Shown here: piece after piece, positions 1-64,000 of the stretch
How positions within the stretch are numbered: the first letter of the stretch is position 1
How the letters are laid out: every line of letters starts with the position of its first letter
Notes under the pieces: generated by a model
What the model saw: only the letters and a program-made list of their open reading frames with translations
The model's database searches: none
What the model was told of the DNA's origin: nothing
Program-made: the position numbers and the translations under genes
Assembly (NCBI GenBank): GCA_965197745.1
Contig: CBDANS010000006.1
Location: forward strand, 736,001 to 800,000
Length of the DNA: 64,000 bases
Reading direction: 5' to 3'
Source of the DNA: Opitutales bacterium
GTDB taxonomy: Bacteria > Verrucomicrobiota > Verrucomicrobiia > Opitutales > PNEW01

Positions 1-2
1 GA

Positions 3-542
3 GCGGCGGAAATCGGGGGATTTGTCAGCCTCGACAATACGAGCGACAAATTCCATGAGCTGATGATCCGCTGGTACCAGTACGGCGTTTTTACCCCAAT
101 TTTTAGGACGCACAGTGTGCGACCTAACAATGAAGCCTGGACTGTAGGAGGCGACACCTATCGGCACATCAGGGCTGCAATATTTCTCAGAGAGCGACTG
201 CGCCCCTACGTGATGGAGCAAATGAAGGTGGCCTCGGAAAAAGGAATCCCGCCAATGCGCCCATTGTTCTTTGACTTTGAAAAGGATCCCGTTGCTGGAG
301 AAATAGAAGACCAGTATTTCTTTGGTCCCGATCTCCTGGTGGCTCCTGTTACCCGATATGAGATACGCAGCCGGGAGGTATATCTCCCGACCGGAACCGA
401 TTGGACTGATGCCTGGACCGGCAAGACGCAACCGGGTGGTCAGAAAATCGAAGCGGACGCGCCGATTGAACAGATTCCCGTGTTCGTGCGCGGTAACAAT
501 GCCGAGCTGGTCCGCTTATTCGATAACCTTTACGAGGAGTAG
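3..542 (+). CDS. GH31 glycoside hydrolase (alpha-xylosidase/glucosidase-like), C-terminal part; runs off window start
   Basis: Open frame from 3: EIGGF...ELMIRWYQYGVFTPIFRTH, PPMRPLFFDF, QYFFGPDLLVAPV, VYLPTGTDW, APIEQIPVFVR are GH31 C-terminal motifs. Confidence 0.9.
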   Translation, partial: AAEIGGFVSLDNTSDKFHELMIRWYQYGVFTPIFRTHSVRPNNEAWTVGGDTYRHIRAAIFLRERLRPYVMEQMKVASEKGIPPMRPLFFDFEKDPVAGEIEDQYFFGPDLLVAPVTRYEIRSREVYLPTGTDWTDAWTGKTQPGGQKIEADAPIEQIPVFVRGNNAELVRLFDNLYEE

Positions 543-579
543 CGAATTACATAGTGCAGAAAGTCAGTTCCAACTAATG

Positions 580-586
580 GTTAGCA
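580..586 (-). other. R'' box of a truncated attC of the GNAT cassette
   Basis: TGCTAAC on - strand just after the GNAT stop; 6/7 complementary to the cassette-opening GTTAGCC (1043-1049); rest of attC not recognisable. Confidence 0.45.
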
Positions 587-603
587 GACGTCACTACCTT
601 CTA

Positions 604-1026
604 TTATAATTTAAACGAATACATCACCGACTCTTCCGCTTCGCCCCCTACGGAGGCATAAAGCCGGTTAGCTGCGTCATTGCTACTGCCTGTCAGCACC
701 CATGCTTCAAGGCAGCCATGGTCACGACCCACCGCTAGCGTCGTCCTAATCAGTGACTTCCCAATACCTCGGCCCCTTTGGGTCGGAGCCACTCCGACTT
801 CATTGAGCCACAATTCCGGTTGTGCCTTGTCCGGATGTAAATACCGTACTGCCGAAACAAAGCCCACCACTATGCCATCATCGAGTGCGATAATCAGATG
901 GTGGTTCTCATCCTTCAGAAACTGCTCACTCATTCGAGGAATAAGCGGATCATCAAATACGCCGGACGCCACACGCGTGAGAACACTGATTTCGTCGAAC
1001 TGCAGTTCTTTAATCTGGAGATTCAT
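604..1026 (-). CDS. GNAT family N-acetyltransferase (cassette ORF)
   Basis: Acetyl-CoA motif VGVAPTQRGRGIG and NDAANRLY. Confidence 0.9.
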   Translation of the reverse strand: MNLQIKELQFDEISVLTRVASGVFDDPLIPRMSEQFLKDENHHLIIALDDGIVVGFVSAVRYLHPDKAQPELWLNEVGVAPTQRGRGIGKSLIRTTLAVGRDHGCLEAWVLTGSSNDAANRLYASVGGEAEESVMYSFKL

Positions 1027-1042
1027 TCTCTGTATTACTATC

Positions 1043-1112
1043 GGCTAACTGACACTGAAGCGCAACAGCAACCTTAGGTGTTAACTGTCGCTTTGAGTCA
1101 GGATGGTTCGTG
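1043..1112 (-). other. attC-like integron recombination site
   Basis: - strand CACGAAC...imperfect hairpin (AAAGCGACAGTTAAC/GTTGCTGTTGCGCTT)...GTTAGCC, 70 bp, overlapping the ankyrin stop. Confidence 0.6.
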
Positions 1113-1922
1113 GGAACGCAAAACTGAGATGATGTTCTTATTGTCCTTCGCCTTGGCGTGATCTAATGCCGTCTTACCTTGAGCATCGGTTGCATTGATA
1201 TCCGCTCCGGCTTTAAGTAAGATCTGGGTCACTTCGCTACAGTCATTCCCCTGGGTGGCATTCATAATCAGGGGCGTGACTCCAAAGAACTCGGAATCCT
1301 TCTTGATATTGCGCGCGTTTACGTTGGCTCCCTTTTCCAGAAGCAACCTGGCGGTGGCAGGTTCGTGCTCCGATGCCCATTGTAACGGTTTGCCGCCATA
1401 ACAGTTAATCTCGTCCGCTTCAATGTCAGCGCCCGCATCAAGAAGAATCTCTACAATCTCCACATAACCGTTATGCGCGGGCCAATGGAGAGGCGTGTCG
1501 CCAATCCAACCACGCTGGTGAACAGCAAGCGGGTCCCGTTCAATGTGCTCGCGAACAAGATCCGTCCAGCCCGACCGGGCGGCCAGATTGATCGTCACCC
1601 CCAGTTGATTTGTTCCTCCTGCTTTGTCTGGAATCTCATTTAGAAAATAATCAACAACAGATGGATGCTTGTTCCATTCTGCAATGACCACGGGCGGATA
1701 GGTAGCCAACGGATTTGAGTAGACTTCCGCCCCAAGCTCTACCAGGAACCGGACAATCTCCAGATGGCCATGCTTGGCAGCGCAATGCAACGCCGAAAGC
1801 TCATCCCACTTCTCTTTATCTTTGTTTTTGACGTGAATCAAATCGGGGCACTCATCGAGACGCCGCGTAACCTCACTGATGTCCCCCTCTTCAATTGCCG
1901 GATACAGCGATTGTAATTCCAT
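1098..1922 (-). CDS. Ankyrin repeat protein (cassette ORF)
   Basis: Repeats SALHCAAKHGHLEIVRFLVELGA, GDTPLHWPAHNGYVEIVEILLDAGADI, GKTALDHA. Confidence 0.92.
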   Translation of the reverse strand: MELQSLYPAIEEGDISEVTRRLDECPDLIHVKNKDKEKWDELSALHCAAKHGHLEIVRFLVELGAEVYSNPLATYPPVVIAEWNKHPSVVDYFLNEIPDKAGGTNQLGVTINLAARSGWTDLVREHIERDPLAVHQRGWIGDTPLHWPAHNGYVEIVEILLDAGADIEADEINCYGGKPLQWASEHEPATARLLLEKGANVNARNIKKDSEFFGVTPLIMNATQGNDCSEVTQILLKAGADINATDAQGKTALDHAKAKDNKNIISVLRSHEPS

Positions 1923-1957
1923 CCTTCGATAGTCTCCTCTATTACTTTATTCTATAG

Positions 1958-2024
1958 TTCGAACATCACGCTGGAGTTGAGCTGCTGGTCTGGCAGGTGG
2001 GACCGCTCCAACGTCATGTCAGGC
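1958..2024 (-). other. attC-like integron recombination site
   Basis: - strand GCCTGAC-atgac-GTTGGAG...CTCCAGC-gtgat-GTTCGAA; outer stem 12/14 complementary; overlaps the VOC stop. Confidence 0.65.
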
Positions 2025-2393
2025 TTCATCTTTGCTGACTTCCTGACGAAGCTCAAATCCATTGCCCTCAGAATCAAAGAAAGAGGCAACGCGAACGGGC
2101 ACGAAATCATCAGCTTCTCGCAATTCTCGCAGTTTACCTCCATTCGCTTCGATCCGTTCCTGAAAAGCCTCGATGGAATCGACGAGGAGATTCAGGCCTG
2201 CGTTTGGAAGTGTATGTTCATCGACATGTTCCGGTGCCAATATGTGTAGCGCCAGTTGAAACACATCGAATTGAAAAGTGGACCACCCGGGGGATTCGAA
2301 AGAAAGTGGCACGTCGAAAACGTTTTTATAGAAATTAATCGCCCGTTGCATATCGTGAATGTAGTGAATGATTAGAGGAGATGTAGCCTTCAT
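2019..2393 (-). CDS. VOC/glyoxalase family protein (cassette ORF; start likely ATG 2393)
   Basis: DMQRAINFYKNVF, VDSIEAFQERIEANGG, FFDSEGNGFEL; upstream track start lies beyond the cassette-opening GTTAAGC (2412-2418). Confidence 0.88.
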   Translation of the reverse strand: MKATSPLIIHYIHDMQRAINFYKNVFDVPLSFESPGWSTFQFDVFQLALHILAPEHVDEHTLPNAGLNLLVDSIEAFQERIEANGGKLRELREADDFVPVRVASFFDSEGNGFELRQEVSKDEA

Positions 2394-2916
2394 CGCAGAT
2401 TTGGAATTGACGCTTAACATTAGAACAGCCAACAGGTTTTCTAGGTAGTCTTCGTTATCGACAGGAGAAAGGCAACAGGTAAATCGTAATCAGTCGATTC
2501 AACAGCGTTACTTAACAATGCAAATTATAAAAACATCCGCTTCTCATAGCCTATCGAAATAAATTTTTGAAATTTTATACCGCTGAGCGGATTAGATCTG
2601 ATATATCAGCAGCTGAAAGAAATAGAAAGTTCCCTGTGAATCTCATACCTATTTGTATGCAGATTTAATTTTTAATGATATTCAACTCATATCACCAATT
2701 CCTTCACTTCAACGGCACCCAAGTCACGTGAGTAACCTGTTTGCCCTTGATTCATTTCTGTCCAGCCGGTAATCTATATCCATGAACTGGAGTTTGTCGT
2801 GCTTCGGCAGAAAAAACGACCGTGGGAGAAATCAAATTCCCTTCAGCAAGATAATACATGCTGTTAGCATGGCCGAATCCAATATTCAGGCTTTGATCAG
2901 GTAGTAGTCCGTCCTT

Positions 2917-3186
2917 ATGAAACGACAGAGAATTCTCTATTTGAACGCCGTGTCGAGGAGCTTGAGAGCCCCCGTCATTGGGTTTGCCGTCCACGAGCCG
3001 GTGGAGTCAGATGCCCCACAGATCGAAGCCGGCGCAGAGATGCCATACGAGACAGTGCACGGGGCGATCCTGGACGGCTGGCGGGTAGTCAGCTTCCCGG
3101 CCCAGCGAGCGGATGAAGATCCAGAAGCGGTCGGAGTGTTAGGCTATGAGTTCATTCTAGATCAGTTAGTGGATATCGATGGATAG
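2917..3186 (+). CDS. Small hypothetical protein overlapping the start of the PhyH gene
   Basis: 89-aa ORF with PYETVHGAILDGWRVVSFP; its stop overlaps the ATG at 3179. Confidence 0.7.
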   Translation: MKRQRILYLNAVSRSLRAPVIGFAVHEPVESDAPQIEAGAEMPYETVHGAILDGWRVVSFPAQRADEDPEAVGVLGYEFILDQLVDIDG

Positions 3187-4044
3187 AACCAACAACTCGA
3201 ATCTGTTAAATGACGACCAGATCGCATCGTTCATCATACTCGGGTATCACACATCGTTGAGCCAGACTTGGCACAGGGTTACAACGCCGAGATCTGCGAC
3301 AGCCTACGAGTGATGCCGGAAAACCCAGGTGAGCATATCGTCGAGGCGTTGCCAGCAATCTCTGTGGTCCTGGAGCACCCCTCGGTCGTCGGTACATTAA
3401 CCAGCCTGCTCGGTCCGGGCTTCGTCAAGGATCCGGGTGGGCACATTCACATGAACCCTCCCAAAACACGTGCCCAGCCCTGGCACCAGGACGAGCGTTT
3501 CGGGAGGGGTCACCAGGACAGGGATATCGATCACATCAAACACCTGATGCTGATGTATTTCCCACAGGACGTAACTGAAGACATGGGGCCCACTGTGTTG
3601 CTGCCAGGCAGTCAGAGGCGCGTTGCTGCGCCTGAAACTATGGTTACTCTTGTCAATTTAAAAGGCCAGGTGTTTTCGACTGTCAGCGCCGGTTCTGTCA
3701 TCCTGACCCATTCCGACATCTGGCATGCGGGTACGGGCAATCGAAGCGATCTGGTGCGCTACATGATCAAGTTCTCGTTCTCGAGAACCCAGGAGAATAC
3801 TGAACCGTCCTGGAATCACGACGCCGGGAATATTCCTGAGGTACGGATGCGGTTAGATAGCGAACACCCGTCGACACTTTCAAGAAATGAGTACGAGACC
3901 GACCATGCTCTCCGGGTAAGAACCTGGAACCACATCGCAGGAAATGCCGCCATGCCGCTTCGATCCGAGGGACACCTAGGAGGTCCCTGGCCAGTATCCG
4001 GAGGGGCTACGACAGCTTCTCGCAGAAGACGCGATAATCCCTGA
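3179..4044 (+). pseudogene. PhyH-family 2OG/Fe(II) dioxygenase, frameshifted near 3247-3253
   Basis: WHQD, MGPTVLLPGSQ, DIWHAG motifs; typical N-terminus MDRTNNSNLLNDDQIASFIILGYH from ATG 3179 is out of frame by an extra CA in CACACATC. Confidence 0.75.
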
Positions 4045-4109
4045 TGGAGACAAACGTGGCTACGAATTTTAAATGACTGACGTGGATAATGAAGATCTTC
4101 AACTTCCAA

Positions 4110-4155
4110 TTTTAAATCTTCAAATCCTTAACCTTAAATCCTGTAACCTTTAACC
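4110..4155. repeat. Degenerate ~7-nt tandem repeat (TTAAATC/TTAACCT type)
   Basis: tttaaatcttcaaatccttaaccttaaatcctgtaacctttaacc between convergent genes. Confidence 0.5.
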
Positions 4156-4179
4156 GTCGCCGAAAGCGCGTTTTCAGGA

Positions 4180-5367
4180 TTACTCGACTTTTGCTTCCAG
4201 CGTGATGGACGCGGTCCGCTTGGGCTTGGTGAGGGCATTCAGAACCTCGAATTCAAGCTCGATCTTTTCGACCTTGTTGCCGGTCTTGACTTGGAGTCGT
4301 TCTGTTGAATGTTGCGGAACTACGATAATGTCCGTATGCTCATAAAAGCTGTAATTGCTTTTGTTCCTTAAGTGAAAGTCTGCGTCTGAATAGTTTGTAA
4401 CGTTGACGCTCAGGATTTCCCGGTCTCCGTAGCTGGCGCCATGCAAAGATAGACTTGCTTCGAGTAGCGGACCCAGATGTTCGGCCCGTCCTATCAGCAT
4501 ATCTCTGAACCAGACTACGGTACGTCGCTCAAACATGGCTTCCTTGATGGATTCCATCGTTCTTTCCTCGGCAAAAACCAGGGTTACCGGGCGGTGGCCG
4601 CCCTTGTGTGGTTCGTATTCCCAGTCTATCAGGCCGTGAATGTCGGACACGCCGATGAGCGTTAAATCGTATTTAAGCGCGATCCGAAATGTCTCCTCCG
4701 AATAACTATCCCCATTTGCTATTTCGATCCCATGAAGCAGCCCCGCTTTCGCGTTCTTTCTGTGAAAGTCGGGCATGATGGTTATCCCGTTCGGGAAATG
4801 GGGTCTCCACCAGCTGTGGTCCCAGAATACGAATGCGCCTTGTTCGTTGGCGGCTTCAACTGCTTTCTGGGCAGGCCACTCATGCGCCTTGGTCCTGTAG
4901 GTTTCTGCATCCTGCGGTTCGTTTAGATCCGGAACGCTGACTAACGCGTTCGCATCCTTGATGAAGATAGCGTTCATATGGCTCGCCGGCGCACTTCGTG
5001 TGATCTCCACTCCGGGTACGACAATAAGATCGGATTTCTCCGCCGCACTGACTGCTTCTTCAAAGGCTCGATTGCGGTCAGGATGGGGAATGTCTTCGAG
5101 GTGAGGCTGGTATTCCAGGTGCTCGGTGATGGCCATCGCATCCAGTCCGTCTCGCAGAGCTTCAGCCACCCGTATGCGGGGCCAGACATGACCGTCGGAG
5201 AAGACCGAGTGCGTATGCGGATCAAGAATAATCGTCAAGTACTGGGTCGTGTCGGGAAAAGTGATCCTTCGGGCTTCGTCTTCGGGCGGGATATTCGCAC
5301 GACCGTGCCCGAATAACACGCTCGTCACTGTCATTGAGAATATTAGAAATATGATCGCTGTTTTCAT
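4180..5367 (-). CDS. Secreted PHP-domain phosphoesterase (Sb-PDE-like)
   Basis: Signal peptide; DPHTHSVFSDG, AITEH, GVEIT, SDIHG PHP motifs. Confidence 0.88.
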   Translation of the reverse strand: MKTAIIFLIFSMTVTSVLFGHGRANIPPEDEARRITFPDTTQYLTIILDPHTHSVFSDGHVWPRIRVAEALRDGLDAMAITEHLEYQPHLEDIPHPDRNRAFEEAVSAAEKSDLIVVPGVEITRSAPASHMNAIFIKDANALVSVPDLNEPQDAETYRTKAHEWPAQKAVEAANEQGAFVFWDHSWWRPHFPNGITIMPDFHRKNAKAGLLHGIEIANGDSYSEETFRIALKYDLTLIGVSDIHGLIDWEYEPHKGGHRPVTLVFAEERTMESIKEAMFERRTVVWFRDMLIGRAEHLGPLLEASLSLHGASYGDREILSVNVTNYSDADFHLRNKSNYSFYEHTDIIVVPQHSTERLQVKTGNKVEKIELEFEVLNALTKPKRTASITLEAKVE

Positions 5368-5456
5368 TTTCGACTCCTAACTGGGTTCAGATTATTTTGG
5401 TTTATCAGTCCCATAGGTTTCTGGCCAGAATAAAAAACCGTGGATTGACGCATACA

Positions 5457-5528
5457 TGTAATGCGAAACGGTATTAACTTCAATGGGTCAGCGATTAAGG
5501 AAAAATCCTTTATCCGCGTTTATATCCC
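5457..5528. repeat. 72-bp structured repeat, copy 1 (identical to 8913-8984)
   Basis: Exact match TGTAATGCGAAACGG...GTTTATATCCC; both copies preceded by AAACCGTGG. Confidence 0.9.
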
Positions 5529-5578
5529 AAATGGATTCTTGTGTAATATTAAGTGAATCTAATTGGATAAGAATTCAC

Positions 5579-5644
5579 TCACTCAATCGTCACTTCTTCT
5601 ACGCTCACGGTGATCTCCTCACCATTCTCGTTCACAAAGGTGAC
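5579..5644 (-). pseudogene. 3' remnant of a shared-C-terminal-domain gene
   Basis: Translates VTFVNENG/EEITVSVEEVTIE* (one frameshift), matching the ends of the 5729, 9021 and 21728 proteins. Confidence 0.75.
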
Positions 5645-5728
5645 GAGCGCTTACGCGCGTGTTATGTTTTAAGTTTTAGATGTTAGGTAACTTTACCTAA
5701 AACTTAACACTTAACACAAAACAATAGA

Positions 5729-8640
5729 TCACTCGATTGTGATTTCATCGACGGTGACGGTAATATCATCCCCATCCTCGTTAGCGAAAGTAGCACTGAT
5801 ACTCTGTGTCGGCTGAGGAGTATTATCGGATTTGAAGTTGTTCTGCGCAATCAAGGTCTCAAACCCGGGAGTCGTCGAACCACTCTCTGCAACTACGATC
5901 GAAGAATCGTTTGTCTGCGCCAAGTCTCCTCCCGTGATGCGCAACCCGGGGTTACCAGCAGGCACTGTAAAGGAACCATCTCCGAACAGAAGGTGTGGCA
6001 CTGCATCGCCACTGGCTTCGATATCGCCCACCGTTATCCGTACCGCGATAGGCACTCCGCGCGCGTCCACCCCTACCTTGCCGGTGCTTCCCGAAAAAAC
6101 AGTGTTGGACAGCTGCATTCCTCCAATCCCTGTGGAGTTGATCACTTCTACCAGGGTCACGTCCGCTTGTGCGTCATAGACCTGTCCTTCGGGGAAGAGG
6201 GCCTGGTTCACCGCGTTGATCCTTCCTACCGTGAAGATACTGAAGAAGGTACTGGAGTCAGCTCCATCGATGACCACGCTCGGTTTACCTGTCACGTACA
6301 TTACCTGCTGGTTATAACGCGGGGGCAGTGCCGCGGGTAAGAAAGTCGCCGCGTCCAGGGTTAAAGTAAATGTACCCGCTCCGAAGAATTCTACTTGGAC
6401 GATGTCTTCGTCTTCGTCCATGAAAGAAACTCGTGTAATCCGATTCTCTTTCGCCTGGAGCTGAATGGATTCTCCGGTGAGTAAAACCTGGTCGAAAATG
6501 TTACCGTTGGGATGTTGGATGTTCTCACCGGCGATATCACCTGAACCGTCGAGGATAAGGTCCACGACAGTAGATTCAAATAAAACAAAATTATGTCGGC
6601 CTCCAGCAGTAATTTCCGCAATGTTAGAAAATCCTTCAGGTATTGTAGCCTGGCTATCTGAGTTGTCACCCCATGCAATAATGCTACCCTCAGAATCTAA
6701 TGCGAGATTATGCCTAATACCTGCTGCAATAGAAAATACACTGGAGGCATTAAACTGAGCGGTATAACCCTGCTTGGATGGAGAATTGAATACAATCGGA
6801 ATGTCGAGTTGGCCTCGGTCATTACTTCCCCAAGCTATTATTGTGCTGTCTTCTTTCAAAGCTAAGCTGTGTGCTTTACCGGCAGCTATAGCCACCACAT
6901 TAGAAAGTCCCACTGGTACTGTTGCTTGACCCTCAACATTATAACCCCAAGCGACAACAGTACCACCTTCTATCAACGCTAATGCATGAGAACCACCGGC
7001 AGCGATCTTCACCACATCCTCAAGTCCCATGGGTAATACTGTTTGCCCGAAAATGTCGTTCCCCCAGGCCTCCACCGTACCATCTGCTTTTAAGGCAAGA
7101 CTGAAATCTCCTCCCCCCGCCACCTGTATGACATCAGAAAGACCTGCAGGCACAATTGATTGTCCGAATGTATTTCCACCCCAGGCAACTACGGTGCTAT
7201 CCTCTTTCAAGGCCAAGGTGTGAAAATAACCCGCTGCCACTGATATTACCTGGGAAAGATTTTCAGGAACCTGCAACTGACCGAAGCTATCTGATCCGAG
7301 TACTTCTACCGTACCGTCCGACCGTAAACCCACACTGTGTTCATCTCCAGCCACAACCTGAACCAGGTCGGTAAGTCCAGCGGAAATAGTTGCTTGCCCA
7401 GATTCGTCGTTGCCCCAAACTCCAATAGTATCTGTCGATCGTGACAGGTATCCGCTATCTATTCTAGAGACACCAAGGACATCTCCTAAGCTACCACTCT
7501 CAATCCAATAGTAGTAGGTTATATCCGGAAGTGCGGTCATATCATCGTAGACCTTTGTATCGAGATCAGCTTTCAACAAGACAGCATTTTCTCTTTCAGG
7601 CACGATATTCCTGTAAAGATTATCAGTTACGTCCAAGCCTGCTACTCCCACCCAGGCTATCTGAACTTTATCGGAGAAGGTGCCGTCGGTTGCTATCAGA
7701 AACTCATCATCGTCCTCATCGAATTCTTGAGTTCGATAGAAGACAACCGTATTAAAATCAGCAATCAAGTTGTTTATTACAGTCAATGAATCGGACCCAG
7801 CACTTAAGTCCAATAAGTTGCCATCCAGTTCAAGGTAGAGTAGATTGGACAATCCAGATAGAGGGCTAAGATCATTAATAGCGTTAAATGAAAGTCCAAG
7901 TGCATTCAGTTGAGTAAGACCAGCCAGGGGGTAATATCACTTATCTGATTCTTTGTAAGATCAAGGAATGAAAGGTTGGTTAAACCAGCCAATGGACTGA
8001 TATCACTGATCTGATTGTCGTAAAGCCATAGGAACTCCAGTTGGGTCAATCCGGCTAATGAACCGATATTACTGATTTGAGTTTCCTCAATAAATAATTC
8101 ACCCAATTCAGTTAAATCGCTCAACGCGCTAATTTCACTTATCTGATTCTTTGTAAGATCAAGGAATGAAAGGTTGGTTAAACCAGCCAACTGGCTGATA
8201 TCGCTGATTTGATTTCGCTCGAGTGTCAATTCTACCAACTCAATTAAACCGCTTAATGCACTGATATCACTGATCTGATTGCCGTAAAGATCCAGTTTCT
8301 CCAGTTTGGTCAATGCAGCCAATGGGCTGATATCACTAATCAGGTTTTCACCAAGTCCAAGGTTAGTAAGGTTAATAGCATGTTCAAGACCCGTTAAATC
8401 GGTAATTCCCAGATCAAACGCGTTGATACGAATCAATAACGCCATGTCCGTGTCTGTTATCGGCCCCTCGATGTTCGGTCCCTCCATGCCCTCGCCCTCA
8501 CGCTCGCCTGCGCGAATTGCAAGTTCCAGGTTCGGGTCTGGAATCGTTATGTCCACACCGTGCAATTCGGCGCATGCAAAAACCAATAACCAAAAAATAC
8601 CTGTAAGTAATATGACCGTTTTCATATCAGATGATACCAC
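5729..8640 (-). pseudogene. Secreted internalin-like LRR + RCC1-repeat protein with shared C-terminal domain; split by a 1-nt frameshift at 7927-7931
   Basis: ORFs 7906-8640 (signal peptide, LxLxxNQISDISPLAGL repeats) and 5729-7852 (RCC1 repeats AGxxHSLALKxDGTVxAWGxN, then HPNGNIFDQVLLTG domain); one extra C in C5 joins them as ITPLAGLTQLNALGLSFNAINDLSPLSGLSNL. Confidence 0.82.
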
Positions 8641-8772
8641 TCAAAGAGTTGGGTTAATGCAGCAGACAGCATTGCAAACGCTATACTCAGATGCAGATAA
8701 TATCAACGTTGCGGTCAAACTATGCATTATGATATTTTAATCTCTATCCTGCTTATCAGATAGTTTTGCATG

Positions 8773-8809
8773 CACCAGAAATGCACCGGGTAGAATTTAT
8801 AATTCATAA
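8773..8809. repeat. Junction repeat CACCAGAAATGCACCGGGT...ATAATTCATAA (copy at 24057-24093)
   Basis: Near-identical to 24057-24093; contains a direct TGCACC repeat; lies upstream of the tRNA-Lys 5' fragment. Confidence 0.75.
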
Positions 8810-8853
8810 ATCACAATTCATAATTCATCATTTTTCATTCATAATTTAATAGC

Positions 8854-8892
8854 GCCCTCCTAGCTCAATTTGGTAGAGCAGTTGACCCTTAA
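8854..8892 (+). pseudogene. 5'-half fragment of tRNA-Lys(CTT), ending at the anticodon loop
   Basis: GCCCTCCTAGCTCAATTTGGTAGAGCAGTTGACCCTTAA matches 28045-28083 with 2 substitutions, then diverges. Confidence 0.88.
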
Positions 8893-8912
8893 ACCGTGGG
8901 TTGAAGTATTGC

Positions 8913-8984
8913 TGTAATGCGAAACGGTATTAACTTCAATGGGTCAGCGATTAAGGAAAAATCCTTTATCCGCGTTTATATCCC
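8913..8984. repeat. 72-bp structured repeat, copy 2
   Basis: Identical to 5457-5528; hairpins TTGAAGT...ACTTCAA (with flank) and GCGATTAAGGA-AAAA-TCCTTTATCCGC. Confidence 0.9.
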
Positions 8985-9020
8985 TAATAGAGTCGTGAAC
9001 TGTGTTTAATAATATATCAC

Positions 9021-11186
9021 TTACTCAATCGTTACCTCTTCAGTCGTCACCGTGACCTCTGCATCATCCTCGTTGACGAAGGCAGCATTGATGCTCTGTG
9101 TCGGCTGAAGTTCTCCATCCGACTTAACATTGTTCTGAGAAATTAGAAAATCAAAACCGGGACTCATTGAGTCGCCAAGGGCAACAACAATAGAGGCACC
9201 ATTATTCTGTTGAAGATCACCTCCCGCAATTCTCAAGCCAGAGTTCGGCGCTTCCGCGGTGAAAGAATCTTCTCCAAACAATAGATAGGGAACTGCATCA
9301 TTGCCGGCTTCGATATCACCTATTAATACGCGAACAGAAACGGGAATGCCAGGCGCCTTCAGTCCGACGTCTCCTGATGATGCACTAAAGTGTGTATACG
9401 CACATAGGATTCCACCAAAACCTGTTGAATTTGTAATTTCTAATAGTGTTATGTCCGCTACCGCGTCGTAGCTCTCACCAACAGGGAATAAATCCTGGTT
9501 TACGGCATTAATTCTGCCCACGGTAAAAATGCTCAGGTAGGTACTCTCATCCGCATCCTCCACTTTTATATTGGCACTCCCTTTTACATAATTGATCTCT
9601 TGATTGTATTTCTTTGGTCGGTCAGGAAGCTCAAAAGAACTCGGATCTATATTGATAGTAAGCCTTCCCGCTCCAAAAAATTCAACTTGGGCAATATCAT
9701 CATCTTCGTCGATAAAAGATACCCTTGATATTTGCACCGGGTCAGCAATCACTTCCACACTTTGCCCCGTCAATAAAACCTGGTCAAAGACATTGCCATT
9801 GGGATGCTCAATATTTGATCCAACTTGTGATCCGTTTCCTTGCAATAGAACATTTTTGTCGGAGTCCGGGTCATCGGAATCAGCGATGCCGTCACCATCC
9901 GAGTCTGTCTCACGGATATCACTTATTCCGTTTCCATCGTCATCGTCGTCTTCAACATCAGGAATACCATCGTTGTCGCCGTCGCTTTCTTCATCATCGG
10001 GAATTTCATCGATGTCTGAATCCACATACTCCACATACGCGAACTCACCGTCCAGCCAAATTAAAGCTGCATATTCATTGTCTCCAATGGTGAGGTTAAA
10101 TGATACAGGATTATCCGTCTCAGATAGATCGACTCCCTCTGCCACCACCACAAATTCGAATGACCCATCATCTCGTTCTATCAATTCAAAAATAATTCCG
10201 GCATCATATAGTTCTCCCTCAAATGCGAAATACCCAGGTTCAAACTCTGTAAATGCCCCCGCGGGAATCTCAATAACCGAGGTCCCGAATGCGACCCTCA
10301 CCCCTTCATGAATCAGATTAATCCCGTCATTTGTTGTTCTCAGTGTAATTTTACCACTGATCCCGTATGCATCATCAATAGAGAGGAGCGATTCATATCT
10401 AATCTCTATTCCCGTGATGGTGAATATCGATTCTGGAAATTCGTCATCCTCATCAATGTCACTTTCTTCCTCAAAGTCGTGGTCATATTCATCAAAATCG
10501 CCTTTTTCCTCAAAGTCATCTTCGTCTTCGTGAAAATCCTCCTCGTCCTCAAAATCGTCTTCCTCTCCCACGAAGTCGCCTTCTTCATCAAAGTCGTCGT
10601 CCCCTTTAAAATCATCATTGTCGCTTAACTCAAAATTCAGCTCATCATTCATTCGAATCGATATTTCTCCCTCATCATTGCCTATCCTGAACGCAATTGA
10701 TAATGGATTGAATGTACCTGTCAGATCGACACCCCCGGCTTCTACTTCAATTATGAAAGTTCCATCATCTCTTTCTATTATTTCAAAAAAAACTTTGGCG
10801 CCATTCACTTCTCCCTCAAAAGCGAAATATCCAGGTTCCAACTCTATAAATGCACCTGGGGGAATCTCAATAACCGAGGTCCCGACGGCAAGCCTCACCT
10901 CTTCATTTACCGGGTCAATTCCTTCACTTGTTATATTAACGGAAAGTTCGCCTCTGATCCCGTATGTATCATTTATGACAGGAAATGATTCATATATAAT
11001 TTCAACTCTCGTAATAATGAAATCCAGAAAAGGATCTCCCCTTACAAGCAAGGGTGTTATTAAACACAATACGGTTAACAACAATTGACGCATAAACAGA
11101 GATTCAGCCAATAACTTCCAGTGAAAGAAGCAGGTTGGCTGAGCGTGTAAATTCGATACTGATTTTTTTTTAATCATAGCTTTCAT
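9021..11186 (-). CDS. Secreted acidic protein: duplicated ~130-aa beta domain, D/E-rich tract, DxDGDG Ca-binding (TSP3-like) repeats, shared C-terminal domain
   Basis: Two copies of GTSVIEIPxGAFxExEPGYFAFEGE; DDFEEE repeats; SDGDNDGIPD; HPNGNVFDQVLLTG...EEVTIE; true start may be MRQLLL. Confidence 0.82.
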   Translation of the reverse strand: MKAMIKKKSVSNLHAQPTCFFHWKLLAESLFMRQLLLTVLCLITPLLVRGDPFLDFIITRVEIIYESFPVINDTYGIRGELSVNITSEGIDPVNEEVRLAVGTSVIEIPPGAFIELEPGYFAFEGEVNGAKVFFEIIERDDGTFIIEVEAGGVDLTGTFNPLSIAFRIGNDEGEISIRMNDELNFELSDNDDFKGDDDFDEEGDFVGEEDDFEDEEDFHEDEDDFEEKGDFDEYDHDFEEESDIDEDDEFPESIFTITGIEIRYESLLSIDDAYGISGKITLRTTNDGINLIHEGVRVAFGTSVIEIPAGAFTEFEPGYFAFEGELYDAGIIFELIERDDGSFEFVVVAEGVDLSETDNPVSFNLTIGDNEYAALIWLDGEFAYVEYVDSDIDEIPDDEESDGDNDGIPDVEDDDDDGNGISDIRETDSDGDGIADSDDPDSDKNVLLQGNGSQVGSNIEHPNGNVFDQVLLTGQSVEVIADPVQISRVSFIDEDDDIAQVEFFGAGRLTINIDPSSFELPDRPKKYNQEINYVKGSANIKVEDADESTYLSIFTVGRINAVNQDLFPVGESYDAVADITLLEITNSTGFGGILCAYTHFSASSGDVGLKAPGIPVSVRVLIGDIEAGNDAVPYLLFGEDSFTAEAPNSGLRIAGGDLQQNNGASIVVALGDSMSPGFDFLISQNNVKSDGELQPTQSINAAFVNEDDAEVTVTTEEVTIE

Positions 11187-11581
11187 TTTATTTCCTCCTC
11201 AGCAGGAAAAGGTTAATGGACCCTACCTTCCTTGTTCCGGGTTCCTATAATACAACAAATTATAAGAGAATACCCAGTTGTGATATTTGATTAATCCCAA
11301 TTAATCAGCAGGTAGTAGGAAATCAATTAAGGTATAATAATGAATCAGTTTTGAAACTCAATTCTATTAATTATCTAGGTTATAGATTTATATATTTTTA
11401 ACAAGGTAGAGTAATTAAAACTTCTTTAATTCCGAAGATGCAGTCAGCCTCATTAATTTTTTTATTAATCGCTAATCTCATAATTGCGGTAACGGATGTA
11501 TTGGGATACGCGAATGGTCAAACGAGATGAGACTTCATCATCAGCGCTTCAGCGCGTATTAGGTGTTAAGAATAGAAGGTT

Positions 11582-11606
11582 CCCTTCGACTACGCTCAGG
11601 GCAGGC
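11582..11606. repeat. REP-like motif CCCTTCGACTACGCTCAGGGCAGG
   Basis: Short palindromic intergenic motif; related to TTCGACTTCGCTCATGGCGGG just after tRNA-Lys. Confidence 0.5.
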
Positions 11607-11757
11607 AGGGTTCAGCGGTTAAGAGAATGATTAATCTGATAGGATCAATCAGTAATCGTAATCAATCCGCATTCCTCAATCCGACATCCGCAATTGATTC
11701 ACTCTATCGTTACTTCTATCGCAGTGATAGTTGAGAACCAAATCTTCATAGTATTAT

Positions 11758-14208
11758 TTAAGTCGGTTTTCCCTGAGAGACAGCAGTACTCTCTTCCAAA
11801 CTACCTATTTCATTATGGTAGGCTACAGCTGTAGCGCCAACAACAGTCGAGAAAAACAACATACCCATGAATATCAAAAATGAAATAAGTGCGTATCCAA
11901 ATGATGCTGGAATAATCCTGGTGGGTTCGCGAACTGACACATAAAATATAACAGACATCATTAATAATGGAAACCAGAAGGCATACATATAAGAGAAAAC
12001 CAAAAACGCAGAAGCAAAACGATGTTTAATCGCTTCTTTACTTAGACGGAAAGCAGCAAAAATCTTGATATCGCTTTCAGCAACTAAGTTTAAGGCATGC
12101 AAATGTTGCCTTTCTATTAAAGCGAATAATACAAATAAACCTAAAATGAATAATGCCCATATGCTAACAGCGATAATCTTATATCCATCTAGAATTAATT
12201 CTAAGTACTGTAATAGAAACTTACCAATAGCACTATAGCCACCGGAAATAACTGAAGTCACCATAACGATACAAAAACCGGCACCAAAAAGTGGGAAGCA
12301 TTTCTTTAGATACATATAAATATCCGTTCCCTTAACCTTTTCTCCTCGTATCGCCTTTAAATACATTCCTTCTAATCCAGTAACAAGAGTTGGGAATAAA
12401 AATGAAAGCATCATTAAAAATAATATTAATGATACTACTACAATGGGTATAATACTTCTAAACCAAAGCTCTCTTGATAATAATAAAAATAAACCCAATA
12501 TTACAACTAAGTGAAAACCTCCGAAAAAAAATGCCAAGAAATGAGATTTTGTAAGCTGCCAGCTTTCACTAAAATATTTACGAATAGTATTTTCTCGAAC
12601 AATGATGACTATCATAATAAGCAGTATGATTCCTATGAATCCGACTGCTACCTGGCCCATGGCATATATTAAACCAAGGGTGGATTGGGCCTGGGTCATT
12701 ACCTGGTCGGCTGCTTTGCGGTACCAATTGACGGCTTCGAAAAAATTTTGCTCAACTCCTCGGCCCTTGGTATACATTGACCCAAGGTTGTTTTGGGCTT
12801 TAGCATGCCCTTGTTCTGCTGCTTTGAGATACCATTTTATGGCTTCGACATAATCCTGAGGTGCCCCTCGGTCACTCTTATACATCAACCCAAGATTATT
12901 TTGGGCCTGGGCCAATCCCTGGTCGGCCGCCTTACGATACCATTTAACCGCTCCCGCATAATCCTGCTCTACCCCTTCGCCATTCTGATACATCGCCCCA
13001 AGTTTGTATTGGGCCTCGACCATTCCCTGATCGGCCGCCTTGCGAGTCCATTTACCCGCTTCGACATAATCCTGCTCTACCCCTTGGCCATTCTGATACA
13101 TCCACCCAAGATTATTTTGGGCCTGGGCCAATCCCTGGTCGGCCGCTTGGCGATACCAATTAAAGGCTTCGACATAATCCTGCTCTACCCCTTCACCATT
13201 CTGATACATCTCCCCAAGGTTGGATTGGGCTTGGGCATGCCCTTGTTCTGCTGCTTTGAGATACCATTTTATGGCTTCGACATAATCCTGAGGTGCCCCT
13301 CGGCCACTCTGATACATCCACCCAAGATTATTTTGGGCCTGGGCCAATCCCTGGTCGGCCGCTTGGCAATACCAATTAAAGGCTTCGACAAAATCCTGTT
13401 CTACCCCTTCGCCCTTGGCATACTTTGACCCAAGGTTGGTTTGGGCAAGAGCGTGTCCCTGTTCTGCTGCTTTGCGGTACCATTTTACGGCTTCCATATA
13501 ATCCTGCTCTACCCCTTCGCCGTTGGCATACACCACCCCGAGGTTGGTTTGGGCTTGGGCATGCCCTTGTTCTGCTGCTTTGCGGTACCATTTTGTGGCT
13601 TCCATATAATCCTGCTCTACCCCTTCGCCGTTGGCATACATCACCCCAAGGTTGGTTTGGGCCTGGGCCAATCCCTAGTCGGCCGCCTTACGATACCATT
13701 TAATCGCTCCAGCATAATCCTGCTCTACCCCTTCGCCATTCTGATACATCGCCCCAAGGTTGGTTTGCGCTTTGGCATGCCTTTGTTCTGCTGCTTTGAG
13801 ATACCATTTTATGGCTTCGACATAATCCTGAGGTGCCCCTCGGCCACTCCGATACATCAACCCAAGGTTGGATTGGGCCTGGGCCAATCCCAGTTCGGCC
13901 GCCTTACGATACCATTTAACCGCTCCAGCATAATCCTGCTCTACCCCTTCGCCCTTGGCATACTTTGACCCAAGGTTGGTTTGGGCAAGAGCGTATCCCT
14001 GTTCGGCTGCTTTGCGGTACCATTTTACGGCTTCCACATAATCCTGAGTTACCCCTCGGCCTTTGTCATACATCATCCCAAGGTTGTTTTGGGCTTCAGC
14101 ATCGCCTTTTTCGGCGCGTGCTTTTAAATCTGATAACTCGGTATTCTCTGCTTCCAGCGCAGTGCCGAGTAGAAATAGGATAGCGAAAATTGATAGCCAA
14201 TGCTTCAC
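11758..14208 (-). pseudogene. Sel1-repeat protein fused to a multi-TM C-terminal domain, interrupted by an in-frame TAG at 13675-13677
   Basis: About 13 36-aa repeats AQxNLGxMYxxGxGVEQDYxEAxKWYRKAAxQG; two track ORFs in the same frame separated by AAD*GLAQ where other repeats have CAG. Confidence 0.85.
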
Positions 14209-14216
14209 TGTAGTAA

Positions 14217-14335
14217 TTAAGTTGGATTTCCCTAAGAGACAGCAGTCCTCTCTTCCAAACTACCTATTTCGTGTTGGTAGGCTACAGCCGTTGCGCCAGC
14301 AACTGTCAAGAAAAACAACATACTCATGAATATAA
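14217..14335 (-). pseudogene. Remnant copy of the 3' end of the Sel1-membrane gene
   Basis: DNA similar to 11758-11875; reads MSMLFFLTVAGATAVAYQHEIGSLEERTAVS*GNPT*. Confidence 0.8.
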
Positions 14336-14426
14336 ATAATACGGATACAATATTTCTTAAGTGTATCTTACCCTCCCCCTTAACATTGACTTATGTTTTA
14401 CTTACAATGGTTGTTTTTTTAATAAC

Positions 14427-16331
14427 TTATGGCGTAGGACGAAAGCGAAAAGAATAGAGGTCGGCGTCTTTGCAAACAAAACGTAAACGGACGGGTTGTC
14501 CCGACAGTTTGCCAAGACTGGAAGAATCCAACCAGTTTACCTTGCGCTCGATGGAGTCGCCGAATACAGGGTGACAATCCGCCAAAGTAAATCCTTCTAT
14601 CGGCTTGCCCGATGCACCCTGGATTTCTACCTGGACACCACCAGCGGCGGAGCTCGAGAAATTAATGACCATCTCGTCGCCATCGAAAACAAGCGGCTTG
14701 GTGACCAGTTCACCGCCGCTGAGAGGCGCATTGATCGAAACGAACCCGTCGATGCGCATAGTATAGCGGCGAAGATGACTGCTCGTACCAGTCCAATAGC
14801 CTTCCGTGGCATAGAGAGACAACTCGTTCGGAGCGTCTTCAAATTTCGACTTTGTTTCAACCAAATGCCAGGCAATGTACTGGTTACCGTAGGCCCAACT
14901 GTGTTTTCGCTCGATTCCCGGTCGCAGAAACGCTTCATCCCATCGTTTGAAAGTCTGTCCGTCTCGACTGGTCATGAAAAGGGCTTCGGTAACAGCGGCG
15001 CCGAATCGGGGCTCCAGCTTATCATGGCCTTCGTGAACAATAAGCTCTAGATCAGAACCGGCTCGTTGAAGGCGCTCGGATAATTCCGGCAGCGCACTTG
15101 TTGAATCCGTCCATCCGCGGTTGATATAGCGGGTAGGGAAGCCGATAAGAATATGAGGCGCTCGGTAGTACGGTTTGATCTGGTTGGTGTAAAGATGATC
15201 GGGCCGCGCGCCTGGGTACTTTAGACGAACGGGATCGACCCAGTTTATAAAGTCACTCGAGGTCATCGTCATTATGTCGCGGCGGTCATCCGGCCAGGAA
15301 CGAAAGTAGAGACGGTAAAGACCATTAGCAGAATCCCAAAAAGCCAGGTTTTGCGAATCGAAATAAATACTTTTTACGGTCGGTTCAAAGATCTTCATTT
15401 CGCTTTCTGAAATGATCTTTTTGTCACTCATTGCTGTCCAATGAATGCCGTCAGCCGACTTAAAAACCCTTAATCCTTCGAAATCACCGGACACGCGGAT
15501 GGCTTTGTAACGTGCATCCGGTGGGGCTTCCGGGTTTGTGTCTTTAAACACCGCGACATGTCCTGCGTCGACAGCATTGAGAAATATCGGACCAAACACG
15601 GCTCTGTCAGAATCACTCGAACCTTCATCGACCGGAGTGACGGGGGAAGCCGCTACGGTGATGACCGAGGTATCACTGTTAATATAAACTCCGGCTTTTG
15701 TTGTTATCTGGACCCAGAAGTTTGTGCTCTCATTGAGAGGGCCGGTATTCAGTGTGTTGCTGGTTGCTCCTGCGATGGGGTTAGAAGTGTCACCAGGTTT
15801 GCCGATATACCATTGATATTTCAGACCGTCACCTTTTACGACAATGGAAATAACTACCGCGGTACCGGACTGCACTTCCCAGTCGGTCTGGTTGTCGGCC
15901 CACATGATATTGTTTTTCTTTGATCCGTTGAACTCAATGAGACCCAATTCGGGTTTGCGCCAGTGAATACCGTCGTCACTTTCCGCGTAACACAAGAATA
16001 GCGGGTGCGTCCAGTCGAGCATACCTTCGGTGGTAGTATACTGGCTCGCCTTGTAGTACAAACGAAAGAGATCACCGTCTTTAAAGATGCTGTGATAGTT
16101 CGTGGCATTGCCTTCCCAAGGTTCATCGTGCACAATTACCACATCCTGCGGAGTGGGATGGTGTAAAATCATTCGGGCTTCACTGGACAACTCGTCGACT
16201 AAATAATCATCGACAAACAACTCCCAACGCGAACCAATGTCGATCGGCTCCTGAGAATGGTTGGAAATGTCAGCACAAGCGAGAATGAGTACTGTTGATA
16301 ATAAAATATATACTTTTGATAATAATTTCAT
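14427..16331 (-). CDS. Beta-propeller glycosidase-like protein (GH32/43/130-like fold), paralog 1, with inserted Ig module; probable lipoprotein
   Basis: ELFVDD, YAESDDGIHWRKP, SADGIHW, FDSQN, SRDGQTF Asp-box-like motifs, RIDGFVS; ILAC lipobox. Confidence 0.75.
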   Translation of the reverse strand: MKLLSKVYILLSTVLILACADISNHSQEPIDIGSRWELFVDDYLVDELSSEARMILHHPTPQDVVIVHDEPWEGNATNYHSIFKDGDLFRLYYKASQYTTTEGMLDWTHPLFLCYAESDDGIHWRKPELGLIEFNGSKKNNIMWADNQTDWEVQSGTAVVISIVVKGDGLKYQWYIGKPGDTSNPIAGATSNTLNTGPLNESTNFWVQITTKAGVYINSDTSVITVAASPVTPVDEGSSDSDRAVFGPIFLNAVDAGHVAVFKDTNPEAPPDARYKAIRVSGDFEGLRVFKSADGIHWTAMSDKKIISESEMKIFEPTVKSIYFDSQNLAFWDSANGLYRLYFRSWPDDRRDIMTMTSSDFINWVDPVRLKYPGARPDHLYTNQIKPYYRAPHILIGFPTRYINRGWTDSTSALPELSERLQRAGSDLELIVHEGHDKLEPRFGAAVTEALFMTSRDGQTFKRWDEAFLRPGIERKHSWAYGNQYIAWHLVETKSKFEDAPNELSLYATEGYWTGTSSHLRRYTMRIDGFVSINAPLSGGELVTKPLVFDGDEMVINFSSSAAGGVQVEIQGASGKPIEGFTLADCHPVFGDSIERKVNWLDSSSLGKLSGQPVRLRFVCKDADLYSFRFRPTP

Positions 16332-16559
16332 AGCGGAGATTTTCGGTTACAGATTGTGTATTTGCGATTGTAATGAATAGCACAGGTAGATAATGCACTA
16401 CCTGAGTGCAGTCAACCCTACCAAAACATCAAGAGAGAGAGCAAAAGAAAACATGGGAATTGTCATCTTTTTCTTTTCATTGAGGTTATCTGTTTATTCC
16501 GATAACCACTCTCTGTAAATGATACGATTTTTGGGGGTCACTCCAATCAGTTACCAATC

Positions 16560-17531
16560 TTGACAACATTATCCCCATACGCAATTTACAGAACTTTAAA
16601 ATCACTTGTTATGCGTGAGGACCAAATGAGAGAAGACAAGATGACAGTCCGTGCCATCAATACCTATCCATTCGAGACGGAATGGCTGCTCGGGGAAATC
16701 AGGTGTGACGTCCCGAAGCCGACTGGCGAGTACAAGCCTGGCGTCGTATACCTGGCACACAAAGGGGAGCCTAAGCCACCCCACAAACCAGGGTACGATT
16801 TGCTGCCTGATGTACCCCGTCAAGCGTTGCTGATGCCGGAGTGGCTAAAAAAAGCGAATTGTAGCGACGGCATCTTCTGGTCACCGTGTCACGCCAATTC
16901 ACTGTCCCTGCTGGACCAGGACACCGTGGTATTCAAAGTTGCAGCCGATCAGACTCGCAACTGGAATCTGTCCGTTGAGTTCCGATATAGACCGGGACCT
17001 GACTGGATCGATTTTGAAATGCGGCTAATGCCAAATACAGCACACGAGGACTTTGATTTCTTTTTTGCATCGTATATCATTGAAGACATGGAAAGCACAT
17101 GGGTCCCTGCGCTCACTGATGGCTATGAGGAGTGGCGGAAGCTTGACAACCGAAAGACAAAGCCGTGGGGCAGAATGTACGGTGTTCCTCGCGATGAAAC
17201 ATACCGACAGCAGATATTCGATGGTCGTTATGGAGAGATGAAAGACAGTTCTGGAATAGAAGACTACTGCTATTCCAGGCCCATTATCGCATGCCACAAG
17301 GAAAAGACGGGACTCGCCTGTGTCACGCTGGTGGAACCCGAAAAGAATAGAATACTGTGCGGCCAGAAACATCAGTACGAGACCGCACACGACTTCACTT
17401 TCAGCGGCGACCTTGTGCCCGGCGAACTGTTCACCGGTAAAGCACGACTTGTAGTAAGAAACATAGGATCCTTTTCGGACGCTGTTACGGAGATCGACAG
17501 GATGTGGGATGAGTTTCGGGGAACTCTATAA
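16560..17531 (+). CDS. Hypothetical protein (start uncertain, 16560-16647)
   Basis: 323-aa ORF with no recognised motif; its stop lies in the R' end of the adjacent attC. Confidence 0.7.
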   Translation: MTTLSPYAIYRTLKSLVMREDQMREDKMTVRAINTYPFETEWLLGEIRCDVPKPTGEYKPGVVYLAHKGEPKPPHKPGYDLLPDVPRQALLMPEWLKKANCSDGIFWSPCHANSLSLLDQDTVVFKVAADQTRNWNLSVEFRYRPGPDWIDFEMRLMPNTAHEDFDFFFASYIIEDMESTWVPALTDGYEEWRKLDNRKTKPWGRMYGVPRDETYRQQIFDGRYGEMKDSSGIEDYCYSRPIIACHKEKTGLACVTLVEPEKNRILCGQKHQYETAHDFTFSGDLVPGELFTGKARLVVRNIGSFSDAVTEIDRMWDEFRGTL

Positions 17532-17582
17532 TGATAAAAGTGAGGCACGCCGTTAGGCGTTGCCTCCACTGTCTGGTTGAGA
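17526..17582 (-). other. attC site of the four-helix-bundle cassette with mutated R'
   Basis: - strand TCTCAAC-cagac-AGTGGAGG...CCTCACT-tttatc-ATTATAG (GTT mutated to ATT); extra base in L''. Confidence 0.65.
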
Positions 17583-17990
17583 TTTTGTTTCATCGGGATC
17601 GATCTCATTGGTTCTATAAATTGCGCGCTCATCTTCAACAGAATAGCCCCGTCCGCCCAGTCGACTTAGCATCGCAGCCATCCGGTCCAACTCGCTCTTT
17701 CGCCTCTGGCTCGTCTTTTCTTCCAAGGCCTTTCCGACCACCAAAACATCCTGAATCGCGGCACACTCCAAAGCAGAGCCCCGCGCGATCTCAAAATACC
17801 TTCTTCGGTCCGGTTCAGATGTTTTTCCATTGCCTTCCGCAATGTTCAGAGGAATCGACTGGCTTGCCCGTAGCCACTGGTCGCGGGCGTGACGATGAAC
17901 GCCATTCAACCTTTCGGACGCTTCATAAACCCAAGCGACATAGTCGATGGAAAGACCGTAAACATCCAGTTTCTCGTGTCCCAATGTCAT
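17553..17990 (-). CDS. Four-helix-bundle protein (23S rRNA IVP-like family), cassette ORF
   Basis: HEKLDVY, DQWLRASQSIPLNIAEGNG, YFEIARGSALECAA; hexamer repeats just upstream. Confidence 0.92.
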   Translation of the reverse strand: MTLGHEKLDVYGLSIDYVAWVYEASERLNGVHRHARDQWLRASQSIPLNIAEGNGKTSEPDRRRYFEIARGSALECAAIQDVLVVGKALEEKTSQRRKSELDRMAAMLSRLGGRGYSVEDERAIYRTNEIDPDETKSQPDSGGNA

Positions 17991-18152
17991 CTTACTTCGA
18001 TACCGATAACGATCCCAATTTCGATTTGGATTGTTTTACTCACAACAAGTAATTATAAAGTTCTGAATAATTCGCGTATCGGGATAATGTTACAAAGGTT
18101 GACAACTGAGAGCAAAATAAAAAGAGCGTGGCGACTTTTGACTATGTTAGCC

Positions 18153-18213
18153 TATTAACAAGGCACTCCAGCGGACGCGCAAAGACGCGCTCCACTGCGC
18201 TTTGCCGTTAGGC
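18153..18213 (+). other. attC site (ORF-less cassette)
   Basis: TATTAAC-aaggc-ACTCCAGCGGACGCGC...GCGCTCCACTGCGC-tttgcc-GTTAGGC, immediately after GTTAGCC at 18146-18152. Confidence 0.8.
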
Positions 18214-18224
18214 GAAAATAGAAG

Positions 18225-18896
18225 ATGAACATACTCTACGACCTAGACGGAACGATAAGCGATCCACTTGAGGGCATTGCAAAATGCCTGAACTACGCAC
18301 TCTCGAAGCTTGGCCATAGAGAAAGAGAATTAGAGAGCCTATCGAAGTACATCGGTCCGTCTCTGAAGATCGCATTAAGCGAACTCCTCGGAACAAAAGA
18401 CGACGACAGACTGAACGAAGTGATCCAGCTTTTCCGCGAAAGATACATTCCTATCGGTTTCAAGGAAAACAAGCTTTACCCCGGCATCGCACAGCTTCTT
18501 TCGGACGTAGCAGGCGTACAGCACCGACAATTCATAGCCACATCCAAAAGGGCAGACATCGCTGAAAGCGTCGTGAGCAACTTCCAACTCAATCGATACT
18601 TCGAAAGAGTTTACGGATCTGATGTAGGACGATCGAAAACAGGTTTAGTCGAAGAGATTTTGATTAGGGAAGGTCTCGAAAAATCTGAGACCGTGATGAT
18701 TGGAGATCGGTCTTTTGACATCGTAGCTGGCAACGAAAATGGAATACAAACAATAGGAGTTCTTTGGGGATACGGGAGTCGGGGGGAACTGGAAGCAGCA
18801 GGGGCTAACTCCATAGTCAGCACAGTCGATGAACTGAAACAAACAATCATGCCTAACAAAACGCCGCAGACAACGGCGACAAGTCGCCGCGTCTGA
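18225..18896 (+). CDS. HAD-family phosphatase (cassette ORF)
   Basis: DLDGT motif I, ATSK, MIGDRSFDI, GVLWGYG. Confidence 0.92.
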   Translation: MNILYDLDGTISDPLEGIAKCLNYALSKLGHRERELESLSKYIGPSLKIALSELLGTKDDDRLNEVIQLFRERYIPIGFKENKLYPGIAQLLSDVAGVQHRQFIATSKRADIAESVVSNFQLNRYFERVYGSDVGRSKTGLVEEILIREGLEKSETVMIGDRSFDIVAGNENGIQTIGVLWGYGSRGELEAAGANSIVSTVDELKQTIMPNKTPQTTATSRRV

Positions 18897-18910
18897 GCTT
18901 GGCGTTATGT
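18851..18910 (+). other. attC site
   Basis: GCCTAAC...GTTATGT; R'' is the exact complement of the cassette-opening GTTAGGC. Confidence 0.9.
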
Positions 18911-18935
18911 GTCTCTATAGTAAGGAAATAGCACG

Positions 18936-20210
18936 TTGATATTGGGGACCTTTGCAGTTAACTGCACACCGCCGGTCGGATGTCCCGTATCATTCGGGAC
19001 AACGGGCGGTACGACAGATATCAGAGATCCGCTTTTCTTAAGGGGTTTCGTCCTTGATGATGAATACCACAGATGCCTTATTGCAACCATGGATTTTTGC
19101 GGTTTGATGAATAGCGCTTACGATGATCTCGCTGGGGCACTTGCCAAGGCCATTAATGCCCCAATCGAGCGCGTCATCATTCACTGCATCCATCAACATG
19201 ATGCTCCGCTGTTGAACTATGAGATCGAAGCATATCTCAATTGCGAGACCTATCCCAGGCAATGGTGGACCGATGTGCTGGAGAAATGTGCTCAATCTGC
19301 GGCGGAATGTCTTGATAGGATGGTCACTATATCCTCTCTGGGATACAACGAAACCCGACTCCACGGCTATGCGTCGAACAGAAGGATCCTGGGACACGAC
19401 GGGAAGGTAGTCGGTATGAGGTCCAGTAAATGCAGTGACTCTGCGCTCAAAAATGAACCTGTAGGAGTCATCGATCCGATGCTCAGGACGGTGGCCTTCA
19501 AAGATTCATCGGACAAGATAGCGGGGTCAATGAGTTTTTATGCGACACATCCCCAGGTCTCGAATGGCAGGAACATCTACAGCGCCGATGCTCAAGGTGA
19601 AGCGTTGAATATCCTGGCAGGGCACTTGGAAGATGGACTACACGGGTTCTTCACCGGAGCGGGTGGAAACGTTGCAGCAGGTAAATATTCTTCTGCAACC
19701 GATCTGGAGAGCAACCTTCTCAAGTTCGGAAAGATCCTGGCGGATGGGATTCGCCTGAACCTTGGCGCAATGAAATGGGAAGAGGCAAGAGAACTGCACT
19801 GGCATTCGACTGACTTCCCTTTCCCGTTCCAACAGATGGACAAGGACGATCTGTTAAGTCAGATCAACGATGAAAGCGCCAGTCACGACGAAAGGCTTCA
19901 AAAAGCTGTTCTCCTGACCTGCCTTGAATATGAAAAAAACGCGTCATATCATCTGTCTCTACTGAGGACAGGGAGTGTCAAAATGCTATTTTTGCCAGGT
20001 GAGCCCTTTGTTGAATATCAACTTTATGCTCAGTCACTCATCCCTGATGAGTTCCTGGCCGTTGTGGGCAATTGCAGTGATAATTTCTTGTATCTGCCTT
20101 TGGCGAAGCATTTCGATGAGGGAGGATACGAGGTGGATTCATTCTGTTGGTGCACAATGGACTTTGAGAGACGTTTCAAGAAAGCTCTGCCCAGCGTGCT
20201 CTTAAGATAG
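18936..20210 (+). CDS. Neutral-ceramidase-like amidohydrolase (cassette ORF)
   Basis: DPLFLRGFVL, HQHDAP, YATHP, GAGGNV, LPGEPFVEYQL, EGGYE. Confidence 0.75.
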   Translation: MILGTFAVNCTPPVGCPVSFGTTGGTTDIRDPLFLRGFVLDDEYHRCLIATMDFCGLMNSAYDDLAGALAKAINAPIERVIIHCIHQHDAPLLNYEIEAYLNCETYPRQWWTDVLEKCAQSAAECLDRMVTISSLGYNETRLHGYASNRRILGHDGKVVGMRSSKCSDSALKNEPVGVIDPMLRTVAFKDSSDKIAGSMSFYATHPQVSNGRNIYSADAQGEALNILAGHLEDGLHGFFTGAGGNVAAGKYSSATDLESNLLKFGKILADGIRLNLGAMKWEEARELHWHSTDFPFPFQQMDKDDLLSQINDESASHDERLQKAVLLTCLEYEKNASYHLSLLRTGSVKMLFLPGEPFVEYQLYAQSLIPDEFLAVVGNCSDNFLYLPLAKHFDEGGYEVDSFCWCTMDFERRFKKALPSVLLR

Positions 20211-20223
20211 ATGCTTATGTGAT

Positions 20224-20283
20224 ACATAACATGCCGCTCCAGCGGACGCGAAATAAGCGCGGCACTGAGCTTAATCGTTAGTA
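20224..20283 (+). other. attC site
   Basis: ACATAAC...GTTAGTA; R'' is the exact complement of the cassette-opening GTTATGT; similar to the 18153 site (CTCCAGCGGACGCG). Confidence 0.9.
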
Positions 20284-20636
20284 GAATCCGCTTATTCTAA
20301 GCCGCATCAAACAATCGAAAATAGATAACATCAGCTCGCAATCAAAACGCTTCCTCAGCGATCCTCCAGCGTTGTGGTGCTTTGCGTAACGAAACTAAAA
20401 GCAAAATTGCAGTGCGTCATCTCATATCATCGATTTAATATTATATTAATATATATTGGGATAAAAATAGTGATATAAAAATAAACCTTTCTTGATTATT
20501 AAGCACTTAAAACATCAAACCAACAGTTTATACATCAATTGTTATAAGTACTATATCCTCTATTGTAAATTTACTCACCCGATGCCTTGAACTAAGAATA
20601 TCTGCCTAATTTTCGGATTCTTGGCCGCTCGAGTCG

Positions 20637-21632
20637 TCAAGCACCGGAGCTTATCTCCAACCACTCCAACGGCGGGAACGGTTCCCCGAAAAGTGCTTGC
20701 GTCAGCTCACCCCAGAGTCGTTCCGCATTGTCACTGTTGCCCATAAATACCGCGCCGGTACGGGATTCGGGAAAGCCGATAACGAACGAGCGTGTGCAAG
20801 GTCTTGCGCCCCACTGCCACGCAGCGAGCTGGTCGTCGCCGCGATGGATCCCCCATCCCAAACCCCAATGGATCGAGCTGTTGACCGGGACTTGCGGCGT
20901 GAACATCGCACGGTGCAGATCATCTGAAAGTCGAAGCGGATGGTCGCGAGGCTGTGTCAGCACGAAGCGCAGGAAGCGGGCGTAATCCAGCACGCTGCAG
21001 TGAAGACTAGCGGCGGCATTCATCTCGGGCAGAATTGCCTTCGGTCTGGATTTACCATCCGCATCGTGCGTATGCGCAACGGGCAGGTCCTCGTTCCCTG
21101 TCCACACGAACGCAGCGCCTTGCATCTCGAGGGGCGTCATCACCTCCCGCGCGATGTAAGCGTATACCGCGTCGTCGACTAACGTATCCACAACGTGCTG
21201 CAGGTAAAGGAAGCCTTCGCCCGAATAGGAGAATTGTCGGCCGGGGGCAAAGTGCGTTCGCAGCACATCTTCACCTCGCATGTTCGGAAATCCCGACGCG
21301 TGGCTCAACACATGGCGGGTGGTGATCGCGTTGACGCGCTCGTCCTCCACGTAGTCGTGGTCGAGGTATGCGCGAAGAGGTCGATCAAGTTCCAGAAGTT
21401 CCGCCTCGCAGAGCTTCAGGACGGCATACGCGAACACCTGCTTGCTGAGCGAAGCCGCTTCGAAGACCGACGTCGATGTCACCGGTTCATTCGTGTCGGT
21501 GCACAGCACGCCGAAGTTCTGGTTCCAGGCGATTTCACCGTCTATCACAACGCAAACACAGAGACCGGGCACTGTCTCGCGCGCCATCCACTCGGGGATG
21601 GCTGCAGTGAGAGAGGTAAAGTCAATGTTCAT
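20637..21632 (-). CDS. Serine hydrolase, beta-lactamase class C/PBP family
   Basis: ASLSK (SxxK), LSHASGF, FSYSGEG, WGLGW; visibly more GC-rich than its flanks. Confidence 0.9.
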   Translation of the reverse strand: MNIDFTSLTAAIPEWMARETVPGLCVCVVIDGEIAWNQNFGVLCTDTNEPVTSTSVFEAASLSKQVFAYAVLKLCEAELLELDRPLRAYLDHDYVEDERVNAITTRHVLSHASGFPNMRGEDVLRTHFAPGRQFSYSGEGFLYLQHVVDTLVDDAVYAYIAREVMTPLEMQGAAFVWTGNEDLPVAHTHDADGKSRPKAILPEMNAAASLHCSVLDYARFLRFVLTQPRDHPLRLSDDLHRAMFTPQVPVNSSIHWGLGWGIHRGDDQLAAWQWGARPCTRSFVIGFPESRTGAVFMGNSDNAERLWGELTQALFGEPFPPLEWLEISSGA

Positions 21633-21727
21633 CGTTCAGATAAGAAATCGCTGTTGTTTATACATCAACTGACTAAAATGCCTCATATACCATCATGTAA
21701 TTACCCTTTATCAGATAACGGTCCCAC

Positions 21728-23641
21728 CTACTCTATCGTTACCTCTTCCACAGTGACAGAGATTTCCTGACTATCTGCGTTTACGAATGTCGCAGCAATG
21801 CTCTGTGTCGGCTGAGGAGTGTTGTCGGACTTGAAGTTATTCTGGGAGATCAAAGTTTCAAATCCCGTCGTCGTCGATCCACTCTCCGCGATGACAACTG
21901 CGACACCGTTTGTCTGCAATAGATCGCCACCGGTGATACGTAATCCGGAGTTGCCGGCTGCAACGGTGAAAGATCCCTCACCAAACAAGAGGTGAGGTAC
22001 TGCATCGCCACTGGCTTCGATGTCGCCAACGGTTAAACGCACAGCGATCGGTACTCCGCGTGCATCGACGCCCACTTTGCCCGTGCTACCACTGAAGACA
22101 GTGTTCGACAGTTGCATCCCACCAATCCCCGTGGAGTTGATCACTTCTACCAGGGTGACGTCGGCTTTTGCATCATAGACCTGTCCCTCGGGGAACAGAG
22201 CCTGGTTCACCGCGTTGATTGATCCCACGGTGAAGATACTGAAGAAAGTATTCGCGTCAGCTCCGTCGATAACGACGCTCGGTTTTCCGGTCACGTACTC
22301 GACTGCCTGGTTATAGCGAGGGGGAGTGGCCTGGGGCAGGAAGGTGGCTGGATCGAGGGTGACGGTAAAGGAACCTGCACCCGAAAACTCTACCTGCACG
22401 ATGTCCTCGGTTTCATCCATGAAGGAGACGCGTGTGATTTGATTCGGTCTTGCCTGCAGCCGGATCGATTCTCCAGTGAGCAGGATCTGGTCAAAGATAT
22501 TGCCATTCGGATGCATGATATTCTCGCCCGCGATATCACCGGTTCCTACAAGGACCAGCGGCACGGACGGGGCTGCTACGGTGATGACCGCGGTATCACT
22601 ATTGGTGCTCCCTCCGGCATTGGTTACCTCTACCCAGAAGTTGGTGCTTTGGGTAAGAGCACTGATGGTGAAGGTGCTGCTCGTGGCACCGGCGATGGGA
22701 CCGGCGGTGTTACCGCTGTTTCCGGTATACCATTGGTAGGTGAGATCATCGCCGCTGGCTGCGACGGACAAGCTTACCGATGAGCCGGCCTCTACTTCCT
22801 GGCTCGCGGGTTGAGTCGTGATCGAGGGAGCACTGGGACCTTCCCCGTTATTAGAATCGGTAGTGAGACTAAATGCATAAGCTGCGCCTTTACCAGTTGA
22901 TGTGTCGGGAAATATGAATTGAAGCGCTCCCACTACCACCGTGTCGCCACTGATTGCTCCAGAAAAGCCAAAAAAGTCATCCACTGCCCCATCGCTGGCC
23001 AATAGCTTAGTTACTTGGCCCCAATTGCCGATTCCTCCTTGGTTGCGTTCATATACGTAGGTTGAGCCGGAATCGATACCGTTGTCATCGTCTCCACCAA
23101 CCCCAACCACCACCGTGTCGCCGCTGATCGCTACAGAAAAGCCAAAGAAGTCATGCACTGTGCCATCGCTGGCCAATAGCTTAGTTACTTGACCCCAATT
23201 ATCGATCCCCCCTTGATCGCGTTCAAATACGTAGGCTGAGCCGGAATTGATGCCGTTGTCATCGTCGAGAACCGCGCCAACTACCACCGTGTTACCGCTG
23301 ATTGCTACAGAAAAGCCAAAGCGGTCACCCGCTGCGCCATCACTGTCCAATAGCTTAGTTACTTGGCCCCAATTATCGATCCCCCCTTGATCGCGTTCAA
23401 ATATGTCGGCTGAGCCGGAATCGATGCCGTTGTCATCGTCTCCACCAGCCCCAACCACCACCGTGTCACCGCTGATCGCTACAGAAAAACCAAAAAAGTC
23501 ACCCTCCACTCCATCGCTGGCCAATAGCTTGGCCGACTCTTCAATTACTGTTGATTGGGCGTGTAGCATGTTAATTATAAACATACTTATCGCTAACAAT
23601 AAAAACGTAATGGCAGCGATGGGATTGCCCTTTAGGAACAT
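21728..23641 (-). CDS. Secreted FG-GAP repeat + Ig-like protein with shared C-terminal domain
   Basis: Four KLLASDGxxxDxFGFSVAISGDTVVVGA repeats; PSITTQPASQ...YQWY Ig domain; HPNGNIFDQILLTG...EEVTIE. Confidence 0.88.
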   Translation of the reverse strand: MFLKGNPIAAITFLLLAISMFIINMLHAQSTVIEESAKLLASDGVEGDFFGFSVAISGDTVVVGAGGDDDNGIDSGSADIFERDQGGIDNWGQVTKLLDSDGAAGDRFGFSVAISGNTVVVGAVLDDDNGINSGSAYVFERDQGGIDNWGQVTKLLASDGTVHDFFGFSVAISGDTVVVGVGGDDDNGIDSGSTYVYERNQGGIGNWGQVTKLLASDGAVDDFFGFSGAISGDTVVVGALQFIFPDTSTGKGAAYAFSLTTDSNNGEGPSAPSITTQPASQEVEAGSSVSLSVAASGDDLTYQWYTGNSGNTAGPIAGATSSTFTISALTQSTNFWVEVTNAGGSTNSDTAVITVAAPSVPLVLVGTGDIAGENIMHPNGNIFDQILLTGESIRLQARPNQITRVSFMDETEDIVQVEFSGAGSFTVTLDPATFLPQATPPRYNQAVEYVTGKPSVVIDGADANTFFSIFTVGSINAVNQALFPEGQVYDAKADVTLVEVINSTGIGGMQLSNTVFSGSTGKVGVDARGVPIAVRLTVGDIEASGDAVPHLLFGEGSFTVAAGNSGLRITGGDLLQTNGVAVVIAESGSTTTGFETLISQNNFKSDNTPQPTQSIAATFVNADSQEISVTVEEVTIE

Positions 23642-24056
23642 TACTTGCTGGGTTTGGTTAGTTTGCTAACTTAACTTTAAATTAACTATAATTGAGGGTG
23701 CCCGGTTCCCGTTTTGCGTGCATGAGCCAAAGTTAGATCCGGTAGAGTGGTCATGAAACCAGGTTAGACGAATAATGTGACAGCGATAATTAATAGCCAC
23801 TGCTTCACTTTAGAAATTAATTAGCTTTTGTTCAAAGGCGACCGTTAGAGCGCACGACTTTATGATTTAAACAGGTGAATGGCAGAGTGCAAGTTTGCAG
23901 TGCGTCACTCTTATTACAAAAGATGTAGTATCCGCCAAAACCGATTTTATTACACTAAGGTTAGGGAAAGTTGACACCCCCCGCCCCCCCCGTGCAATTA
24001 ACTGGAATTAGATAGCTATTTTATTATTTATCTAGTTTTTCAGATAGGTTTGTATC

Positions 24057-24205
24057 CACCAGAAATGCACCGGGTCGAATTTATAATTCATAATTCATAA
24101 ATTCAATCCACTGTACTATTTAAGTTGGATTTCCCTAAGAGACAGCAGCGCTCTCTTCCAAGCTTCCTATTTAGTGATGGTAGGCTTCAGCTGTAGCGCC
24201 AACTT
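24057..24205. repeat. Composite junction: copy of tRNA-upstream repeat plus remnant of the Sel1-membrane gene 3' end
   Basis: 24057-24093 ~ 8773-8809; 24086-24109 = 28016-28039; 24120-24205 ~ 11758-11842 and 14217-14300. Confidence 0.8.
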
Positions 24206-24211
24206 AATAAC

Positions 24212-25762
24212 TTATGGTGTAGGACGAAAGCAAAAAGAATAGAGGTCCGCGTCTTTGCAAACAAAACGCAGGCGAACGGGTTGTCCTGCCAGCTTGCCAA
24301 GATTTGAAGAATCCGACCAGTCTACCTTGCGCTCGATGGAGTCGCCAAAAACAGGAGGACAATCCGCCAAAGCAAAACCTTCTATCGGTTTGCCCGATTC
24401 ACTTTGTATTTCGACTTGGACACCACCAGCGGCGGAGCTCGAGAAGTTGATGACCATCTTATTCCCATCGAAAACAAGCGGCTTGGTGACCAGTTCACCG
24501 CCGCTAAGGGGTGCGCTGACCGAAACGAATCCATCGATGCGCAGCGTATAGCGGCGAAGCTGATTGCTGGTACCTGTCCAATAACTTTCAGTGGCATAGA
24601 GCGACAGCTCGTTCGGAGCGTCTTCAAATCTCGACTTCGTTTCAACCAGATGCCAGGCGATGTACTGGTTGCCGTAGGCCCAACTGTGCTTTCGCTCGAT
24701 TCCCGGTCGCAGAAACGCTTCATCCCATCGTTTGAAAGTATGTCCGTCTCGACTGGTCATGAAGAGGGCTTCGGTAACCGCGCTGCCGAAACGGGGATCG
24801 AGCCCATCCCCATCGATGTCGACAATAGGACCGGCTCGCTGCCGGCGTTTGGAAAATTCCGGCAGGGCACGTGTTGAGTCCGTCCATCCGCGGTCGATAT
24901 AGCGGTTAGGAAAGCCGACGAGGATATGAGGCGCGCGGTAGTAGGGCTTAACCTGGTTTGTGTAAAGTTGCTCTGGTTGAGAACCAGGGTATTCGAGAGG
25001 AACTGGATCGATCCAATTCAAATAGTCTTTCGAGGTCATCGTCATGATGTCACGGAGGTTATTCGGCCAGAAGCGAAAGTAGAGACGGTAGAACCCGTGG
25101 GCAGAATCCCAAAAGGCCAAGTTTTGCGAATCAAAAAAACCTGCACTGTCGAAGTTCGACAGTTCGCTTTTCGTAATGATCCTTTTGTCACTCATTGCCG
25201 TCCAGTGAATGCCGTCGGGCGACCTGTAGGCCAGCAATCCTTTGAAATCACCGGATACGCGTATGGCTTTGTAACGTGCATCGGGAGCAGCTTCTGGATT
25301 TGTGTCTTTGAACACCGCGGGATGTCCTGCGTCGACAATCTTGCTGTCAGCCCAAATAATGTTGTTCTGCTTCGACCCGTTGAATTCGACGAGTCCGAGT
25401 TTGGGCTTTCGCCAGTGAATACCGTCATCGCTTACAGCGTAACATGTGAATAGCGGATGCGGTATAGTCAACTTACCCTCGGTGGTGGTAAGCTGCCACG
25501 CCTTGTAGTATAAACGAAAGAGATCGTCATCTTGAAAGACGCTGTGATATCCGCTGCCGTTGCCTTCCCAGGGCTGGTCGTGCACGATCGCCACTTCCTG
25601 CGGCGTTGGATGTTGTAAGATCAGTCGGGCTCCATCAGACAACGCGTCGATCAAATAATCATCGACGAACAGCTCCAAACGCGAACCGATATCGATCGGT
25701 TGTTGGGCAATGCTGGAAATGACAGCACAAGTGAGAATGAGTGCTGTTGATAATAATTTCAT
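24212..25762 (-). CDS. Beta-propeller glycosidase-like protein, paralog 2 (no Ig insert)
   Basis: Highly similar to the 14427 and 25803 proteins; NNIIWADSKIVDAGH is uninterrupted. Confidence 0.78.
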   Translation of the reverse strand: MKLLSTALILTCAVISSIAQQPIDIGSRLELFVDDYLIDALSDGARLILQHPTPQEVAIVHDQPWEGNGSGYHSVFQDDDLFRLYYKAWQLTTTEGKLTIPHPLFTCYAVSDDGIHWRKPKLGLVEFNGSKQNNIIWADSKIVDAGHPAVFKDTNPEAAPDARYKAIRVSGDFKGLLAYRSPDGIHWTAMSDKRIITKSELSNFDSAGFFDSQNLAFWDSAHGFYRLYFRFWPNNLRDIMTMTSKDYLNWIDPVPLEYPGSQPEQLYTNQVKPYYRAPHILVGFPNRYIDRGWTDSTRALPEFSKRRQRAGPIVDIDGDGLDPRFGSAVTEALFMTSRDGHTFKRWDEAFLRPGIERKHSWAYGNQYIAWHLVETKSRFEDAPNELSLYATESYWTGTSNQLRRYTLRIDGFVSVSAPLSGGELVTKPLVFDGNKMVINFSSSAAGGVQVEIQSESGKPIEGFALADCPPVFGDSIERKVDWSDSSNLGKLAGQPVRLRFVCKDADLYSFCFRPTP

Positions 25763-25802
25763 AGCGGAGAATTTCGGTTACAATGGCCGTTTTGTTAATA
25801 AC

Positions 25803-27689
25803 TTACGGCGTAGGACGAAAGCGAAAGGAATAGAGGTCCGCGTCTTTGCAAACAAAACGCAGGCGAACGGGTTGTCCTGCCAGCTTGCCAAGATTTGAAG
25901 AATCCGACCAGTTTACCTTGCGCTCGATGGAGTCGCCAAAAACAGGAGGACAATCGGCCAAGGTAAATCCTTTTATCGGTTTGCCCGATTCATCCTGGAT
26001 TTCGACTTGGACACCACCGACGGCGGAGCTCGAGAAATTAATGACCATTTCGTTCCCATCGAATACAAGCGGTCTGGTAAGTACTTCACCGCCGCTGAGA
26101 GGGGCGTTGACCGATACGAATCCATCGATGCGCATCGTATAGCGACGGAGTTGACTGCTGGTGCCAGTCCAGTAACTTTCGGTAGCATAGAGCGACAGCT
26201 CGTTTGGAGCGTCTTCATATTTCGACTTCGTTTCAACCACTTGCCAGGCAATGTAATTGTTGCCGTAACCCCAACTGTGCTTTCGCTCGATGCCCGGTCG
26301 CAGAAACGCTTCATCCCATCGTTTGAAAGTCTGTCCGTCCCGGCTGGTCATGAACAGGGCTTCGGTGACCACGCTGCCGTAAGGTGGATAAGGACCGGCA
26401 CGTTTAAGACGCTCGGATAATTCCGGCAGTGCACGTGTTGAATCCGTCCATCCGCGGTCGATATAGCGGGTAGGAAAGCCGATAAGAATATGAGGCGCTC
26501 GGTAATACGGTTTGATCTGGTTGGTGTATAAATGATCGGGCCGCGCGCCAAGGTATTTTAGACGGACGGGTTCGACCCAGTTCACAAAGTCTTTCGACGT
26601 CATCGTCATTATGTCGCGGCGCTCATCCGGCCAGGAACGAAAGTAGAGACGGTAAAGACCGCTGGTAGTATCCCAAAAAGCCAGGTTTTGCGAATCGAAA
26701 TAAGTACTTTTTACGTTTGGTTCAAAGATCTTCATTTCGCTTTCTGAAATGATCTTTTTGTCACTCATCGCTGTCCAATGAATGCCGTCAGCCGACTTGA
26801 AAACCATTAACCCTTCGAAATCACCGGATACACGGATAGCTTTGTAACGTGCATCCGGTGGCGCTTCGGGGTTTGTGTCTTTAAACACCACGGAACATCC
26901 GGCGTCGACGGTATTGAGAAATATCGGTCCAAACACGTTCCCGTCAAATCTGGGTGTATTTTCTCCGGAAATATTTCCTGTTGCGTCGTGGACCTGATGA
27001 TCGGAGGGATCGATTACAGTGATGATCGAGGTATCACTGTTAATATAAACTCCGGCTTTCGTTGTTATTTGGCCCCAGAAGTTTGTGCTCTCATTGAGAG
27101 GGCCGGTATTCAACGTGTTGCTGGTTGCACCTGCGATGGGCTTTGAAGTGTCACCCGGTTTGCCGATATACCATTGATAGGTGAGATCATCGCCGCTTGC
27201 GACAATGGATATAACTACGGCTGTGCCCGACGGCACTTCGTAGTCGGTCAGGTTGTCGCCAAACATGATATTGTTTTTCTTTGATCCCTTGAATTTAATG
27301 AGTCCCAGTTCGGGTTTACGCCAGTGAATACCATCGTCACTTTCGGCGTAACACAGGTATATTGGGTGCCGAGTCAATTCACCCTCGGTGGGGGTATATT
27401 GGTTAGCCATATTCAACGTGTTGTTAGCCAAGTAGTATAATCGATACAGATCACCGTCCTGGAAGACGGTGTGATAATTGCAGAGATTGCCCTCCCAGGG
27501 TTCATCGTAGACAATAACTACCTCCTGCCGAGTGGGATGGTGTAAAGTCTGCCGGGCCCCGCTGGACAACTCGTCGATCAAATAATCATCGACGAACAGC
27601 TCCCACCGCGAACCAATGTCGATCGGTTCATGGGCAATGCTGGAAATGACAGCACAAGTGAGAATGAGTACTGTTGATAATAATTTCAT
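25803..27689 (-). CDS. Beta-propeller glycosidase-like protein, paralog 3, with inserted Ig module
   Basis: Same motifs; insert SGDDLTYQWYIG...NFWGQI; upstream ~150 bp duplicated with 16331-16475. Confidence 0.78.
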   Translation of the reverse strand: MKLLSTVLILTCAVISSIAHEPIDIGSRWELFVDDYLIDELSSGARQTLHHPTRQEVVIVYDEPWEGNLCNYHTVFQDGDLYRLYYLANNTLNMANQYTPTEGELTRHPIYLCYAESDDGIHWRKPELGLIKFKGSKKNNIMFGDNLTDYEVPSGTAVVISIVASGDDLTYQWYIGKPGDTSKPIAGATSNTLNTGPLNESTNFWGQITTKAGVYINSDTSIITVIDPSDHQVHDATGNISGENTPRFDGNVFGPIFLNTVDAGCSVVFKDTNPEAPPDARYKAIRVSGDFEGLMVFKSADGIHWTAMSDKKIISESEMKIFEPNVKSTYFDSQNLAFWDTTSGLYRLYFRSWPDERRDIMTMTSKDFVNWVEPVRLKYLGARPDHLYTNQIKPYYRAPHILIGFPTRYIDRGWTDSTRALPELSERLKRAGPYPPYGSVVTEALFMTSRDGQTFKRWDEAFLRPGIERKHSWGYGNNYIAWQVVETKSKYEDAPNELSLYATESYWTGTSSQLRRYTMRIDGFVSVNAPLSGGEVLTRPLVFDGNEMVINFSSSAVGGVQVEIQDESGKPIKGFTLADCPPVFGDSIERKVNWSDSSNLGKLAGQPVRLRFVCKDADLYSFRFRPTP

Positions 27690-28044
27690 AGCGGAGAATT
27701 TCGGTTACAGATTGTGTCTTTGTGATTCTAAAGCATAGCATAAATAAATATCACCCTACCTGAGTGTAGTTAACCCTATCAATAAATCAAGAGAGAGAGA
27801 AAGTGAGAGCAAAGGAAAACATGGGTGTTATCATCTTTTTCAGACTTCTGAGTGCAGCGCCGTACTCAGGACGCTCAGATTGACTAACGGTCCGTTATCC
27901 GGTCTGGGCGTATACACACAATCTTTCACCCCGCCCCCATATGCTGAACTGGATGTTGGACAAAAATTTTATTCTTTATCTAGCTTACAAGAAAGTTTTG
28001 AATGAACAGGGTAGTATTCATAATTCATAAATTCAATCCCCTGC

Positions 28045-28121
<77 letters not shown>

Positions 28122-28211
28122 TTCGACTTCGCTCATGGCGGGCCATCTTTTCGATTCAGCAAGCTTTGCTTGCTTCACTCATGGCAGGTCATTTATTATT
28201 GATTATTTATC

Positions 28212-28297
28212 CATCCTGCCATGACTGAACACGAATGCTGTCTCTTTGATTTACGCGGCTATATAGTTATACCGAACGCATTGACCCCTGAACAGAT
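28212..28297 (+). pseudogene. Duplicated 5' end of the PhyH gene at 29331
   Basis: MTEHECCLFDLRGYIVIPNALTPEQI vs MNEHERYLFDLRGYIVIPNALTPEQI; DNA similar to 29322-29407. Confidence 0.85.
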
Positions 28298-28452
28298 AAT
28301 GAATCCTGGTCTTATGAAAACTGTAGTATTGGCTTGGGGTGGTAAAGAAATTGGCGTGAAACTTTTAGGAGCCGATGCCGATCGACAAGGAATGGCTCGC
28401 AGAAGAAGAACGAAAGCTGGGCAGCTAATCTCAGCGCAACCAGGAGCAGAAG

Positions 28453-29298
28453 ATGAGTAGACTGACCGACGCACATATCGAGGAGCTCAAACGCGAGGGC
28501 TTCTTTATCGTCCCGGACTTTATCAGCGGCGACCAGCTCACAACCCTGCAAGCGGCACAGCGGCGAGCCCTGCCGACCTACGAGCAGGTCAAGGCCGACC
28601 CCCCGCAGGACCAGGCCGGCCATAGCCTGCTGAAGTGTTTTCCGTACGAGGAGATGGAGCTCTACCGGGCTACTATGGACGAGGAGAGCATCGCCTTCGC
28701 CCGCAAATGGCTCAAGACGGACGACATTCACATGCGGGTGGGCTGCCTGATCGCCCGCTATCCCGGCCACACCAGCGGCGGCACGGGTTTCGACGATTCG
28801 GGCTTGCATATCGACAATGGTAATAACTCGCTATTGCCCGTAAGCGAAGACCTGCGCGAATTCGGCCAGATCGGTTTCTGGGTTCACCTCGAGGACGTGG
28901 AGGAAGACCAGGCGCCGCTGCGGCTTATCCCCAAGCAGCACGGCAAGGACATGACAAAATGCGTCCCGCTCGTGTGCAAGAGTGGCACCCTGTGCGTTTT
29001 CAACAACTACAGCTTTCACAGCGCCAGCGCCTACAACGGCCAAGACGGACAGCGTTTCACCTGGGGTTATGGCTTCGGCCGCGCCGACCACTACTGGGAG
29101 GGCTTCAGGCACTATACCCACCTGGGCAAGGGCGCGGCCGTATTCCAGGAGTTTATCGGTGGCCTGACGGCAGCCCAGCGCCAGCTCTGGCGCTTCCCCC
29201 CGGCGGGACACCCTTACTATACGGAACAGACCCTGGCGCTATTGGAAGAACAATACCCGGGGTGGGACTCGGACGAATACCGCCGGGTGATGCCATAG
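28453..29298 (+). CDS. PhyH-family 2OG/Fe(II) dioxygenase (GC-rich)
   Basis: LKREGFFIVPDF, LHID, distal FHSAS; GGAG RBS. Confidence 0.82.
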   Translation: MSRLTDAHIEELKREGFFIVPDFISGDQLTTLQAAQRRALPTYEQVKADPPQDQAGHSLLKCFPYEEMELYRATMDEESIAFARKWLKTDDIHMRVGCLIARYPGHTSGGTGFDDSGLHIDNGNNSLLPVSEDLREFGQIGFWVHLEDVEEDQAPLRLIPKQHGKDMTKCVPLVCKSGTLCVFNNYSFHSASAYNGQDGQRFTWGYGFGRADHYWEGFRHYTHLGKGAAVFQEFIGGLTAAQRQLWRFPPAGHPYYTEQTLALLEEQYPGWDSDEYRRVMP

Positions 29299-29330
29299 CC
29301 ACCTGTGCCTTTGGCGATACACATCCTGTC

Positions 29331-30101
29331 ATGAATGAACACGAACGTTATCTCTTCGATTTACGCGGCTATATTGTTATCCCGAACGCATTGACCCCGG
29401 AACAGATCACCGATCTGAATGCGTTAATGGACGAACAGGTTGAAAAAGAATGTGACCCTGACGAAGACCTGCACCGCTTTGTCCACCTTTTGCATTGGGG
29501 ACAAGCATGTCGCACCCTGATCGACAATCCAGTAATTGTTCCGTATTTAGTCGAGCTGCTGGGCGAACAGTTTCGCCTCGACCATGATTACGCAGAGATA
29601 ATTAGAACAGGTTCAGGGAATCTCCCGAGAACGTTTCATAGCGGTGCCTATCCGTTCAACCCCGTTATGTATTATAACTATCATTCTGGGAGCATGTATA
29701 ATGGACTGACTGTCGTCGCTTATAATTTGAAAGATATAAATCCCGGTGACGGTGGATTTGGTTGTGTGCCCGGAAGCCATAAAAGCAATCTTTCGTTTCC
29801 GGAGGATTGGCGCGATATTAATAAAGCTCCTTCAATTATCGAAAAGATTACAGGCGAGGCAGGGACTGCGATCATTTTCACTGAAGCGCTTACTCATGGA
29901 ACATTACCCTGGCTCGGAAAAGGTGACCGTCGAACAATATTTTATAAATACAGTCCACACACACTTTCATGGGCAGCACAATACTATGATGCCGACGATT
30001 ATACCGATTTGACGGAACGGCAACGGGAGATCCTTGAAGCCCCCAATGCGCGCTACAAGGAGAGGAAAGAATTTTACCTGAACTACCCTAATAAAAAGTA
30101 A
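29331..30101 (+). CDS. PhyH-family dioxygenase (true start 29331)
   Basis: FDLRGYIVIPNAL, GGFGCVPGSHK, EALTHGT. Confidence 0.88.
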   Translation: MNEHERYLFDLRGYIVIPNALTPEQITDLNALMDEQVEKECDPDEDLHRFVHLLHWGQACRTLIDNPVIVPYLVELLGEQFRLDHDYAEIIRTGSGNLPRTFHSGAYPFNPVMYYNYHSGSMYNGLTVVAYNLKDINPGDGGFGCVPGSHKSNLSFPEDWRDINKAPSIIEKITGEAGTAIIFTEALTHGTLPWLGKGDRRTIFYKYSPHTLSWAAQYYDADDYTDLTERQREILEAPNARYKERKEFYLNYPNKK

Positions 30102-30175
30102 TAAGTTATCGGCTGAAGGAACCTTCAGGGATACTTATTGGTTTGGCGATGATGGTTACTTTAATATTGCGCCGC

Positions 30176-31015
30176 TCACTTCCAACACTCTTCGGTGTAA
30201 GGCTCGCGCAAGAAAAGCTTTTTCCGCTCAGGACTTACGCTTTCTAACCATTCGGGAGGGACCGCCTGGGTGTGGCGGTGTGGCGGCCCCACCTCTTTGA
30301 AAATATAGTTAACAAATATACGGTATTCCTGTAGCGAATCTAACGGTTTTGCTTCGGCCGCGTGAATCGTTCTGGCGTTCAGGCAAACCATGCTTCCAGG
30401 GGGAAGTTCCAGGTGTTTCAGCTTCGAATCACCTCGGATCTTCTCGTTAAACTCCTCAAAATTACCATCCAGCAATACTTTCAGATAGGGGTCGGTCGTT
30501 GGCGTGTTCAAATGGCTTCCCGGAACTACTGAGAGACTGGTATCTCCTAATATAAAACCATTGGGATAGTAGAGCATCTGTACGTACCACTTATCCCTTT
30601 CTGCAAGGTTAACTGGATTATTGTGGAACCAATGATGATGATCCATATGAGCGCGAAGCGCTCCGCTACCGCGCATCTTTAAATGCATTGTTGAATGGCA
30701 AAAGTGATAATCATCGCCAATTATCGAACGCAACAAAGCAGTCACCAACGGCGCATCGAATAATTGATCTGACCATGGCCCCTTATTATCCCATGGCCTG
30801 ACATCCATTCGCAGTTCATTGGGGTCCTCATTATTTTTTTTAAAAAATTCAACGACCTGTTCACGACTGAGAATCTCATCCATAAAACCCTTAATGCCCT
30901 CATCCGTAAACACACCGGGGTATGCGACATACCCATCCCGATGAAATGTGGCGAGGTCATCGGCCGATGGCGCATCAATCTTAAAAATAGGTTTTATTTC
31001 ACTTAATACTTTCAT
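30176..31015 (-). CDS. PhyH-family dioxygenase
   Basis: FHRDGYV, HMD, VVPGSH, TIHAA. Confidence 0.85.
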   Translation of the reverse strand: MKVLSEIKPIFKIDAPSADDLATFHRDGYVAYPGVFTDEGIKGFMDEILSREQVVEFFKKNNEDPNELRMDVRPWDNKGPWSDQLFDAPLVTALLRSIIGDDYHFCHSTMHLKMRGSGALRAHMDHHHWFHNNPVNLAERDKWYVQMLYYPNGFILGDTSLSVVPGSHLNTPTTDPYLKVLLDGNFEEFNEKIRGDSKLKHLELPPGSMVCLNARTIHAAEAKPLDSLQEYRIFVNYIFKEVGPPHRHTQAVPPEWLESVSPERKKLFLREPYTEECWK

Positions 31016-31186
31016 CGGCTAAACTTAATATGACTATTCGCTTTATCTGCAATAATCTAAAGTAAGAAATTATCAGCTATAAATTCTAGTAGTGTTCACC
31101 CTGCATTTAATATTGCCCGTAACCCTATCCGCAATCGGATACCGAGAGCAAAGCTCGACATCTTTCCATCGAAAATCGAAAATTCC

Positions 31187-32188
31187 CTACCCAACCTTGG
31201 GATGAACGTCGGTGGTCGAAAGTTCGGTTACCACATTGAAGAGGGGTAAGCCGTCACGGTAATTGTTCAGGTTTTTGATAATGATCTCACCCATCCGTGC
31301 TCCAAAGTTCTTAGCAAAACCGGCGATATGGGGGGTGGTGATGACATTTTCAAGATCCCATATCGGATTTTCCGGCGGTAATGGTTCTTCACGAAAGACG
31401 TCTAAGCCCGCGCCCGCGAGGTGACCGCTTTTCAAGGCATCAATTAAATCCGGTTCGTTTACACAAGTACCTCGCGCCGCATTGTAGAGATAGGAGCCCG
31501 GTTTCATGGCATTGAGGAATTGTTTATCGACAAGGCCATCGGTATCCGGCCCACCGACAGTGGCGATAACGACATGGTCCGCTTCACCGAGGGCGGTGTG
31601 AAGCTCATCCGTGGTATACAGCTTTTCGACGCAATCAGGCTTTTTTACCCCTTCCAGATCGACACCGATGACGTGCATTTGAATACCCGCACACAGCTGC
31701 GCAATCACGGTCCCTGAATTGCCAACACCGACGACACAAACAGTTGAACCATTCAGTTCGCCATAGCAATTATGCTCGCTGTCCCAGACCGGGTTGATGA
31801 ACTGTCGATTCTGTTTTTCCAGGGTATGCTGCGGTATTCTACGACTGAATCCGAGCATCATGGCCAGGGTGTTTTCAGCGATACCGATAGAAAAGACACC
31901 CTTAGCGTTACAAAGGGTAAAGTTGGGATGTGACTCTATTCCGTACCCGATGTAGGGATCAAATCCCGCGCTGCCGATTTGCAAAACGTGCAGCGGCGTG
32001 CCTTCCAACCAATCTGCTTTAGGATAGCCAATGACAAATTCCGCGCGCTCGAGGTGCGGGCGATATTCTGCTTCCGGGGTTTTTTGATCTATAATTGTCA
32101 ACTCAGCCCAGCCGGAGACTGTATCTTTTATCTGGTTTACCTGCTCTTCGTTTTGATAGGCAAATGCGTAGAGAATATTGGTGGCCAT
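31187..32188 (-). CDS. D-2-hydroxyacid dehydrogenase
   Basis: VGVGNSG, NAARG, GAGLDVFREEPL, TPHIAG. Confidence 0.93.
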   Translation of the reverse strand: MATNILYAFAYQNEEQVNQIKDTVSGWAELTIIDQKTPEAEYRPHLERAEFVIGYPKADWLEGTPLHVLQIGSAGFDPYIGYGIESHPNFTLCNAKGVFSIGIAENTLAMMLGFSRRIPQHTLEKQNRQFINPVWDSEHNCYGELNGSTVCVVGVGNSGTVIAQLCAGIQMHVIGVDLEGVKKPDCVEKLYTTDELHTALGEADHVVIATVGGPDTDGLVDKQFLNAMKPGSYLYNAARGTCVNEPDLIDALKSGHLAGAGLDVFREEPLPPENPIWDLENVITTPHIAGFAKNFGARMGEIIIKNLNNYRDGLPLFNVVTELSTTDVHPKVG

Positions 32189-32249
32189 GGATAGCTAAAA
32201 ATTTAAGTAAAATTTATCTAAAATTGAAAGGTAACTTAAATAGACTGCT

Positions 32250-33056
32250 CTAGGAAGCAGGTTCATCAATCACCGGATTGGTAAGGGTGCCGATTTTTTC
32301 AATTTCGATGGACACAGAATCCCCAGCTTTAAGCCAGAGTGGAGGTTTCCTCGCCATTCCAACTCCATGCGGTGTGCCGGTAAGAATAACCGTTCCGGGA
32401 AGCAGGGTGGTACTTCCGCTGAGAAACTCGATAAGCGCGGGAACATCAAAAATCATATCCTCGGTATTCCAATCCTGAACCGTTTCTCCATTGAGAATGG
32501 TTTTTATCTTGAGTGTATTGGGGTTGGTAATTTCGTCGGTTGTAACGAGGCAGGGACCCAGTGGAGCAAAGGTGTCAAAAGTTTTTCCCCGGCACCATTG
32601 TCCGCCCCCCGCTTTCAACTGCCAGTCCCGAGCACTGACATCATTCCCGCAGGCATAGCCCAGGACGTAGTCGAGGGCCTTATCGCGTGACACATTTTTG
32701 CATGTTTTGCCAATGACAACGGCCAGCTCACACTCGTAATCTACTTCATTACTTTTAAGCTTAGTGGGAAGCTCGATCGGCTCGCCGGGATTGAGAAGGG
32801 CATTCGCTCCCTTTACAAAAAGAACCGGGTGATCGGGCACCTTTGCGCCCCCTTCTTCGGCGTGCTTACGGTAGTTCAATCCAATGCAAAGGAATATCCT
32901 GGGTTTGATCGGAGCCAATTGTTTTACGATATCAACTTTATCATCGCTAACCATATGCTCACCATAGATGTCGCCACTTATCTCATAGTAGGCGCCATCC
33001 TTTTGCACGGCATGGCCGATTATTCCATTTACGTCTTCATATCGGATGATTTTCAT
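32250..33056 (-). CDS. Fumarylacetoacetate hydrolase family protein
   Basis: CIGLNYRKH, DYECEL, NDVSARD, GKTFDTF, TGTPHGVG. Confidence 0.95.
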   Translation of the reverse strand: MKIIRYEDVNGIIGHAVQKDGAYYEISGDIYGEHMVSDDKVDIVKQLAPIKPRIFLCIGLNYRKHAEEGGAKVPDHPVLFVKGANALLNPGEPIELPTKLKSNEVDYECELAVVIGKTCKNVSRDKALDYVLGYACGNDVSARDWQLKAGGGQWCRGKTFDTFAPLGPCLVTTDEITNPNTLKIKTILNGETVQDWNTEDMIFDVPALIEFLSGSTTLLPGTVILTGTPHGVGMARKPPLWLKAGDSVSIEIEKIGTLTNPVIDEPAS

Positions 33057-33295
33057 ATCTTTAAAGATTCAAAAAGCTGATTGATCGTGAAAATATTAAC
33101 CTGATACACCCTATTTCAGAGGATAAAGGCGACATCCAAAAGAGTGTGAATGATTCCCGCAAGTATAAATATGCATTTTCTGGCTTGTTGATAATTTATG
33201 GTGGAGCGTTCCACCTTAAAGATATAAACGTGAGGACATAATTATTTCACGTTATTTAACTTAGACATTCTATAGATTAAGATGATAATTCCGCC

Positions 33296-34189
33296 ATGGC
33301 ACCGACTATTGATGCGCATATTTATATGTATCCTCCCGAGGTATTTAAAAATCCACGTCTTTGGGCAGAGGAGATGGGTGAACCTCACTGGGCGGACTGC
33401 GTGGATCCAAGTGGGAAAAAATCCCTGCAGGGCTGGGTCGATATCGATCAACTCCTGCGCGATATGGATAGTGCCGGCATCGATAAGGTCGTCATGCTCG
33501 GCTGGTACTGGCAGAAAGAGGAAACCTGTGAAGAGCAGAACCGTTGGTATCTCGAGTGGATAAAAAAACATCCCGACCGATTGATAGGTTTCGCCACCAT
33601 TCATCCCCTTGCAGGGGACCGCGCCCTGGACGAAATTCGAAATTGCGTCGAACAAGGCCTCGTCGGGTTGGGTGAATTTCATCCCCAGGCACAGGGTTTT
33701 GACTTGCGGCATCCCGACTGGTTAAAAGTGGTTGAGCTATCGATTGAACTGAATCTACCGGTCAACATTCACGTCACGGAGCCAGTGGGACACGCTTATA
33801 CTGGTCGTGTTGAGACACCGCTCGCCGATTACCCCTGGCTGGCGAAAAACTATCCCGAAGCACGGTTCATTTTCGCTCACTGGGGTGGTCTCTTACCCTT
33901 CTTCGAGTTAAATGCAAAAATAAGGAGAGTAATGAAAAATGTTTATTACGATTGCGCCGCCTCACCTTTATTGTACAACCCCGGGATTTACCGCGCCGTC
34001 GTCGATGTTGTCGGCCCTGAAAAAATTATCTGGGCGACCGATTACCCCCTCCTCATTTATCCCGGCAAAGATGATAAACCATCATTTGAAAGAGCCCTCC
34101 ATGAGATCCGATCATCCGGTTTGCGTGACGAGGAACTGGAATTGATCCTCGGAGGAAATATATCACGACTATTAAATGTTCACCGCTGA
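33296..34189 (+). CDS. Amidohydrolase_2 family metallohydrolase
   Basis: IDAHIY, GLGEFH, AHWGG, YYDCAA, WATDYP. Confidence 0.9.
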   Translation: MAPTIDAHIYMYPPEVFKNPRLWAEEMGEPHWADCVDPSGKKSLQGWVDIDQLLRDMDSAGIDKVVMLGWYWQKEETCEEQNRWYLEWIKKHPDRLIGFATIHPLAGDRALDEIRNCVEQGLVGLGEFHPQAQGFDLRHPDWLKVVELSIELNLPVNIHVTEPVGHAYTGRVETPLADYPWLAKNYPEARFIFAHWGGLLPFFELNAKIRRVMKNVYYDCAASPLLYNPGIYRAVVDVVGPEKIIWATDYPLLIYPGKDDKPSFERALHEIRSSGLRDEELELILGGNISRLLNVHR

Positions 34190-34380
34190 GGCGCTGAGAT
34201 TTTAATTTAGGGTTTTCTTTTCTCGTTTTTATAACTTTTTCTCTGCGCTCTCCAAGTCTTTGCGGTGAATAATTAACGATAACGGGCGAGGTGCCGAGAT
34301 CACTGAGAATTAAATTATAAACAATACTAAAATCAAAATTCTAAAAATATACTCCGCGTTCTCCGCGTCTCTGCGGTGAT
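34180..34380. repeat. Palindromic repeat cluster (CACCGCTGAG...CTCTGCGGTG type), copy 1
   Basis: Motifs caccgctgaggcgctgaga and ctccgcgtctctgcggtga; similar unit at 35001-35190. Confidence 0.7.
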
Positions 34381-34400
34381 AAAAAATATTATACGCTTAA

Positions 34401-34922
34401 CTACGAATCATCACGGGCGAGTTCGATTTCGACGTGAGGATTCCCCCGCAAAAATATTCTTTTGGTTAAAGAAATATCAGTGATTGTTATACGAACTTCG
34501 AGGTAACTCGGATCATGGGCTTTAAAAAAATACTCATTCTCATCCACCTCGACAAGCTCAAGCAACAGAGGGTCAGTGTTTCCAGCAAAGGTGGATAAAA
34601 AGCAGAGTTTGAGCTTTTCCGCTCCTGGAAGAAAAGTCCAATGGTGCACGGAAGCAATAAGGTCTGCGCTCCCCTTAACCATGCCTTCAGGTGTCTGTCG
34701 GTAAATGATGTCATATGTCACCGGGCCAATGGGCGTACGGATAGCTTTCCCCTGCCATGTGCCTTTTATCTTTTTAATAAATTCATCGTGAACACTTGTC
34801 TCAGGCGCAGTATAATTTCCAAGCATACAGCGATCGGCGGCAATCATACACTTCGCGCCCACTGCGAGGATGGACATCACCAGCAATATCAGAGCGTCAG
34901 AAGTTAATTTATTTAAACCCAT
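34401..34922 (-). CDS. Hypothetical exported protein
   Basis: 173-aa ORF with hydrophobic N-terminus; no recognised family. Confidence 0.6.
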   Translation of the reverse strand: MGLNKLTSDALILLVMSILAVGAKCMIAADRCMLGNYTAPETSVHDEFIKKIKGTWQGKAIRTPIGPVTYDIIYRQTPEGMVKGSADLIASVHHWTFLPGAEKLKLCFLSTFAGNTDPLLLELVEVDENEYFFKAHDPSYLEVRITITDISLTKRIFLRGNPHVEIELARDDS

Positions 34923-35000
34923 TTTAAAGCGCTTGATAATTTATTGTGCAATCGCCACGAATAGGGCGACATCTAATTGCGGATTGTTATTAGGTATACT

Positions 35001-35190
35001 AACCGCTGAGACGCTGAGGACGCAGAGTTTTAATTTAGAGTTTTATTTTCTCGTTTATATAGCTTTTTTCTGTGTTCTCTCTGTCTCTACGTTAAAAAAA
35101 CTAACAGCAGAGGTGCAATGGTAGCTGAGTTTTATATTTTAATGTTATTTTCTGCTCTTCATCTCTGCGACCTCCGCGGCTCCGCGGTGA
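35001..35190. repeat. Palindromic repeat cluster, copy 2
   Basis: aaccgctgagacgctgaggacgcagag...ctccgcggctccgcggtga; shares spacer TTTTAATTTAGxGTTTTxTTTCTCGTTT with copy 1. Confidence 0.7.
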
Positions 35191-35272
35191 TTAAACCACG
35201 GTAAAAACCAGAACTGTAGTTTGGAAATTATTTCTTGACGTTGCTAATATATTGGAAATTATTTCCAATTCT

Positions 35273-36106
35273 ATGCAAGTTGAAGAAACCAGTGGCTCCC
35301 TGCTGAGGATAAAGGCCTTGTATCCCCAATTTACGGGAAAGGAAAAGCTGGTTGCCGACCATGTCCTGACCCATGACGACATCATTCATCAGACAATCAC
35401 GCAGTTGGTTAATGAGAGTGGGGCCAGCTATGGTAGTGTCGATCGGTTTTGCAAAAAGATGGGCTATTCAGGGTTTCAGGACTTTAAAATCCATTTAGCG
35501 GAGGCCCTGGCATTACGAAAAGCGGATCGTCAGAGTGATAAGTCAGGAAACATTTTAGGTAAGACCGCAGCTCGGGCCATTGAAGATATAAAAAACACTT
35601 TGCAATTATCATCGGAAGCGAGAATCGAGGAAGCGGCGCAAGCGTTATCGCAAGCCCGTTATGTGATGATTGCTGGTTTAAGCAGTTCAGCCGGCACGGC
35701 CAGGGGGATTGAATACCGCTTGAATCGCTATGGCATTCGGTCGACTTGTATTATCGATAATCACATTCAACGCCATCAGGCAGCTACCCTGGGCGAAGGA
35801 GATGTGGTCCTTTTACTTTCGTTTTCAGGAAGCACGAAAGAAATACTGGCGACGGGTAACATCGCGAAAAAGTCAAAGGCGACAATTATCAGTCTCACCA
35901 ATTATATCGAATCTCCTGTTTCCGAAATAGCCGCCATCTCTCTTGTCACGGGGATCGAGAGTGATCCTCTGGAAGCAGAAATTCCTTCGAAGGTCGCGGT
36001 TGAATTCGTGATCACCCTGCTTTTCGACAAAATAGCGAGCCTGATGAAGAACTCACGTCAATTCCTAACCAAGACCTTCGAAGCAACCGCGGACAGACAA
36101 TTATAG
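35273..36106 (+). CDS. MurR/RpiR family transcriptional regulator
   Basis: HTH RFCKKMGYSGFQDFK; SIS domain SFSGSTKE; ATG at 35273. Confidence 0.92.
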   Translation: MQVEETSGSLLRIKALYPQFTGKEKLVADHVLTHDDIIHQTITQLVNESGASYGSVDRFCKKMGYSGFQDFKIHLAEALALRKADRQSDKSGNILGKTAARAIEDIKNTLQLSSEARIEEAAQALSQARYVMIAGLSSSAGTARGIEYRLNRYGIRSTCIIDNHIQRHQAATLGEGDVVLLLSFSGSTKEILATGNIAKKSKATIISLTNYIESPVSEIAAISLVTGIESDPLEAEIPSKVAVEFVITLLFDKIASLMKNSRQFLTKTFEATADRQL

Positions 36107-36152
36107 AAGCACCCAAATTAAGGGAATTATATACATAAGTAACCAGTGCAGC

Positions 36153-36305
36153 CTAATTTTTTGACCGCTTATTATTATATTTCCATTCATTGGGTTTTTT
36201 AGGCGACGTATTGAAAACAGCTTTAATAATGTTCTTCGGTGTATCTTGTATTTTATCAGGCATCTCCAATTTATTGTATTTTTTTGGAACTTTTTTCTTA
36301 GTCAT
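36153..36305 (-). CDS. 50-aa basic protein at the element end (below ORF-track cutoff)
   Basis: Intact ORF MTKKKVPKKYNKLEMPDKIQDTPKNIIKAVFNTSPKKPNEWKYNNKRSKN*. Confidence 0.55.
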   Translation of the reverse strand: MTKKKVPKKYNKLEMPDKIQDTPKNIIKAVFNTSPKKPNEWKYNNKRSKN

Positions 36306-36340
36306 TGGTTGTTTTTAGTGGTTGACTTGGTTACTATTTT

Positions 36341-36852
36341 ATGAAATTTAAATAACCGCCTGAAAAGTAACAGGCACATATTCGTTTTCCCCTTTGCGGT
36401 CGCATCATTATTACTGTCAGCGTGCATCAGAATACCATTTTGATACACAACGAACATTCGACGCATCGTCGGATATCGTATGCTCGGCTTTAATGAAGTT
36501 TTTCACAGAAAATAGCATTCAAATTAAGACTATTGAGAAGGATAGTGGAGTAATATATGCGGAGCATATATATAGTAATAGTCAGGGAATGGCATTCAAT
36601 AAATGGGCTGATTGTGGATACTCTTATTGGGAAACTCCTATTTCAAGCAATCTATCATTAAATGTGTTTGTTCGTAATGATCTTCAAACGGAGAAAACTG
36701 TCGTCAGCGTTAATGTGATTTTTACTCAGAAACGATTCAATAATTATTGGGAAAATTATAAAACAGTGCCCTGTAATTCTACGGGTATACTGGAGCATAC
36801 TATTATGGATCATATTTATAAATACATGGAAACTTATGAACGATCAAAATAA
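36341..36852 (+). pseudogene. Passenger lipoprotein-like gene with frameshifted N-terminus
   Basis: Body IKTIEKDSGVI...WADCG...CNSTGILE; lipobox-type FAVASLLLSAC lies in an adjacent frame at ~36380-36425. Confidence 0.55.
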
Positions 36853-37381
36853 AAATGAGAAGAAAACCAGATCAATAGATGATATTAGAAAAGCATTAAA
36901 AATTGAAAATTACTCGTTTGATCTTCTAGAAATATCCTTTCAAAAAATTTCTGATAATTCGGATTATCATATTATAAGGATTAAAGCAAGATGGGCAGAA
37001 TCTGATCTTGATCCTGGAGAACTCTCTTACATATGTCATCGTAATATACTACATCAAGCATGGGAATTTTTAACAGCACTTCTTAAGAACGAAAAGGCTT
37101 CAAACAATTCTCCTTATTGCGAAAATGATTTTTGTATCTTTGAAACCAAAAAAGTAACTGGCGTGCGAAATTTATTTCCGTGTGCAAATCAGAAAGGGTC
37201 TCCTTACCCAAAAATATCCTGCTACCGACATCCGGACAAAAGTTCTTTTTACGTTTTGCTGATTGATTTATTACCGTTTTCATCATCTCACTCTGAATCG
37301 GTACCCCACACTTTCCAAATTTCGCCTGCGATGCTTGATCAAGTTCATGAACTGCTATCACAGCATCTTCAATTAAAGTAA
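36836..37381 (+). CDS. Passenger hypothetical protein, paralog of 38463-38978
   Basis: SFDLLEISF/SFYLNEISF, ISCYRHPDKSSF/IKCFQYDDGKSSF, LSQHLQL/LSIHLHL. Confidence 0.65.
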   Translation: MNDQNKNEKKTRSIDDIRKALKIENYSFDLLEISFQKISDNSDYHIIRIKARWAESDLDPGELSYICHRNILHQAWEFLTALLKNEKASNNSPYCENDFCIFETKKVTGVRNLFPCANQKGSPYPKISCYRHPDKSSFYVLLIDLLPFSSSHSESVPHTFQISPAMLDQVHELLSQHLQLK

Positions 37382-37454
37382 AAAATTCAGGTTCTTGATC
37401 GGGCAGATCAGATTGTGGAGATTCTTGAGAAGAAATCTCTTTAATTTTAGTCAT
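37083..37454 (-). CDS. Candidate antisense-overlapping gene coupled to the transposase stop
   Basis: ATGA overlap with the transposase stop; similar to antisense ORF 38749-39030. Confidence 0.4.
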   Translation of the reverse strand: MTKIKEISSQESPQSDLPDQEPEFFTLIEDAVIAVHELDQASQAKFGKCGVPIQSEMMKTVINQSAKRKKNFCPDVGSRIFLGKETLSDLHTEINFARQLLFWFQRYKNHFRNKENCLKPFRS

Positions 37455-38373
37455 TTTATTAATTCCTTATAAGTCAGCGTTTTGTTGCACATACCCCTGA
37501 CCATCGCTGACATCTGATCAATTGTATCAAACGACCTGTTATTATGGCGGCCTGAAAATTCTTGCACGTAGCGGTTTAGATGCTTAGGACTCATACGGTG
37601 ATAGGATGCCGAAGAATCCACGCTTGAGCATAGACCAGAATGATTCGATGCCATTGGTGTAAGCCTGTCCCCTGACATATTCACCTAAACTGTTTAACTG
37701 CTTCTGTATTCAATCCTTCATAAGCCCTGTTATCGTCAGAATAGATTTTTACTTTTCCATCAACTTTATCTAAAACAAATTTTTGCAGAGTTTCTTTATC
37801 AGTTGAATGTACCACAGCCGCAGTTACTTGTTTGGATGGCCTATCCTTAATTCCAACAACGGCGGATTTACCTACTACGCCACGTCCTGCATGTTGTTTT
37901 TTGTCTGAATGCTTATTTTTCTCAAGTCCTCCGAAAAATGTCTCATCAATTTCAACTGGACCAGCAAATTCCCTTTCTTGATTTTCCCAAGATTCACGTA
38001 GCCTGTGTGCCAAATGCCAAGCTGTTTTCTGTGTAATATCAAGGTCTCTATGCAACTTCATGCTAGATGTTCCTTTAATGCTTGTAGACATAATATATGA
38101 AGCCAATACCCATACTTGATAGCTCAATTTTGAGGACTGCATGCAAGTTCCTGTTCTAACGGAAAAAAACTTCCTGCATTTGCGGCAACGAAATGACATT
38201 GTCGGATGCTTCACATTCTTTTGAACGTGTTCGCTGTGGCAATGTGGGCAACTTACCTTTTTACCCCATCGTTCTTTAATAAGCCATTCCTTCGCTTTCT
38301 TATCGTCAGGGAACAGCTTCATAACTTTGATTAAGGACAATCCCTTTCTATAGTATTTTCCAGGTGCTTTCAT
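37451..38373 (-). pseudogene. IS1595-family DDE transposase with two frameshifts
   Basis: Zn ribbon CPHC/CRKC, VEIDETFFGG, YSDD; TNGIESFWSMLKRG and YHRMSPKHLNRYVQEF lie in different frames (~37690, ~37610). Confidence 0.9.
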
Positions 38374-38462
38374 ATTAATATGTTATTGCATATTAAGTAA
38401 TTAGTCAAGACAATTGGTTACTTTTTTTCACTTTTTTATAACAATAAACGAAAGGATAGACC

Positions 38463-38978
38463 ATGGATAATGACGAATCAAAAAATGAAATCAAACTACC
38501 AGAAAACATCTTAAATCTAATAGGTGATGACACATTCTCTTTTTATCTGAACGAAATATCCTTTAAACAACATGATGAATTTCCCAATTTGCACATTCTA
38601 AACATCAAAACAAAACCCATAAGGACTAATGTTGATATTCCAAACCATTGTTACGTAGTTGATCTTAAAAGACTTTATCAATTTTGGCTGGAGATAACCG
38701 ATCGTCTTTATAAACAGGATTCAAAGCATGCTCTCTACGCTGACGTAATCAAAACAATAAGTGATGCACGAAGTTTACCGCTAGCACCAAACGTTGGCCT
38801 TTGTCCTGCCCATGAAATAAAGTGCTTTCAATATGATGATGGGAAATCCTCGTTCCTCCTTGTGTTAACACTTGGAGCATTTGGTCCCATGAAGGAGAAA
38901 CATCTTTTCCGAACATCAAAGCTTCAGCTTCCTGAAGTTTGGAAATCGCTATCAATACATCTTCACTTAAACGTATAA
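38463..38978 (+). CDS. Passenger hypothetical protein, paralog of 36836-37381
   Basis: AAAGGA RBS; sequence similarity to the 36836 ORF. Confidence 0.7.
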   Translation: MDNDESKNEIKLPENILNLIGDDTFSFYLNEISFKQHDEFPNLHILNIKTKPIRTNVDIPNHCYVVDLKRLYQFWLEITDRLYKQDSKHALYADVIKTISDARSLPLAPNVGLCPAHEIKCFQYDDGKSSFLLVLTLGAFGPMKEKHLFRTSKLQLPEVWKSLSIHLHLNV

Positions 38979-39030
38979 AATTGTTCGCTTCTGAAATACT
39001 TTCTTTTCTCTCTATTTTTTGGTTACTCAT
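38749..39030 (-). CDS. Candidate antisense-overlapping gene starting inside the right IR
   Basis: MSNQKIERK...EDVLIAISKLQEA...FGK...NFVHHLLF resembles 37083-37454. Confidence 0.3.
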   Translation of the reverse strand: MSNQKIERKESISEANNFIRLSEDVLIAISKLQEAEALMFGKDVSPSWDQMLQVLTQGGTRISHHHIESTLFHGQDKGQRLVLAVNFVHHLLF

Positions 39031-39054
39031 GTATATAATTCCCCAAATTAAAGA

Positions 39055-40791
39055 ATGCTCCATAAAACAAAACAAGGTAGCGGCGCTCGCACATACAGTG
39101 AGTTATCACCATTAGATCCGGACATTGAAATTGCACGCAGGGCAAGTCTGGATCCAATCGCTGATGTAGCGCGCCATTCGGGATTAGAACCGAATGAAGT
39201 CGACCCTTATGGCTCGACCAAAGCAAAAATAAATGATCAGGCCTTTAAGCGATTGGATAAGCACCCCGAGGGAAAATTAATTTTAGTCACAGCAATGACA
39301 CCCACACCGGCGGGTGAAGGTAAAACGGTAACGAGCATTGGCCTGGCCCAAGCTTTGGGCAAAATGAAACGCCCTCATATGCTGGCTTTACGTGAGCCAT
39401 CGCTGGGGCCCACATTTGGCCTGAAAGGAGGCGCAGCGGGTGGTGGATATGCCCAGGTTCTACCGATGGAAGATATCAACCTGCATTTTACGGGAGACAT
39501 GCACGCCGTAACAACCGCCCACAATTTGCTGGCCGCGGTTGTCGATAACCATGTATTCCATGGTAATAAGCTGGGGATCGATCCCCAAAAAATAGTATGG
39601 CGCCGCGTCATAGATTTATGCGACCGCCAGTTAAGGCAGTGTGATATCGGACTGGGGTCGAAATTTGACGGCTTTCCCCACCGCTCAGGCTTTGATATTA
39701 CGGCATCCTCAGAGATCATGGCTATCCTTTCACTGACGAAGGACCTCCATGATCTAAAAGACCGGCTTGAACGAATTGTTGTCGCTTACAACCAGGATGA
39801 TGAACCCCTATTTGCATCCCAATTGAACGTCGTGGGGGCGATGATGGTATTACTCAAAGACGCGATAAGCCCGAATCTAGTCCAGACAATTGAAAATACT
39901 CCGGCTATTATTCACTGTGGACCTTTTGGCAACATCGCCCACGGCTGTAACAGTGTCCGGGCCACACAGATTGCTTTAAAACTGACTGATTACGTTGTGA
40001 CGGAAGCGGGATTTGCCGCTGATTTAGGTGCTGAAAAATTTATTGATATCAAATGCCGACTGGCCGGGATAAAACCTGATGTTGCCGTCCTCGTGACAAC
40101 TTGCCGGGCGCTTAAAATGCATGGCGGTGTGCCGAGGGAAGAGATCGACAAAAAGAACCTTGAGGCCCTCGAAACAGGCTTCGCTAATTTGCGTATTCAC
40201 ATTGAAAACCTAAAAAAATTTCATCTTCCCACTGTTGTTGCGGTCAACCGATTTCTCAGTGACAGCCCGGCTGAACTGGACCTCGTATTTAAATTTTGTA
40301 AGGAGCAGGATACCCCCGCGGCCCTATCGGAAGTAGCTGCGTTCGGTGGCGATGGTGGTTTAGAATTAGCGGGTGAAGTTCTGTCGATAATCGAAAAGAA
40401 CGACAAAACGGATTCCCGCTTACACTATCTGTATGATGTTGATTTGCCCATTAAAGAGAAAATTGAAATTATTGCGCGGGAGATATACCGAGCTGATGGA
40501 GTCGATTATCACGAATTAGCTGAGGAGAATATTAATAGGCTGGAGCGACACGGTCTGAATAATTTGCCGGTCTGCATGGCGAAAACCCAGTTCTCGATAT
40601 CCGACAACCCAAAAAAGCTGGGCGCTCCCACGAATTGGCGATTAACGGTTCGTGAAGTCAAGATCAGCAACGGTGCCGGGTACCTGGTAGCTGTTACGGG
40701 GAAAATGCTGCTTATGCCGGGAATGCCCAAACAAGCGGCCATTGAAAAAATTGGCATCGATGATGACGGCAACAGCTATGGGCTGTCATAG
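39055..40791 (+). CDS. fhs: Formate--tetrahydrofolate ligase
   Basis: TPTPAGEGKT, GAAGGGYAQV, NLHFTGD, GPFGNIAHGCNS, EAGFAADLGAEKF. Confidence 0.97.
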   Translation: MLHKTKQGSGARTYSELSPLDPDIEIARRASLDPIADVARHSGLEPNEVDPYGSTKAKINDQAFKRLDKHPEGKLILVTAMTPTPAGEGKTVTSIGLAQALGKMKRPHMLALREPSLGPTFGLKGGAAGGGYAQVLPMEDINLHFTGDMHAVTTAHNLLAAVVDNHVFHGNKLGIDPQKIVWRRVIDLCDRQLRQCDIGLGSKFDGFPHRSGFDITASSEIMAILSLTKDLHDLKDRLERIVVAYNQDDEPLFASQLNVVGAMMVLLKDAISPNLVQTIENTPAIIHCGPFGNIAHGCNSVRATQIALKLTDYVVTEAGFAADLGAEKFIDIKCRLAGIKPDVAVLVTTCRALKMHGGVPREEIDKKNLEALETGFANLRIHIENLKKFHLPTVVAVNRFLSDSPAELDLVFKFCKEQDTPAALSEVAAFGGDGGLELAGEVLSIIEKNDKTDSRLHYLYDVDLPIKEKIEIIAREIYRADGVDYHELAEENINRLERHGLNNLPVCMAKTQFSISDNPKKLGAPTNWRLTVREVKISNGAGYLVAVTGKMLLMPGMPKQAAIEKIGIDDDGNSYGLS

Positions 40792-40843
40792 CAATTTCCG
40801 CCCTCGGTATATTGGATCACAATACCATAAGCACTGATCACCC

Positions 40844-42085
40844 ATGCCCTACCGTCTTTTACGTTTCGCACTGAACAAGAAATACCCTGAGCCTCGCATG
40901 TTCACCGAGCCTGATAAGCTCAAAAAACATTACGATGTAGTCATTATTGGAGGTGGGGGTCATGGATTAGCAGCAGCCTATTACCTGGCACGCGACTACG
41001 GTATAACCAACGTGGCAGTACTTGAAAAAAACTATATCGGAAGCGGGGGGACCGGGAGAAACACGGCCATTGTCCGCGCAAACTACCTCACTGCTGAAGG
41101 AGTGCGCTTTTACGACCAAAGTGTTAAACTGTTTCAGGATCTGTCAGCTGAATTTGACCTGAACCTCTTTTACTCTGAGCGCGGCCATTTTACCATGGCT
41201 CACAGTGATTCCGCCCTCCGCACCATGCGCTGGCGCGCAGAAGTCAATAAGCATTTAGGTGTCGACAGTATCCTCGTTGACCGAGCATTCATTAAGGGAA
41301 AAATACCGGAGATCGATCTCGATTGCGGAGATAATATGCCTATCGTTGGCGCCCTCTACCACCCGCCGGGTGCGATCGCGCGCCATGATGCCGTGGCCTG
41401 GGGTTACGGCCGCGGTGCAGACAGGCGCGGTGCGGAAATCCACCAGCAGACTACCGTCACCGGCATCGAAGTGAAAAATGATAAAGTAGTGGGGGTAAAG
41501 ACGGACAAAGGCACTATTGAAACACCCCGTGTTCTCTCTGCGGTTGCCGGCTATACACCACGCATTACGCAGATGTTAGGCCTTCGTACCCCCATTGTTG
41601 TTCACCCTCTCCAGGCCTATGTGACCGAGCCAACGAAGCCCTGGCTGAACGCCATCGTCGTCTCGGCTAGTTTTCATTTATATATCAGCCAGTCTTCACG
41701 GGGGGAGCTGGTTATGGGCGCTGCACTCGATCCTTATGAATTGCACTCGACGCGTTCCACCCTGGATTTTGCCGAAGGATTATCGGGCCATACCCTGGAA
41801 CTTTTCCCTTTTCTCTCCGATATCAAGGTTCTGCGCCAGTGGGCTGGATTGTCGGACATGACACCGGACTTTTCACCGATCATGGGGAAAACGCGGATCC
41901 ATGGGTTTTACATCGACGCGGGTTGGGGGACCTGGGGTTTTAAAGCAACCCCGATAAGTGGAAAAACCATGGCTTATACCGTGGCGAATGATGACGATCA
42001 CGAAACCATTAAACCCTTCAACCTTTCTCGATTCGAGCAATATGAACTTGTCGGCGAAAAAGGAGCCGCATCGGTGGGTCACTGA
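40844..42085 (+). CDS. mgdA: N-methylglutamate dehydrogenase / sarcosine oxidase beta-type subunit
   Basis: GGGGHGLA, GRNTAIVRANY, ARHDAVAWGY, GWGTWGFKATP; context with gmaS-mgs. Confidence 0.85.
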   Translation: MPYRLLRFALNKKYPEPRMFTEPDKLKKHYDVVIIGGGGHGLAAAYYLARDYGITNVAVLEKNYIGSGGTGRNTAIVRANYLTAEGVRFYDQSVKLFQDLSAEFDLNLFYSERGHFTMAHSDSALRTMRWRAEVNKHLGVDSILVDRAFIKGKIPEIDLDCGDNMPIVGALYHPPGAIARHDAVAWGYGRGADRRGAEIHQQTTVTGIEVKNDKVVGVKTDKGTIETPRVLSAVAGYTPRITQMLGLRTPIVVHPLQAYVTEPTKPWLNAIVVSASFHLYISQSSRGELVMGAALDPYELHSTRSTLDFAEGLSGHTLELFPFLSDIKVLRQWAGLSDMTPDFSPIMGKTRIHGFYIDAGWGTWGFKATPISGKTMAYTVANDDDHETIKPFNLSRFEQYELVGEKGAASVGH

Positions 42086-42087
42086 GT

Positions 42088-42354
42088 ATGAAGATTCTCG
42101 AATGTCCCGTTAACGGTCCGCGGCCCATCCAGGAATTTATCTATGGCGGGGAGTACCGCCCTATGCCCGAACCCGATAAAGTCTCCGATGATTCCTGGGC
42201 AGACTATGTCTTCAATCGATCCGGGGAGCCGGGAATTAAGCGAGAATGGTGGTATCATATCGCCAGCGGAACCTGGTTCATCGCCGAACGTGACACCTTG
42301 AATGATGTCTTCATCCGAACTTACTTGCACGGGAAAATGAATAATAATGAGTGA
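42088..42354 (+). CDS. mgdB: NMG dehydrogenase / sarcosine oxidase delta-type subunit
   Basis: CPVNGPR..EFIYGGE, EWWYH, ERDT. Confidence 0.85.
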   Translation: MKILECPVNGPRPIQEFIYGGEYRPMPEPDKVSDDSWADYVFNRSGEPGIKREWWYHIASGTWFIAERDTLNDVFIRTYLHGKMNNNE

Positions 42355-45259
42355 ACGATTAGAGCAACGGTCAGGAGAATGGATCGACCGTTCGAGAACG
42401 GTTCGTTTTCAATTTGAAGGGGAAACTTATACCGGATTTGCCGGTGACACCATCAGTTCTGCCCTATGGGCCAACGGTGTGCGTGTGCTGGGTCGCAGTT
42501 TTAAATATCATCGTTGCCGCGGTATTTTTGGATTCGCTGATGTCGATTGCAATGCAATGGTGGAATCGGATTCCACAACTAATATCCGCGCTGATCTCAC
42601 ACCGATAGAAGAGGGCATGTCAGTCAGGGCTGTAAACACTTCGGGTAATTTAAAAAAGGACCGCTTGCGTTTTTTAGATTTCTTTGGCGCGTTCACACCT
42701 GTGGGTTTTTATTACAAGGCATTTCACACCCCGAAAAAACTGTTTCCCTTTTATGAAAACCAGATCAGAAAAATCGCAGGGCTGGGAACGGTCAACACAA
42801 ACAAGCCATTGAAGCCGGTTATCAAGGACTACGACTTTTGTGATATACTGATTATAGGATCCGGGCCGTCCGGTTTATCGGCAGCCATTAAGGCGGCAGA
42901 GAGCGGAGCCGATGTGCTCATTGTCGATGAAAATCCTCACCCGGGAGGAACCTTTACCTATCAATATAAAGGCCATGATGCGGAAAATGATTTATTAAAT
43001 CAACTCTTAGAAAAAGTTATAGATCATGAAAATATTGAATTGCGAACCGCTACCATAGCTTCCGGCTATTACGCCGACCACTGGGTCTGCCTCGCGAATA
43101 AAGAACGGATGACAAAACTGCGGGCGCGCGCAGTAGTGGTGGCCTCAGGATGTTATGAACAACCGGCAGTCTTTCACAATAATGACCTACCCGGTGTGAT
43201 GTTGGCCAGTGCTGCATTGCGTTTAATAAACCATTACGCGGTGAAACCTTTTCATAATGTTGTCATTCTCGCAGCTAACACCGATGGGTACCGATGCGCA
43301 ATGGATCTTCATGAAGCGGGTATAAATGTTGTTTCGCTTGTCGATCTTAGAAATGCTGGTGAAAACTCGGAACTCAACAGGAGAGTAAAAGGTTCAGGTA
43401 TCCCCATCATACCCGGCCATTACATCTATGAAGCCATTCCCGGACGAGGAAAACAATCCGTGCGCGGCGCGGTATTACGCTCCGTAGATGCCGATAGTAT
43501 GTCGATAAAGGAATCGGAAAAAATTTTAAATTGTGATGGCATCATCTTGAGTGTGGGCTGGACGCCTGCTGATGGAATACTGCGTCAGGGAAACACGCGC
43601 ATGGAATATAATAACACCCTGGAACAGTTCATTCCTGCTGAATGCGCAGAAGGAGTATTTGCCGCAGGCCGGGTCAACGGTATTTTTGAATTAGATAAAA
43701 AACTGGTGGACGGCCGATGCGCCGGCATTGAAGCAGCAACGTATATAGGCCTGGTTAAAAACAATTCAGAAAAAAGACCCTCATACGATCGATCGTCGAG
43801 AAGCCACCCCTACCCCATTTATGACCACCCAAAAGGGAAAAACTTTATCGATCTTGATGAGGATGTACAGCTCAAGGATATTGTTAATTCAATCAGTGAA
43901 GGTTACGATAGTGCCGAACTTTTAAAACGCTATTCTACTCTCGGAATGGGGCCCAGCCAGGGCAAGCACTCCAATCTCCTCGCCTTGAGGATCCTCGCGC
44001 GCACGCGCGGGGAGACTATGACGGGTAAGCAGATCACCACCGCCCGTCCCTTCACCTCACCTGTCAGCATGGGACATCTCGCCGGTCGGATTTTTACTCC
44101 ACAACGCCGCACGCCACTGCATGGACGACACCAAGCATTGGGCGCGATATTCATGTATGCTGGAAACTGGTTGCGCCCGGAATATTACGCAGTGAAAGAA
44201 TTCAAACGCAGTCAATGTATAGCCGCTGAAGTAGCAAATGTCCGCGTACGTCTTGGCCTAATCGATCAGGGAACACTCGGTAAAATAGAGATCAGCGGTC
44301 CCGACGTAATCACCTTGCTGGAAAGAATCTACACCGGGCGATTCGCTAAGCTGAAAGTGGGTATGACACGATACGGATTAATGTGCGACGAAAGCGGAGT
44401 GATCATCGATGATGGCGTTATCGCTCGTCCAGGAGAAGACCGTTATTATGTAAGCACCACCACTTCGGGCTCGGATGGCATCTATCAGGAATTACAGCGA
44501 CATGTGATTGAATCGGACCTGGAGGTAGTATTAGTCAATGCCACGAGTACCTACTTCGCGATGAACCTGGCCGGCCCCCATTCCCGCAAAGTGTTACAAC
44601 CGCTCACTGATGTAAGCCTCGAGCAGGAAGCATTTCCTTATTTAGGCATTCGCGAAGGCAATGTTGCCGATGTCCCCGCGAGATTAACCCGTGTCGGGTT
44701 TGTGGGGGAACTGGGTTATGAGATTCACCTTCCTGTCGACGGCGCGGTGACGGCGTGGGATGCAATTATGGATGCGGGAAAACCTTATGGAATAAAACCT
44801 TTTGGGGTGGAAGCGCAACGCGTCCTTAGATTAGAGAAAGGCCACATCATTGTTAGCCAGGATACGGACGGTCTTACCCAACCTTTCGAAGCCGGTATGA
44901 GATGGGCAGTAAAAATGGAGAAGCCGTTCTTTGTTGGCCAGAGAAGCCTGAATATTATTGAGAAAATGAAACTCGAACGAAAGCTCGTTGGATTCACTTT
45001 ACCTGAAAATTACACAGGCTCTGAACCGAAAGAGTGCAATCTCGTGATTAAGAACGACAAGATGATCGGCCGTGTCACAAGTATCGGATTTAGTCCAACC
45101 CTAGGAAGGTTAATAGGTTTGGCCTATACAAACGCGGAAGACAGTGAAGCGAGGTCAACCTTACAAATAAAGCTGGATGACGCGTCACTCGTTGAAGCAA
45201 CAGTCGTAAAAACGCCATTTTATGACCCGCAAAATTTAAGACAGAATATTAGTGAATAA
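42347..45259 (+). CDS. mgdC: NMG dehydrogenase / sarcosine oxidase alpha-type subunit
   Basis: GRSFKYHR, KRYSTLGMGPSQGK, GcvT-like C-terminus GFVGELGYE, LRLEKGH. Confidence 0.88.
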   Translation: MSERLEQRSGEWIDRSRTVRFQFEGETYTGFAGDTISSALWANGVRVLGRSFKYHRCRGIFGFADVDCNAMVESDSTTNIRADLTPIEEGMSVRAVNTSGNLKKDRLRFLDFFGAFTPVGFYYKAFHTPKKLFPFYENQIRKIAGLGTVNTNKPLKPVIKDYDFCDILIIGSGPSGLSAAIKAAESGADVLIVDENPHPGGTFTYQYKGHDAENDLLNQLLEKVIDHENIELRTATIASGYYADHWVCLANKERMTKLRARAVVVASGCYEQPAVFHNNDLPGVMLASAALRLINHYAVKPFHNVVILAANTDGYRCAMDLHEAGINVVSLVDLRNAGENSELNRRVKGSGIPIIPGHYIYEAIPGRGKQSVRGAVLRSVDADSMSIKESEKILNCDGIILSVGWTPADGILRQGNTRMEYNNTLEQFIPAECAEGVFAAGRVNGIFELDKKLVDGRCAGIEAATYIGLVKNNSEKRPSYDRSSRSHPYPIYDHPKGKNFIDLDEDVQLKDIVNSISEGYDSAELLKRYSTLGMGPSQGKHSNLLALRILARTRGETMTGKQITTARPFTSPVSMGHLAGRIFTPQRRTPLHGRHQALGAIFMYAGNWLRPEYYAVKEFKRSQCIAAEVANVRVRLGLIDQGTLGKIEISGPDVITLLERIYTGRFAKLKVGMTRYGLMCDESGVIIDDGVIARPGEDRYYVSTTTSGSDGIYQELQRHVIESDLEVVLVNATSTYFAMNLAGPHSRKVLQPLTDVSLEQEAFPYLGIREGNVADVPARLTRVGFVGELGYEIHLPVDGAVTAWDAIMDAGKPYGIKPFGVEAQRVLRLEKGHIIVSQDTDGLTQPFEAGMRWAVKMEKPFFVGQRSLNIIEKMKLERKLVGFTLPENYTGSEPKECNLVIKNDKMIGRVTSIGFSPTLGRLIGLAYTNAEDSEARSTLQIKLDDASLVEATVVKTPFYDPQNLRQNISE

Positions 45260-45276
45260 AAAAGGAGCTTTCCTGA

Positions 45277-45921
45277 ATGTATCTTAGACGCAGTGCTCTT
45301 CACAGTGAATTAGAAAAACGGAAGCCCGTTTGGGGAACCCTGCACGGAATGGAAGTTCCCTTGCATTATGGAAGTGAACAGTCAGAATCGGCGTCCATGC
45401 GTGAACTGGCACTATGCGATGTAAGCGCCCTGTTTAAACTGGGAATAAAGGGACGAAACGCGGAAACGTGGCTGAGAAATCAAAGCATACCGATCCCTGA
45501 AGAAATTTACGCATGGCAGGAATTTGAGAATGGATTAATAATCCGTGTGGCACAGGACGAATTTTTTCTCGAAGACAATTTTATTGGGGGCAAGATTGCC
45601 GAACTGAGCCGTATCCTCGGTCAGGGTGAAGCGGGTGTCTATCGAGTGGAACGTCAGGATACCGGATTACTATTAAGTGGTAATCGATCACAGGAAGTAC
45701 TGGCCCAAACCTGTTCATACCCATTCAATAATCACAAGGAGAAACTTGTCATGACGAGGGTTGCTCTCGTATCGTGTTCCATCCTACCCATGAATGTATC
45801 GGGAGTTGAGACATATCGGATTTGGTTCAATGCCGCGCACGGCATTTACTTGTGGAATTCACTTACGGAAATTGTGGAAGAACTTGAAGGTAAAACTGTG
45901 GGGGTCGCTGCTTTTATGTAA
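45277..45921 (+). CDS. mgdD: NMG dehydrogenase / sarcosine oxidase gamma-type subunit
   Basis: GcvT-like short subunit after the alpha subunit (LCDVS, LAQTCS). Confidence 0.75.
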   Translation: MYLRRSALHSELEKRKPVWGTLHGMEVPLHYGSEQSESASMRELALCDVSALFKLGIKGRNAETWLRNQSIPIPEEIYAWQEFENGLIIRVAQDEFFLEDNFIGGKIAELSRILGQGEAGVYRVERQDTGLLLSGNRSQEVLAQTCSYPFNNHKEKLVMTRVALVSCSILPMNVSGVETYRIWFNAAHGIYLWNSLTEIVEELEGKTVGVAAFM

Positions 45922-46046
45922 GTTGCAAATATAATGGTTAATACATTAAACCTCAATTTCGCGGACGTGACACCCCTGTAAGGTTTTTCTCAAAACTTAA
46001 TAATTCAGAAATTAAATTAAAAATTATAACCCAATATAAATGAGTA

Positions 46047-47387
46047 GTGATTATGAATGCTAATGAAGCCAAAACGTTTTTAAAGGACCACAAGGTAAAA
46101 TATGTGTTGGCACAATTTGTGGACGTCCATGGTGTAGCGAAAACTAAAGCGGTTCCGGTTGGCCATTTTGACGATATCCTCACCGATGGCGCGGGTTTCG
46201 CGGGATTTGCGGTATGGGGAATGGGGCAGGAACCTCATGACCCTGATTTCATGGCCGTGGGCGATCCTTCCACATTATCACTAGTCCCCTGGCAGGATGG
46301 GTTTGCGAGAATGGTCTGTAACGGAATGGTAAATAATGAACCCTGGCCTTTTGACACGCGCTACATTCTCTCCCAACAATTGAATCGATTTAAAGAGCGC
46401 GGGTGGACGCTGAATACCGGGCTGGAACCCGAGTTCATGCTTCTTTTAAAAAATGATGACGGCACGGTGAGACCCGCTGATCCCAGTGATCGGCTCGATA
46501 AACCCTGCTATGATTATAAGGGATTGTCGAGAAGCCGGGGTTTTATCGAAAAGCTTGTCGATTCTCTCATGACCGTTGGCTATGACGTCTACCAGATCGA
46601 TCACGAAGATTCGAACGGGCAGTTTGAAATCAATTTCACCTATACTGACGCCATGACTACTGCCGATCGTTATATCTTTTTTCGCATGGCCGCCGGAGAA
46701 ATTGCCCGCGAGTTTGGTGTCATCTGCTCTTTTATGCCAAAGCCAATGGCAACGCGAACGGGAAGTGGCATGCACACCCATATTTCTATCAGCGATAAAG
46801 ATGGGAATCAGTTATTTGAAGACGAGTCTGATAAAAATAATTTAGGTCTCTCATCCCTGGCTTATCATTTTATGGGTGGTCTCTTTGAACACGCTCCCGC
46901 TCTTGCCGCATTAGTCGCGCCATCGGTCAACTCCTACAAAAGGTTAGTTGTCGGTCGAGCGCTCTCCGGAGCCACCTGGGCACCCGCCTATATTTCGTAT
47001 GGTGACAATAATCGAACAAGCATGGTACGTGTGCCTCATGGGCGCCTCGAACTCAGGCTCAGCGATTCCAGTTGTAATCCTTATCTCTCAACTGCGGCTA
47101 TCATTGTCGCGGGATTGGACGGGATTGAACGCAATCTTGATCCGGGCAAACCGCATAATATCAATCATTACAATTACTCGCTCGAAGAAATTCAGGCGAT
47201 GGGAATCAAAATTCTTCCCCAGACCTTAAAAGAAGCAATTGACGCACTTGAAAAGGATACATTGTTCAGTGAGCAATTGGGCAGCGATTTCATTAAAGAA
47301 TTTATTATGGTAAAGGATATGGAATGGGTAGAGTACTCACGCCATGTATCCGATTGGGAACTCAATCGCTATCTTGAATATTATTAA
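46047..47387 (+). CDS. gmaS: Gamma-glutamylmethylamide synthetase (GlnT-type glutamine synthetase-like)
   Basis: [49 protein letters not shown]. Confidence 0.9.
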
Positions 47388-47405
47388 TTTTTCGGGATCC
47401 AATAT

Positions 47406-48296
47406 ATGTGCGGCATCGTAGGACTATTTGCCAAAAAAAAGGAGATGAGGGAATCTCTGGGTAGCTACGTTGTCCCGATGATTGTTTGCATGGGTGATCG
47501 TGGTCAGGATTCAACGGGTCTTGCCGTGTTCAACGAGCAAATAAAAAAAAATGGCCATCGCATAAATTTATTCTCTCGGGATCATGCCTTTCCATGGGAC
47601 CAATTATCTGAGCGACTTTCTAAGGAGGTAAAATGTGAATTCAAGGTCATTGATAACCATGCTATCATCATATCATCGGAAGATACGCAAAAGGTGATCG
47701 ATTGGCTGAGGGAACATTTTCCAGAGCTTTTTGTTCTCTCCACGGGACAAACCATCGACGTCTTTAAAGATACGGGGCACCCTCGTGATATAGCAGAAAG
47801 ATATCAATTTAATGAATTAAATGGCACGCACTGTGTGGGGCATACAAGGATGGCTACGGAATCCGCGGTTACCCCCTATCACTCGCATCCCTTCATTGCC
47901 GGTGAAGATTTATGTCTCGTGCATAACGGTTCACTTTCCAACCATCACAACTTAAGGCGCATGCTTGAAAAGCGAGGCATTCATTTTGAGACCGATAATG
48001 ATACGGAAGCAGTATGCCGTTACCTGCAATGGCGCATGCGGGAAGGCGATACGATTGAAGAGGCCCTGCAACGCGCCTTCGAGGAAGTGGATGGATTTTA
48101 CACCCTGCTTATTGGCACCGAAGACCGGATCGTTCTTGTTCGCGATGCTTTTGCCTGTAAACCTGCGGTAATAGCGGAAACAGATGATTATGTGGCTATC
48201 GGATCTGAATTTCGAACGATGGCCCATCTGCCGGAGATAGAACACGCACAGCTATACGAGCCCAGACCCAAAGAGATTTATTCATGGAAAGTTTAG
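47406..48296 (+). CDS. mgsA: N-methylglutamate synthase subunit A (Ntn amidotransferase)
   Basis: MCGIVG, GHTRMATES, HNGSLSN, ETDNDTE. Confidence 0.88.
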   Translation: MCGIVGLFAKKKEMRESLGSYVVPMIVCMGDRGQDSTGLAVFNEQIKKNGHRINLFSRDHAFPWDQLSERLSKEVKCEFKVIDNHAIIISSEDTQKVIDWLREHFPELFVLSTGQTIDVFKDTGHPRDIAERYQFNELNGTHCVGHTRMATESAVTPYHSHPFIAGEDLCLVHNGSLSNHHNLRRMLEKRGIHFETDNDTEAVCRYLQWRMREGDTIEEALQRAFEEVDGFYTLLIGTEDRIVLVRDAFACKPAVIAETDDYVAIGSEFRTMAHLPEIEHAQLYEPRPKEIYSWKV

Positions 48297-48970
48297 ATTT
48301 GGCCAATCAACCCATCCGAGAAATCAACCAGTATTTTCACCAGCTTGATGCCTCGGACACGCGCGAGATTGAAATCCACCACCCGAACGGCGCGCATAAT
48401 ATCGCGGTTGGCCTCAACGCGCCAGTCAAAGTGCATATTCACGGTCACGCCGGATATTTTATCGCTGGCATGAATAAACAGGCAGAAATCATTATACACG
48501 GAAACGTGGGGTGGAGCGTAGCTGAAAATATGATGTCAGGGGTTGTCAGGGTGAATGGTTTCGCTTCGGAATGCGCAGGGGCATCCGGACATGGCGGTCT
48601 TCTCATTATTAAAGGCGATGCCTCATCCCGCTGCGGGATATCGATAAAAGGTTGTAATATTGTAGTCGGTGGAAATGTCGGACATATGTCCGCATTCATG
48701 GCACAGGCAGGGTATTTACTTGTTTGTGGTGACGCGGATCATGGTCTGGGCGACTCCCTCTATGAAGCGGTAATTTACATAAGAGGAAAAATTCACGGCC
48801 TGGGCGCGGATGCCCGTGAAGAATCGATGAATGAATCAGATTATGCCAAGGTAAATGAACTTTTGGAAATGTCAGAATTCAAATATGATCCCCAAGAATT
48901 TAAACGGGTCGCCTCGGCGAAAACCCTTTACCATTGGTCACCAAACTCCATATCGTCAGCCGTGCTATGA
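48284..48970 (+). CDS. mgsB: N-methylglutamate synthase subunit B (GXGXG domain)
   Basis: AENMMSG, RCGISIKG, GHMSAFMAQAG, LGDSLYE. Confidence 0.88.
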   Translation: MESLDLANQPIREINQYFHQLDASDTREIEIHHPNGAHNIAVGLNAPVKVHIHGHAGYFIAGMNKQAEIIIHGNVGWSVAENMMSGVVRVNGFASECAGASGHGGLLIIKGDASSRCGISIKGCNIVVGGNVGHMSAFMAQAGYLLVCGDADHGLGDSLYEAVIYIRGKIHGLGADAREESMNESDYAKVNELLEMSEFKYDPQEFKRVASAKTLYHWSPNSISSAVL

Positions 48971-50334
48971 ACGACAATCAAAGCCGGGAAGAAAGTTTTT
49001 CCTATAACCAGAAAATTCTGAATTATATTCATCAGGCAGCCGAAAGCGGCGTCTATGATATTCGCGGTCTTGGAGCGAAGCGTCAGTTGCCCACCTTCGA
49101 CGACCTGGTTTTCCTCACTGCCTCGATGTCACGTTATCCCCTGGAAGGTTACCGCGAAAAATGTGAAACCAAAACGGTATTGGGGACACGTCACGCTAAG
49201 AAACCCATCGAGTTGGAAATTCCTATTACTATCGCGGGGATGAGTTTTGGTTCTTTGTCCGCCAATGTTAAGGAAGCCCTGGGTCGCGCCGCAACAGAGA
49301 TGGGAACGTCGACAACAACCGGGGACGGAGGGATGACGCCGGAAGAGCGGCAATCTTCCAAGACCCTCGTTTACCAGGTACTGCCTTCGAGATATGGATT
49401 AAACCCGGACGATTTGCGTAAAGCAGATGCGATTGAAATCGTAGTTGGTCAAGGGGCCAAGCCCGGCGGTGGAGGCATGTTGCTTGGATTAAAAGTGGGG
49501 GAACGAGTCGCGGAAATGAGGACCTTACCGGAAGGAATTGATCAGCGTTCCGCCTGCCGGCACCCCGACTGGACGGGCCCCGATGACCTCGCCATTAAAA
49601 TTCTGGAGTTGCGGGAAATTACCGACTGGGAAGTCCCCATCTATGTAAAGATCGGCGCCACGCGCGTTAAAGATGATGTCAAACTAGCCGTAAAATCAGG
49701 AGCTGATGTCATCGTCCTTGACGGGATGCAGGGGGGGACCGCGGCGACCCAGGAAGTGTTCATCGAACACGCCGGTATACCCACATTGCCCGCAGTGCGT
49801 CTTGCTGTTGAAGCGCTCGAGGAGATTGATATGTATGGTACCGTGCAGCTGATACTCTCGGGGGGAATACGCACCGGAGCTGATGCGGCCAAAGCGCTCG
49901 CCCTGGGAGCAGATGCCGTTTCATTAGGACAGGCGGTCCTCATGGCACTGGGTTGCAACAGCTCTCAATACGTGGATGGAAATGATCAGGTTGACGTCAC
50001 TAAAGAGTACCAGACCCTGGGAACATCTCCGGGTTTTTGTCATCATTGCCACACCGGCCTATGCCCGGTAGGGGTAACGACACAGCTCCCCGACCTGGAG
50101 AAACGCATGCAACCGGAATGGGGCGCACGACGTTTAAAAAATTATCTGCAAACCGTCACCATGGAAATGACGACCCTGACGCGCGCTTGCGGAAACTCCA
50201 ATGTTCATCATCTCGAACGGGAAGACCTTGTTGCTCTCACGGTCGAGGCTGCAGCCATGGCCAAACTGCCGCTCGCCGGCACCGATTGGATACCGGGAGA
50301 AGAAAAACACGATACAGGATGCAGTATTCATTGA
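48967..50334 (+). CDS. mgsC: N-methylglutamate synthase subunit C (FMN glutamate synthase-like)
   Basis: GMSFGSLS, TTTGDGG, GQGAKPGGGG, RHPDWTGPDDL, CHHCHTGLCPVG; ATGA overlap with the mgsB stop. Confidence 0.9.
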   Translation: MNDNQSREESFSYNQKILNYIHQAAESGVYDIRGLGAKRQLPTFDDLVFLTASMSRYPLEGYREKCETKTVLGTRHAKKPIELEIPITIAGMSFGSLSANVKEALGRAATEMGTSTTTGDGGMTPEERQSSKTLVYQVLPSRYGLNPDDLRKADAIEIVVGQGAKPGGGGMLLGLKVGERVAEMRTLPEGIDQRSACRHPDWTGPDDLAIKILELREITDWEVPIYVKIGATRVKDDVKLAVKSGADVIVLDGMQGGTAATQEVFIEHAGIPTLPAVRLAVEALEEIDMYGTVQLILSGGIRTGADAAKALALGADAVSLGQAVLMALGCNSSQYVDGNDQVDVTKEYQTLGTSPGFCHHCHTGLCPVGVTTQLPDLEKRMQPEWGARRLKNYLQTVTMEMTTLTRACGNSNVHHLEREDLVALTVEAAAMAKLPLAGTDWIPGEEKHDTGCSIH

Positions 50335-50616
50335 AAATTTCTCTTGCTTGGAAGTTTTCCACGGGCGCGTCCTTCTAAAATCGCGCCAGGGACCAGCCGT
50401 CGTCCCGCAGTGGCGGGACTATGGCCGGCAGGCACGATTCGACTGAGCTCGTCGCAGGTCGCGTTCCACCTTTCGTTTCAACTTTTTTACTTTTCTCTAA
50501 AGGAAATTGATTATGAGAAAACAAATGTATTATAGAATTCTAAGTATAAATAAATAATAATGTCTCTCTAAAATAAATCTTGTGCTGCTTGTGCATCTTG
50601 TGGCTATTTATTCTCT

Positions 50617-51648
50617 ATGGCAGAGCAAATTGTAAATAAATTAAATATTGCAGTGACCACTCCGGTCCTTCCGGACGGGAATGTTGCGGAAGAACAATTT
50701 AAAGCGCATATCCGAAATTTGCGAGAAAAGGGATTTGATGGCGAGCCGATCATCGATGGAATTGTAACAGCCGCATTAAACGGCGAAGCTAAATTCCTCA
50801 ATCAAAAGCAGCGGGATCAACTGATCCAGTATACGGGAGATTACCGTGATGAGGATCCCGATATTAACTTGATGGTCGCCACGCTTAGAGCTACCGAGGA
50901 TGAGTTGGACGAAGACTTTAAGACCCTGGATAGTAAAAATTTTACGGCCCTCGTGGTAGCGCCCCCGATGAACGACTCCGATCTCACTGATGATAAAATG
51001 GCAGATATCGTGGAGAAGGGATTTCAGATTACCGGACTGCCCATTTTGCTATACAACACACAGCAAGCTATCTTTACCTGCCGACTAAGCACGGTGCAAG
51101 CGGCATACAAACGCATAGGGGAAAACCTTCTGGGAATAAAAGATACACAAAATACCGATGTCATGACTCGTGATTATTCCAAACTGGTGCGAAGGGCAGG
51201 CAGTAGTGAAGTGCTGCCGATTATTATTGCCCAGGGCATGGATAAGCTTTTAGCCCCGGTGTGGGAAGAACAGAGCGTATTAAGAGATCAGGGGCTTTAT
51301 AAATATGAACCGACTAATATTTCCGGCTCATCTAATGTAAAGGACCTGGCTATTTTAACCGGCTACATGAAACATTATATAAAAAACGGTGATTGGGGAA
51401 AAGTTTTTGAGATTCAAAATTGTCTTAATACAGAATTTATGACGCTTCTCCTATGGAATGTTGTCGCCCTGGGAGGTGAGCAAGGAACGTGGAAGTCGTC
51501 GGTCAACTTTGAAATTCCAGATTATCCAATTGCCACGGTTGAAAATCCCAAAAGCCCGATCAAGACACTTACTGCTGATCAGGTAGCCCAAAAACACGCT
51601 ACCTGTCGTTACATAAAAGAACGTATAAAAACGTTTGCGCCAAATTAG
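50617..51648 (+). CDS. Divergent DHDPS/N-acetylneuraminate lyase family aldolase
   Basis: AVTTP, ALNGE, LLYN, GIKDT (Schiff-base Lys). Confidence 0.7.
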   Translation: MAEQIVNKLNIAVTTPVLPDGNVAEEQFKAHIRNLREKGFDGEPIIDGIVTAALNGEAKFLNQKQRDQLIQYTGDYRDEDPDINLMVATLRATEDELDEDFKTLDSKNFTALVVAPPMNDSDLTDDKMADIVEKGFQITGLPILLYNTQQAIFTCRLSTVQAAYKRIGENLLGIKDTQNTDVMTRDYSKLVRRAGSSEVLPIIIAQGMDKLLAPVWEEQSVLRDQGLYKYEPTNISGSSNVKDLAILTGYMKHYIKNGDWGKVFEIQNCLNTEFMTLLLWNVVALGGEQGTWKSSVNFEIPDYPIATVENPKSPIKTLTADQVAQKHATCRYIKERIKTFAPN

Positions 51649-51802
51649 TACGATATAGCGAATTGCGTGTAGGAGCGAATGAACCTGTTATTCGCAGGCA
51701 CAGTGATAATCCCCGTAAATGGAAGATGTCGTTGCGCTCGGAATGATAAAATAACGAATAAGCGCAATATGTTCTAAATATCTTCTTACAACATACAATC
51801 CT

Positions 51803-52272
51803 ATTGTCATTGCGAGGAGCAACGCAACGCAGCAATCCAAGCATATAGTCATTGTGCCTGCGAATACCAGTCTGCGCTCATATCTTTCCAAAAAGGGTTC
51901 GTTTCTTCGATTAAGGCTATCTTCTTTTTTCTTGAACCGGCTTTGATTTGCTTTTCCCGTGCAATCGCATTTTGAATATCATAAAAGGGTTCGAGAAAGA
52001 CCAAAACTGTATATTTCTTATTTATTTGTGAACCCTTCTTTTATTTTATTTTTATGTTCCCATACTCTACGCAATAGATTGCGTGTGACCCCCGTGTATT
52101 GTGTTCCGTTACGTTTATTCGCTAGAATGTAAACATAATATACATTGCGCATATATATTTTATTCGGTTTATATATGATATTGGTTAAATCAATATTTCT
52201 GGAATGGAAGATGTCGGACTCTGCCCTCGGTAGCCGCGTCACCCGTTGCTGCGGGCTCCTCGCAATGACAAT
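51803..52272. repeat. 18-bp perfect inverted repeats (REP-like) enclosing a GIY-YIG gene
   Basis: ATTGTCATTGCGAGGAGC at 51803-51820 and its reverse complement at 52255-52272. Confidence 0.8.
51849..52152 (-). pseudogene. GIY-YIG nuclease, frameshifted near 52018
   Basis: YYVYILANKRNGTQYTGVT..LLRRVWEHK; AIAREKQIKAGSRKKKIALIEETNPFWKD in another frame. Confidence 0.85.
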
Positions 52273-52465
52273 GGAATGAACGGGTAGCGTTATTTAATTA
52301 ATTCTGCTTATCCCCTATTGTCATTACAGCGAGACGAAGCTACCGAGCGTAGCGACATCTTTCATTCCAGGGGGATGTCTGTTGCGTAATGCAGGTCTCT
52401 GGACGCGATTGTATACTCTCGGCTGAATGCTACCAAAGGAATATACAAAGCTGAGTCTATTGTAA

Positions 52466-53800
52466 TTATAGAGCTGCTTTCCGCACCTTTAAGAATAAGG
52501 TTGTAGCCATTATCAGTAATCCTGCACCCAGGGTAATAATCGTGAAGACCCAATGGAGATCATGGATTATTAACATGGGAGCGAGGGTCACGAGCAATAC
52601 TTCGAGAGGCCCGATCGCGAGGTAAGTGACCGCAAAGTCACTGAGAACATAAGCTTTATTTTTGGCATCGACAATTCGCAAAAGGGCGATGGCAATGGCC
52701 ATAATTCCCGTGACCCACCCCCAGGTATAGAGCGACTTTTCAAACCAGTATTCTCGAAAAATAATCGGTCCAAGAAAACGAAAAAGCGCCCAACAGAAGA
52801 TGACACCAACAATAAAAAGGCTGATCAGGGGATAAGCATATTTTAAAAGAATGGGTATTTGGATAGAGGATATGCCAAAGACGACAAGTATATCGGTAAA
52901 GGACCCACATAAGCGAAGCGAAGTTTTCTGATCGATGTATTGATACCCTCGAAACGCTTTCAATCCCTGCTTCATGAAAATAGCGACTAAGAAAGCTAAA
53001 GAAAATGTTGGTATGTGGTAGCTGCGCATCCATTCGGAACTCAATACGCCAAGATAATAACCGATTACCGCGGCTGCAGCGATTAGCGCAAAATGAAAAA
53101 TTAACGGATCAATAGTGAGCGGAGAAACCGTCTCTTTACCTAATGATTCACGTTTTTCTTCTGGAACCAACCCGGTGCGCAACTCATTTGGCAATTCTTT
53201 AAATGGCGTGATAAAATGGGTGGCGCCCTTATGTGATCCCCACTTAATCCATGCCATACCACCAACAATTGAACACAAAATTCCCACGGTAGCGGAAGTC
53301 ATGGCGAGCGATTGTGCCTCCTCCCATCCGTGAGCAGTAAATGTACTGCCTACGGCGGCGGCGGTGCCGTGACCTCCAATAAATCCAGCGGCTAAAAGAG
53401 CTCCAAACCCGGGATGCAGCCCAGGCCAGAAAATGCTTAAGAGAGCCAGGGCAAAGAGCATACCCAGTCCCCACTGCCCGAGCATGGTAATTGTCGAGTA
53501 GGCCCACAATTCACCTGCCCTTCGGCTGCTCCTTGAGAAGATGAAATCCTGGGAAGCGAAAGGAAGTGACGCAAAAACGAGCGCGATCAGGATACCGGGA
53601 TAATGCGCAATGAAGTTTGAGAAGGGCAGGATATCAAGACCGCCAGGTCCCAGGATAAGTCCCAAAAATCCCGCAATAATATTCGCGGGCAAGAACAATT
53701 TTTGGAGGGTGACAATCCTGCTGCGCATCCACTGCCCCAAAAGGAGCAGAATCGCCACCAGACCAAAGTCGACAAATAAACCCCATGCCGTATTTTCCAC
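52466..53800 (-). CDS. Sodium/glutamate symporter (GltS family)
   Basis: QKLFLPANIIAG, GFIGGHGTAA, multiple TM segments. Confidence 0.85.
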   Translation of the reverse strand: MENTAWGLFVDFGLVAILLLLGQWMRSRIVTLQKLFLPANIIAGFLGLILGPGGLDILPFSNFIAHYPGILIALVFASLPFASQDFIFSRSSRRAGELWAYSTITMLGQWGLGMLFALALLSIFWPGLHPGFGALLAAGFIGGHGTAAAVGSTFTAHGWEEAQSLAMTSATVGILCSIVGGMAWIKWGSHKGATHFITPFKELPNELRTGLVPEEKRESLGKETVSPLTIDPLIFHFALIAAAAVIGYYLGVLSSEWMRSYHIPTFSLAFLVAIFMKQGLKAFRGYQYIDQKTSLRLCGSFTDILVVFGISSIQIPILLKYAYPLISLFIVGVIFCWALFRFLGPIIFREYWFEKSLYTWGWVTGIMAIAIALLRIVDAKNKAYVLSDFAVTYLAIGPLEVLLVTLAPMLIIHDLHWVFTIITLGAGLLIMATTLFLKVRKAAL

Positions 53801-54001
53801 TCGCTTACTTAATAATAATAAACAAAGCGATGGAATAAAATAATGGGGTAAAATGTTTTTACTTTACACTCCTGTCTGATTTACCCTTCTGCCATGCATC
53901 CTCTGTGCCCCTAACACCCCGAGGACATGCAGCCTTTCATAAGTAAGCTTGAAGCATTCTATAATGAGTGATTATGTCAGGGTCATAATCATAGGGGATA
54001 A

Positions 54002-55306
54002 ATGAAAGCACGGTTTGGAATTTCAATAATGCCACTACTCTTTGGCATGGCCCTCATTGCAGTGTTGATCCTTGGGTGGATGTATTTCCAATCTCAGAGA
54101 GCGCTAAGCCAAATCGAGGATGAAAAAGTACATCTCGTCCTGGCCCTTAACGTAAGTCATAGAGATCGACCATTCTTTGTCGAGACGGTCGATGCATTTA
54201 TGAAAGAACACCCAAACATTGAGGTGGAAATTCGGAACATAGCCGGGGTCAGGTTCTATCAAAAAATACTCATCATGATGGCGGGTAAAGTGGCGCCCGA
54301 TTTAATGTGGATGGGACAGAGCTTTGCTGAATTTGCCCATAAGGGGGCGTTTCTCGATATAACTGATCGCCTCAAAGATATCCCGACCGATGAGTTTTTA
54401 CCCCAGGCCCTGAGCTGGTATCGCATGAACGGGCGGCATTACGGGGTGCCCTATGCCATTCATATGCGCATCTTCGCTTATAATAGAAAGCTTTTTGATG
54501 AGGCCGGCATTCCCTACCCCTCGGATGACTGGGACTTTGATGAGTTTTTGGAAATAACTAAAAAATTAACGGTGGATAAGGATGGCGATGGGCAAATAGA
54601 TCAATATGGTTTCCGTGGCGGTTTACACCGTGCAACATTTGGCGCGGAATTTTTTTCTGATGATGGACAGCTGGCACTTTGTAATACCCCTGAAATGTTG
54701 AACTTTTTTCAGACAAGACTGGACTTGGCCTTTAAATATAAAGTTCAACCCTCACTGGAAATGAGAAACCAGGAAGGAAGAAATTCAGCTATTGTTCTCT
54801 ATACCCCCTTTGCCCAGGGAAGATACGCGATAGTCGATTCAGGAAATGGGGATCGTGTCGTTATGCTAGAAAAATGTGCCGATATTGATTGGGATTACGT
54901 CCTCTGTCCCAAAGTAAAACGGCACGCGCAGTGGACATCAAGCGCGGCAATCGTTATTTCTGCCGATACGCGCCACCCCGATGAATCCTGGGAACTATGT
55001 AAAGTATTCATCAGTGATAAATTCCAGAAATCAATGGCCCTTTCCGGAATGCCTACTAATATTAAAGTAGCGGAAGAAGTCATTGCCGAGCACCGGGGTA
55101 CGCCCTCAAATCTAAAAGCAGTACTGAAAGCATACGATTTCCTCTACCCCACTCCGCGCGTTCCCAACTTAAAGGAACTGGAAGCGATATATGTCGATGC
55201 AGAAGAAAAAATATTGTTGCGTATGGCAACTCCCGAGGACGCGTTGAACGATGCGCAAAGAAAGATGACTCTCGCAATCAAGAAATTAAACGAGAGAAAC
55301 CGATGA
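54002..55306 (+). CDS. Carbohydrate ABC transporter substrate-binding protein
   Basis: APDL, YGVPY, YNRKLFDEAG, WDFDEF, DKDGDG loop. Confidence 0.88.
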   Translation: MKARFGISIMPLLFGMALIAVLILGWMYFQSQRALSQIEDEKVHLVLALNVSHRDRPFFVETVDAFMKEHPNIEVEIRNIAGVRFYQKILIMMAGKVAPDLMWMGQSFAEFAHKGAFLDITDRLKDIPTDEFLPQALSWYRMNGRHYGVPYAIHMRIFAYNRKLFDEAGIPYPSDDWDFDEFLEITKKLTVDKDGDGQIDQYGFRGGLHRATFGAEFFSDDGQLALCNTPEMLNFFQTRLDLAFKYKVQPSLEMRNQEGRNSAIVLYTPFAQGRYAIVDSGNGDRVVMLEKCADIDWDYVLCPKVKRHAQWTSSAAIVISADTRHPDESWELCKVFISDKFQKSMALSGMPTNIKVAEEVIAEHRGTPSNLKAVLKAYDFLYPTPRVPNLKELEAIYVDAEEKILLRMATPEDALNDAQRKMTLAIKKLNERNR

Positions 55307-56208
55307 AAAGAGAACAAGATATTACGGCGTTCGTTTTTCTCTCACCCAATATATTTGGATTCCTCGTATTTACCCTTTTCCCAGTCCTCGCCGCATTTGC
55401 CTTGAGTTTATTTCGCTGGGATATTTTTCACGCCCCTAATTTTATAGGTCTGCAAAATTATTTCGATCTTCTGGGCTGGGTTTTTGAGGATAAAACTTTC
55501 CAATGGATCGATCCTGACTTTTGGAAATTTCTCGGCAATACGGCATTTTATCTCCTGGCCATACCCTTAAGCATGGCGGCCTCTTTATTTCTGGCGATAA
55601 TTTTAAATCAAAAACTCCGGTGTCGGATTTTCTTTCGCACCGTGTTCTTTCTTCCCACTATCTCAGCGAGTGTAGGCTTATTGATCCTTTGGAAGTATCT
55701 TTACAACGGAGATTATGGCCTGTTCAACTTCCTCTTATCCAAAATCGGTATCGACGGCCCGGGCTGGCTTACCGATTATCACTGGGCGAAACCTTCGATA
55801 ATGATGATGATGATCTGGGGCAGCATGGGAGGCGTCGCCATGGTCATCTACCTCGCCGGTCTCCAGAATATCCCTCGCGAACTCTATGAAGCCGCGGAAC
55901 TTGACGGCGCTAACGGTTGGAATCAATTTTGCCATATCACCTGGCCGATGTTGGCCCCGACAACTTTCTTCATTTTCGTTACATCGATAATCGCCGGTTT
56001 TCAAAGCGGTTTTGATGCCGCTTATATATTGACTCAAGGAGGCCCGGCAGGTGCTACAACGACCCTTGATTATTACATATATAATCACGCTTTTGTCTAT
56101 TTCAATATGGGTTACTCAGCAACGATCGCGGTTGTTTTATTCTTTATCGTCTTTTGCGTCACAATGATAAATTGGCGATTTGGAGGGAAGAAAGTTCATT
56201 ATGCGTAA
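55303..56208 (+). CDS. Carbohydrate ABC transporter permease
   Basis: LQNIPRELYEAAELDGA, ITWPML. Confidence 0.92.
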   Translation: MKREQDITAFVFLSPNIFGFLVFTLFPVLAAFALSLFRWDIFHAPNFIGLQNYFDLLGWVFEDKTFQWIDPDFWKFLGNTAFYLLAIPLSMAASLFLAIILNQKLRCRIFFRTVFFLPTISASVGLLILWKYLYNGDYGLFNFLLSKIGIDGPGWLTDYHWAKPSIMMMMIWGSMGGVAMVIYLAGLQNIPRELYEAAELDGANGWNQFCHITWPMLAPTTFFIFVTSIIAGFQSGFDAAYILTQGGPAGATTTLDYYIYNHAFVYFNMGYSATIAVVLFFIVFCVTMINWRFGGKKVHYA

Positions 56209-57427
56209 TATTGAATTAACCCGGTCGGGACGACGACGTATAAGCCATGCGATGAGCTATGCCTTTTTGATTACCGTCGGTGTGACGATGTTATTTCCTT
56301 TTTTCTGGATGCTCATTACTTCCGTAAAATCACGCTATTCAGATGCCCTGAATTTAAACAAACTGCTCCCGGAAACTGTCTGGCAAATTTCCGCCAATGA
56401 TATCCGCGACTGGACTGCACTCTTCAGTAAACTAGAGCGCACAGACAGAATGAACAATTCTTCTGTACTAAAATCTATCTGGACTGCGATGGAACCCAAT
56501 GAACAAGGCAAGATCATCAGTGTGGTAAATCGAGGTAATCACGGAGAAGAGGATAAAAAAGTGTTAGTGACCGGATTGAATCTAATCCTGATTAACCAGG
56601 AACTATGGAAAAATGAAGATGCGGCGGCTGGCCTCAGACCAGAAGAAAAAGCCATTATCACAAGTAATGGTCCACTGATAAAAGGACAAAGAGTTAAAAT
56701 AAATCGCATGATTATCGATGCGCTTTTCCCCGAAGAAATACAGAAAGCGCACTGCTACCACTGGAGAAATTATCGAACGGTCTTTATAGAAATTAATTTT
56801 TATCGCGCGATTTTGAACAGTTTTTTTGTCACCTTGATGATTACGGTAGGCCAGGTATTTACCAGTTCACTGGCGGCATACGCCTTTGCCCGGCTTAATT
56901 TTTTTGCCCGTGATCATATTTTTCTCGGCTACCTGGCAACGCTGATGGTTCCTGGCACAGTTACGATGATACCGGTGTTTATTATTTTACGTGAACTCGG
57001 GTGGATTGATACCTATTACGCTCTCATTGTCCCCCCCCTATTCAGCGCTTACGGGACGTTTATGTTGCGCCAGTTCTTCCTTTCCCTACCCCGCGCGGTG
57101 GAAGAAGCCGCCATCCTCGACGGGTGTAATGCCTTTGGAGTTTACTGGCATGTCATTTTACCGCTCTCCAAACCGGGTTTATCCGCATTAGCGATACTAA
57201 CCTTTATAGGTTCCTGGAGAAGTTTCATGTGGCCATTGATCGTTTCTCATAGCGATGACATGTATACTTTGCCCGTTGCCTTATCCCTCTTCCAATCATT
57301 TTTCGAAATCGAATGGACGCTTTTAATGGCTGGATCGATTATCATGATCGCTCCCATGGTGATTATTTTCATTATCGGTCAGCGCTATTTTATAGAGGGG
57401 ATTCAGCTGGGCGCCGTGAATGGCTGA
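56201..57427 (+). CDS. Carbohydrate ABC transporter permease with large inserted loop
   Basis: LPRAVEEAAILDG, FLGYLATLMVP; ~150 extra aa after TM1. Confidence 0.88.
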   Translation: MRNIELTRSGRRRISHAMSYAFLITVGVTMLFPFFWMLITSVKSRYSDALNLNKLLPETVWQISANDIRDWTALFSKLERTDRMNNSSVLKSIWTAMEPNEQGKIISVVNRGNHGEEDKKVLVTGLNLILINQELWKNEDAAAGLRPEEKAIITSNGPLIKGQRVKINRMIIDALFPEEIQKAHCYHWRNYRTVFIEINFYRAILNSFFVTLMITVGQVFTSSLAAYAFARLNFFARDHIFLGYLATLMVPGTVTMIPVFIILRELGWIDTYYALIVPPLFSAYGTFMLRQFFLSLPRAVEEAAILDGCNAFGVYWHVILPLSKPGLSALAILTFIGSWRSFMWPLIVSHSDDMYTLPVALSLFQSFFEIEWTLLMAGSIIMIAPMVIIFIIGQRYFIEGIQLGAVNG

Positions 57428-57539
57428 ACTTTGCTTCTTTCCTCCCGGCCCGAAAAATAATCCGCGCCACCGTTCCACAACTGCTTAACAGTGGCGAATC
57501 AAGTCGAGCGTAGCACTCCAGTAATTTATCCACCCGCAC

Positions 57540-58700
57540 TTATCGCTTTTTGAAACTGAATAGAAAGAGTATAATACCCAATCCTACGCTAAGAGTGCCG
57601 ATGATACCGAAGGTGGTGGCAATTCCATACCGGGTTGTAAATGGTTGGGCAATAATTGGAGAAAAAAACATTCCCAAATAAGTGCAGGTCGCCAAACCAC
57701 CTATTGCTCGACCGCGAAATTGGAAGGGAGTCACTGTATTCAGCCATAGATTGGCATTAGGCCAGAACCAACCCAGCCCCAGTGAGGTGATGATGAGCCC
57801 GAATAATGTAAACTTAATACCCGCTGAAAAATATAAGATTATGTAGCTCACACCGAGAAATAAAAAGGAACTGAATGCTATTTCTAAAAAACTGAAGTGG
57901 GTTTTTATTTTTCCATAAGTCAAAGAAATACATGCAGACAACAAATTCATACCCGCGAGAATAAGACCAATGTGAGTGCTACTGGTATACAATAAGTCCT
58001 GCAGAAAAAAGGGTATCAGCACGGGGACAAGATAAAAGAATGAGATATGAATAAAGATAAGCGCATAGATTGACACGATGATCAAATAGGGAAGTGTCAC
58101 ATCCTCGAACTTCGACTTTTCAGGATCTTTCTTTTTAATTTGTTGCGGTTCATTGATAAAAAAAATACACGCCGGCAATATAATGACCGCTATCGCGTAG
58201 GAGATAAATGGAGCCCGCCAATGTAGATCCCCCAGGACCCCCCCCAAACTTAGAAATACAACCGCACCAAATCCCATGACGGATGTCTGAAACCCCATCA
58301 TCCTCTGCCTTTCTTCTCTTTCATAATAATCTGCAGTTAAAGCAATACAGGTGGTCAGGATGCCGCCAATTGAAATTCCCAGCAAAGCTCGCCCGATAAT
58401 CAGAGTGAAAAGCGAGTTAAGATATAACCCAGAAGTACCCGCCAGGCCAAAGACAATTAGAGAAGATATGAGTATTAACTTTCGTCCTAATCGGTCGACG
58501 ACATATCCGGCTAGTGGAGCAGTGATCGCGGTGAATAAAAAAGGGGTAGTGAGAAATAATCGGACTAACAATTCAGCATTGGGTACTCCTTGAAAATAGT
58601 CTGAGACCTTCGGCATCGCTGCGACCACCGTGGTCCCCGACATCACGGTCATACTGCTTGTCGTTAACAAGGTAGCCAGACGTATGGTATTTTTTTTCAC
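57540..58700 (-). CDS. MFS transporter
   Basis: GYVVDRLGRK motif A, GRALLG, ~12 TM segments. Confidence 0.9.
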   Translation of the reverse strand: MKKNTIRLATLLTTSSMTVMSGTTVVAAMPKVSDYFQGVPNAELLVRLFLTTPFLFTAITAPLAGYVVDRLGRKLILISSLIVFGLAGTSGLYLNSLFTLIIGRALLGISIGGILTTCIALTADYYEREERQRMMGFQTSVMGFGAVVFLSLGGVLGDLHWRAPFISYAIAVIILPACIFFINEPQQIKKKDPEKSKFEDVTLPYLIIVSIYALIFIHISFFYLVPVLIPFFLQDLLYTSSTHIGLILAGMNLLSACISLTYGKIKTHFSFLEIAFSSFLFLGVSYIILYFSAGIKFTLFGLIITSLGLGWFWPNANLWLNTVTPFQFRGRAIGGLATCTYLGMFFSPIIAQPFTTRYGIATTFGIIGTLSVGLGIILFLFSFKKR

Positions 58701-58976
58701 TTCAGGAGCCCCAGATTTCTCAAGGGTATAGGTTTAATCTGAGGGTGCTTCTAACCACAGAATCGAAAAAGTAAGCCCTTTGCGACAAATAGGAAAAGCA
58801 CTAAATTGTAAAATTCACTCTTTTTCTCATTCCTGAATAGGGCCTAAAGCCATAATTGGGGTGTTTTTAGTAAAAACCCTGTAAAACGCTTCTTTTAACC
58901 ATTATTATAGGGTATTAAACCTAGACAATTCATCACTATCACCCTATTATTATTCCCATTAGAATGATAAAATATA

Positions 58977-59573
58977 ATGAAGCACTCAGCTAACTTTAGA
59001 AAAATATTTTGCTATAGCCTGTTCTTACTGATTTTCGGGGGTGTAACGGCAATGGCACGCTTAGGGGAAAACTTTGAAGTAATCACTCAACGTCTCGGTA
59101 AGCCGAGTATCGAGATGAGAGACAAGGACACCTATGGATGGCTATTGGATCGCAGTGAGGATCACTATCTTGTTGTTGTCTTTAATAATAAGGGCAAATC
59201 AGTTGCTGAGCAGGTAAAGAGTTTCGACCGGGACCTGGATTCCGTTCAGATTTTGAATTTCTTTGAATCGGCAATTGGAAAAAAGATAAAGGAAAAAGAT
59301 TTTACTCCCGATCGCACCGTTGAATTTGCAGGTTTTAAATTAGACTTTGGTAGAACTGCGGCCACCTATTTGGACAATGCAAGTAATATACTCTATGTTT
59401 GGGAAAGAGGAGCTAACCCTTCGGCCAGTGTTTACAATAAAAAAGGGATTTGGGTCAGCCAGAATAACCGGGATAAATATAAAATGCATTCCCGGAACAA
59501 TTCACTTTTGACCTCAAAGAAACATAGAATGCTCACTTTGGGTAAGTCGACGGTGATAGCATCACAACGCTGA
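58977..59573 (+). CDS. Hypothetical exported protein
   Basis: Signal peptide (TAMA-RLGE); no recognised family. Confidence 0.65.
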   Translation: MKHSANFRKIFCYSLFLLIFGGVTAMARLGENFEVITQRLGKPSIEMRDKDTYGWLLDRSEDHYLVVVFNNKGKSVAEQVKSFDRDLDSVQILNFFESAIGKKIKEKDFTPDRTVEFAGFKLDFGRTAATYLDNASNILYVWERGANPSASVYNKKGIWVSQNNRDKYKMHSRNNSLLTSKKHRMLTLGKSTVIASQR

Positions 59574-59716
59574 ACAGTACTGTCCCCCTATTGATTAAGC
59601 CGCACGCCTCAGCTCTCTGAGCTTCAGACTTCGCCTAGACAATAATGCATTCGAATATCTATTGGGCCTTGTTCACCGATATCTGGCTTGCCAGCCGTAG
59701 CCCAATGGGCGAAGGC

Positions 59717-59791
59717 TGGTACACCCACCGGGATTCGAACCCAGATCTTTGGTTCCGGAGACCAATGTTCTATCCATTGAACTATGGGTGC
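59717..59791 (-). tRNA. tRNA-Arg(CCG)
   Basis: GCACCCA...TTGGT-CTCCGGA-ACCAA...GGTTCGAATCC...TGGGTGT-ACCA. Confidence 0.95.
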
Positions 59792-59930
59792 TCACGGCGT
59801 ATTTACTAATCTGCGTAGACAGACAGGAGTCAATGGCAAAGCATGGGATAGTTGAAAAACCTGCACCCGGGTCTAATACCCACTCGATATCCATGCAGAA
59901 ACGATAGATACCCGATTTACGACTTGATCA

Positions 59931-59945
59931 TGAGACTAAATCTCA
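59931..59945. promoter_or_regulatory. Palindromic operator TGAGACTAAATCTCA (Fur-like)
   Basis: 7-1-7 near-palindrome 13 bp before the PhnD-like ATG; related copies at 62546 and 62585. Confidence 0.65.
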
Positions 59946-59958
59946 TAGCAATGGGGTC

Positions 59959-60876
59959 ATGATAAGCGATAGACGTATCCACGCAGCTGTATTATTCATC
60001 AGCGCGATTATCATGGGAATAATCAAATGTCCTGAGACACATGCGAGCAGCACACTTTCATTACAAACCCTGGAAAAAGTGGTTGTCGCTTTAAAGCCGG
60101 ATAAAAATCCCGATCAAATGCTCGAAGAGAAAAGGAACTTGAGTGCATATCTGAGTAAAAAGCTGGCCCGGGATGTGGAGGTATTAATTCCACTCAGTTC
60201 CGCGGTTATCATAGAAGGCTTTGCCAATGGGACCATTGATATTGGCTACCTGAGTTCAACCGGCGCAGTTACAGCCATCGAGAAGAATGCTGCAGATGTC
60301 CTTTTAGCAAACGAAATTGAGGGTAAGCCTTATTATTTAAGTTATTGGATTGCGCTCAAAGACAAACCTTACGACAGCGTAGAAGACTTGCGAGGTCAGC
60401 CAATCGCCTTTTCGAGTCGCACCAGCACATCAGGTTTTATCATTCCCACCTGGGATTTATATAAAAAAGGACTCATCGCATCAACAGAACAACCGGAAGA
60501 TTTTTTTGGTAAAGGGAATGTCTATTATGGTGTCGGTTATGTTTCTGCGGCTGATCGTGTCCTTGAAGGTCAGGCCGAAGCTGCGGCCGTAAGCTATTAT
60601 GTGTTAGACAAAGATAAACATCTCTCAGCTGCCAAGCGCGCCCGACTGAAAATGGTGGCCAGTCAGGGTCCAGTCCCCACCCACGTCATTGTCATACGCC
60701 GATCAATCGATGCCAATGACCGCTCACTTCTTAAGGACGCGCTCTTAGCATTAAATGGCGAAGATCCCGATTTAAGAGATAAAGTTTTTACCACCCGCCT
60801 TATTGTTAGCGATGGAGACAAGCATCTAAAATCAATACGCGAGGCAATAAATTTTGTCTCAAGTATGCATTACTGA
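59959..60876 (+). CDS. phnD: PhnD-like phosphate/phosphonate ABC substrate-binding protein
   Basis: DLRGQPIAFSSRTSTSGFIIP, PVPTH. Confidence 0.8.
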   Translation: MISDRRIHAAVLFISAIIMGIIKCPETHASSTLSLQTLEKVVVALKPDKNPDQMLEEKRNLSAYLSKKLARDVEVLIPLSSAVIIEGFANGTIDIGYLSSTGAVTAIEKNAADVLLANEIEGKPYYLSYWIALKDKPYDSVEDLRGQPIAFSSRTSTSGFIIPTWDLYKKGLIASTEQPEDFFGKGNVYYGVGYVSAADRVLEGQAEAAAVSYYVLDKDKHLSAAKRARLKMVASQGPVPTHVIVIRRSIDANDRSLLKDALLALNGEDPDLRDKVFTTRLIVSDGDKHLKSIREAINFVSSMHY

Positions 60877-61635
60877 GTGGGAGATCCTGAGATGACGGCA
60901 ATGAATGCCGAATCAATATCAAACGGTAACGCACCGTCAGCGCCGACCCTGATTCTGAAAGATCTGGGACTGCTTCAAAATAACCGTTGGCTATTTCAAG
61001 GGATGAACCTGGAAATTCCACCAGGGAGTTTTGTCGCGGTATTGGGCGCCTCGGGTGCCGGAAAGACTAGTTTACTGACATCATTGTACGGGATGAGGGA
61101 ACCCTCAGTTGGTAATATCCGTTATCACGATAAAAATAACACCCCCTTCACTCCCGCGATGCTGCGGGGGCGGATAGGCATCATCCCTCAGGGTTTTCAT
61201 CTGACGGAAAATGCTACCGTCCTGAACAATGTCCTATGCGGGCGTTTAAATCGCTACACATTTGTTAAAACCTTATTCGGATTTCCCGCCTCATGTAAAA
61301 CAGATGCATATCGTATCATTCATGATCTGGGAATTGCTGAACATCTTTTCCGATGTGTAGCCGAGTTGTCCGGTGGCGAAAAACAACGCGTGGTGATTGC
61401 CCGAACGCTTTTTCAGAATCCTGATATTTACCTGGCTGACGAGCCGGTCTCTCAGCTCGATGTCACTCTCACCGGTTGTGTCCTTGACATTCTGAAATTA
61501 GAGACAAGAGAAAATGATAAAACCGTATTTTGTGTCCTGCACGATTCTGAGTTAGTCGAACGTTTTGCCGATTACGCACTGAGTCTTAACCGAGAAAATC
61601 CAGAAAAATGGCAGCTGAGAAAAATCAGGACTTAG
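60877..61635 (+). CDS. phnC: PhnC-like ABC ATPase
   Basis: GASGAGKT, NVLCGRL, LSGGEKQRV, LADEPVSQLD. Confidence 0.85.
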   Translation: MGDPEMTAMNAESISNGNAPSAPTLILKDLGLLQNNRWLFQGMNLEIPPGSFVAVLGASGAGKTSLLTSLYGMREPSVGNIRYHDKNNTPFTPAMLRGRIGIIPQGFHLTENATVLNNVLCGRLNRYTFVKTLFGFPASCKTDAYRIIHDLGIAEHLFRCVAELSGGEKQRVVIARTLFQNPDIYLADEPVSQLDVTLTGCVLDILKLETRENDKTVFCVLHDSELVERFADYALSLNRENPEKWQLRKIRT

Positions 61636-62453
61636 GAAAACAACCTCTTGCACTGCCTCAAGTGAAATGGTTTGAGCGGCTGAATGTCCTTAATGTAACT
61701 TTCATAATTTTTCTTCTCGCGGTCATTTTTTCCAGTACCACTTTGCGCGGATCGAGCCGCGATCTCGATTACCTCGGCAATCTTTTTCGATTTGCAGGAC
61801 AATTTGTTCCGCCCGATTTTTCTGTTCTCGGACAGACTCTATTATCACTCCTTGAGACCGTAGAAATTGCGGTGATGGCTACCTTCTTCGCGCTCATTCT
61901 CTCTTTCATATTTGCTCTTGGCGCGGCACAAAATATTGCTCCGCGGTGGCTGGTAGGAATTACACGTATGATCTTAAACGCAATCCGCACCATCCCCAGT
62001 TTAATCTGGGCATTAATCGCGGTTGCTATCGTTGGAGCCAATTCACTCGCCGGTGTAATCGCGCTGACTTTTTACAGTATAGGTTATCTCGGTAAATTTT
62101 TCAGTGAAGCTTTTGAATCCAGTGATGTTGAAACTGCCAGGACGCTGCGGTCTATCGGCGCCGATCCGATCCAGGCATTTCAGTTTGGACTCTGGCCCCA
62201 TGCCAAACCGCTTATCTGGAGTTACTCGATTTGGATGCTTGAATATAATATTCGTTCCGCTTCTATCATCGGTTATGTGGGCGCAGGTGGCATCGGCCTT
62301 CAACTTCACACCTACCAGGAATTCCACCAATGGGATAAATTCGCCACGGTGCTTCTATGCATCCTGATCGTCGTTTCATTGCTGGATCTGCTCGGGGAGG
62401 GGATTCGTCGCAAAATTTCCAAGAAAATCAGCCGACAGCCTCTTGCCGAGTGA
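61608..62453 (+). CDS. phnE: PhnE-like ABC permease
   Basis: RTIPSLIWAL, GKFFSEAFE, EYNIRSASIIGYVGAGGIG. Confidence 0.88.
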   Translation: MAAEKNQDLGKQPLALPQVKWFERLNVLNVTFIIFLLAVIFSSTTLRGSSRDLDYLGNLFRFAGQFVPPDFSVLGQTLLSLLETVEIAVMATFFALILSFIFALGAAQNIAPRWLVGITRMILNAIRTIPSLIWALIAVAIVGANSLAGVIALTFYSIGYLGKFFSEAFESSDVETARTLRSIGADPIQAFQFGLWPHAKPLIWSYSIWMLEYNIRSASIIGYVGAGGIGLQLHTYQEFHQWDKFATVLLCILIVVSLLDLLGEGIRRKISKKISRQPLAE

Positions 62454-62545
62454 TATTCAATATCGATGGCTGAACCCTCTTTATGTCAGATATTTATTCA
62501 ATTTATGAAGAAATATTGAAATAATTGCTTAAAATCCGCTTGACT

Positions 62546-62599
62546 TGAGACTGAATCCCATTTTTTCATGAAAATACAAGATACTGAGACTTAGTTTCA
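62546..62599. promoter_or_regulatory. Two Fur-like boxes at the TonB-receptor promoter
   Basis: TGAGACTGAATCCCA (62546-62560, next to -35-like TTGACT) and TGAGACTTAGTTTCA (62585-62599). Confidence 0.65.
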
Positions 62600-62644
62600 A
62601 AATATGCGTGACTCACACGAAAAGAGGCCCAAAGGGTAGCAGCG

Positions 62645-64000
62645 ATGCAAAGAAGTAGGGGAGTTACCATCAGTATAAAGTTAGCTTCACTTGTAGCATC
62701 AGCAACGACGCTGGTATTATCCATGGAAGGGGAGGAATCTCCACCTCAGCAGTTAAGTCTCCGGGAAATCATATCACTTCAAGAATTTGAAGTTATTGGG
62801 TCGAAAGAAAACGTTTTCACCCTCCCGGGTTCAGGGATGTACCTTAATGCCGAAGACATCATCCATTTACAGCACGATGACATTAATCGCATGCTGCGCC
62901 AAGTCCCGGGAGTATACATCCGTGAAGAAGAAGGTTATGGGCTATTCCCTAATATAAGTTTACGCGGTGTCGACACTACACGCAATGGCAAGTTAACCGT
63001 AATGGAAGACGGGGTCCTGACCGCGCCAGCCACCTACTCTGCTCCTTCCGCTTACTACACACCAACAGCGGGAAGGATGTCCGGCATAGAAGTATTAAAA
63101 GGATCCAGTCAGATTAATTATGGCCCCCATACTACGGGCGGGGTAATTAATTATCTTTCAACACCTATTCCCGAACAGAGGGAAAAAGGTAATCTGATAA
63201 AATTGGCAAATGGCAGTGATAATGAAATACGCGCTAACGGTCACATTGGGGATACGGTATCAACCGAGGCTGGAAACTTTGGCTATCTCTTTGAAATATT
63301 TCACCGACAAACGGATGGATTTAAGACAATAGACGGGGCCGGTAATTTTACCGGTAGTGACGACACGGGATTTAAACGATCTGACTATATGTTCAAGGGA
63401 AGCTGGGAACCTGAGACCGATATCTATAATTACTTTGAAATTAAAGTCGGTTACATGGACCTTGAAGCCAATGAAACATACCTGGGCCTCACCACTGAAG
63501 ATTTCAGGATTGATCCTTATCGTCGCTATGCGGCTACACGCAATGATGTTATAAATACAAATCACACACAACTCCATTTAAGACACATCATCGAATTAAG
63601 TCCTGAAGCTAAGGTGACAACCACCACTTATTATAATAAGTTTCACCGCAACTGGTTCAAACTCCATGATATTCGTGACATTGATACGGATGGCAACGGT
63701 ATAACGGAAGGTGACGAGGATAGCCTAGCGACAAGTGCGGTTTCGTCATCTCTTTCCAGTGCACTCGCCGGGAATCTCAACAGCCAGGCCCTGGAAGTAT
63801 TGAAAGGTGAACGAGCGGGGAAATTGCGTATTCGCAATAACAACCGTGATTATTACATGGCCGGCATCCAATCAAAACTGGACTATGAATTTAATACTGG
63901 TAAGGCGCGCCACAATCTAGAACTTGGTTTTCGCTTTCATCAGGATCGTATCCGACGATTCCAGTGGCATAATTTAATTCTACAGGACAGTGAAGGTAAC
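62645..64000 (+). CDS. FecA-like TonB-dependent receptor (runs off window end; absent from track)
   Basis: From ATG 62645: plug motifs LRQVPGVYIREEEGYGLFPNISLRG, MEDGVLTAP, IEVLKGSSQINYGPHTTGGVINY. Confidence 0.9.
   Translation, partial: MQRSRGVTISIKLASLVASATTLVLSMEGEESPPQQLSLREIISLQEFEVIGSKENVFTLPGSGMYLNAEDIIHLQHDDINRMLRQVPGVYIREEEGYGLFPNISLRGVDTTRNGKLTVMEDGVLTAPATYSAPSAYYTPTAGRMSGIEVLKGSSQINYGPHTTGGVINYLSTPIPEQREKGNLIKLANGSDNEIRANGHIGDTVSTEAGNFGYLFEIFHRQTDGFKTIDGAGNFTGSDDTGFKRSDYMFKGSWEPETDIYNYFEIKVGYMDLEANETYLGLTTEDFRIDPYRRYAATRNDVINTNHTQLHLRHIIELSPEAKVTTTTYYNKFHRNWFKLHDIRDIDTDGNGITEGDEDSLATSAVSSSLSSALAGNLNSQALEVLKGERAGKLRIRNNNRDYYMAGIQSKLDYEFNTGKARHNLELGFRFHQDRIRRFQWHNLILQDSEGN

Follow-up and report, generated by a model that had tools for sequence, protein, structure and literature searches.

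We found that a cassette tied to insertion sequences (IS) of the IS1595 family probably encodes protein on both strands of the same 230–360 bp, judging from the way in which its two reading frames are kept among diverged copies. Each copy pairs a + strand gene (A, B, C or D) with a − strand gene (a, b, c or d) that would run antisense across one repeat unit of its partner and encode a helical protein of about 95–125 aa. Two of the copies lie within one element of the window, the 64-kb stretch of DNA that was analysed; coordinates are positions within it, on the forward strand.

An IS1595-family element with two overlapping gene pairs

The element occupies 36122–39043 (2922 bp, single-copy) and is bounded by 24-nt inverted repeats with 1 mismatch (23/24 bases complementary). 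Its features are:

36114–36121, no strand: left 8-bp target-site duplication CAAATTAA, the same 8 bases as at 39044–39051
36122–36145, + strand: IRL, left terminal inverted repeat GGGAATTATATACATAAGTAACCA, with ATA where IRR reads ATG
36153–36305, − strand: basic 50-aa ORF (MTKKKVPKK...), reading towards IRL, without family match
36342–36852, + strand: broken lipoprotein-like passenger gene (three-frame translation)
36836–37381, + strand: A, 181-aa gene with two homologous repeat units, helix/three strands/helix
37083–37454, − strand: a, 123-aa ORF that overlaps unit II of A in antisense over 299 nt
37451–38373, − strand: IS1595-family transposase pseudogene, Zn-ribbon and DDE domain (Pfam, three-frame reading)
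38380–38408, − strand: candidate sigma-70-like promoter upstream of the transposase, by consensus match only
38440–38454, + strand: leader motif AACAATAAACGAAAG, 8 nt upstream of the ATG of B
38463–38978, + strand: B, 171-aa paralog of A (ORF list, BLASTP)
38749–39030, − strand: b, 93-aa ORF from ATG that overlaps unit II of B in antisense over 230 nt
39020–39043, − strand: IRR, right terminal inverted repeat GGGAATTATATACATGAGTAACCA, including the ATG of b
39044–39051, no strand: right 8-bp target-site duplication CAAATTAA, matching the left copy

The termini and the target duplication are those of the IS1595 family, whose target-site duplication is 8 bp, and like termini occur on other elements of the genome. 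The transposase is also of the family type, an ISXO2-like DDE enzyme with an N-terminal zinc ribbon: its 230-aa piece matches PF12762 (E 5.9e-17) and PF12760 (E 2.6e-8), its 77-aa piece covers PF12762 profile positions 130–153, and its best plasmid relatives, at ≤41% identity, are annotated as IS1595 family. It is read in three frames, through frameshifts near 37684 and near 37606, and with these two frame changes the element lacks the intact transposase of an autonomous IS. The stretch occurs in nine sequencing runs, with no RNA run among those listed, and the evidence from X4, X5 and X6 consists of contigs. The indel sites are identical in X5 and X6 contigs, which span 37310–37845 and 37456–38632 gap-free, so that for the version in the window an assembly error was discarded as the source of the frameshifts; a single X4 contig lacks one of the two.

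The start codon, lipobox signal peptide (LLLSAC) and 152-aa body of the lipoprotein-like gene stand in three different frames, and no family in Pfam or NCBIfam matched it. Contigs of run X4 show other junctions. One fuses 36356 to 37450, so that the stretch with the 50-aa ORF can stand directly behind the transposase; others fuse IRL (36145) straight to 37451, and 37445 to 39004.

The cargo includes two diverged cassettes, A/a and B/b, the order on the − strand being b, transposase, a; sister elements in the same genome bear other cargo, such as an 867-aa methyltransferase-like gene. The leader motif has four occurrences in the genome, all within IS1595-type elements of this group. The promoter candidate falls within the 90 bp that separate the divergent transposase and B genes, and a promoter scan of the region returned 3 matches versus 12.0 in shuffles, with none for the − ORFs. 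An Rfam search of 35900–39300 found no family.

Four copies with one overlap geometry

The sequence-only reading had described two + strand paralogs inside the IS, each overlapped by a convergent − ORF and with resemblance on both strands. ORF coordinates and BLASTP bear this out: A and B are 27% identical over 179 aa (E 1e-14), a and b 28% identical over 99 aa (E 1e-9), and the relative frame is equal in both pairs, − codon positions 1/2/3 facing + positions 1/3/2. Its two remarks on start codons were likewise correct. The ATG of a (37454–37452) overlaps the TGA (37453–37451) of the C-terminal transposase piece as ATGA, and the ATG of b (39030–39028) lies within IRR, where the sole mismatch between the repeats makes ATG of the ATA in IRL. 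The N-terminal 24 aa of a lie outside A, and the open frame of b extends up to a TTG at 39075.

The genome contains two further full cassettes, C/c and D/d, plus a fifth copy, a fragment interrupted by an IS3-type element. A, B and C have two repeat units each, D has a single one, and the four full copies are about 26–32% identical in protein and 56–70% in DNA. D/d lies at one end of a 1385-bp IS1595-type element that has no transposase, the ATG of d falling within the 31-nt inverted repeat of this element. A position of C/c at an IS end was considered and rejected, a repeat-like site being absent within L007 at ≤3 mismatches. In a and c the + ORF does not reach the N-terminal motif of the − ORF, (M)TKIKEISSQE, and this stretch shows 85–86% DNA identity among a, c and d.

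Openness of both frames

The antisense frame is stop-free in 4/4 full genome copies, in the same relative frame, and the + frame is likewise open, a count to which b (shortened by a nonsense codon), the one fragment and an indel in a in one X4 contig are exceptions. Stops in one strand's frame among homologs, which the sequence-only reading had named as the sign of a by-product of the other strand, were thus absent from the four copies, and the external proteins, as far as the comparison ran, are complete ORFs.

In synonymous-codon permutations (20000 each for the antisense-run direction), the probability of an antisense run that reaches or exceeds the observed length, given the + protein, was 0.020 for A, 0.021 for B, 0.0047 for C and 0.0005 for D. 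In the other direction, the probability of a + frame open over the overlap, given the − protein, was 0.002 for a, 0.026 for b, 0.0007 for c and 0.0033 for d. C and D were found regardless of their antisense frame and are therefore unbiased tests. Stops in the overlap, listed for frames +0, +1, +2, −0, −1 and −2, numbered 1, 3, 6, 9, 9, 0 in A; 1, 6, 5, 7, 3, 0 in B; 1, 9, 8, 8, 9, 0 in C; and 1, 13, 4, 10, 13, 0 in D. As an internal control, the −2 frame opposite unit II has 0 stops in 98, 75 and 96 codons (A, B and C), whereas 4, 6 and 8 stops occur in the rest of the same genes (83, 96 and 76 codons).

These results bear on an explanation that we consider unlikely, namely that only the + gene is real and the − ORF is an accidental ancestral open frame, its similarity a by-product of + conservation. 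Against it stand the four open frames, each improbable given the + protein, and the contrast between units II and I in the same frame. The genome baseline, on the other hand, speaks for it: among 919 crude ORF-genes of 150–250 aa, 10% have an antisense run of at least 75 codons in the same frame and 3.7% reach at least 96 codons. Since single antisense ORFs this long are not rare in the genome, the case rests on their repetition across copies, which share ancestry and hence are not fully independent.

The same explanation draws on the damaged − ORFs. b ends at a TGA aligned with a Trp common to 6 other family members, similarity resuming past the stop, which looks like a recent nonsense mutation in a coding frame and to that extent counts for a protein-like − frame; and a is shifted after about residue 25 in one near-identical X4 contig (depth 3.6) by an extra A behind 37379, which may be an error. 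Moreover, the conserved beginning of the − ORF could owe its maintenance to being DNA of the IS end and not to its codons.

Selection on the two frames

Beyond the genome, the family comprises five external proteins. The + homolog P0002 is a complete ORF, and so are the − homologs P0007 (118 aa), P0008 (123 aa), P0009 (118 aa) and P0010 (123 aa), which are 48–59% identical to c or d; they were drawn from a database of called genes, in which broken copies would go unseen. All five were compared as protein sequences, on the called strand only.

Codon log-odds (coding versus frame −2 of coding) in the overlap were +0.108, +0.108, +0.080 and +0.042 for the − frame of the four copies and −0.039, −0.044, −0.067 and +0.020 for the + frame, the references being 0.238 (sd 0.076) for true genes, −0.133 (sd 0.086) for antisense windows and 0.10 for the transposase piece. 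Within the overlap the − frame thus has a coding-like codon usage, better than that of the + frame, which tells against an accidental − ORF. So do the external homologs. Under simulated drift with the − frame unselected, it was stop-free at external-homolog divergence in only 1–3.5% (c) and 0.3–0.7% (d) of runs. Mean BLOSUM62 scores at mismatches of the external − homologs were −0.26, −0.09 and −0.38, as compared with −0.6 to −1.07 under the null, and the conservative-replacement test of the − frame gave P ≤0.027 in 8/9 settings and 0.10 in one.

Comparisons between paralogs were mixed. Antisense similarity (60–81) exceeded the synonymous-permutation null (23–28, sd 4–6) in four of the six pairs, again arguing against an accidental − ORF. 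In B-C and B-D there was similarity in no frame. Frames not capable of coding scored 22–65, as against 60–81 in the − ORF frame, and in the A-C pair one off-frame (65) beat the − ORF frame (60); this sizeable off-frame similarity favours a by-product of the + gene. Codon-position identity was uninformative because the sequences are saturated and AT-biased.

The permutation, simulation and codon-usage tests, taken on the sequences, reject a by-product of the other strand as the origin of the − ORF, and the view that the − frame evolves like a protein is supported. For the + frame, permutation likewise rejects chance openness, but selection on it is supported neither by the pattern of replacements nor by codon usage across the overlap. 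The suggestion that both strands are under coding selection therefore fares well for openness in both directions and for the protein-like − frame, but not for + frame replacements and codon usage in the overlap.

This asymmetry is what would be expected if only the − ORF were selected in the overlap, the + gene being real in unit I alone or fading and the rest of it open by chance and recent ancestry, an alternative to which we attach a low probability. Apart from the log-odds in favour of the − frame, A and P0002 differ in the overlap by radical replacements (mean BLOSUM62 −0.92), which match a null with only the − frame selected (P 0.53–0.86), and the openness of the + frame at their divergence is unsurprising (P 0.06–0.14). 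A single-unit + protein also exists (D), and gene callers picked the − ORF at D/d and at 4/4 external − loci. Four observations oppose this alternative: the + frame is open over the overlap in all four copies, with P of 0.0007–0.026 given the − protein; unit II is modelled with a block-mean pLDDT of 66–91 over residues 121–180 and packs with unit I as one PC4-like domain; D resembles unit II of A and of C; and + similarity in the overlap equals or exceeds − similarity in 5/6 pairs, the exception being A-B (76 versus 81).

Distribution and decay

A profile of the + family hit 4 loci in its own genome and 0 in 60 relatives. Only A, B and C were found among 1.84 billion representatives, and no family member in 400 genomes of the class and 400 of the order. 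Within the phylum, 399 of 400 other genomes gave none; a single weak match (E 8.4e-4, within a 1117-aa frame) was taken as chance. Relatives were sought in genome_contigs, metagenome_contigs and viral_contigs and none was found, nor did a DNA motif scan of viral_contigs or a tblastn search of A against plasmids yield a match. Gene calls from other pipelines include the + ORF for A, B, C and P0002 and the − ORF for c, d and P0007–P0010, and never report both from one call set.

This narrow distribution is consistent with a further alternative, which we regard as quite improbable: that neither ORF does anything now, the cassettes being remnants, with leftover open frames, within elements that are dead or have no transposase. 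The window's element, with its twice-frameshifted transposase, broken lipoprotein gene and truncated b, is evidently dead, and its cassette copies may no longer act; in addition, the D/d element has no transposase, C/c has no nearby inverted repeat and the fifth copy is a fragment. Conversely, simulated drift yields 3–4.6 stops at a much smaller divergence, so that the full copies, given their low identity, must have separated long before the time over which a frame free of selection would remain open. Decay of the window's IS copy is, moreover, irrelevant to whether the family was functional or is so elsewhere.

Predicted folds

AlphaFold2, run on 5 sequences, modelled the + protein with a pLDDT of 70.4 and a pTM of 0.67 as two strand-strand-strand-helix halves joined by a disordered linker at residues 90–123. 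The best structural matches of the model were Pur-alpha, with Z 8.0 over 125 aligned residues (a range that, as the tool itself notes, unrelated models attain too), MRP1/2 (5.0) and Whirly (4.5–4.6), and the best Foldseek match had an E of 0.017 and a probability of 0.97. Each half of A is similar to D (E 3e-7 and 1e-4), as is each half of C, and BLASTP found no direct similarity between the own halves of A, B or C; the internal repeat is therefore supported through D only. No Pfam or NCBIfam family matched A, B, C, D or P0002 at E 0.05–0.1 or better, and by sequence they do not belong to the PUR, Whirly or PC4 families. From the model, the + protein is presumably a PC4/PUR/Whirly-like repeat protein that binds single-stranded nucleic acid.

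PC4-like domains are described in two forms, in which the two units either belong to a single chain or come together as a dimer (PMC7549692). Like those of Pur-alpha, Whirly/p24, MRP1/MRP2 and bacterial YdbC/SP_0782, the predicted protein has strands-helix, linker, strands-helix, and two-unit A, B and C and one-unit D would parallel the intramolecular and dimeric types as outlined in that source; unlike them, the model has three strands per unit and not four.

The − protein was modelled poorly (a, from 6 sequences: pLDDT 53.2, pTM 0.28), a contrast with the confident + fold that agrees with a − ORF of accidental origin, and prediction of an A-a complex gave a score of 0.01 and a mark of 0.32. 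It has no zinc-finger or helix-turn-helix match in Pfam or NCBIfam. P0007 has a sub-threshold match to TIGR02436, 'four helix bundle protein' (E 0.018), a weak lead only. In the ESM Atlas there was no usable match for A or P0009.

Candidate functions

The sequence-only reading had offered a toxin-antitoxin, defence or transposition-control module. Searches of Pfam, NCBIfam, PADLOC and PHROGs for direct support of any of these gave nothing but sub-threshold noise for the cassette proteins, and 10 proteins compared with PADLOC defence models had no hit below E 0.017 and no meaningful one. No toxin or antitoxin family was found in Pfam, NCBIfam or PADLOC, and the genes are convergent and overlapping, rather than the co-directional operon of type II systems. 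With type I systems the pair has the convergent 3′ overlap as its sole common trait, its products being of 93–181 aa and reading as hydrophilic. Only the ties to IS ends and to the transposase gene lean towards an IS-related role.

If both strands do encode protein, the − ORF might be expressed from transcripts entering across the IS end or continuing from the transposase gene. The 3′ parts of the two mRNAs would be complementary, and expression of one could damp the other; in this way the level of a nucleic-acid-binding protein could be linked to transcription of the transposase or to read-in transcription, and the pair might conceivably be an IS-borne control or maintenance module.

A more specific version of dual coding seems to us rather doubtful. 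It starts from an old mobile unit of about 360 bp in which, as in D/d, one strand would encode a single PC4-like repeat and its complement a four-helix protein; this unit would have been duplicated whole in tandem and would have left a decayed a-like remnant opposite unit I of A. With its start codon built into the IS terminal repeat, the − protein would depend for its synthesis on transcription that passes the IS end or leaves the transposase gene, and its mRNA would silence the + gene. Such a pair would be a new IS-borne strand switch or addiction device, and among the best comparative cases of functional long antisense genes in bacteria.

Comparison with known systems

Long both-strand coding overlaps in bacteria are rare and disputed, and to our knowledge most of the long antisense genes proposed are single-species and expression-based. 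For the cassette, the evidence for dual coding is comparative, coming from four paralogs and external homologs, with the decayed antisense frame of unit I as a control within the same genes. The pair is short and portable and lends itself to experiment; if confirmed, it would give IS1595-type elements a new type of accessory module whose start codon lies in the terminal repeat. For annotation it is a practical warning too, since the strand that pipelines pick differs between loci.

IS1595-family elements with passenger genes are reportedly known as 'transporter IS' from the work of Siguier, Gagnevin and Chandler in 2009. The element shares with them the Zn-ribbon and ISXO2-like DDE domains, short inverted repeats, the 8-bp duplication and the presence of non-transposase genes. 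It differs in that the cargo is an orphan two-strand cassette with a − ORF starting, in b and d, inside the terminal repeat, in that this cassette recurs at IS ends and in one transposase-less element, and in its broken transposase.

Other IS carry antisense genes or small regulators: IS5 has ins5B/ins5C on the strand opposite the transposase, InsA of IS1 and OrfA of IS3 are small upstream regulators, and RNA-OUT of IS10 is an RNA antisense to an IS gene. The cassette resembles these in having antisense ORFs or RNAs, or small proteins starting by the IS end in the transposase direction. The small proteins there control transposition. The antisense partner here is a passenger gene and not the transposase.

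Convergent 3′-overlapping pairs that regulate through antisense pairing are also found in txpA/ratA type I loci and the 'excludons' of Listeria. Convergent transcripts of the cassette would similarly be complementary over 230–357 nt, and one transcript could act as mRNA and as antisense RNA, but there is no small hydrophobic toxin and both partners are protein-sized ORFs.

Long antisense overlapping genes have been reported in Escherichia coli O157:H7 and Pseudomonas aeruginosa (PMC9927249, PMC5960689, PMC8850804; reviewed in PMC7457138), on the basis, as these reports describe it, of RNA-seq or ribosome profiling (PMC9927249, PMC5960689) or of translation and purifying selection (PMC8850804), and the Pseudomonas pair is termed evolutionarily novel. 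As in those cases, a long ORF lies antisense to a protein-coding gene and shows indirect signs of selection. The evidence for the cassette consists of sequence statistics, both of its frames being kept through four paralogs at about 27–32% protein identity, with external homologs besides, and it sits on a mobile element.

Two overlapping ORF pairs inside an insertion sequence

The two + strand paralogs A and B, each overlapped by a convergent - strand ORF (a and b, respectively), lie inside a genuine insertion sequence, whose terminal repeats are bordered on both outer sides by the identical 8 bases CAAATTAA.

Features of the insertion sequence
36122-36145 and 39020-39043: terminal repeats, 24 nt, one differing position
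36153-36305, - strand: 50-aa lysine-rich ORF adjoining the left repeat
36342-36852, + strand: lipoprotein-like passenger gene, divided among three frames into a start (MKFK), a signal peptide bearing the lipobox LLLSAC, and a 152-aa body
36836-37381, + strand: A
37083-37454, - strand: a
38463-38978, + strand: B
38749-39030, - strand: b

The transposase, located between b and a in the - strand gene order (b, transposase, a), combines an IS1595 zinc ribbon (PF12760, E 2.6e-8) with an ISXO2-like DDE domain (PF12762, E 5.9e-17). Its gene contains two reading-frame changes and the element occurs once in its genome, which holds 24 PF12762 matches and several elements with similar termini; the cassette copy of the window is thus carried by a dead element. 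Protein comparison confirmed the sequence-only reading that A and B are paralogous and that a and b resemble each other. The sequence also confirmed that the start of a overlaps the transposase stop (ATGA) and that the start ATG of b falls at the single mismatch between the inverted repeats.

The 50-aa ORF begins MTKKK, much like a (MTKIK), and is accompanied by a terminator-like hairpin (36376-36357). The final codons of the lipoprotein-like gene, for which family search returned no family, overlap the start of A (ATGA). Outside the element, a 54-nt repeat occurs three times in the intergenic DNA upstream of an RpiR-like gene (34170-34223, 34998-35051 and 35100-35153), with 61-70% similarity among the copies.

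Further cassettes and related elements

A profile of the + family was built from A, B and P0002, a metagenome protein with 67% identity to A. It gave no match in 60 related genomes and four in the genome that contains the window: A, B, C (contig 6) and D (contig 7). In run X4, contigs of about 86-88% identity also cover 36867-37414. C (172 aa) shares an overlap with c (116 aa), whereas D (118 aa) lies entirely within d (125 aa), and the relative frame of the + and - ORFs is identical in all cassettes. D/d forms the left part of an element of 1385 bp that has terminal repeats of 31 nt but no transposase, and the start ATG of d is inside the repeat, just as with b.

A fifth copy (locus L013, 1311-1625; G000:C7, about 1061850-1062160), has been truncated by an IS3-type element: what is left is the C-terminal portion of the + gene together with 57 aa of the - ORF, directly adjoining an IS3-family orfA. 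Beside C/c is a very basic 57-aa ORF (…KTVPVKRHKRSTPKKTGKKC; L007 2101-2328), with a 14-nt inverted repeat on both sides (13/14 complementary). The transposase closest to that of the window (55% by tblastx), also broken, belongs to an element of 2.3 kb whose termini are alike (L015, G000:C7:970700-973500) and whose passengers differ (194 aa, 103 aa). Another sister element of IS1595 type, again similar at its termini (GGGAATTATATA...; L016, G000:C7:351000-355300, element about C7:351209-355069), has an intact 310-aa transposase and, as passenger, an 867-aa ORF with an NPPF motif, typical of N6-adenine methyltransferases; this passenger may serve restriction-modification or defence as a mobile gene.

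In contigs from sequencing run X4, the left repeat (36145) adjoins position 37451, at the stop codon of the transposase, with nothing in between, and 37445 adjoins 39004; relatives without the segment 36146-37450, whose edge is the start codon of a, therefore exist. Another junction, of 36356 to 37450, indicates that in relatives the stretch with the 50-aa ORF directly follows the transposase.

The - frame: gene or by-product

Among the 919 ORF-genes of 150-250 aa in this genome, 10% show antisense runs in the same frame of at least 75 codons and 3.7% of at least 96 codons, so that one antisense ORF of such size is not rare and the case stands on repetition and controls. When synonymous codons were permuted keeping the + protein, the probability of an antisense run as long as observed was 0.020 (A), 0.021 (B), 0.0047 (C) and 0.0005 (D), the copies being related and hence not independent of each other; C and D had been identified blind to the antisense frame. 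Within the overlap, the - ORF frame contains no stops and each of the four non-coding frames 3-13.

The strongest control comes from within the genes themselves. Similarity of D to each half of A, and to each half of C, shows that A, B and C are built of two homologous units, and the overlap corresponds to unit II. The antisense frame has no stops opposite unit II, versus 4, 6 and 8 opposite the remainder of A, B and C, respectively; opposite unit I of A there is a weak resemblance to a, interrupted by 4 stops.

By codon usage in the overlap, the - frame (+0.04 to +0.11 per codon; transposase, 0.10) resembles coding sequence more than the + frame does (-0.07 to +0.02). Searches with profiles of the - proteins, covering called genes for the external homologs, recovered complete ORFs with the same termini in other assemblies (P0007, P0008, P0010 and P0009). 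In simulated drift without selection on the - frame, this frame was still open at the observed divergence in 0.3-3.5% of runs, with replacements more radical than those observed. Additionally, b stops at a TGA aligned with a Trp common to the six other members of the alignment, and similarity persists past it; judged from this alignment, the TGA is what a coding frame hit by a nonsense mutation would show. The predicted structure of a is poor (pLDDT 53), and off-frame similarity between paralogs reaches up to 65.

One near-identical X4 contig (depth 3.6) differs from the window by only two one-base indels, in short homopolymers at 37379 and 37606: the extra A behind 37379 would shift the frame of a, and the other removes one transposase frameshift. 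Either strain variation or error in a low-depth contig accounts for them; contigs from runs X5 and X6 confirmed the window's version.

The + frame in the overlap

In the converse permutation, with the - proteins kept, the probability of an open + frame was 0.002 (a), 0.026 (b), 0.0007 (c) and 0.0033 (d). AlphaFold2 on five + sequences predicted two strand-strand-strand-helix halves (pLDDT 70.4, pTM 0.67), the second of them in the overlap (block-mean pLDDT 66-91, residues 121-180). Both Foldseek (E 0.017) and an exhaustive aligner (Z 8.0, 125 residues) gave Pur-alpha as best structural match, followed by MRP1/2 and Whirly proteins. PMC7549692 describes such PC4-like domains as two-unit chains or dimers of single units, forms that match A, B and C versus D; D is accordingly predicted to be a dimer. 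In the models, the conserved C-terminal helix of a would be antisense to a disordered linker of A, a division of labour expected of overlapping genes that is only suggestive here.

Conversely, the poor + codon usage counts against a + gene in the overlap, and the replacements between A and P0002 there are radical, no more conservative than in a null where selection acts only on the - frame. The proposed coding selection on both strands is supported for the - frame by openness, codon usage and conservative replacements; for the + frame, openness agrees with it, but replacements and codon usage do not. Taken together, the sequence data make dual coding of the cassette somewhat more likely than not.

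Starts, leaders and a possible role

Upstream of the start ATG in b and d, the sole purine-rich stretch is the GGGG tip of the terminal repeat, so a transcript carrying it must start outside the element. For a, coupling to the stop codon of the transposase is possible. Beyond the insertion sequence, the frame of b stays open (39055-39075; ATG at 39060, TTG at 39075), overlapping on the opposite strand the start of a formate-tetrahydrofolate ligase gene, and read-in translation from flanking DNA is therefore possible in principle.

The + genes have a leader of their own. Its motif, AACAAYAAACGAAAG, has four occurrences in the genome, all in elements of the same group: it precedes B, D, a 100-aa ORF in the element of D and, in the sister element L015, two codons (MN) and a stop, apparently left over from a gene resembling B. 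The transposase-less element also contains a 37-nt direct repeat (TTTCGTTT.TTGTT.AT.ATTAAATAGTTAAA; L008 1780-1816 and 2198-2232), upstream of D and of the 100-aa ORF, putatively membrane, that includes the leader motif seen before B.

The sequence-only reading had suggested a toxin-antitoxin, defence or transposition control module. Pfam, NCBIfam, PADLOC and PHROGs yielded no toxin, antitoxin or defence signature in the cassette proteins. A control role, to which we assign a considerably lower probability than to dual coding, could work as follows: the - ORF would report transcription crossing the end of the insertion sequence or leaving the transposase gene, the convergent mRNAs, complementary over 230-357 nt, might damp each other, and the predicted PC4-like protein would act on nucleic acid of the element.

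Comparison with known systems

IS1595 elements carrying passenger genes are known. Expression data have led to proposals of long antisense genes in bacteria. Our literature search for insertion sequences with overlapping opposite-strand ORFs returned no related case. To our knowledge, a both-strand cassette retained across diverged paralogs and linked to the ends of an insertion sequence has not been described, and the nearest precedent is ins5B/ins5C of IS5.
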